Assembly (NCBI GenBank): GCA_964591795.1
Contig: CAZQEL010000009.1
Coordinates: forward strand, 1 to 30,326
Direction of reading: 5' to 3'
Source: an uncultured archaeon
GTDB taxonomy: Archaea; Iainarchaeota; Iainarchaeia; Iainarchaeales; CSSED10-239
Length of the DNA stretch: 30,326 nt
A model generated the notes under the pieces. That model was not told the DNA's origin. It did not search any database and worked only from the letters and a program-made list of their open reading frames with translations. The stretch's first letter is position 1; the number at the start of each line of letters is the position of its first letter. Shown piece after piece: positions 1 to 30,326 of this stretch. Position numbers and translations under genes: made by a program.

Positions 1-117
1 CATATATATTCTTTATTTAAAGATATATTTAACTAATATATAATATATGAAATCTTTATAAACATATTTAATCTATATTATATATAGACTAAATTAAGCA
101 GTCTTATAAAAAATACT

Positions 118-190
118 GGTCCGGGTAGTGTAGTGGTTAGCATATGGGTCTGTGGATCCCATGACTCGGGTTCAAATCCCGGTTCGGACC
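118..190 (+). tRNA. tRNA-His (anticodon GTG) with genomically encoded G-1
   Basis: Hand-folded cloverleaf. Acceptor 119-125/183-189; D stem 128-131/140-143. Anticodon stem 145-149/157-161 with loop CTGTGGA (GTG at 152-154). T arm 166-170/178-182 with loop TTCAAAT. An extra G at 118 lies opposite discriminator C190, the His hallmark. A T-run follows from 192. Confidence 0.9.
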
Positions 191-233
191 CTTTTTTTAA
201 AATTAAAAAAAAGAAAATAAAAATAGATAAATA

Positions 234-1640
234 TTATTTATCTAAATCTACTTTTATAGAAATATCTTTAAGTTGTTTATCTGAAACCGCATTTGGCGCA
301 TTTTCCATTAAAGCAACACCAGATTTAGTTTTTGGAAATGCAATAAAATCCTTAATTGAATCTCTTCCTTTAAGTAACATTAAAAGACGATCAATACCAA
401 TTGCAAAACCACCATGAGGTGGAGTTCCAAATTTAAAAGCATCTAATAAAAAACCAAATTTTTCTTTAACTTCATCATCAGTTAAACCTAAAATATTAAA
501 TATGGTTTTTTGTTTTGAAGAATCATGTATTCTCATTCCACCAGAACCAAGTTCAACACCATTTAAAACAAGATCAAAAGACTCAGAATATAAAGCTAAA
601 TAATCTTCATTTGTTTTACATGCATTTAATTTATCCCAAGAATCATTAGTTGCTTGAGTAAACGGATGATGTGCTGAAACAACACGATTTTCAGTTTCAT
701 TCATTTCAAATAATGGAAAATTATCAATCCATACAAAAACAAATTCTTCTTTATTTGTCTTGTCTTCTCTTAAATCTGGTTTATCACATTTATATTTTTC
801 CATAGATTCTTTATAACTAATATGTGGAAAAGGAATTGTTATTTCCTTATTTAAAACATCCTTAAACATTATTTTCAACATTTTTTCAAAAACATCTTGA
901 ATATCTTCCTTAGTTATAAAAGACATTTCTAAATCTAATTGAGTAAACTCAGGTTGTCTATCTCCTCTTAGATCCTCATCTCTTAAACATTTTGCTAATT
1001 GATAATATCTATCAAAACCAGATACCATTAATGTTTGTTTGTATACTTGTGGAGATTGAGGAAGTGAATAAAACATTCCTGGATTAAGTCTTGATGGAAC
1101 AATATAATCTCTTGCTCCTTCAGGTGTGCTTCTACAAAGCATAGGTGTATCTACATCTAAAAAGTTCTGTAGATTTAAAAAATTTCTAATTGATGATACT
1201 ACTTTTTGTTTAAATATAAAATTTTCAAGCATATCTTTTCTTCTTAAGTCAAGATATCTATATTTCAATCTTGTTTCTTCAGTAGCTAAAAGATCACCAG
1301 TAACTTCAATAGGCAAAGTATCTTCACAAGTATTAAGTATTTCAATGTCTTCTAATAAAACTTCAATCTCACCAGTTTTAAGTTTAGGATTTAGTTTTGG
1401 TTTTACTTGTACTTTTCCTTTAACTCTTAAAACATATTCTTGTTTAATTGAATCTAAAAAATCTAATTTTTCAATTAAATCTTTTAATACTATAACTTGA
1501 GTTATACCATATCTATCTCTTAAATCAATAAAAATTATGTTTTTTCCTGCCTTTCTTATAGAAGAAACCCATCCACATAAAATTACTTCTTTGTTTTCAT
1601 CTTCTTTTCTTAATTTTCCACAATCATGTGTTCTTAACAT
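234..1640 (-). CDS. aspS: Aspartyl-tRNA synthetase, bacterial-type sequence lacking the GAD insertion domain
   Basis: Aligns by eye along its whole length to E. coli AspS: MLRTHDCGKL, RLKYRYLDLRR, TPEGARDYIVPSR, QSPQVYKQTLMVSGFDRYYQLAKCLRDEDLRGDRQPEFTQLD, DKPDLRE, AHHPFTQ, GTPPHGGFAIGIDRL and IAFPKT. Start moved to the ATG at 1640 (MLRTH...), which has GTGAT 5 nt upstream. The ORF-track start at 1709 adds 23 hydrophobic residues with no homology. Confidence 0.9.
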   Translation of the reverse strand: MLRTHDCGKLRKEDENKEVILCGWVSSIRKAGKNIIFIDLRDRYGITQVIVLKDLIEKLDFLDSIKQEYVLRVKGKVQVKPKLNPKLKTGEIEVLLEDIEILNTCEDTLPIEVTGDLLATEETRLKYRYLDLRRKDMLENFIFKQKVVSSIRNFLNLQNFLDVDTPMLCRSTPEGARDYIVPSRLNPGMFYSLPQSPQVYKQTLMVSGFDRYYQLAKCLRDEDLRGDRQPEFTQLDLEMSFITKEDIQDVFEKMLKIMFKDVLNKEITIPFPHISYKESMEKYKCDKPDLREDKTNKEEFVFVWIDNFPLFEMNETENRVVSAHHPFTQATNDSWDKLNACKTNEDYLALYSESFDLVLNGVELGSGGMRIHDSSKQKTIFNILGLTDDEVKEKFGFLLDAFKFGTPPHGGFAIGIDRLLMLLKGRDSIKDFIAFPKTKSGVALMENAPNAVSDKQLKDISIKVDLDK

Positions 1641-1749
1641 ATAAATCACTTTTAATATATTTTTTAATAATAAATATATACTTAACAAATAGTTTTTAAA
1701 AAGAACCATATATAATTATTTTAAATATTAATACAAAAAATGATTTTTT

Positions 1750-2517
1750 ATGAAAGAAATAATTAAAAAATATTGGAATCAAGATTCAAATAATTATCAA
1801 AAAAGTGCAAAAATAAGTACTGATTCTGCTCATTATGGGCCATATGCACCAAATGAAAATAAACTTAAACTTTTAGGAAATATTAAAAATAAAAATATTT
1901 TAGAAATTGGATGTGGAGGAGGCCAATGTTCTATTGCTTTTGCAAAACAAGGAGCAATATGTACTGGACTTGATTTGTCTATAGAACAATTAAAATATGC
2001 AGAAAAACTTGCAACTAAGAAAAAAGTAAAAGTTAATTTTTTACTAAAAGACATACAAACATTAAAAGGCATTAAATCTAATAGTTATGATATTGTATTT
2101 TCTACTTTTGCACTACAATATATTCCAAATTTAAATAAATGCTTTAAAGAAGTAAATAGAGTACTTAAAAAAAATGGATTATTTGTATTTAGTTTTGATC
2201 ATCCATTTTATTCAACAATAGATCCAAAAACACTAAAGATCATTTTTAATTATAATAATTTTAAAATTTGGAAAGAAACAATAGTAAAACCAGATGGAAC
2301 AAAAAGTAAATTTGTAGCATATCCACATAAAATTAGTGATACTTATAGTGCTCTTATAAATGCTAATTTTATAATAGAACAAATAATCGAACCATTTGAT
2401 GAAAAAATTGAAAAAGGTTGGAAAAATAGTTATTGGAAAAAAATATATCCATTAAAATTAATTAAAATGATAGGACCAACTATAATATTTAAAACTAAAA
2501 AAAATAATATATTATAA
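1750..2517 (+). CDS. Class I SAM-dependent methyltransferase (small-molecule/RNA type, no DNA-MTase motifs seen)
   Basis: Motif I ILEIGCGGGQCS followed by the acidic LDLS, and post-I/II spacing typical of Methyltransf_11-type proteins. No DPPY/NPPY or PC motif. Confidence 0.75.
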   Translation: MKEIIKKYWNQDSNNYQKSAKISTDSAHYGPYAPNENKLKLLGNIKNKNILEIGCGGGQCSIAFAKQGAICTGLDLSIEQLKYAEKLATKKKVKVNFLLKDIQTLKGIKSNSYDIVFSTFALQYIPNLNKCFKEVNRVLKKNGLFVFSFDHPFYSTIDPKTLKIIFNYNNFKIWKETIVKPDGTKSKFVAYPHKISDTYSALINANFIIEQIIEPFDEKIEKGWKNSYWKKIYPLKLIKMIGPTIIFKTKKNNIL

Positions 2518-2524
2518 AGTTAAT

Positions 2525-3067
2525 ATGAATTCAAAATATTCAGAAATAAATTTATTAATTCATCCTTTATTTGATTTAATTAGTTACGTTAAAATAAAAA
2601 ATACAGCCTCAGAAAAATTAGATCTAACTTTAATTAAGAAAAATAAAGAATTTTTAAAAAGATATAAAAAAAGTCTAATGGTTTGGGGAGACACTATTAG
2701 TAAAATGAAAAATGATTCTATATTTATGCTTTTGGAACCAACAGCTGTAATAAAAGGACATAATAAATTATTTTATGAAGAACTTACATCTAAATTTTAT
2801 GAATTTGCAAAAACTAAATTAAAAAATAGATTTATTATAGTTTACTCTAACAACATGCTATTTAGTTTTAACTCAGAGATAATTTCAAAACTAAGCAATA
2901 AAATTAAAATAAAAGCATTTGGAGAATACACTAAAATGTGTGTTAACACACAATCTAAAGAACTAAAAAAAATACTTAAAACTTTTGGGAAAAAATCAAA
3001 CATTGAAATTATTGAAAATAAATCATTATACAATCATAACGTTCATGACAAAGGATTAGGTAAATAA
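2525..3067 (+). CDS. Hypothetical protein
   Basis: 180-aa ORF starting 8 nt after the methyltransferase stop on the same strand. No motif I can name with confidence. GEYTKMCV is only loosely isochorismatase-like. Confidence 0.5.
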   Translation: MNSKYSEINLLIHPLFDLISYVKIKNTASEKLDLTLIKKNKEFLKRYKKSLMVWGDTISKMKNDSIFMLLEPTAVIKGHNKLFYEELTSKFYEFAKTKLKNRFIIVYSNNMLFSFNSEIISKLSNKIKIKAFGEYTKMCVNTQSKELKKILKTFGKKSNIEIIENKSLYNHNVHDKGLGK

Positions 3068-3131
3068 TTTATATCAAACCACAAAAGAAGAATAATTCAG
3101 AAAAAAATAAAAAAACTAAAAAGATAAACAA

Positions 3132-4346
3132 TCATCTTTTATTCATATAAAGTCTATAGATTTTATCTTGTTTTAAATAATTAAATAATTTTTCTTTAAA
3201 CTCTTGTGAAAAAAAATCTTTTTTTAAACTATTAGAAATTTGAATGTATGATAAATCAGATAATGAGTCCCACAAATTATTATCCCTAATTAATTTTTCT
3301 AAATTACCTCTTTTCAAAGTACCTCTTTCAGGAAGTTTAATAGAATCATACTCTTTAATAAAAATGGATTTATTTTCACCAAATAGTTTTTCTAAATGAT
3401 TCACTTTAGAATAATTAATAATTGCGTCTTTTAATTTTTCAAGTTGAATATCAACATCTTGAGTTAAATTTTTTTTAAGTTCAGTTAGTTCTTGATATTT
3501 GTTTACTAAAAACACACCTTCTTCTTTTAAATATTCATTTTCAGATAATTGTTTTATTTTTATATCATGTGCTTTAAAAGGACAAACTGATCTATAAGAA
3601 CACCAATTACAAAGACCAGATGGTTTACCAGGAAATTTCTTTTTAACAGTAGCATCTTCAATTTCTCTTATAACCTTTATAGATGATTCTTTAAGTAAAT
3701 CTAATTCTTCAACAGTTCTTGTTGAAACTTGTTTTATACCTACAGACAAGAAAAACCAACAAAGATCTATTTTTTCAATAAAAGGAAATTTTTCTCTAAC
3801 TGCAATAGAATAAAGTGCAAGTTGTTTATCAATATCTACTTCTTCTTGTGTTTTTGGAGAAATATTTGTTTTATAATCAATTATTTCAATATGATTTTCT
3901 GAAACTAAAGATAATCTATCAATATACCCAATTAAATTATATGTTTTATTTCTTTCTTTATCATATAAAGAAAGATTAATTTTCATTTCAAGACCAATTG
4001 TTTTTCCTTGATTAAAAGGCTTATAAGTATTATAATAATTAGTTAAGTATTCTTCACCTAAAGATTTATATTGATTTTCAGTATATCCTTCTCTTATTAT
4101 TTCAACTTTATCAAAAGAAAAATTATTTTTCCAAATATTATTATAGTAAATAATTATTTCTTCTAAAGATAATATTTTATTATATTTTAAATCAACATAT
4201 AATTTTTCTAAAGTTTCATGCACCATTGAACCCATAAACGCTTCAATATTTTGTTTAGTTTCAATTTTTATTTTTTCAACATACTTATAATTAAACTGTA
4301 AAGGACAATTTCTAAAAGTTTCCATTGAAGAGTATGAGTATCGCAT
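3132..4346 (-). CDS. PD-(D/E)XK nuclease, Cas4/AddB-like with 4Fe-4S cysteine cluster and a long C-terminal extension
   Basis: N-terminal Cys in FRNCPLQF. Motifs GSMVHETLE, GLEMK, GYIDRL, IIDYKT (D-x-K) and QLALY. Then CNWCSYRSVCP (C-x2-C-x5-C). About 140 further residues follow the cluster. Confidence 0.8.
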   Translation of the reverse strand: MRYSYSSMETFRNCPLQFNYKYVEKIKIETKQNIEAFMGSMVHETLEKLYVDLKYNKILSLEEIIIYYNNIWKNNFSFDKVEIIREGYTENQYKSLGEEYLTNYYNTYKPFNQGKTIGLEMKINLSLYDKERNKTYNLIGYIDRLSLVSENHIEIIDYKTNISPKTQEEVDIDKQLALYSIAVREKFPFIEKIDLCWFFLSVGIKQVSTRTVEELDLLKESSIKVIREIEDATVKKKFPGKPSGLCNWCSYRSVCPFKAHDIKIKQLSENEYLKEEGVFLVNKYQELTELKKNLTQDVDIQLEKLKDAIINYSKVNHLEKLFGENKSIFIKEYDSIKLPERGTLKRGNLEKLIRDNNLWDSLSDLSYIQISNSLKKDFFSQEFKEKLFNYLKQDKIYRLYMNKR

Positions 4347-4584
4347 AATTAATCTTTTTAATATATTCTAAATATATTTTGATTAAAAGAGTTTATATTG
4401 TTTATGGAAAAATAAATTTAAAAAATCTGATTCTCGGACAGGAACCCTCTTTGAAAAGAGATATATCTACTAAAAACTATAATTATAATTAGTTTATGCA
4501 CCTCATAGACTAAAATAGGCCTTTTTAATTTAAAAAATGAGGGCCTTGTTTCCCTCCCTTTTTAATAAAATAAAATAAAAAAAT

Positions 4585-5253
4585 ATGAAACTTAAAGACA
4601 TAGCACCAGAAAATAGACCATTAGAAAGACTTACACAAAAAGGACCAGGCAGCCTATCAAACTCAGAATTATTAGCACTTATTTTAAAAACAGGCACCAA
4701 AAACCATAATATTTTAGAAATATCAAACCAAATTCTTTCAAAATATTCTTTTTCAGATCTTGAAAATACAAGCATAACAGAACTGTCTTCAATAAAAGGG
4801 ATTGGAATAGTTAAAGCAAGTCAAATAAAAGCAATTATTGAGTTATACAAAAGAATATCTATAAAAAATATAAAAGAAGATCTTAAAGTGTATTCTCCAA
4901 AAACAGCCTATGACATATTAAAACATGATATTGAAAATCAAGATAGAGAAATTTTAATTGCACTTTATCTTAAAGGAAACCAAGTTGTATCCAAAAAAAT
5001 AATTACAATTGGAACCAATAACCAAACATTGATATCAGAAAAAGAAATTATAAGACAAGCAATAAAAGAAAATGCCCAAGGAATTATAATTTCACACAAT
5101 CATCCCTCCGGAGAAGCATATCCATCAAAAGAAGACAAAATTGCAACAGAAAAACTTAAAGATATTTGTAAAAAGTTAGATTTTACCTTTATAGATCATT
5201 TAATTATTACTAAAGAAAAATATTTTTCATTTAAAGAAAATAATCTTATTTAA
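4585..5253 (+). CDS. radC: RadC-like JAB-domain protein (UPF0758)
   Basis: N-terminal NRPLERL...LSNSELLALILKTG and helix-hairpin-helix IKGIGIVKA. C-terminal JAMM-like HNHPSGEAYPSKED. Confidence 0.85.
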   Translation: MKLKDIAPENRPLERLTQKGPGSLSNSELLALILKTGTKNHNILEISNQILSKYSFSDLENTSITELSSIKGIGIVKASQIKAIIELYKRISIKNIKEDLKVYSPKTAYDILKHDIENQDREILIALYLKGNQVVSKKIITIGTNNQTLISEKEIIRQAIKENAQGIIISHNHPSGEAYPSKEDKIATEKLKDICKKLDFTFIDHLIITKEKYFSFKENNLI

Positions 5254-5278
5254 ATATTTTGTGTATTATAAATTATAT

Positions 5279-5740
5279 ATGAACTCAAAAAGAATATTAT
5301 TCGGCCTTATACTTATATTAATTATTTTTAATAGTACCTTTGTTTTTGCAGAAAGTAAAAATATTAAATATTACTACGATAATATAGATACTGAAAAACA
5401 AGTTTTATTAGATAATATAACATCACTTCCTAATTTAATTCAAAATATATTAAAAAATGATAAAATACAATTTGAAATTGATACTAACAATGAAAAATTA
5501 AATTTATTTTTAGAAAAAACAAAAGATGGTAATTATAATATCACAAAAGAAAACATTGAGAAAATAAACGTGTGGATTATAGCTAAAGAAGACTCAATAA
5601 ATCAAATTATTAATTCAGAAGATCCATTACAAGAACTAAATAATAAAATAAAATCAAAAGAAGTAAAAATTAAAACAAAAGGATTTTTTAGAACTATAAA
5701 GTTTAAACTTGTACAATTATTTTTAAGATTTAAAAGATGA
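5279..5740 (+). CDS. Small secreted hypothetical protein
   Basis: Signal-peptide-like N-terminus MNSKRILFGLILILIIFNSTFVFA/ESK. I prefer the ATG at 5279 over the GTG at 5261 used by the ORF track. Confidence 0.55.
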   Translation: MNSKRILFGLILILIIFNSTFVFAESKNIKYYYDNIDTEKQVLLDNITSLPNLIQNILKNDKIQFEIDTNNEKLNLFLEKTKDGNYNITKENIEKINVWIIAKEDSINQIINSEDPLQELNNKIKSKEVKIKTKGFFRTIKFKLVQLFLRFKR

Positions 5741-5745
5741 TTTTT

Positions 5746-6846
5746 TTATCTTTTATATTCTTTTAAAAACTTTTTTTGAAAACTATCAAAAGTACCTTTT
5801 TCTATTGCCTTTCTTGCATCTTCTAATAATCTATGTAAAAACCTAATATTATGAACAGACAATAATATTTTTACTCCAGGCTCATCAAGACGTAAAAGAT
5901 GATGAAGGTATGAAAGAGTATGCCTTTTACAAGTAGGACAATCACAATCAGGCTCTATTGGCAAAAAAACATCTTTATATATTGCTTTTTTAAGATTAAT
6001 AGGACCTTTCCGTGTGAAAATATGGCCATGCCTTGCCATTTTAGTAGGATAAATAGAATCAAAACAATCTACTCCTTTACCAATAGATAAAATAATGTCT
6101 TCAGGAGACCCAAACCCCATTAAATATTTTATTTTTTTTTCATCTAAATGTTTTAAAGAATAATCAATTGCCTTATACATTTTATCCTTAGTTTCTCCAA
6201 GAGCAAGCCCACCAATAGCAAGTCCATCAAATGGAAGTTTATTAATTTCTTTAGCGCATTTTTCTCTTAAATCTTTATAAATCCCACCTTGCACAATACC
6301 AAATAACATTTGCTTTTTATTTTTATGTGCTAAAATAGATCTTTTAGCCCAAGCAATAGTTCTGTCGGTTGCAATTTCATATGCTTCTCGTGGAAGATTA
6401 GCATCCTGCATATCATCTAAAATCATAGCAATATCAGAATCAATAATATTTTGCATTTCAATTACATTTTCAGGTGACATAAAATGCTTTGAACCATCAA
6501 AAGGAGACTTAAACCAAACTCCTTTATCACTCATTGATATAAAAAACTCTGGATTTTTTAATTGAAATCCACCAGAATCAGTAAACATTGATTTTTTCCA
6601 ATTAATAAACTTATGATAACCCTTTGCTTTTTCTAAAATTTCCTTTCCTGGTTTTAAATAAAGAAGATAACAATTAGATATAAAACATTGAGTTTTAATT
6701 TCATCTAAGATATCTAGAGTAATAAACTTAGCTATACCCTTAGTTACAACAGGCATAAAAAAAGGAGTCTTTATTGTTCCATGAGCTGTCTTAAAAAGAC
6801 CACAACGTGCTTTTGTAACTTTATCTTTTTTTTCAATAGTAAACAT
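5746..6846 (-). CDS. tgt: tRNA-guanine transglycosylase, bacterial/eukaryal (queuine) type rather than archaeosine type
   Basis: Motifs FTDSGGFQ, LFGIVQGGIYKDLR, LAIGGLALGE, YLMGFGSPEDI, CFDSIYPTKMARHG, the zinc site CDCPTCKRHTLSYLHHL, and HNIRF. At 366 aa it has no C-terminal PUA-type domains. Confidence 0.85.
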   Translation of the reverse strand: MFTIEKKDKVTKARCGLFKTAHGTIKTPFFMPVVTKGIAKFITLDILDEIKTQCFISNCYLLYLKPGKEILEKAKGYHKFINWKKSMFTDSGGFQLKNPEFFISMSDKGVWFKSPFDGSKHFMSPENVIEMQNIIDSDIAMILDDMQDANLPREAYEIATDRTIAWAKRSILAHKNKKQMLFGIVQGGIYKDLREKCAKEINKLPFDGLAIGGLALGETKDKMYKAIDYSLKHLDEKKIKYLMGFGSPEDIILSIGKGVDCFDSIYPTKMARHGHIFTRKGPINLKKAIYKDVFLPIEPDCDCPTCKRHTLSYLHHLLRLDEPGVKILLSVHNIRFLHRLLEDARKAIEKGTFDSFQKKFLKEYKR

Positions 6847-6900
6847 AAATAGTCATTTTTTTAATTTTAATTTAAAATACATACTTTAACTCTTGTCTTT

Positions 6901-7764
6901 TTAAAAAATAAAAAATATAAATGCAACCGAGAATATAATTCCAATAAAAATATATGGTCCAAATCTTGGTAGATTATCATATATTGGTAAAGTTTTAAGT
7001 TTTAAATTTTTAATAATTAATAAATCTTTATCTTCAATAACCTGCCTATTTTTCATATTTAATTTTTTAATTACATCAGAAGATAAAAACTCAAAAGAAA
7101 TCACATCTCCTTCTTCTATTTTATCTAAAGTTTTTTCACATAAATAAATATATTTTTTGATTTCAGGTTCTAAAATTACTGAAAATAAACCTAAAAGAAT
7201 AGGTAAAAGTATTAAAAGAGTTAATTTTGAAAAACCAAGAACTTTAACAGAACTATTTAAAATATAACAAAATAATATAAAAATCACAAAATAAATTAAA
7301 ACTTTATAAATTCTTTCTTTAAAAATTAATTTTATTTGTTTAGAGCTTAATTTTTTAAAAAGAATAAATAGATATTTTGTTGAAACTATTAAAACTGATG
7401 ATAATGAAGACAATATAAGCACCCATAAAATAAACATTTGGTTATTTACAAAAGGAATCAAAAGATTAATTCCTAAAAATAATTTTATATCCCCACCACC
7501 AAGCTTTCCAAAATAATAAAACAAATAACCTACACCATAAATGATGGCAGTATATAATAAAACTTTAAGAAAATAAATATAACCTAAAATAGGAAAAATA
7601 AATGATTCAAATATTAAAAATAACAAACCAATTACAATTAATGGAAATGTAATCCAATTATAAATATATCCTGTTTTATAATCAGTATAAGCTCCAATAC
7701 CTGCTGCAACTAATAAAATACAAAACTTAATTATTAATAATAAATCAATCATATTAATTTTCAC
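6901..7764 (-). CDS. A24-family archaeal prepilin/preflagellin peptidase-like membrane protein
   Basis: Polytopic membrane protein with the two aspartyl motifs AYTDYKTGYIYN and GGGDIKLF. The start is either GTG at 7764, which overlaps the srp54 stop as GTGA, or ATG at 7752, 8 nt after that stop. I cannot decide between them from sequence. Confidence 0.7.
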   Translation of the reverse strand: MKINMIDLLLIIKFCILLVAAGIGAYTDYKTGYIYNWITFPLIVIGLLFLIFESFIFPILGYIYFLKVLLYTAIIYGVGYLFYYFGKLGGGDIKLFLGINLLIPFVNNQMFILWVLILSSLSSVLIVSTKYLFILFKKLSSKQIKLIFKERIYKVLIYFVIFILFCYILNSSVKVLGFSKLTLLILLPILLGLFSVILEPEIKKYIYLCEKTLDKIEEGDVISFEFLSSDVIKKLNMKNRQVIEDKDLLIIKNLKLKTLPIYDNLPRFGPYIFIGIIFSVAFIFFIF

Positions 7765-9164
7765 TTAGATTTAAAATTTTTAGACATTTCTTCTAATTGT
7801 TTAGGATCCATATCATTAAATTTAGACATGTCAGGCATTTTACCACCAAGCATTTTCTTCATTAATCCTTGAGAAGACCCACCACGCGCACCAAATTGTT
7901 TAAACATTTTTTTCATTTTTTTAACATGAGTTAAAAGTTCTTTAACATCTTCTTCTTTTGTTCCAGAACCATTTGAAATTCTTTTAATTCTACTTTTGAT
8001 TATTTCCTGAGGATTAAAATTAAGTTCCTTATTAGTAAATGAATCTAAAATGAATCTGTATTTTTTCATTTTTTCTTGCCCTAAATTCATTTGATTATTT
8101 GAAATATTACCGCCCATACCAAGCATATTGATAACCTTATTTAATGGACCTAATTTTTTAGCCGCAGAAATTTGTTTTTTAAAAAGAGCAAAAGTAAAAT
8201 CTCCTTTTAAAATATCTTCTGGATTTAAATCATTTAAATCTTCTGCTTCTTGAAGCTCTTTTACTTTTTCTAAAAGGCCTTCTAAATCTCCAAAACCTAA
8301 TATTCTAGATAAATATCTATTAGCATCAAATACCTCTAAATCATCTATTTTTTCACCAGTACCAATAAAAAAAATAGGTGATTTTGTAATATAACATGCA
8401 GTTAATGCTCCACCACCTTTAGCAGAACCATCAAGTTTTGTAATAACTACACCATTAACTCCAATTGCTTGATTAAAATTTTCAGCTTGATCCTTTGCTG
8501 CTTGACCAATATCTGCAGATAAAACTAAAAATGAATATTTTGGTTTTATTTCATTATAAATATCTTTAAGTTCAGTAATTAATTCATTATCAAGAGCAGA
8601 TCTTCCTGCTGAATCAACAATAATTAAATTTGCACCTTTATTTTTTAAGAAAGCATAACCTTTCTTAGAAACATCTTTTGCTGAATTATTTTCTTTTTCA
8701 CCAAAGAACAAACAATCTACTTGTTTTGATAATTGTTCTAGTTGTTCATAGGCAGCTGGTCTATAAACATCGGCTGCAATAACTCCAACTTTAAAACCTC
8801 TTTTCTTATAATACTTTGCAAGTTTTGCAACAGTGGTTGTTTTACCAGAACCAAAAAGACCGCATAAAAGAATACTTTCTGGGTTTTCTGGAAGTTTTTC
8901 TTGATCACGTCCACCCATATATTTTAAAATTACATCATAACAAGTTTTTACTAAATGTTCTTTTCTTGAAAGCTCTCCTGGTATTTTTTCAAAAGCTTCT
9001 ACTTCTATTTCTTTTGAAATTTTTAAAACTAGTTGTACATTAACATCTGAAGAAATAAGTGCTCTTTGAATATCCTTAATTACTTCTTTAATTAAATCCT
9101 TATCAACATGCATTGAATTTTTAATTTTATCAATTGCACTTCTTAATTTATCTCCAAAACCCAT
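7761..9164 (-). CDS. srp54: Signal recognition particle protein SRP54
   Basis: N domain followed by GTPase motifs GLFGSGKTTT, DSAGR and TKLDG. C-terminal Met-rich M domain (MLGMGG, KKMKKMFKQ, MLGGKMPDM). Confidence 0.95.
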   Translation of the reverse strand: MGFGDKLRSAIDKIKNSMHVDKDLIKEVIKDIQRALISSDVNVQLVLKISKEIEVEAFEKIPGELSRKEHLVKTCYDVILKYMGGRDQEKLPENPESILLCGLFGSGKTTTVAKLAKYYKKRGFKVGVIAADVYRPAAYEQLEQLSKQVDCLFFGEKENNSAKDVSKKGYAFLKNKGANLIIVDSAGRSALDNELITELKDIYNEIKPKYSFLVLSADIGQAAKDQAENFNQAIGVNGVVITKLDGSAKGGGALTACYITKSPIFFIGTGEKIDDLEVFDANRYLSRILGFGDLEGLLEKVKELQEAEDLNDLNPEDILKGDFTFALFKKQISAAKKLGPLNKVINMLGMGGNISNNQMNLGQEKMKKYRFILDSFTNKELNFNPQEIIKSRIKRISNGSGTKEEDVKELLTHVKKMKKMFKQFGARGGSSQGLMKKMLGGKMPDMSKFNDMDPKQLEEMSKNFKSK

Positions 9165-9318
9165 ACTTAAAACCTATATTAATCTATACATTATATATAA
9201 TATATAAAAAGATATAAATATAAATTGATTTTAAATATATATATTTATATATAATAGTTTAAAAGTTAAAAGAAAAGTATTGAACAAGAAATTAAAAAAA
9301 ACCAAGGTGGTGTATAAT

Positions 9319-9744
9319 ATGGTTATTATAAAAAATAAAAAAATAAAAACAATTAAAATACAAAAAGATAGAAAAATAACTTTAATTAAAAATACTTCTA
9401 AAAATAAATTTATAGCTGCAAGTAAAAAAATTACAGAAATTAAACAAAATATTTTTAATAATTTAAAAAAAGGAAATCTTCTTAATGTTACTAAATTATA
9501 TATAGCACTTTTAAAAGCACAAAAAGCAACAAATACTTTAAACACAAAATTAAGCTTAATTAAAATACAAATGCATAATTTAGAAGTTAGTAAAAGAAAA
9601 AGAAAACTAATTGAAGAAGATAAAACCATTAATCCAAAACAAAAAGAATTATACTTAAGACTTACAAAAAAGCAAATTGATAAAAAAGAGTCAAAACTTA
9701 TAACAGAAATTATGAAAAAAATTGATATGCAATTAAAAAAATAA
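9319..9744 (+). CDS. Lysine-rich hypothetical protein (predicted coiled coil)
   Basis: ORF in a very A-rich region. I prefer the ATG at 9319, which is preceded by AAGGTGGTG, over the TTG at 9280. No recognisable domain. The opposite-strand ORF 9231-9629 is its Phe-rich mirror image. Confidence 0.45.
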   Translation: MVIIKNKKIKTIKIQKDRKITLIKNTSKNKFIAASKKITEIKQNIFNNLKKGNLLNVTKLYIALLKAQKATNTLNTKLSLIKIQMHNLEVSKRKRKLIEEDKTINPKQKELYLRLTKKQIDKKESKLITEIMKKIDMQLKK

Positions 9745-9756
9745 ACTTAGATTATT

Positions 9757-10077
9757 ATGAGCGATAAAATTAACCGAAAATTAATAGAATTAAAACTAAA
9801 AGAATTTATTAATAGATTTTCAAAAAAAAGACATATTGAAAAAGATATTACTAATTTTGTTTCATTAGTTAAAAAAATTCAAGAAAACCCAACTTTAAAA
9901 AACGACACCAATTTTAAAAAATTAATTGAAACAGGTCATAATAAAATAATGGATATTAAACAAAAAATAAAAGATATTAAAATAAAAGACATAATTACAA
10001 AGGAAAAAATAGACAAACTTGCTGCTGAAAGAAAAGCAAAATTAAAAAAATATTTTAATAAAAAAAGACCAAAATGA
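9757..10077 (+). CDS. Lysine-rich hypothetical protein
   Basis: 106-aa ORF 12 nt downstream of the previous one, with the same compositional style. No recognisable domain. Confidence 0.45.
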   Translation: MSDKINRKLIELKLKEFINRFSKKRHIEKDITNFVSLVKKIQENPTLKNDTNFKKLIETGHNKIMDIKQKIKDIKIKDIITKEKIDKLAAERKAKLKKYFNKKRPK

Positions 10078-10084
10078 CTTAATT

Positions 10085-11515
10085 TTAAACAATTCTTTCA
10101 ATAATATATTCTGGAGAAAATCTCTCTAAATCATTATATTCTTGACCTGTACCAATATAAAAGATAGGCTTTTTTAATTCATTCAAAATAGATATGGCAA
10201 CCCCACCTTTAGGATCAGTATCTATCTTAGTTAAAATAACACCTGTAATTCCTATTTCTTTTTCAAAGGTTTGAATTTGATCAACAATTGCTTGACCAGC
10301 TTGTGATTCACCAATATAAATTGTAACATGAGGTTTTACAACTCTTTTAATTTTTTGTAATTCCTGCATTAAATTAATATTTGTGTCTTGACGACCAGCA
10401 GTATCAATTAAAACAACATCCATTTTATTTGCTTTCGCAGATGCAACCGCATCAAATGAAACAGCAGCTGGATCTGAACCATATGTTTGTTTAACAATTT
10501 TCACACCAAGTCTTTTTGCATGAGTTTCAAGTTGATCAATACTTCCTGCTCTAAAAGTATCGGCAGATGCTAAAACAACTAATTTATTTTGAGATTTATA
10601 TAAATGAGCAAACTTTGCTATAGTAGTAGTTTTACCAGCACCATTAGGCCCAATTAATAAAATAATTAAAGGTTCATCTTTTTCTTTTTTAATATAATGA
10701 TCTAAATTACAATCAACATCAAGTTGTACAGTTAAAGATTCTTTTATTTTAAGTTTAATATCCTCTAAAAGATTTGATTTTGAAAAAGAAAAATTAACAA
10801 GTCTTTTTTTAAGATCCTCAATAATTGAAGTAGCAGAATCAATTGACACATCAGCCTCAAGAAGAGAAATTTCAAAATCATCTAAAAAATTTATAACTTC
10901 TTTTTCTGAAAGTTTTATTTTGGATGAAAATATACTTTTTATTGTTGTAAAAGCACTTTTTTTAACTTCTTCTTTTTTCTTTGATTGTAAATTATCATAT
11001 TCTTTAGAATAGGTTTTATTATTATCAATTATTTCTTTATTTAAAGGCAAAGTTTTTTTATCTATAAAAGTTTTTTTTAAAATAACATCCTTTGACTTAG
11101 ATAAAGGCAAAATTACTTTTTCTTTAGATATAGGTTCTTCTATAACTTCTTTTATATTTGGTTTTTCAACAGGTAACTTAGAAATTACAACTGGTTCTTT
11201 AACATCAATTATCTTTTCTTTAGGTATATCGTCTTCTCTAATAACTTCAGTTGGTTTTTCAATAACAATTTCTTTTTTTTCAATAGGAATTGTTTGTCCA
11301 ACATTAGTTGAATCTAGTTGTTGAGAAATAGTTTTTTCTAAAGGTACTTCTTTAACTAAAACTTCTTTTTCAATAGAATTAGAGTCTAAATCAGATTTAG
11401 ACAAAGAATTTTCATCAGAAGAAACTTCAGGAGCTTCTTCTTTTATTTTCTCTTGAGATTTACCAAGTATTTTATCAGTTAAATTTTTAAATTTTTTCTT
11501 TAAAAGACCAAACAT
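10085..11515 (-). CDS. ftsY: SRP receptor FtsY with long K/E/I/P-rich N-terminal A region
   Basis: C-terminal NG domain with GPNGAGKTTT, DTAGR and TKIDT. Start set at the ATG at 11515 (MFGLLKKK), which has GAGGT 8-9 nt upstream. The ORF-track start at 11530 is a TTG that contains that Shine-Dalgarno-like site. Confidence 0.9.
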   Translation of the reverse strand: MFGLLKKKFKNLTDKILGKSQEKIKEEAPEVSSDENSLSKSDLDSNSIEKEVLVKEVPLEKTISQQLDSTNVGQTIPIEKKEIVIEKPTEVIREDDIPKEKIIDVKEPVVISKLPVEKPNIKEVIEEPISKEKVILPLSKSKDVILKKTFIDKKTLPLNKEIIDNNKTYSKEYDNLQSKKKEEVKKSAFTTIKSIFSSKIKLSEKEVINFLDDFEISLLEADVSIDSATSIIEDLKKRLVNFSFSKSNLLEDIKLKIKESLTVQLDVDCNLDHYIKKEKDEPLIILLIGPNGAGKTTTIAKFAHLYKSQNKLVVLASADTFRAGSIDQLETHAKRLGVKIVKQTYGSDPAAVSFDAVASAKANKMDVVLIDTAGRQDTNINLMQELQKIKRVVKPHVTIYIGESQAGQAIVDQIQTFEKEIGITGVILTKIDTDPKGGVAISILNELKKPIFYIGTGQEYNDLERFSPEYIIERIV

Positions 11516-11547
11516 TTTAAAAAACCTCAAAAAGTAAAAAAAGAACC

Positions 11548-12015
11548 CTAGTTAACATTAACTTTATCGGATTCTTTTATATTTTGTTTACGCATCATTT
11601 CAAGTGCTTTTGAAATTTCTTGTAACATTTTAACATTATTATTATATCCTTTAGCTAATTTTTCTTTAACATCAGAAAGTTCTTTTTTTCTGTTTTCAAT
11701 ATCTAAAACTACTTGTGAAATATCTTTTGTAACCATAATAGTTCCAGGAAGAGAAATTTTAGCTTCTTTGGTGTTTGTAACTTGACATTCAACTAAAATA
11801 CCAGCACCAATATTTATAAGTAATTTTTCAGAAGTTTTTAATTTTTGTATTTCTTTAAGTGTATTTTCAGCTTTTGAAATTTCAATAAAAAGATTATTTA
11901 TTTCTTGTAATTTTTGCGAAATACTTTTAAGTTCTTTTTCTTTTGCTCTATAAAGTGAAATTGTTTGATCTTTATTAAGCTTAACAGTTTTTGTTTCTTT
12001 AATATTATTTGTCAT
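11548..12015 (-). CDS. pfdA: Prefoldin alpha subunit
   Basis: 155 aa, arranged coiled coil / beta hairpins (NIGAGILVECQV...ISLPGTIMV) / coiled coil. Sits in the conserved archaeal position between aIF6 and ftsY. Confidence 0.8.
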   Translation of the reverse strand: MTNNIKETKTVKLNKDQTISLYRAKEKELKSISQKLQEINNLFIEISKAENTLKEIQKLKTSEKLLINIGAGILVECQVTNTKEAKISLPGTIMVTKDISQVVLDIENRKKELSDVKEKLAKGYNNNVKMLQEISKALEMMRKQNIKESDKVNVN

Positions 12016-12030
12016 AAATATTTCACTCCT

Positions 12031-12711
12031 TTAAACTTTGCTTTCTTGCATAAGGACAATATCGTCAACTTTCATAAGTTCAATATTACTAGTGCTATCT
12101 CCAACAAGAACAGAATTTTTATTTGCAATAACATCATTACCTACAAATAAATCACCATAATTTAATGTTGTAGCAATTCCTTCTACTTTAAATTTTTGTT
12201 TAAAATAGTTAAAATCTTTTTCACTAACATTAGGATTTACCATAAATAAACTATCATTTACATATAAGCTACTACCTAATATATCCATTGAAAATAAAGT
12301 TTTACGTTCAACTTCAATATCAAAAAAAGAAGATATTTCACTTACAGTTTTGTTAGACAATAAAGCACTTGCAAAACCATAATTTGAATTAAAGGCAACT
12401 AAGTTACCTAAAGCATTATAATCTTCTTTAATTATCTTAACTTTAATTCCTTCTTTTTCAAAAATATCAAGTTCATTTTGTTTAATAGAATTTTTACAAA
12501 CCATTATTTTATCCTTATGTGCAAGAAGATAAACACCTATTAATGGAGAATCACTAACAGCCATTTTAATAATTTTAGTTTTAAGATATTTTTCTATAAT
12601 TACTTCTTCTTTTTTAAGAATATTATTAGGTACTAAACAAAAATTATCTGTACAAACAGCGTACACTCCTAAGTAAGGTATATTATTAATTTTTGCTTTT
12701 CCTAAATTCAT
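12031..12711 (-). CDS. eif6: Translation initiation factor 6 (aIF6)
   Basis: 226 aa with pentein-repeat style NIPYLGVYAVCTDNFCLVP, and repeated G(N/S)L/V...N motifs. Conserved neighbourhood with rpl31e. Confidence 0.85.
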   Translation of the reverse strand: MNLGKAKINNIPYLGVYAVCTDNFCLVPNNILKKEEVIIEKYLKTKIIKMAVSDSPLIGVYLLAHKDKIMVCKNSIKQNELDIFEKEGIKVKIIKEDYNALGNLVAFNSNYGFASALLSNKTVSEISSFFDIEVERKTLFSMDILGSSLYVNDSLFMVNPNVSEKDFNYFKQKFKVEGIATTLNYGDLFVGNDVIANKNSVLVGDSTSNIELMKVDDIVLMQESKV

Positions 12712-12722
12712 AAAAAAACCAT

Positions 12723-13238
12723 TTATTTTATTTTTTTCACAACTTCTTTTTTGTCAGAAGTTTTCTCTTCTTTAACAAATTCTTCTAAAACTGGTTTAGT
12801 TGAAACTTTTGGTGTTTCTTTTTTAGTTTCTACTTTTTTAGTTTTTTTAGTTTCTATCTTTGAAATACTATCTTTCTTTGAAGCTGTTGGATTTTGCATG
12901 TTATCTTTAAGATCCATTACTGTTTCTTTAATTGATTTTTTTGCTTTAACTTTTTTATCTTTATTTAAAAATTTAGCAATTTCAGCTGAGTCTTTTAAGA
13001 AAACATATACCTTATCTTTTTCAATTTTAATTGAGATAGGTATTTTTCTTGGAGGTTTTTGAATTCCTCTTTTCCATACAAATTCATTTACTTCTTTAGA
13101 TAAAACAATATCTTCTTTTCTCTTTCTTGTATGTTTCCATAAAAAATCAAATATTTCTTTAACAGCAACATTTGATCTTCTAGTTCTAGGCTTATCATAA
13201 GCTCTTTTTAATGGAACCATATAACTTTCTGCAGGCAT
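12723..13238 (-). CDS. rpl31e: Ribosomal protein L31e with K/E-rich C-terminal extension
   Basis: Core YMVPLKRAYDKPRTRRSNVAVKEI...VNEFVWKRGIQKPPRKIPISI matches L31e. About 80 extra lysine-rich residues follow. Confidence 0.85.
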   Translation of the reverse strand: MPAESYMVPLKRAYDKPRTRRSNVAVKEIFDFLWKHTRKRKEDIVLSKEVNEFVWKRGIQKPPRKIPISIKIEKDKVYVFLKDSAEIAKFLNKDKKVKAKKSIKETVMDLKDNMQNPTASKKDSISKIETKKTKKVETKKETPKVSTKPVLEEFVKEEKTSDKKEVVKKIK

Positions 13239-13245
13239 AATTTAT

Positions 13246-13566
13246 TCACTTTTTCTTCTTTATAAATTTTTTAGGTATAATAGTTGTATTTCTATTTCTA
13301 ACCTTTTTAGTTGGAGATTTTGAAGCTTTAGCTCTTTTTCCACTTTTAAAATAAGTCTTTGCTTTTGATTTTTCTTGATCTTCTTTTAATTGCTTATATT
13401 GAGCACCAAACTCAGTTTCTTTCCAATTTCTTTTTTGTCTTCTATTCCAGATTCTCTTACCTGCTTTTTGAATAATCCAAACAGGGGTATTCATATAACC
13501 TGGACCAACTTTTTTTCTTTGAGCTATTAAAAACTCTTTAAATTCTTGATCTTTATTTCTTGCCAT
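13246..13566 (-). CDS. rpl39e: Ribosomal protein L39e with K-rich C-terminal extension
   Basis: MARNK... and ...PVWIIQKAGKRIWNRRQKRNWK resemble the ~50-aa L39e core. Position between rps19e and rpl31e matches the conserved archaeal order. About 55 extra residues follow. Confidence 0.7.
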   Translation of the reverse strand: MARNKDQEFKEFLIAQRKKVGPGYMNTPVWIIQKAGKRIWNRRQKRNWKETEFGAQYKQLKEDQEKSKAKTYFKSGKRAKASKSPTKKVRNRNTTIIPKKFIKKKK

Positions 13567-13594
13567 AAATATTCAACCTCTAAAAGTAATATTA

Positions 13595-14095
13595 CTATTT
13601 ACTTTTTACCTCTTCTTTTTTTATTTCAAGTTTTGGTTTTTTTTCAAGAGGTTCTTTTTTTACAACTGGAACTTTTACCTTAGCTAAAACACTTGCATGT
13701 TTATCTAAATATTTTTGACCTTGTGGAGTTATTATTCTTCCTTTCTTATTATCAGAAATTTTAACAAAACCTAATTTTTCAAGATTCTGTAGACATACTC
13801 TAATTATCTTACCACCAGCTTTTCTAAAAATTTCAGGTCTTACACCTCTATTTTTACGTCCACCATAGTAGTTTCTTAAAGCATTTACATCTACATTTCC
13901 AGATATATATACTTTTCTTAAAATAGATGCCATTCTCACAAACCACCAGTCAACATTATCTGGAGATCTTTCTCTATGAGAGCCGGTTTTTACAAATGCG
14001 GCAAACTCTGGCATCTTGACACCCTTATTTTCTTTAAGATCCTTTGCGACCATATCGATAAGGGTATGTGGATTTACATCTTTAACACTTGTCAA
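13595..14095 (-). CDS. rps19e: Ribosomal protein S19e with K-rich C-terminal tail
   Basis: VKDVNPHTLIDMVAKDLKE, FVKTGSHRERSPDNVDWWFVRMASILRKVY, YGGRKNRGVRP, and GGKIIRVCLQNLEKLGFV. Confidence 0.9.
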   Translation of the reverse strand: MTSVKDVNPHTLIDMVAKDLKENKGVKMPEFAAFVKTGSHRERSPDNVDWWFVRMASILRKVYISGNVDVNALRNYYGGRKNRGVRPEIFRKAGGKIIRVCLQNLEKLGFVKISDNKKGRIITPQGQKYLDKHASVLAKVKVPVVKKEPLEKKPKLEIKKEEVKSK

Positions 14096-14266
14096 GAGTT
14101 ATCACCTCATGGTTATATCAAATATATTTTTAAAAATATATTCTCATGTTTTGCATCTTTTTTTGATATTTCAATTATAATATATTAAATAACTAAAAAA
14201 AGAATTATTTGTATATAATATAAGTAGAGTTCTATTTAAATAGGTTTCTTTAATGCTAAAAAAGAA

Positions 14267-14572
14267 CTATAAACTGATTTTTTTAATGAAATTACAAGAA
14301 AGACAATGTAATTTTAATTGTTTTTTAATTTTCCCATTAACAGTCAATCTTTCAGTTCTAATTTTGGTATTATCAGTAGTTCTTATTGAGAAACATTTTT
14401 TACAAACCTTTCTATGTATATCTTTAGAAATACGATAATTAATTTTTTTAGCTAAATCAAAGGCAATTTTAATATAATCATAGATATAAGGATTATTATT
14501 ATTTTTTTCAGAAATAGCAAAATCAACTAAAAAATTTATTTTTTTTATAATTTTTTTCTTTTCTTTAACCAT
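14267..14572 (-). CDS. rnp4: RNase P protein component 4 (Rpp21/Rnp4 zinc ribbon)
   Basis: N-terminal helical part IKIAFDLAKKINYRISKDIHRKVCKKC, then a second Cys pair LHCLSCN, giving a four-Cys zinc ribbon typical of Rpp21. Confidence 0.75.
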   Translation of the reverse strand: MVKEKKKIIKKINFLVDFAISEKNNNNPYIYDYIKIAFDLAKKINYRISKDIHRKVCKKCFSIRTTDNTKIRTERLTVNGKIKKQLKLHCLSCNFIKKISL

Positions 14573-14588
14573 AAATATTCAAGATAAG

Positions 14589-14660
14589 TGCACTCGCCGG
14601 GATTCGAACCCGAGCCGAAAGCTTGGCAAGCTCCCATACTAACCACTATACTACGAGTGC
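14589..14660 (-). tRNA. tRNA-Gly (anticodon GCC)
   Basis: The reverse complement folds as follows. Acceptor GCACTCG/CGAGTGC. Anticodon stem GGAGC/GCTTT with loop TTGCCAA. T arm TCGGG/CCCGG with loop TTCGAAT. Discriminator A. Confidence 0.9.
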
Positions 14661-14712
14661 TTTATATTATATATAATTAAAGAAGATAAATATTTATAAA
14701 TAGATTTGATTT

Positions 14713-16515
14713 TTATATATGTTTATCTTTATTTCTTGATAAAAAAATTATCAAAATTATTATTATAAATAATGAAATTATTATAATTCCAATAATACTA
14801 TTTTTATTATCATTTACAAATGACACTTTTCTATCTGATTTAATTTCACTCCATATGTCATTTTTTAGAGAACTATTTACATCAGCATTATTATCGATTA
14901 AATTATCAACAATATTCACATCAGATATATTTTTATCAACACGAACAACATCATTATAAATATAATAGTTTTCAGATAAAGTATAATCTCCAGTTAAATC
15001 TAACACAAATTTACTATTTTTAACAACATTAAATGATTTAATAAAATTATAAATTGATTGAGGTTCAATTTCAATATTTAAATCTTCTAAAATACCATTA
15101 TTATTAAAATTAAAATTTATTTTTTTAATGAGAGAAGTATAATTAATAATATCTATATTAAGATTTAAATTATTCACATCAAGATAAAAGAAAGGCTTTG
15201 TAATAAAAAAAGCTTCTTGAAAAAAACCTTGATCTTTATAGATAGATAATTTTCCTTTATAGTCTGACACTTGTGATATTAAACTAAAAGAATAATCTTT
15301 AAAATAATTTGCAGGAATATTAGTATTTTCTGATGAAATATAATAAGTAATTTCTTCTTCTTTAAATGGTTCTAAATAAATTATTCTATTTTTATAGGGA
15401 TAAATTAAATCAAAATCAGCATTAAGATTTAACATAAAAAGTGTAGTTATTGGTCTTGAAGTTGTATTTGTTATTTTTGCAGTTATAAAAAACGAACTTT
15501 TTTCTTTTATTTTATCAGGATAAACTAAATCAACAAAAATCGAATTTGAATAACCTAAATCAGAAAAACTTTTATGATCATTTATTTTAAAATCTGCTTT
15601 TTTTTCACCAAATCTAATAACTACATCTCCATAGGCAGTAATTTTATCTTTAATATCAGAAGGATCAACAATTCTTGAAATTAAAAGATGACTTGCATCA
15701 ACAAGACCTACCTCTCCAAAAGTAGGATCTACAGATACCCAACCCTGACTTGGAATAAAAACTTCTAACCAAGCATGAGGTTGCCATTCAACACTACTAT
15801 TAGCGTAACCTGTAACATATCTTGTTGGAAATCCTCTTTCTCTTAAAATAGATGCTGCTAATATTGAGAATTCAGAACACACACCCTTTTTTTCTTTAAG
15901 TATTTTAACTGCTTCAACAATTTTATCTGCATAAGTTAAATCATAATCAACATAATTATAAGTCCAATCAACAACGTTTGTAATTTCTCCTAACGCATAA
16001 TTTGTTTTTTTTAAAAAACGAGATGTAGAAATTATTTCACTTCTATCTGAATTAATATACCTGGTAGAAACTTTAAATTCAGGATAATCTAAAATTAAAT
16101 TATCTAAAGAAAATTTATCTTCAGAAAAAACTATTTTATTTTTTGAAATTATTCTTGCATCAATATGAAAAATATATTCTGGTAAAATAACCTTATTAAC
16201 ATCAAAAACTGCAAATTTATTTCCTAAAGAATCATCTTCAAAACTTGCAAATATTTTTTCAGATCCATTATAATAATAAGCTTTAAGATCAACAATTTGA
16301 GTTCTAGTATCAATAAAAACTGGAGTTTTTAAAGTAAAGGAACTACTGGCATTATATTTATCTAAATAAATTGGGATTTCTATTGCAACACTTACATCCA
16401 TATATTTTGTTTTAATTACATCAAAATTTAAAGATTGACTATTAGTATCATCTGCATAAACATGTGGAATTATAAATAACATTAATAAAATTAAAAATAT
16501 AACTGAATATTTCAT
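14713..16515 (-). CDS. Transglutaminase-like (cysteine protease fold) surface protein with signal peptide and C-terminal TM anchor
   Basis: Signal peptide MKYSVIFLILLMLFIIPHVYA. Catalytic core GVCSEFSILAASILRERGFPTRYVTGY...QPHAWLEVF...WVSVDPT (Cys-His-Asp). C-terminal IIGIIIISLFIIIILIIFL followed by basic residues. Confidence 0.85.
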   Translation of the reverse strand: MKYSVIFLILLMLFIIPHVYADDTNSQSLNFDVIKTKYMDVSVAIEIPIYLDKYNASSSFTLKTPVFIDTRTQIVDLKAYYYNGSEKIFASFEDDSLGNKFAVFDVNKVILPEYIFHIDARIISKNKIVFSEDKFSLDNLILDYPEFKVSTRYINSDRSEIISTSRFLKKTNYALGEITNVVDWTYNYVDYDLTYADKIVEAVKILKEKKGVCSEFSILAASILRERGFPTRYVTGYANSSVEWQPHAWLEVFIPSQGWVSVDPTFGEVGLVDASHLLISRIVDPSDIKDKITAYGDVVIRFGEKKADFKINDHKSFSDLGYSNSIFVDLVYPDKIKEKSSFFITAKITNTTSRPITTLFMLNLNADFDLIYPYKNRIIYLEPFKEEEITYYISSENTNIPANYFKDYSFSLISQVSDYKGKLSIYKDQGFFQEAFFITKPFFYLDVNNLNLNIDIINYTSLIKKINFNFNNNGILEDLNIEIEPQSIYNFIKSFNVVKNSKFVLDLTGDYTLSENYYIYNDVVRVDKNISDVNIVDNLIDNNADVNSSLKNDIWSEIKSDRKVSFVNDNKNSIIGIIIISLFIIIILIIFLSRNKDKHI

Positions 16516-16651
16516 AGGAAATTAATAAACCATAATGTTTATAAAATAATCAACAGAATATAAATTTTTATATAAATAATATTAATTATAGTATTTGTAT
16601 ACTCTTATTTTATTTATATTAAGAAACCTAAAAATTAGAAAAAATAAAAAG

Positions 16652-16724
16652 TGGTTCTGGGCGGAGTTGAACCGCCGATCTTCGCCTTGTAAGGGCGACA
16701 TCATAACCACTAGACCACAGAACC
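16652..16724 (-). tRNA. tRNA-Val (anticodon TAC)
   Basis: The reverse complement folds as follows. Acceptor GGTTCTG/CAGAACC. Anticodon stem TCGCC/GGCGA with loop CTTACAA. T arm GGCGG/CCGCC with loop TTCAACT. A T-run lies immediately 3' on the minus strand. Confidence 0.9.
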
Positions 16725-16911
16725 TTTTTTTTAAATTAATTTTTATTAATATAATTACTATAGAAAAGATATAAAAAGGTATTTTTTTTAATTAAAAATT
16801 AAAACAATTAATTTTAAAAATAGGAATTAAAAAAAAACAAAAGATTTAAATAAACAATAATATATAATATAAAATATTATAAGTTATATTTATAAAAAAG
16901 GGTGATATATA

Positions 16912-17349
16912 ATGACTAAAAATAATATATTGAAGATAATAGGTTCCTTTGTGTTCATATTTGGTATTTTCTTTTTACTATTATCTATAACAAATATATT
17001 TAACGATGTTGACTTTATTACACAATATGACAACTGTATTAATGTATCAAAATATGAACCTGGTGTCTTAGATATATGTAAACAAAATGTATCTGATGGA
17101 CTTGGAATAGCAATAAGATCTAATCAAGTAGAACTTAGTACAGGCCAATATCTTAAAATATATATAAGACAAATTATTAATGTTTTATTAGCAGTGTTCT
17201 TAATAATTCTTGGAGACTACATTTATGTTTCAAGTAGAAATAATAAACAAAGAAAACCAGAAACAAAAAAAGAAACAGCTACTAAAAACAAACCTTTAGC
17301 ATTAAAAGCAAAATCTAAAAAAAAAGCTAAAGCAAAAAGAAAGAAATAA
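16912..17349 (+). CDS. Small two-TM membrane protein with lysine-rich C-terminal tail
   Basis: GGGTGAT lies 7 nt upstream of the ATG. Two hydrophobic helices flank a Cys-containing loop. The tail is KKETATKNKPLALKAKSKKKAKAKRKK. Confidence 0.6.
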   Translation: MTKNNILKIIGSFVFIFGIFFLLLSITNIFNDVDFITQYDNCINVSKYEPGVLDICKQNVSDGLGIAIRSNQVELSTGQYLKIYIRQIINVLLAVFLIILGDYIYVSSRNNKQRKPETKKETATKNKPLALKAKSKKKAKAKRKK

Positions 17350-17378
17350 TTTTTCTTTCTCTTTTCTATTTTTTTTAA

Positions 17379-19268
17379 TTATTTTTTCAATTCATTGTAT
17401 GTAATAATATTTATTTTAGGATCATCTTTAAATTTAGATCTTGGCGCAATTAAAAACATTATATTTTTTTCTTTAGCACTAGATAAAATTTCAGAAGTTA
17501 CTTCCATATCTGTTACAATTGCATAGATTTTACCTGCTTTAAATGATTTTATCTTAGATATTAATTCATCGCTTTTAGAGCTACCAATACGTCTAAGTTT
17601 TTCATTTAAAATTCTTGATTGTCCCTTACCATCTACTTCTTCTAAAATTTTTAAAATACTTTTCTTTATTTTATCAGTTAATTTAGGAAGAACTACTGGT
17701 TTTTTCTTTGACTTTTCAACAACAACAGATTTTTTATCTTCAACTTTAATTTTTTCTTTTAAAGCAGTTTTAGATAAAACTGGTTCAATACTTTTCTTTA
17801 AATTAGAATCAATAAAAGATTTAGTATAATTTGATTTACTATCAAATTCCTTTAATGCACTCTCAAGTCTATCCTTTAAGGTTATTTTTGTTTGATTAGT
17901 TTGAATTTTATTTGCCTCTTGAACTTTAGATGCCTCTTTTGCTTTATTAATTTCAGAAGATCTATCTATATTATTTTTAAATTCATGAGTTTTAAATTCA
18001 GGAGAATTATGAATATCATGCGATTTTGGCAAATCATTCTGTTTATTAAATTGATTATTTTTTAAATCATTGTTTCTTGAATCGTTAGTCCTATTTTGAT
18101 AACTTTTATCATTTGATCTATGATGATCTCTATAGTTTGATCGATTATTTCCATTTGATCTATTATTGCTATGATTACTACGATTATTAAAACTTGGTTT
18201 TGAAAATTTGTTGTCAGAAACATCTATTCTTTCAACATCAGGAATATTCGAAAGCATGTTTGAAAAATCATTAGTAGGTTTATTTGCTGAAAAATTATTT
18301 TCACTCTTAGGATATGATTTGAAATTTGTTCTATTAATAACCTTATGATCATTTGTTGTCGAATATTTTGTTTGTTTTACAATATTTGGTTGTGAACTAC
18401 TTGAATTATTTATTTTTTTATCGTAATTAGATTTATCCTTTATAACATCCACTACAAAATTAGCTTTAATTTTTCTTCTAAGGGCTTGATTAATTTCCTT
18501 TTGAGTTAATTCTTCAACTTCCTTACCATCAGGAGCTCTAGCTACAAAATCAACTCTAACTGATCTTAATAATTGAGCTTGTTGTATATCAGCACCTCTA
18601 TCTCCATCTAAAAATAAAGTTACAATTTTATTTTTACATATTTGTGGTAAAGATACAGGAATTCTGGCACCACCTGTAGAAATCACATTAGTAAAACCAT
18701 ATTTTAACATAGTTATTACATCAGCTCTTCCTTCAACAATTATTAATTCTTTATTAGATTCAACAGTTGGACCTGCTGGAAGCTTATCTGGACCATAAAA
18801 TACAATTTCTTTTATTTTAAATGTATTTACAATTTCTTCCATAAGTTCTTTTGTATCTGGAATCTCTTCTTGCATTATTTTACCTAAAAGATCAATTGCA
18901 CGATCTTTAATTTGTTTTCTTTTAAGACCTCTTGTGTCTTCTATTTTTTTAATACTAAATCTAGTATCACATGGACCTACTTTATCAATAGATTCTATTG
19001 ACGCCGCTATAATTACAGTCTCAACCATTGACAAACTACAAGGTAGTTTTAAAGTACCAAATGTTTTGTTGTTATTATGAGCAGTAGTTATCTCTATTCG
19101 TCCAATTTTTCCATTTTGTTGTAATTCTTTAATATCAAGTTGAGAACCTAAAAGTCCTTCTGATTGTCCAAAAATAGCACCAATTACATCTGGTTTTTCA
19201 ACAAGACCATCTACTTGAAAATCTGCAATAATTAAATATTTAATTGTTTCTAAATATGTTTTACCCAT
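17379..19268 (-). CDS. dnaG: Archaeal DnaG primase (Toprim) with ~250-aa low-complexity insertion
   Basis: KYLIIADFQVDGLVEKPDVIGAIFGQSEGLLG, Toprim motifs IIVEGRADV and LDGDRGAD, and a C-terminal domain KIYAIVTDMEVTSEILSSAKEKNIMFLIAP. Start set at the ATG at 19268 (MGKTYLE), with AGGTGA upstream. The ORF extends to 19334. Confidence 0.9.
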   Translation of the reverse strand: MGKTYLETIKYLIIADFQVDGLVEKPDVIGAIFGQSEGLLGSQLDIKELQQNGKIGRIEITTAHNNNKTFGTLKLPCSLSMVETVIIAASIESIDKVGPCDTRFSIKKIEDTRGLKRKQIKDRAIDLLGKIMQEEIPDTKELMEEIVNTFKIKEIVFYGPDKLPAGPTVESNKELIIVEGRADVITMLKYGFTNVISTGGARIPVSLPQICKNKIVTLFLDGDRGADIQQAQLLRSVRVDFVARAPDGKEVEELTQKEINQALRRKIKANFVVDVIKDKSNYDKKINNSSSSQPNIVKQTKYSTTNDHKVINRTNFKSYPKSENNFSANKPTNDFSNMLSNIPDVERIDVSDNKFSKPSFNNRSNHSNNRSNGNNRSNYRDHHRSNDKSYQNRTNDSRNNDLKNNQFNKQNDLPKSHDIHNSPEFKTHEFKNNIDRSSEINKAKEASKVQEANKIQTNQTKITLKDRLESALKEFDSKSNYTKSFIDSNLKKSIEPVLSKTALKEKIKVEDKKSVVVEKSKKKPVVLPKLTDKIKKSILKILEEVDGKGQSRILNEKLRRIGSSKSDELISKIKSFKAGKIYAIVTDMEVTSEILSSAKEKNIMFLIAPRSKFKDDPKINIITYNELKK

Positions 19269-19381
19269 TTTAAAATCACCTGTTTTGTATATCTTATAAA
19301 TAGGCATTTTATTTAAAAAAAAGATTATTTTCAAAAACTTTTATTTTAAAAAATAATATAAATATACTCTTATCTTAGCCA

Positions 19382-19615
19382 TTATAGTATTTTAATAAAC
19401 TTATGATTTGATTTTTCACCCTTTACTATTTCTATAACATAACCTAAAAATTTAAAGTATTCTTTTAGCTCTTTATTAGCTTTTCCTTTTATTGCTCGTG
19501 CTTTAAGCTTGACTTTGTATGTCCCGAAGATCTCTTTAATTTCTTGAAGTTTCGAGTTACTTATAACAATAATCTCAATAACTTCACCTGTGCGTAATTG
19601 TAATTGTTGAGTCAT
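19382..19615 (-). CDS. DUF167/YggU-like small protein
   Basis: 77 aa. KVKLKARAIKGKANKELKEYFKFLGYVIEIVKGEKSNHKFIKI matches the DUF167 pattern: (V/A)xxGKAN..L..fLa........i..G..S..K.i.i. Confidence 0.6.
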   Translation of the reverse strand: MTQQLQLRTGEVIEIIVISNSKLQEIKEIFGTYKVKLKARAIKGKANKELKEYFKFLGYVIEIVKGEKSNHKFIKIL

Positions 19616-19867
19616 ATCTAGTTTTTTGCTTTCTAAAAGATAATATTTATAATATTTTTAAAGTTTTAAAATGATCCTTTTGTTTTAATAAAAGACCTTA
19701 CATAAATTAATTTTAATAAATCTAATAATTTATTAGTAGAACATCTTTATATATAAAAATAAATATATTCTCTACTAATATTATTTAAGCATCAAACTAT
19801 ATATAAACATTATTGTTCTAAAATATATTTATATATAGTTATATATAAGTAAATTGGAAAATTTAAT

Positions 19868-20257
19868 ATGCAACATAAGAAAAAGGGGTCAAATGCTGAA
19901 CGAGAGCTTTTATTTATGCTATATGATAAAGGTTTTGCAACAGCACGAGTAGCTGGATCAGGATCGTCAACCTTACCAACTCCAGATATTATTGCTATTA
20001 GAAATAATATTGGTTTTGCAATTGAATGTAAAACTAAGGCCGGAGAATACTTAAATATTCGACCAGAACAGATAACAGAGCTTGAAACTTGGGAAAAATT
20101 ATCAAAAAATAAAGCTTTTGTGGCTTGGAGACTTGGAAAAAATGAATGGTATTTTTTACATTATACAAAAATGAATAAAACAAAAAAAGCTTATTCTATA
20201 AAAAGAGAAGAAATTAAAGAAAAAGGAATGAATTTTGATAAATTTACAAAAATTTAA
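19868..20257 (+). CDS. hjc: Holliday junction resolvase Hjc
   Basis: KKGSNAERELLFMLYDKGFATARVAGSGS...PDIIAI...AIECKT is the archaeal Hjc nuclease motif set (E...D...E-x-K). Confidence 0.9.
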   Translation: MQHKKKGSNAERELLFMLYDKGFATARVAGSGSSTLPTPDIIAIRNNIGFAIECKTKAGEYLNIRPEQITELETWEKLSKNKAFVAWRLGKNEWYFLHYTKMNKTKKAYSIKREEIKEKGMNFDKFTKI

Positions 20258-20455
20258 AGGAGAACTGAAAAAATATGTTTTTAGAACTAGAAGATGTTAT
20301 TGAAAGTCTTAAAAGAGACATGAAGAAAGAAAAAGGCCTTAAAAACCAAATACTATACGAAAATGCCATAAAAGCATTAGTAGAACTTAAAGAAAGAAAA
20401 GATACTAGATAAATCATTGAATACTAAGGAATTTTCTTTTTTTTTGATTTAATAA

Positions 20456-20803
20456 TCATAATAATTTATATCTTTTTGTAAACTTATCAATCCCACTTTC
20501 TTTTATTGGACCTATTCCAACACACGTAAAATCAGGCTCTTTAAGTTGAGTATGAGCAGCATCTTTAATTAAAACTGCTGGAAAAAAAGATTTTACTTCT
20601 TGAAAAACAGCTAAAAGTTCTTCACGTGATTCAACTTTTAAAACAACTTTTTTTTGTCCTTCTAAAAGCCAAGATTCAACAATAGAAGGTGTTTTTCTAG
20701 AAGCCAAAAGATAACTCTCTAAAGATGCATGTGAAGCTTGGGCAGCAATTTTGCCTTTCCCAAGTTTTAAATCATTTCTTACAATAATTATTTGTTTGTA
20801 CAT
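20456..20803 (-). CDS. pth2: Peptidyl-tRNA hydrolase, archaeal Pth2 type
   Basis: 115 aa. KQIIIVRNDLKLGKGKIAAQASHASL, KVVLKV, IKDAAHTQL and TCVGIGP. Confidence 0.9.
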   Translation of the reverse strand: MYKQIIIVRNDLKLGKGKIAAQASHASLESYLLASRKTPSIVESWLLEGQKKVVLKVESREELLAVFQEVKSFFPAVLIKDAAHTQLKEPDFTCVGIGPIKESGIDKFTKRYKLL

Positions 20804-20805
20804 AT

Positions 20806-21165
20806 TTATTCTGTATCAGTATTATTTAAAGGAACTTCACTAGAAGCATCTTCAACACCTAAATAAGTAATTGTTAAAGTTATTTGAGTAGGACCCCACA
20901 TAGAAGTTATTTGCTTAGGCTTATTCATTTTTAAATTAGTTGTCCATTCATAACCTTTATGTTCATTTTTAACAAGATAATGTCTATCATACTCTAAAAC
21001 TACTTCACTTTTAGTAGCTGATATAAGTTTAAAAATATTACCTTGTTTTTTATCAGTTTCAAAAGTATCATTTATTTCAACAAAGTATTTTTTTGTTTCT
21101 TCTGAATTTCTTAAAGGGCATTCCATATGTGTTACTTTTTTTAAGATTCTAAAGACATATTCCAT
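20806..21165 (-). CDS. Hypothetical protein
   Basis: 119-aa ORF with AGGAG about 10 nt upstream of the ATG. Its stop lies 2 nt before the pth2 start, so the two are probably co-transcribed. No recognisable domain. Confidence 0.5.
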   Translation of the reverse strand: MEYVFRILKKVTHMECPLRNSEETKKYFVEINDTFETDKKQGNIFKLISATKSEVVLEYDRHYLVKNEHKGYEWTTNLKMNKPKQITSMWGPTQITLTITYLGVEDASSEVPLNNTDTE

Positions 21166-21347
21166 ATTATATCTCTCCTTTTATAAATATTAAATATTAA
21201 TTCTATATAAAGTAAAGACAAATAAGTTTAAAAACTGTTACATTGTTTCTTTCTTTATACTTAAAATAAGGCTTTTTTAAGACAAAAATTATATATAACC
21301 TAACCTATATATATTTAATTACTAAAAAATATTAAAAAAGATTAAAT

Positions 21348-21896
21348 ATGAAAAAAACAAAAGTAAAACATCCTTGGCATGAAATAAGCTATGGTAAAAA
21401 AGCACCTAAAGAAGTAACAGCATTTATTGAAGTTTCAAAAGAAAGTATGTTAAAATATGAACTAGATAAAGATTCAGGACATCTTAAACTTGATAGAGTA
21501 CTTTATTCTGCAGTACACTTTCCTGGAGACTATGGATTTATTCCTCAAACATTATCTGAAGATAAAGATCCACTTGATATTATAATTATTTCAAATTTTC
21601 CTATCTTACCAGGAGTCTTAGTAAAAGCAAGACCAATTGGAGTTTTAGAAGTTATTGATAATAATGAAAGAGATCAAAAAATAATTGCGGTTTATTCAAA
21701 AGATCCAAGAATGGATAAAAGAAAAGACATTAAAGACTTTAGTAAACATGTAATTTTAGAAATAAAACATTTTTTTGAAACATACAAAACACTTCAAAGA
21801 AAAAAAGTAAAAATATTAAGTATTAAAGGAAAAAATGCTGCTGAAAAAGAAATACTAAAAGCTATTGAAACATATAAAAAAAAATTCATTGATTAG
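21348..21896 (+). CDS. ppa: Inorganic pyrophosphatase, family I
   Basis: HPWHEI, FIEVSKESMLKYELDKDSG, LKLDRVLYSAVHFPGDYGFIPQTLSEDKDPLDIII. Confidence 0.9.
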   Translation: MKKTKVKHPWHEISYGKKAPKEVTAFIEVSKESMLKYELDKDSGHLKLDRVLYSAVHFPGDYGFIPQTLSEDKDPLDIIIISNFPILPGVLVKARPIGVLEVIDNNERDQKIIAVYSKDPRMDKRKDIKDFSKHVILEIKHFFETYKTLQRKKVKILSIKGKNAAEKEILKAIETYKKKFID

Positions 21897-22026
21897 TTTT
21901 TTTATTTTTTAAAAATTCTTGTTTCAATCTTTTTTTTTCATTTATTTTTTCTAAATTTAACGCCTTAAAAACTATTTTTAAAAGCATCTTTTACAAAAAA
22001 ATTAATTTTTTTAAAAGATTATATTT

Positions 22027-23019
22027 TTACCAATTAATTACTACTTCGTCAGTCCTTTCAGTTGGATTTATGAAAGTATCTTCTAATTTTTGAGGTTTAT
22101 TATAAACATACTGTTTAATACCTAAATCAGCAATCATTACACCATTATCAAGGCACACAGAAACTGGAGGTATATAAAGTTTAATATTTCTTTGTTTTGC
22201 AAACTTTTCAAGCATTTCTTTTAATGCCTTGGATGCTGCAACTCCACCAATAACCATTATTTCTTTTTTATTTGTATATGAAATTGCTCTTTCACAAACT
22301 TCTAAAAGCATAGCATAAGCAGTATGCATAAATGAATAGACTAAATCTTCATTTTTAACTTTTCCAATTAGTTTTTTTGAAGCAGTTAAAAGACCTGAAA
22401 AAACAATATCCATACCTTTTACAGAATATGGAAGTTCAATATAATTAGTAGATTCAAAATAAATTTTATCTAAAATTGGACCACCTGGAAAACCATACCC
22501 TAAATCTCTTGCAAAAGTATCAAATAAATTTCCAAGACCAATATCTAATGTTTCACCAAGTATTTTATATCGATTATCATCTTTTGCAATTATTTGAGTA
22601 TTCGCTCCAGAAGTATAAATAAATAATGGATCTTTAGCTTTCATTAAAGTTTTTCCAATTTCAAGATGAGCAACACAATGATTAACGCCTACTATTGGTT
22701 TATTGTATTTTAAAGATAAACTTCTTGCAAAAGTAGCCCCAACAGATAAACAAGGGCCTAAACCAGGGCTTTTAGCAAAAGAAACAACTGTAATGTCAGC
22801 CATAGTTAATTTTGCATTACTAAGGGCTTGTTTTAAAACACTAAGTGCATTATTATAGTGAAAAACAGATGCATCATAAGGCTTAATACCCTCTACTTTA
22901 CCATCCTCTACAACATACTGTTTTTTTACATTTGCATATATTTTTCCAAAATTATCAATTATACCCACACCAAAAGTATGTGCAGTTGATTCAATCCCTA
23001 ACGAAATAATTTTTTTCAT
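22027..23019 (-). CDS. kae1: tRNA N6-adenosine threonylcarbamoyltransferase Kae1 (stand-alone, no Bud32 fusion)
   Basis: LGIESTAHTFGVGII, SPGLGPCLSVG, VNHCVAHLEIG, GANTQ, and GGVAASKALKEML. The ATG overlaps the stop of the upstream abiEi-like gene as ATGA. Confidence 0.9.
   Translation of the reverse strand: MKKIISLGIESTAHTFGVGIIDNFGKIYANVKKQYVVEDGKVEGIKPYDASVFHYNNALSVLKQALSNAKLTMADITVVSFAKSPGLGPCLSVGATFARSLSLKYNKPIVGVNHCVAHLEIGKTLMKAKDPLFIYTSGANTQIIAKDDNRYKILGETLDIGLGNLFDTFARDLGYGFPGGPILDKIYFESTNYIELPYSVKGMDIVFSGLLTASKKLIGKVKNEDLVYSFMHTAYAMLLEVCERAISYTNKKEIMVIGGVAASKALKEMLEKFAKQRNIKLYIPPVSVCLDNGVMIADLGIKQYVYNKPQKLEDTFINPTERTDEVVINW
22951..23019. repeat. Direct repeat copy A (kae1 start region)
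   Basis: 69 nt that match 24710-24781 with 3 substitutions and one 3-nt indel by hand alignment. Confidence 0.85.
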
Positions 23020-23591
23020 ATTAACTTAAGCACCTTTTCTTTAATAGAATAATTATATATTTTTAAATATTCTTTTAATTTCTTTTTATTAAGTTTCTTT
23101 TTCATTTCTTTTATTACTTCTGATGAAATATATTCATTATAATAAACAAAATCAATTAATGTTTTTTCTATGTTTGATACTGGTATTTGAAAATCATAAT
23201 ATTTAATAAAATCATATCCAAATAAATATTTCTTATTTATTCTTCTTAGATAAACATTAGAATCAAATATTTTCCTTAAACCTGGTTTTATATTTTTAGA
23301 AGTTATAATTACTGGGTTTGTTTCTTGTTCCCAAAGATTATGAAAAGATAGAGCATCCTGTAATCCATAATAGAAAGGAGAGAATGCAAAACCACTAACC
23401 ATTATATCATCTTTAAAAGTATATTTACCTTTAGTAATTCTTTTTAATTCCCCTTTTTTAAGAAGATTAGATATTAAAAGATAAGAATATTGTTTAGATA
23501 ATTTTTTATTTTTAAATAAAATATTTATATCTCTTAAAGAAAAAACTAAAGATTTAGAATATCTTTCTTTTAATTCTTTTAAATATATCAT
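23016..23591 (-). CDS. abiEi: AbiEi-family antitoxin-like protein (type IV TA)
   Basis: 191 aa. N-terminal winged-helix-like LVFSLRDINILF...YSYLLISNLLKKGELKRITKGKYTF fits the AbiEi N-domain pattern (L..L.kkG.l.ri.rG.Y). Lies immediately adjacent to an AbiEii gene. Confidence 0.6.
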   Translation of the reverse strand: MIYLKELKERYSKSLVFSLRDINILFKNKKLSKQYSYLLISNLLKKGELKRITKGKYTFKDDIMVSGFAFSPFYYGLQDALSFHNLWEQETNPVIITSKNIKPGLRKIFDSNVYLRRINKKYLFGYDFIKYYDFQIPVSNIEKTLIDFVYYNEYISSEVIKEMKKKLNKKKLKEYLKIYNYSIKEKVLKLI

Positions 23592-23594
23592 AAA

Positions 23595-24251
23595 CTAAAA
23601 TCTCCTTTTAATAGTTGTAAGCATTTGAGTATATGAAGGAACAGCACCTAAATAAACAATAGCTTTTAAATTAGTTTCATCAACTGGTTTTACAAATTTA
23701 TTTATTAAAATTTTTATTTCTTTTAATTGTTCTTTATTTAATTTCGCGAAATTACTTAAAAAATATACATCATAAATATCTCTTATTAATTTTCTATTTA
23801 AATAAGTTCTTGCTTTTTCTAATAATAAATCTTCCTGTGATAAACAAAAAACAGTAATTGTTGAACCATCTAATTTTTCATATTCTACAGGTATTGCTTT
23901 TTTAAATACACTATCAAATTTATCTAATAATCTTATTTCTAATTGAACAATTATATTATTATTAGATATTTTTGAAAATATAACATTTTCAGTTTCTTTA
24001 AATTTTATTAATTTTAAATTATTTATTATTAGTTCTTTATTTAACTTTTCTTTTATATCACTTTGCCTTGGAAAATAAAAATCTAAATCTTCAGAAAATC
24101 TATTTCCAAAATAACATCTCCAAATAGATGTACCTCCATGAAATAAAATATCTGGAAATATTGTATATACAATATCCACTATTTGATCTTGAAGTTCAGC
24201 AATATCTTTATGCAATCTTTTCTTTAGCTTATTAAATAAACATATCCTCAT
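23595..24251 (-). CDS. abiEii: AbiEii/AbiGii-family nucleotidyltransferase toxin (DUF1814)
   Basis: HGGTSIWRCYFGNRFSEDLDFY (GGTAL...R.S.DLDF motif) and EKARTYLNRKLIRDIYDVYFL (K..A...R...RDlYDl motif). Confidence 0.8.
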   Translation of the reverse strand: MRICLFNKLKKRLHKDIAELQDQIVDIVYTIFPDILFHGGTSIWRCYFGNRFSEDLDFYFPRQSDIKEKLNKELIINNLKLIKFKETENVIFSKISNNNIIVQLEIRLLDKFDSVFKKAIPVEYEKLDGSTITVFCLSQEDLLLEKARTYLNRKLIRDIYDVYFLSNFAKLNKEQLKEIKILINKFVKPVDETNLKAIVYLGAVPSYTQMLTTIKRRF

Positions 24252-24547
24252 AAATATACTAATACCTAAACATATAAAAATATATATGTTACGGTATTAT
24301 GTAAAAATAAGAAATCGCTCCGCAATTTAGTGCTTAACATAAACCATCTCTATTCGTACACAAATATACAGTACTTAGGTGTTTGCTTAATGAATTTTTC
24401 TAATAAACCTTTTTTTATATCAATCACAACTTTTATTTTAACTATACTAAAACGGTTTTAAAATTAGGAACTTTATTTCAGAATACTCTATATTTTCTAA
24501 GTAATTGATAAACAATTACTATTAAAGTTCCAAAAAGTCATTCTATT

Positions 24548-24781
24548 TTAGTATATATCTTTCATTTTTAGATTTTCATATTTTAATGTGTCTTTAAGAA
24601 CCTCAATTGCATTCTTATAATGAAACTGAGCAACATCAAATGGTTTAATACCTATTGCTTGATCTGATTGAATATATTGTTTTTTAATATTAATATATAT
24701 TTTGCCTCTATTATCAATTATACCCACACCAAAAGTATGTACAGTTGATTCAATTCCTAACAAAATAATTTTTAATTTCAT
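24548..24781 (-). pseudogene. Truncated second copy of the kae1 5' end (77 codons, then stop; homology ends there)
   Basis: MKLKIILLGIESTVHTFGVGIIDNRGKIY...FHYKNAIEVLKDTLKYENLKMKDIY aligns to Kae1 residues 1-76. No continuation of Kae1 homology is seen in any frame downstream. Confidence 0.8.
24710..24781. repeat. Direct repeat copy B (start of truncated kae1 copy)
   Basis: See copy A. In the next 36 nt of the two copies, identity drops to about 26/36 by hand alignment. Confidence 0.85.
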
Positions 24782-25057
24782 AATAATTATAATTTAACAG
24801 ATTTTTAGTCAAAATAAGTTAAATAATCCTTTACATATTCAAATTTAATTTTTCCAGACTTATCATATATAATATATAAGAAAAAGAAATAAAAAGAGAA
24901 TTGTTTCTCTTTAATTTAAGAAAAATAACTGAAATTTATTTTAAAATATATAAGAAAAATATATCTTTAAAAAAAGTTTTTTTTCAATCAAAATTCATTT
25001 TTATAAAGTCAGTCGTGCGCTGCACTTCTAACTTAAAAAGGTTATCCTACACCCATT

Positions 25058-25080
25058 CAAGATGTCCGCTGGACATCTTG
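25058..25080. other. Perfect 10-bp hairpin CAAGATGTCC-GCT-GGACATCTTG
   Basis: Read directly from the sequence. It is a GC-containing stem in an otherwise extremely AT-rich spacer, followed on the plus strand by TTCATTTTT. Confidence 0.8.
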
Positions 25081-25084
25081 TTCA

Positions 25085-25113
25085 TTTTTAACGAGCATAC
25101 TGCTCGTTAAAAA
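25085..25113 (-). terminator. Perfect 13-bp hairpin TTTTTAACGAGCA-TAC-TGCTCGTTAAAAA, 7 nt after the stop of the 955-aa gene
   Basis: Read directly from the sequence. The A/T-tract arms make it look like a bidirectional intrinsic-terminator-like element. It could alternatively be a DGR target-site hairpin (see findings). Confidence 0.6.
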
Positions 25114-25120
25114 CGTATGG

Positions 25121-27988
25121 TTATGGGTCGCGAACACAACGCACAAAGTGGTAATAGCCCTTATTGTTAGCGTTGATATTCCCATTATTCATACTGATAA
25201 CATACGCATGGGACGAGATATACTCGGTACTAGACCAATAATAATACTTATTAAAATCAATCCAACTTTCTGCAAAATCACCTTTTACAACACCAGAATT
25301 ACCAGTAGTATATAAAGCTAATAATTGATTCTTAGCAGGAAGGTACCAATCAGTATAACCCATATATGAAAGTTCAGAACACAACCTTGCAGCAGAACTA
25401 GTACCAGTTCCATAAGCAGCTACAATTGTATTAGTATTAGACAAACCATCATATTTAGAAATTGCAGCTGTTTTAATTTTATTACTACCCCATTCCACCT
25501 TTTCTGCATCATTATTAATTGGAGAAATACACAAAGGTTTATTTTTAATTAAAATATACGGTAAACCACCACATTTTTTTAAAGGTACAACACCTAAATT
25601 ATTTAAAGAATCCCAATTATTATCAGCAAAAACATACCATGCCATCTTTCTAACCGAACCAATTACTGCAATACAATTAAGTCTATTTTCTGCAGTATTA
25701 TATTTATTAGCATTATTAACACAATCCATTATAACTGGATTTGATTTATTATATCCGTTAAAAAAAGTTTTAGTAGCAGAAAGGCCTATTTGATGACTAT
25801 AAAATATCATAAATAATTGATCCATATTAGAATAATTCTGATAATTATTTATTTCTGAAGTCAAATATACTTTATTTACTTGATATACCGCAAATGCAAG
25901 ATATACAGAATAATTATTATCAACAGGTATATTTCCACTAATATCTAAAAAATATTTTTTATATTTATCAAAACCCTTAAATTCTTGTGGTAAATAAGAG
26001 TCTAATTTATTGTACTCTTCCTGAGTATCTTTTAATTCTTTATTTAATTGAACTAAACCATAAGATGGACCATGTGAGTTTGTTTTATCTCCAATTGCCA
26101 TTTTATCAAAACCAGATTCTGCATTTATTATAGAAAATAAATTTTTTAAATCAGATTCTGTCAAAGATGTATTTTTTGATTCAGATAAAAATAATTTTAC
26201 TATAGAGTTATATATTGAATTTATATCATTAGGATATCTAACCTTTAATTCTTCAAAATAAGTATCTTTTAAATCACTAAAATAATTTGTTCCAGTACTA
26301 GATCCATCAGGAATAGTTTCAATTCCTATTTGATTATTTAAATCAAATATATTAAAATCACATAATACTTTATATAGATCAGGATAATTACACTCTAGAT
26401 TATTATTGTTAGAAAGTTCTAAAATAATACCATCAGGCATCCAATCAGGTATTTTACAATCAGAACAATACACATCATTTATTATTTTTTTATAAATATT
26501 AAATTGTATTAAACTATTATAATCAGATCCAGATAGTTTAACTAAATAAAGCTTATCAAAATTAACACCATCTAAACCAACTGAAATGAAATAATTATTA
26601 TTTACAACCCCTCTAATAGAAAAATGACTACCATTTAATGAAACATTGCCAGTTAAACCACCACCAAAATTAATACTAGAATTATTAGAGGGACTACTAG
26701 TAATATTAAGTTTATTTTTAATTAAATTTAACTTAGTTTGATTTAAAACATCACTATAGAATTTAAAATTAGTTTCATCTGTTCCAGAAACATTTATTTT
26801 AAAATTATTTAAACTAGATGCTGATTCATTAAAATAACAAATATTTGTTTCAGTACAAAAATAACCAGTACCTGTTTTTACAACAGGAGATATTTTAATA
26901 TTTGAAGTAGTTGTAATATTTGAAGGAATTGGATCTGAAGGTTGAATTGGATTTGAAGTTAAAGAAACATCTTCTAAATAGTTACTTAATACTACCTTAT
27001 CATAATCTAAAGCAATTGCATTTATTTTTTTATCAGAAGACAAAATAATGGGGGATTTATAAAAATTTACATCGTCATTAAGAGAAAGCGTAATTAAATT
27101 AAATTTTAAAGAATCTGAATTATACTCTAATTCTAAAAAGACATTTTGAAAATATTCATTTAAATTAAAATCACTATCAGAATAATAAATCCTAACATTT
27201 TCATCAGGAGTTGCAGTTAATGTTAAAATATTATTTGAAACTGATGAAGTTAAAATTAAATCACTAGTTGATTCTGAAGGTGTATCTGATAATTTTAATA
27301 CATATTTGTCAGTAAAATAATTATTTATACTAGAATCAAAAATTTGTGATTCATCATCAATAAATTGAGAAGTATATAAATCTCCATTATATGGAGAAAT
27401 AGATTTTAAATTTGCATAATAATTAAAATAGAAAATTCTAGATCTAAGCACATTGTATTCTAAAAGATAAATGTAAAATGCACCTGTAGTTTTATTAATA
27501 AATTCTCCATTTTTTATTTGAAGATTAGGATTAGTATCCTTATTATAACCACAAGAAATATTCTCAAATTCAGGATGAATACCTACATTATTTAAAGCAG
27601 TAATTAAAGTACTTCTATCAGAACCACAATATTTTACAAAATTAGTTGAATCAAAAAAATTTTTAGAAAGAATCTGATCTAACACTTGTTTATGCTTACT
27701 ATCAAGTAGAGTATCAAAATAAATCACATAATAAAACACACTCGTATTATCTTTAATTTTATAATTCCAATTATAAAAAGATACGTTTCTTTGATACCAA
27801 TTACCTAAATCAATAGACCCAATATTTGAATGGGTATAAAACACTTCTAAAACTCCAGTATCTGAATCTACAGAAACTCCATCATCAGAAATTGTTAATC
27901 CAGTAAAAGTAGCAGCAAAAATACTCCCACTCATAAAAACTATAAACATTAAAGAAATTATACTAATTAATAATATTTTTTTATTCAT
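25121..27988 (-). CDS. Large secreted protein: unknown N-terminal ~600 aa, lytic transglycosylase (SLT/lysozyme-like) motif, C-terminal DUF1566 (C-type-lectin-like) domain
   Basis: Signal peptide MNKKILLISIISLMFIVFMSGSIFA. SLT-like IINAESGFDKMAIGDKTNSHGPSYGLVQLN, with the Glu codon at 26117-26119. DUF1566 pattern DGLSNTNTIVAAYG...ARLCSEL..GYTDWYLPAKNQLLALY...YYWSSTEY...HFVRCVRDP. Confidence 0.85.
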   Translation of the reverse strand: MNKKILLISIISLMFIVFMSGSIFAATFTGLTISDDGVSVDSDTGVLEVFYTHSNIGSIDLGNWYQRNVSFYNWNYKIKDNTSVFYYVIYFDTLLDSKHKQVLDQILSKNFFDSTNFVKYCGSDRSTLITALNNVGIHPEFENISCGYNKDTNPNLQIKNGEFINKTTGAFYIYLLEYNVLRSRIFYFNYYANLKSISPYNGDLYTSQFIDDESQIFDSSINNYFTDKYVLKLSDTPSESTSDLILTSSVSNNILTLTATPDENVRIYYSDSDFNLNEYFQNVFLELEYNSDSLKFNLITLSLNDDVNFYKSPIILSSDKKINAIALDYDKVVLSNYLEDVSLTSNPIQPSDPIPSNITTTSNIKISPVVKTGTGYFCTETNICYFNESASSLNNFKINVSGTDETNFKFYSDVLNQTKLNLIKNKLNITSSPSNNSSINFGGGLTGNVSLNGSHFSIRGVVNNNYFISVGLDGVNFDKLYLVKLSGSDYNSLIQFNIYKKIINDVYCSDCKIPDWMPDGIILELSNNNNLECNYPDLYKVLCDFNIFDLNNQIGIETIPDGSSTGTNYFSDLKDTYFEELKVRYPNDINSIYNSIVKLFLSESKNTSLTESDLKNLFSIINAESGFDKMAIGDKTNSHGPSYGLVQLNKELKDTQEEYNKLDSYLPQEFKGFDKYKKYFLDISGNIPVDNNYSVYLAFAVYQVNKVYLTSEINNYQNYSNMDQLFMIFYSHQIGLSATKTFFNGYNKSNPVIMDCVNNANKYNTAENRLNCIAVIGSVRKMAWYVFADNNWDSLNNLGVVPLKKCGGLPYILIKNKPLCISPINNDAEKVEWGSNKIKTAAISKYDGLSNTNTIVAAYGTGTSSAARLCSELSYMGYTDWYLPAKNQLLALYTTGNSGVVKGDFAESWIDFNKYYYWSSTEYISSHAYVISMNNGNINANNKGYYHFVRCVRDP
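25124..25231 (-). other. DGR variable-region-like segment (last 36 codons of the 955-aa gene)
   Basis: Only 1 of 36 codons ends in A, against 9 of 38 in the codons just upstream. Unusual GCG, TCG, GGG, GAG, GTG, CGT and CGC codons are used. AAT/AAC codons are clustered. No TR or RT is present in the window. Confidence 0.45.
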
Positions 27989-28188
27989 CTAAATTCAGCC
28001 TCTTATAATTATCTTAGAGTTAATAAGTTAATCTTATATTTAAATATAAGATACAATATATTTATATATATTATGAAAAACTCAGTTTAAACAAAAAACC
28101 AAATTAATTATTGTTTTTTTAAAAAAACCTATTATTTATAAACATTTTATTTCATATATTAATAGTAATATATACTAAAGGTGAGGAT

Positions 28189-29637
28189 ATGACAATAAAA
28201 CTATATAACACACTTACAAGAAAGAAAGAAGTCTTTAAACCTATTGAAAAAGAAGTATTAAAGATATACGTTTGTGGTGTTACTGTTTATGATGATGTAC
28301 ATTTAGGGCACGCCATGTCATATATTTACTATGATCTATTAGTTAATTATTTTAAATATTTCCATAATTATAATGTTTTTTATGTTAGAAACATAACAGA
28401 TGTTGGCCATTTAACAGATGATGGTCTTGGCGACTCTGGAGAAGATAAAATTACAAAAAGAGCAAAGGAAAGAAAAATTCATCCTATGGAACTTGTATAT
28501 AAATATACACATAGAATGTGGAAAGCCTTTGACGATTTAAAAATATCAAGACCTAATTTAGAACCACAAGCATCAGCTCATATTCTAGAAATTATAGATT
28601 GGGTTAAAAAACTACTTGAAGATGGCTTTGCATACGAAACTGAAAATGGAATATATTATGATATTTCAAAATATAAAGAATATGGTTCTTTTTCAAATAA
28701 AAAAATAGAAGAACTATTAACAGACACTAGATTTAAAAATGATGAAAGTAAAAAAAATCCAGGTGACTTTGCTATTTGGATAAAATCAAAACCAGAACAC
28801 ATTTTAAAATGGAATTCACCATGGGGAGAAGGATACCCTGGTTGGCATATGGAATGTTCAGTAATGGGTAACAAATATCTAGGTAATTTATTTGATATTC
28901 ATGGAGGAGGAATTGAACATGTATTTCCACACCATGAAAATGAAATCGCACAAAACTATGGTTATTTAAAACACAAAATGGTTAACTATTGGATCCATTC
29001 AGCAATGCTATCAATAAATGGTAAAAAAATGGGTAAATCTTTAGGTAATTTTATAACAATTGAAGATTTTTTAAAAAAACACACAGCTGAAGAACTAAGA
29101 TTTGTTTTTTCAACAGGACACTATAGAAAACCACAAAACTATACTGAACAATCAATTGAAGACGCAAAAAAAACACTTCAAAATTTAAACACCTATATTA
29201 AACGTCTTCAAAATATAATAAATGAAAAAGATATCCATTTTGCTAAAGAAATTATTGAAACTACAATTTTTAATTTTAAAAAAGTAATGGATAATGATTT
29301 AAATACACCATCAGCTTGGGCACAAATATTCTTCTTAGTCAAAGAAACAAATAAATTAATGGATGCTGATAAATTAACAAAAGAAGAATCTTTAAAAATT
29401 TTAAATTTCTTAAAAAAAGCAAACCATGTTTTCAAAGTTTTTAATTTTGAACCGAAAAATGAAAATAAAATAAAAAATAAAATACCTAAAGAAGAAATTG
29501 AAAAATTAATTTCAAAAAGAGAAAAACTAAGAAAACAAAAAAAATGGGAAGAAGCAGACATCATTAGAATAAATCTAAAAAAGAAACATGTTGTTCTTTT
29601 TGATGGAAAAGAAAAAACAACTTGGGCTTTTGAATAA
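28189..29637 (+). CDS. cysS: Cysteinyl-tRNA synthetase
   Basis: AGGTGAGG lies upstream of the ATG. KLYNTLTRKKEVFKP, VCGVTVYDDVHLGHA (HIGH motif), WHMECS, HGGGIEHVFPHHENEIAQ, and KMGKSLGN (KMSKS motif). Confidence 0.95.
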   Translation: MTIKLYNTLTRKKEVFKPIEKEVLKIYVCGVTVYDDVHLGHAMSYIYYDLLVNYFKYFHNYNVFYVRNITDVGHLTDDGLGDSGEDKITKRAKERKIHPMELVYKYTHRMWKAFDDLKISRPNLEPQASAHILEIIDWVKKLLEDGFAYETENGIYYDISKYKEYGSFSNKKIEELLTDTRFKNDESKKNPGDFAIWIKSKPEHILKWNSPWGEGYPGWHMECSVMGNKYLGNLFDIHGGGIEHVFPHHENEIAQNYGYLKHKMVNYWIHSAMLSINGKKMGKSLGNFITIEDFLKKHTAEELRFVFSTGHYRKPQNYTEQSIEDAKKTLQNLNTYIKRLQNIINEKDIHFAKEIIETTIFNFKKVMDNDLNTPSAWAQIFFLVKETNKLMDADKLTKEESLKILNFLKKANHVFKVFNFEPKNENKIKNKIPKEEIEKLISKREKLRKQKKWEEADIIRINLKKKHVVLFDGKEKTTWAFE

Positions 29638-29686
29638 AATAATAAATTATATTGAAAAATTAAAATTTATATTATACATTTAAACT

Positions 29687-29968
29687 TTATTTTTTATATA
29701 TTTTATCATGATGAGCAAATTTTACAAAATAAATAATATTGTTATATAAATCTACAGAAAAAAGTAAAACAAACGATTTACCTACATGCACTCTTTTATA
29801 ATCAGAATAATCATACTTTAAATTTTTATAATGATTTATTGTATCTTTATCACAGTCCATTATTTGCAACATTTTTTTATTTAATTCTAAAAAAAATTGC
29901 TTATCTTTAGAATATAGCTTTTTAATTATTTCTTTTAATTCATCAGACAAAATTGTAGTAAATGGCAT
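29687..29968 (-). CDS. relE: RelE/ParE-superfamily toxin-like protein
   Basis: 93 aa. The C-terminal pattern YKRVHVGKSFVLLFSVDLYNNIIYFVKFAHHDKIY resembles archaeal RelE (R.rvG.yR.i..i......i.i..i.HR...Y). Lies 9 nt downstream of a small antitoxin-like gene. Confidence 0.6.
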   Translation of the reverse strand: MPFTTILSDELKEIIKKLYSKDKQFFLELNKKMLQIMDCDKDTINHYKNLKYDYSDYKRVHVGKSFVLLFSVDLYNNIIYFVKFAHHDKIYKK

Positions 29969-29977
29969 TTTATCACT

Positions 29978-30250
29978 TTAATTTTTAGAATTTGCAAAAA
30001 GTTTATTTAAATCATCTTTAGACATAGATTTTATTTTTTGTTTTTTTAATTTATCTACTTCAGTAATAACTTCTAAAATAATTTCTTCTTTAGTTTCTTT
30101 TTCTACAAATTCATCACCATATAAATCTAATATTCTATTAAGTGCTTGAGATTTATCTTTATACCCATATCTCTCTTTTATAACACCTAAAACTCTATTA
30201 CTATATTTATTCACTTTTAAGTTTAAAGTAACATAATCCTCTAATAACAT
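29978..30250 (-). CDS. Antitoxin-like small protein (ribbon-helix-helix/DUF2683-like)
   Basis: 90 aa. LNLKVNKYSNRVLGVIKERYGYKDKSQALNRILDLY resembles archaeal antitoxins that precede RelE genes. The assignment rests mostly on position and size. Confidence 0.5.
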   Translation of the reverse strand: MLLEDYVTLNLKVNKYSNRVLGVIKERYGYKDKSQALNRILDLYGDEFVEKETKEEIILEVITEVDKLKKQKIKSMSKDDLNKLFANSKN

Positions 30251-30326
30251 AAAATAACCTCACATAACTCCAAGTTATATATATAAGATACAAACTATTT
30301 AAAAATAAAACCATTAACACCGACTT

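Follow-up and report, generated by a model that had tools for sequence, protein, structure and literature searches.

The target gene at 25121-27988, in the 30,326-nt stretch of DNA analysed here (hereafter the window), ends in a run of codons unlike those of the rest of the gene. The question raised by this locus is whether these codons form the variable region (VR) of a diversity-generating retroelement (DGR) target, as a sequence-only reading had proposed for positions 25124-25231. All features described below lie on the reverse strand.

The C-terminal domain and its codon composition

The open reading frame and its translation give a 955-aa protein, in which an N-terminal hydrophobic, signal-like segment is followed by a long body rich in Asn and Ser, then by a lineage-specific middle domain (aa 565-800) common to 7 other proteins, and finally by an Lcl_C/DUF1566 domain at the C-terminus. 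Between strains, the N-terminal portion of the gene is recombinant or divergent. The C-terminal domain was matched to Lcl_C in Pfam (PF07603; aa 863-953 of 955, E 1e-12, 48.8 bits against a cut-off of 34.9) and carries the family motifs GYTDWYLP and YWSSTEY...VRCVR; in an alignment of 29 Lcl_C/DUF1566 family members, T76-P81, S116-Y120 and V146/R147/R150 were invariant. The C-terminal 152 residues (25124-25579) were modelled by AlphaFold2 as a C-type-lectin-like domain (pLDDT 79.6, pTM 0.80). The best Foldseek match of this model was the C-terminal domain of Legionella Lcl (8q4e, E 6e-6), followed by snake-venom C-type lectins and LOX-1, while phage DUF1566 tail-fibre domains gave TM values of 0.75-0.79 and the family-alignment profile matched 8q4e with an E of 1.4e-16. 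Legionella Lcl (PDB 8Q4E; PMC11162425) offers both the closest solved structure and the closest sequence family, its DUF1566 C-type-lectin-like domain being the head of a trimeric glycosaminoglycan-binding adhesin on a collagen-like stalk; DGR diversification is not reported in that paper. Pfam and the model place the putative VR at the extreme C-terminus of this domain, and the 3'-end location in a C-type-lectin fold of the DUF1566 family that the sequence-only reading had expected is borne out by Pfam, AlphaFold2 and Foldseek alike.

From AGT (25231) to CCA (25124), a single codon out of 36 has A in its third position, 19 end in G or C, and 29 of the 30 adenines are at codon positions 1-2, all of which had been counted identically from the sequence alone. 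The 38 codons directly upstream include 5 ending in G or C, as claimed, and 8 (not 9) ending in A; across the remainder of the gene the corresponding counts are 83/919 and 286/919. When all 7,522 in-frame 36-codon windows from the 31 ORFs of the window were scanned as a control, the minimum of A-ending codons was 5 and the maximum of G/C-ending codons was 13. When the peptide was re-encoded according to the codon usage of the window, the means were 9.5 A-ending and 3.9 G/C-ending codons, and none of 100,000 replicates reached at most 1 or at least 19, respectively. The seven codons singled out earlier as rare are indeed scarce among the 8,607 codons elsewhere: CGC is absent and CGT occurs 18 times against 203 for AGA, and the others are GCG (15/330 Ala), TCG (11/595 Ser), GGG (26/389 Gly), GTG (41/484 Val) and GAG (46/554 Glu). 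Arginine in the last 36 codons is encoded by CGT or CGC, against a ratio of AGA to CGN of 203 : 28 elsewhere in the window. The composition anomaly of the last 36 codons is thereby confirmed as real and far beyond chance. Its proposed start at AGT (25231) proved too late, since the run lacking A-ending codons begins at about codon 908 (AGT TGG ATT ...); the shift towards G/C-ending codons begins at ACC GAG. A G+C-rich island extends from about 25000 to 25240, spanning the stop codon. Codon usage switches within one domain, exactly at the point where proven DGR VRs start (YWSSTEY), and not at a domain boundary.

Composition, ungapped alignment to proven VR/TR pairs and comparison with relatives delimit a putative VR of 37 codons at 25130-25240, running from TAT TGG ... 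to ... GTT CGC. Relative to 25124-25231, it omits the final GAC CCA (25124-25129) and gains three upstream codons. Its core of 24 codons (25151-25222) is mostly of the form NNY, with AAT/AAC-derived codons. The 16-nt constant, G+C-richer 3' end CGTTGTGTTCGCGACC (25126-25141) contains one adenine and lies where an initiation of mutagenic homing (IMH) sequence would be located; in proven DGRs, the identity of VR and template repeat (TR) continues through the matching R codon and stops 0-4 nt later. The peptide STEYISSHAYVISMNNGNINANNKGYYHFVRCVRDP, the stop codon and then hairpins follow one another as earlier described.

Resemblance to proven DGRs and conservation among archaeal relatives

The putative VR was compared with ten proven loci from viral contigs, in which a TR lies 650-3,850 nt from the VR and the reverse-transcriptase motif GNLSSQFF...RYVDD is present, and with an eleventh locus that has a TR and lacks the motif. 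At all eleven loci, substitutions affect 27-56% of the adenines in the template, beside which 0-2 further differences occur. The window stretch aligned ungapped over 37 codons with one VR/TR pair, that of locus L142, and over 34 codons with the 10 others. Template columns free of adenine correspond to the A-free scaffold codons TCG, GCG, GGG and GTG CGT TGT GTT CGC of the window, and AAY template columns correspond to its AAT, AAC, TAT, TAC, CAT, CAC, AGT and GCT codons; at the core columns, the template codons of proven DGRs carry their adenines in positions 1-2. The GCG, GGG and GTG codons of the window are replaced by GCA/GCT, GGA/GGC and GTA in archaeal relatives, which suggests a template with adenines at some third positions, probably mutated in the window copy. 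The earlier expectation that the template avoids A at fixed positions would need revising to this extent.

Locus L142, a complete phage DGR (IMGVR_UViG_3300016643_000033), shares the 17-nt 5' flank TGGTCTAGTACCGAGTA with the window, and its TR has AAA at columns whose three positions all vary in the window and its relatives. Unlike the window, it carries avd, TR and reverse transcriptase within 650 nt of the VR and has no hairpin. Its TR was ruled out as the cognate template of the window, many non-adenine positions being different.

DUF1566 targets form the VR class CLec2, which accounts for 14% of 372 DGRs (Wu et al. 2018, PMC5758913). Among controls from the family, a DUF1566 gene with no DGR signs from a genome of 31% G+C has 11/34 A-ending codons and uses AGA for arginine, and two cellular homologues adjoining Avd genes have 0-1/34 A-ending codons. 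Beside one of these two (L025), a truncated Avd and a reverse-transcriptase motif were observed among small ORFs, a decayed cassette. A large family of AT-rich phage DUF1566 VRs was also observed for which no TR was detected in IMG/VR.

Among the closest known systems are Legionella pneumophila LdtA and the CLec2 or 'category d' proteins (DUF1566, DUF823, Fib_succ_major; PMC5758913), in which the VR is likewise at the extreme C-terminus of a DUF1566-type C-type-lectin-like surface protein. They share with the target the scaffold YWSSTEY..A....(F/M)..G......K....VR.VR, AAY-type diversified codons, and a constant 3' end followed by an inverted repeat. The target differs in its DPANN host of 24% G+C, its length of 955 aa with a lineage-specific middle domain, AY in place of AW and M in place of F in the scaffold, the lack of an adjacent cassette, and its hairpins, which number two or three and have 3-nt loops. 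Nanoarchaeota AvpA and further variable proteins of archaeal DGRs (Handa et al. 2016, PMC5006420; Paul et al. [quoted passage not shown] However, AvpA belongs to a separate C-type-lectin subclass, with an internal VR (46 residues follow it) and an adjacent cassette, whereas the target is of the bacterial/phage-like DUF1566 class.

Three AT-rich archaeal lineages carry relatives of the C-terminal region: L177 (Candidatus Iainarchaeum sp.), L178/L179/L181 and L180. The second is a positional orthologue, with the gene order CysRS, target, Kae1, PPase, PTH2, Hjc. DNA identity in the C-terminal region ranges from 0.52 to 0.84 among the window and these relatives, and in all four lineages 18-19 of 34 codons in the stretch end in G or C, against about 9% upstream. 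At third positions, the window agrees with its relatives in 70-76% of cases within the stretch and in 53-55% upstream, where chance would give 46%, which indicates that a composition opposed to the AT bias has been kept in all four lineages. Such retention agrees with a conserved template that is copied again and again; a relic in decay does not fit it. The constant end is unchanged in the four lineages except for one G-to-T change in L180 (CTT for CGT). Between the window and the others, identity is 0.71-0.73 over the constant end plus some 135 nt of non-coding sequence, against 0.52 in the coding domain. Within the trio L177/L178/L180 the core is the least conserved segment (0.71-0.81), followed by the upstream domain (0.79-0.84) and the downstream sequence (0.87-0.90). 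Columns that vary among the four lineages contain A in 78% of cases in the stretch and 77% upstream, with no excess, a comparison that lends the DGR reading no support. A comparison with related genomes, as the sequence-only reading had suggested, found the module, the composition anomaly, the hairpins and a fast-evolving core again in three lineages.

The non-coding flank folds strongly (DNA fold of 25000-25150: -34.2 kcal/mol, z = -8.0). Hairpin 1 (25083-25115) has a 15-bp stem, composed of 13 perfect pairs, one G-T and one further pair, with a 3-nt loop; it begins 5 nt past the stop codon, its 13-bp perfect core begins 7 nt past it, and it is the longest perfect hairpin in the window. In the relatives it shows 3 compensatory pairs and a C-G / U-G / U-A series, and pairing is kept in 98% of cells, against 30-45% with the partner slid. 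Hairpin 2, found by a scan for perfect hairpins at 25058-25080 (CAAGATGTCC-AGC-GGACATCTTG), has a perfect 10-bp stem and a 3-nt loop; the window, L177 and L178 do not differ in its sequence, and L180 shows a single mismatch. Together they are the only perfect hairpins in the window with at least 4 G-C pairs. A third conserved G+C-rich element, GTGCAGCGCACGACTGAC (25008-25025), lies within a third predicted stem-loop, and the relatives have GCAGCGCCGCGACTGA at the matching place. Hairpins or cruciforms occur downstream in about 34% of DGRs (PMC5758913), and a hairpin 4-34 bp past the VR is required for efficient homing, the structure of the stem being what matters and not its sequence (Guo et al. 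2011, PMC3240598). The site of Bordetella phage BPP-1 Mtd described in that study has, like the target, a constant VR 3' end, a hairpin within a few bases and a stem structure kept by compensation. BPP-1 and related phage DGRs have a single G+C-rich stem of 7-10 bp with a 4-nt GRNA loop (PMC3240598); the predicted hairpins of the target differ, with partly G+C stems of 15 and 10 bp (4-5 G-C pairs) and the 3-nt loops GTA and AGC. No Rfam family was matched, even at E <= 1.

The search for a cassette and the competing explanations

The absence of a template repeat and reverse transcriptase from the window, as first reported from the sequence, was reproduced by every scan applied. Exact, 3-mismatch and adenine-tolerant repeat scans found no TR in the window, Pfam found no reverse-transcriptase or Avd domain among its ORFs, and a six-frame scan for the DGR reverse-transcriptase motif was negative there and positive in 10 of the 11 VR/TR control loci. 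No TR, reverse transcriptase or Avd was found within 10 kb on either side of the positional orthologue (22 kb of a 487-kb contig; Pfam annotation for the enzyme), and the short contigs of a sister strain contained no cassette. Four scans of viral contigs with pieces of the window stretch or a protein-derived pattern, in collections that do not include the window itself, found no TR, and phage and plasmid records yielded no nucleotide homologue. Targets that are not adjacent to their cassette have been reported in 45 of 372 DGRs, in some cases at distances of millions of bp from the gene for the reverse transcriptase (Wu et al. 2018, PMC5758913), and remote targets are missed by metagenome surveys (Roux et al. 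2021, PMC8144416). For instance, the TvpA DGR of Treponema denticola has seven remote targets (PMC5758913); as proposed here, they lie far from the reverse transcriptase, and the element is carried by a chromosome and not by a phage. Those targets, however, are of the FGE-sulfatase (CLec1) type with a known TR, whereas the present one is a DUF1566 protein for which no TR was found.

The hypervariability predicted for the stretch within or between close populations did not appear among the consensus assemblies that were compared. The window and ENA contig L001 are 100% identical across 6.4 kb, stretch included. In sister strain L144, the 3' 70 nt of the stretch are identical and the flanks differ by 0.6-1.5%; the two sister-strain contigs both end within the target gene, one of them within the stretch at 25190. 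The orthologue stretch is identical in three samples, whose populations are near-clonal (at least 99.97% identical over 22 kb). A block of the sister strain at 22625-25190 is 100% identical to the window, with differing flanks.

Taken together, the alignments and comparative data argue that the 3' end of the gene is the VR of a DGR target, with its cassette (TR, reverse transcriptase and usually Avd) elsewhere in the genome, a reading to which we assign a probability of roughly 0.75. The corresponding proposal of the sequence-only reading is supported in part: fold, position, alignment, composition, flanks and relatives speak for it, and the cassette itself was not found in the window or around the orthologue. 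The missing cassette, the identity of the stretch across same-strain or sister-strain assemblies, and decayed cassettes known in the family (L025) would also suit an orphaned relic, in which an ancestral DGR wrote the stretch, the cassette has since been lost, and the C-terminus is now ordinary and slowly decaying. This we consider unlikely: the four lineages keep their high G/C-ending counts in genomes where G or C occupies about 10% of third positions, and beside synonymous sites of the adjoining domain that are near saturation, so that independent loss without decay in all of them is hard to expect, and the non-coding hairpins and constant end are under constraint, with compensatory changes.

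A very unlikely explanation, in our judgement, is nucleotide-level selection unrelated to a DGR. It could act on a regulatory element or structured 3' mRNA that takes in the gene end and the hairpins, or on a site of recombination or cassette exchange, or the composition could stem from a G+C-richer C-terminal segment that was recently transferred or gene-converted. The G+C-rich island that crosses the stop codon, the strongly conserved hairpins and the recombinant or divergent N-terminal part of the gene are consistent with it, and the identical sister-strain block amid differing flanks suggests recent segment exchange. Yet a structured RNA would keep the core, which is the most variable segment in the trio, and neither Rfam nor the phage and plasmid records gave a match. 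The codon switch inside one domain, at the start of proven VRs, also speaks against it, and transfer does not explain the NNY/AAY pattern and A-free scaffold codons, which are specific predictions of adenine mutagenesis. A cassette wholly outside the archaeal chromosome, on a virus, a plasmid or a partner organism whose DGR would serve the target in trans, appears highly improbable. The cassette is absent from everything reachable, including the 22 kb around the orthologue, the AT-rich phage DUF1566 VR family is also devoid of a detectable TR in IMG/VR, and trans action of plasmid-borne avd, TR and brt has been shown experimentally in Bordetella, as cited in PMC5758913; but the four viral-contig scans found no TR and positive evidence is lacking. 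An ordinary remote cassette on the chromosome is the simpler reading, because most of each genome is unseen.

Proposed mechanism and significance

If the gene is a DGR target with a remote cassette, its diversification can be modelled on the Bordetella and Legionella systems. An RNA with a near-copy of 25130-25240 would be reverse-transcribed by an enzyme that misreads template adenines, and the resulting cDNA would substitute for the stretch in the gene. The constant end CGTTGTGTTCGCGACC would set the 3' limit of the replacement, and the hairpins right past the stop codon may aid recognition of the target. The C-type-lectin-like binding face would then be re-randomised at about 18-20 codons, with scaffold residues fixed, in a surface protein of a host-dependent DPANN archaeon. 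We infer that a TR and a reverse transcriptase are present in this genome and act on the target gene, and that the hairpins and constant end serve in homing. A more far-reaching version appears quite unlikely: a lineage-wide chromosomal target module of Iainarchaeota-like DPANN archaea (VR, 16-nt constant end and conserved double hairpin), kept against strong AT mutation pressure with no cassette within at least 10 kb and maybe dependent on one that acts in trans from a virus, a plasmid or a partner cell, in which the 3-nt-loop hairpins would be a new recognition element.

DPANN archaea are already documented to carry DGRs, as are targets of the DUF1566 family and targets remote from their cassette, and the target gene is likely a further example of a known mechanism and not a new one; knowledge of how DGRs work is unchanged by this locus. 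Targets of this kind are missed by standard surveys because these require a VR next to a reverse transcriptase, while codon composition alone suffices to flag the present locus. The conserved constant end and hairpins provide a sequence handle for finding more remote targets and for pairing them with cassettes in complete genomes. Attachment to other cells is the way of life of DPANN archaea, and their means of partner recognition are largely obscure. If the DGR reading is true, the retroelement-rewritten, lectin-like tip of this large secreted protein would be a concrete candidate for the way in which Iainarchaeota-like archaea recognise a partner or host.

Codon composition and domain structure of the target protein

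The target gene (25121-27988, minus strand) encodes a surface protein of 955 residues, in which an extended body rich in Asn and Ser follows a hydrophobic segment at the N-terminus, and it ends in a stretch of anomalous codon composition in a window of 24% G+C. As the sequence-only reading had stated, only one of the last 36 codons ends in A while 19 end in G or C, and 29 of the 30 adenines lie at codon positions 1-2; in the rest of the gene, 286 of 919 codons end in A and 83 in G or C. For the 38 codons immediately upstream, the five G/C-ending codons counted earlier were recovered, with eight rather than nine ending in A, and the run devoid of A-ending codons starts somewhat upstream of the point first proposed, at about codon 908. 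In 7,522 in-frame windows of 36 codons drawn from 31 ORFs of the 30-kb window, A-ending codons never fell below 5 and G/C-ending codons never exceeded 13; this in-frame analysis is the valid control, an all-frame scan for further windows of this type having been swamped by off-frame artefacts. Re-encoding the peptide of the stretch 100,000 times with the codon usage of the window gave means of 9.5 A-ending and 3.9 G/C-ending codons, and the observed composition was reached in none of these trials. The rarity claimed for some of its codons also held, CGC being absent elsewhere in 8,607 codons, and arginine is specified by AGA 203 times against 28 for all CGN codons. An overlapping RNA gene (no Rfam match) and tRNA-related G+C islands (the tRNAs are located elsewhere in the window) were ruled out as sources of the anomaly, and the antisense ORFs across the stretch are spurious.

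The stretch belongs to an Lcl_C/DUF1566 domain covering residues 863-953 (Pfam, E 1e-12, 48.8 bits, cut-off 34.9). When the final 152 residues were modelled with AlphaFold2 (pLDDT 79.6, pTM 0.80), the top structural match was the C-terminal domain of Legionella Lcl (8Q4E), described by its depositors as C-type lectin-like (PMC11162425). C-type lectin-like domains from snake venoms and mammals came next, and phage DUF1566 tail-fibre domains compare with the model at TM 0.75-0.79. Wu et al. 2018 (PMC5758913) assign targets carrying DUF1566 to variable-region class CLec2, of which Legionella LdtA is an example and which accounts for 14% of 372 diversity-generating retroelements (DGRs). A lytic transglycosylase (SLT) identity for residues 610-651 was dropped, as the score of 19 bits is below the cut-off of 21.3 and has no PDB support. 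This sub-threshold hit, with an ES...GLVQ-like motif, is the sole Pfam match of a middle domain (residues 565-800; 25589-26296, minus strand) that unites eight large secreted proteins including the target, at least one of them from an Iainarchaeum-labelled genome; the DUF1566 tail is missing in about half of the eight.

Comparison with proven elements and search for a cassette

Among 80 viral loci encoding DUF1566 domains retrieved for comparison, 11 G+C-richer ones carry the C-terminal stretch a second time, at a distance of 650-3,850 nt. In these, the two copies differ at template adenines, 27-56% of which are substituted, with 0-2 other differences, and the reverse-transcriptase motif GNLSSQFF...RYVDD adjoins in 10 of the 11, locus L047 having the template repeat without the motif. 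Proven controls were confined to such G+C-richer loci, whose template repeat had been demonstrated. A gapless alignment places 37 codons of the window (TAT TGG to GTT CGC) against the proven variable and template repeats: the adenine-free template columns coincide with the A-free codons TCG, GCG, GGG and GTG CGT TGT GTT CGC of the window, and the template AAY columns with its AAT, AAC, TAT, TAC, CAT, CAC, AGT and GCT codons. The viral locus L142 shares with the window the 17-nt 5' flank TGGTCTAGTACCGAGTA; it possesses a complete cassette (target, avd, template repeat and reverse transcriptase). Codon use differs in family members that lack DGR signs: P0002, from a 31% G+C contig, has 11 of 34 codons ending in A and codes VRCVRK as GTA AGA TGT GTT AGA AAA. 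In two cellular homologues adjoining Avd genes, 0-1 of 34 codons end in A.

AT-rich phage loci were left out as proven controls because searches for their template repeat and reverse transcriptase were negative. This DUF1566 family (30-36% G+C; L029, L034, L050, L075, L084, L085 and L108-L140, from IMG/VR) has genes ending in TATTGGAGTAGTACGGAG, then NNC-variable codons, then TATGTGCGTGC, and twenty distinct variants of these ends fit adenine mutagenesis perfectly. Up to 14 kb of flank contained no template repeat or reverse-transcriptase motif, and three guessed templates had zero exact matches in IMG/VR. In locus L025 (JGI 3300042991, Ga0451493_0000077; 10001-12000), a bacterial DUF1566 gene with a tail resembling a variable region is followed by a truncated bAvd of 65 aa, and the DGR motif GNLTSQFF...YRYVDD occurs among small ORFs on the opposite strand; the locus probably represents a DGR cassette in decay or after rearrangement.

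No cassette accompanies the archaeal gene within the DNA searched. The earlier statement that the window has neither a second copy nor a reverse transcriptase was borne out, as no repeat was found with mismatches opposite adenines tolerated, reverse-transcriptase and Avd domains are missing from all ORFs, and a six-frame motif scan was negative. Neither template repeat nor reverse transcriptase is present in 22 kb around the orthologue described below or in other related contigs. Exact scans with the A-free 19-mer TTTGTGCGTTGTGTTCGCG, the last base of which may fall beyond the identity of template and variable repeats, gave 21 genome and metagenome matches, all chance occurrences in unrelated G+C-rich DNA, in genome, viral and metagenome collections that do not contain the source genome (the window was not retrieved there); the corrected 19-mer had no match in viral contigs, to which its scan was confined. 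Following sister-strain contigs outwards added 1-4 kb, with housekeeping genes and no cassette.

Archaeal relatives and variation between strains

The window is a piece of archaeal chromosome, with genes for eIF-6, L31e, S19e, the RNase P subunit Rpr2, three aminoacyl-tRNA synthetases and three tRNAs, as well as prefoldin, SRP54, FtsY, Kae1, PTH2 and Hjc, and an NCBI protein homologous to the target carries the label Candidatus Iainarchaeum sp., a lineage of DPANN archaea. A 77-aa ORF (24548-24781, minus strand) duplicates an N-terminal portion of Kae1/TsaD, with 64% protein identity to the intact gene at 22027-23019 on the minus strand (DNA repeat 24671-24773 versus 22912-23014, 86% identical). 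An AbiEi/AbiEii toxin-antitoxin pair (23016-24251, minus strand) is found between this fragment and intact Kae1, and it looks like a toxin-antitoxin cassette inserted with partial Kae1 duplication.

A search with the full-length target protein returned the query alone, and a word-index search with the C-terminal domain missed the query itself, hence its negatives are weak. With the middle region, a word-index search gave 0 matches and an exhaustive search 7 relatives, 3 of which end in a DUF1566 domain with a like-designed tail. Such tails are found in P0059 (locus L177, labelled Candidatus Iainarchaeum sp.), P0061 and P0066 (L178, L179 and L181) and P0065 (L180), which stand for three related lineages. 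The order at the P0061 locus (CysRS, target, a 1,289-residue secreted protein, Kae1, pyrophosphatase, PTH2, Hjc and a Toprim protein) matches that of the window, making P0061 the positional orthologue; the secreted protein takes the place of the AbiE/Kae1-fragment segment. At about 10720-10900 of L178/L181, a tandem SEDSDSSESSSSSS repeat of the orthologue differs in copy number between P0061 and P0066 by one unit (42 nt) in populations otherwise at least 99.97% identical.

Comparison with related genomes, as the sequence-only reading had proposed, was the most informative part of the analysis and showed that the anomaly recurs in all three lineages (23-27% G+C), with 18-19 of 34 codons ending in G or C against about 9% upstream. 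Measured on DNA, the window is 0.52 identical to the relatives in the upstream domain, 0.67-0.74 in the core of the stretch (25151-25222) and 0.71-0.73 in the constant 3' end (25126-25141) plus 135 nt after the stop; among the relatives the respective values are 0.79-0.84, 0.71-0.81 and 0.87-0.90. The non-coding tail is therefore better conserved than the coding domain, and the core is the fastest-evolving segment among the three relatives. The 16-mer CGTTGTGTTCGCGACC of the constant end is kept in all four lineages, save one G-to-T change in L180. Hairpin 2 (25058-25080; CAAGATGTCC-AGC-GGACATCTTG) is identical in three lineages with one mismatch in the fourth, and the 15-bp stem of hairpin 1 (25083-25115) is preserved by compensatory changes at three pairs together with a C-G / U-G / U-A series, 98% of cells being paired compared with 30-45% when the partner is slid. 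Of all perfect hairpins in the window that contain any G or C, these two are the longest, and no other has as many as four G-C pairs. They differ from the phage consensus, which is a single G+C-rich stem of 7-10 bp with a 4-nt GRNA loop (PMC3240598).

Third-position identity between the window and its relatives is 70-76% in the stretch and 53-55% in the adjoining domain (chance, 46%), so that a composition running against the AT bias has been kept in four lineages, long enough for neighbouring synonymous sites to nearly saturate. The sequence-only reading needs one refinement: the rare codons GCG, GGG and GTG of the window correspond to GCA/GCT, GGA/GGC and GTA in the relatives, so that the template probably has adenines at some third positions, which were substituted in the window copy. 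Among the four lineages, the share of variable columns containing A (78% in the stretch, 77% upstream) and the codon-position spectrum of variable columns in the stretches were not discriminating.

No variation of the stretch was seen between assemblies, an ENA contig being 100% identical over 6.4 kb. The orthologous stretch is likewise identical in three samples, a comparison that is little informative given populations at least 99.97% identical over 22 kb. In the sister-strain contig L144 (JGI 3300039186, Ga0400660_0009608), the 3' 70 nt of the stretch are identical to the window; this contig has 11 mismatches in 20721-22624 and zero in 22625-25190 (2,566 nt), a block spanning AbiE, the Kae1 fragment, the hairpins and those 70 nt, and whose flanks are 0.6-1.5% different. 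The pattern suggests that the block was recently exchanged or swept, and the identity of the stretch is hard to read because the whole block is mismatch-free while its flanks differ. Both sister-strain contigs break off within the target gene, L144 within the stretch at 25190, which is compatible with population heterogeneity but is no proof of it. The other contig, L143 (JGI 3300039186, Ga0400660_0003562), is 98.5% identical to the window in the CysRS flank, only 92.5% over 26544-27238 in the 5' part of the target gene, and has no alignable counterpart for 27239-27894. Strains therefore also diverge strongly in the N-terminal third of the protein, which would reflect a mechanism other than a DGR.

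Readings of the stretch and their meaning

Taken as a whole, the stretch is best read as a DGR variable region in the surface protein of a DPANN archaeon, the cassette being at a distance of more than 10 kb, a reading to which we give a probability of about 0.75. Repeated copying from a conserved template would explain the held composition, which an orphaned relic persisting after its cassette would not. Such a relic is consistent with the absent cassette and the absent variation, but it does not fit a composition maintained, and non-coding elements constrained, in four lineages. That constraint might instead act on the nucleotides for reasons other than a DGR, as an RNA element, a recombination site or a transferred G+C-richer segment; however, it is the core that varies, Rfam yields no match, no nucleotide homologue occurs among phage or plasmid records, and codon usage switches within one domain, exactly at the start point of proven variable regions. 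A cassette on a mobile element could also serve the target in trans, a proposal with zero positive support.

DGRs of DPANN archaea, DUF1566 targets and remote targets have already been described (PMC5758913, PMC5006420, PMC6349945, PMC8144416). The addition made here is modest: the variable region, constant end and double hairpin form a module conserved across an archaeal lineage, and the gene offers a clear example of a target that would escape surveys centred on the cassette.
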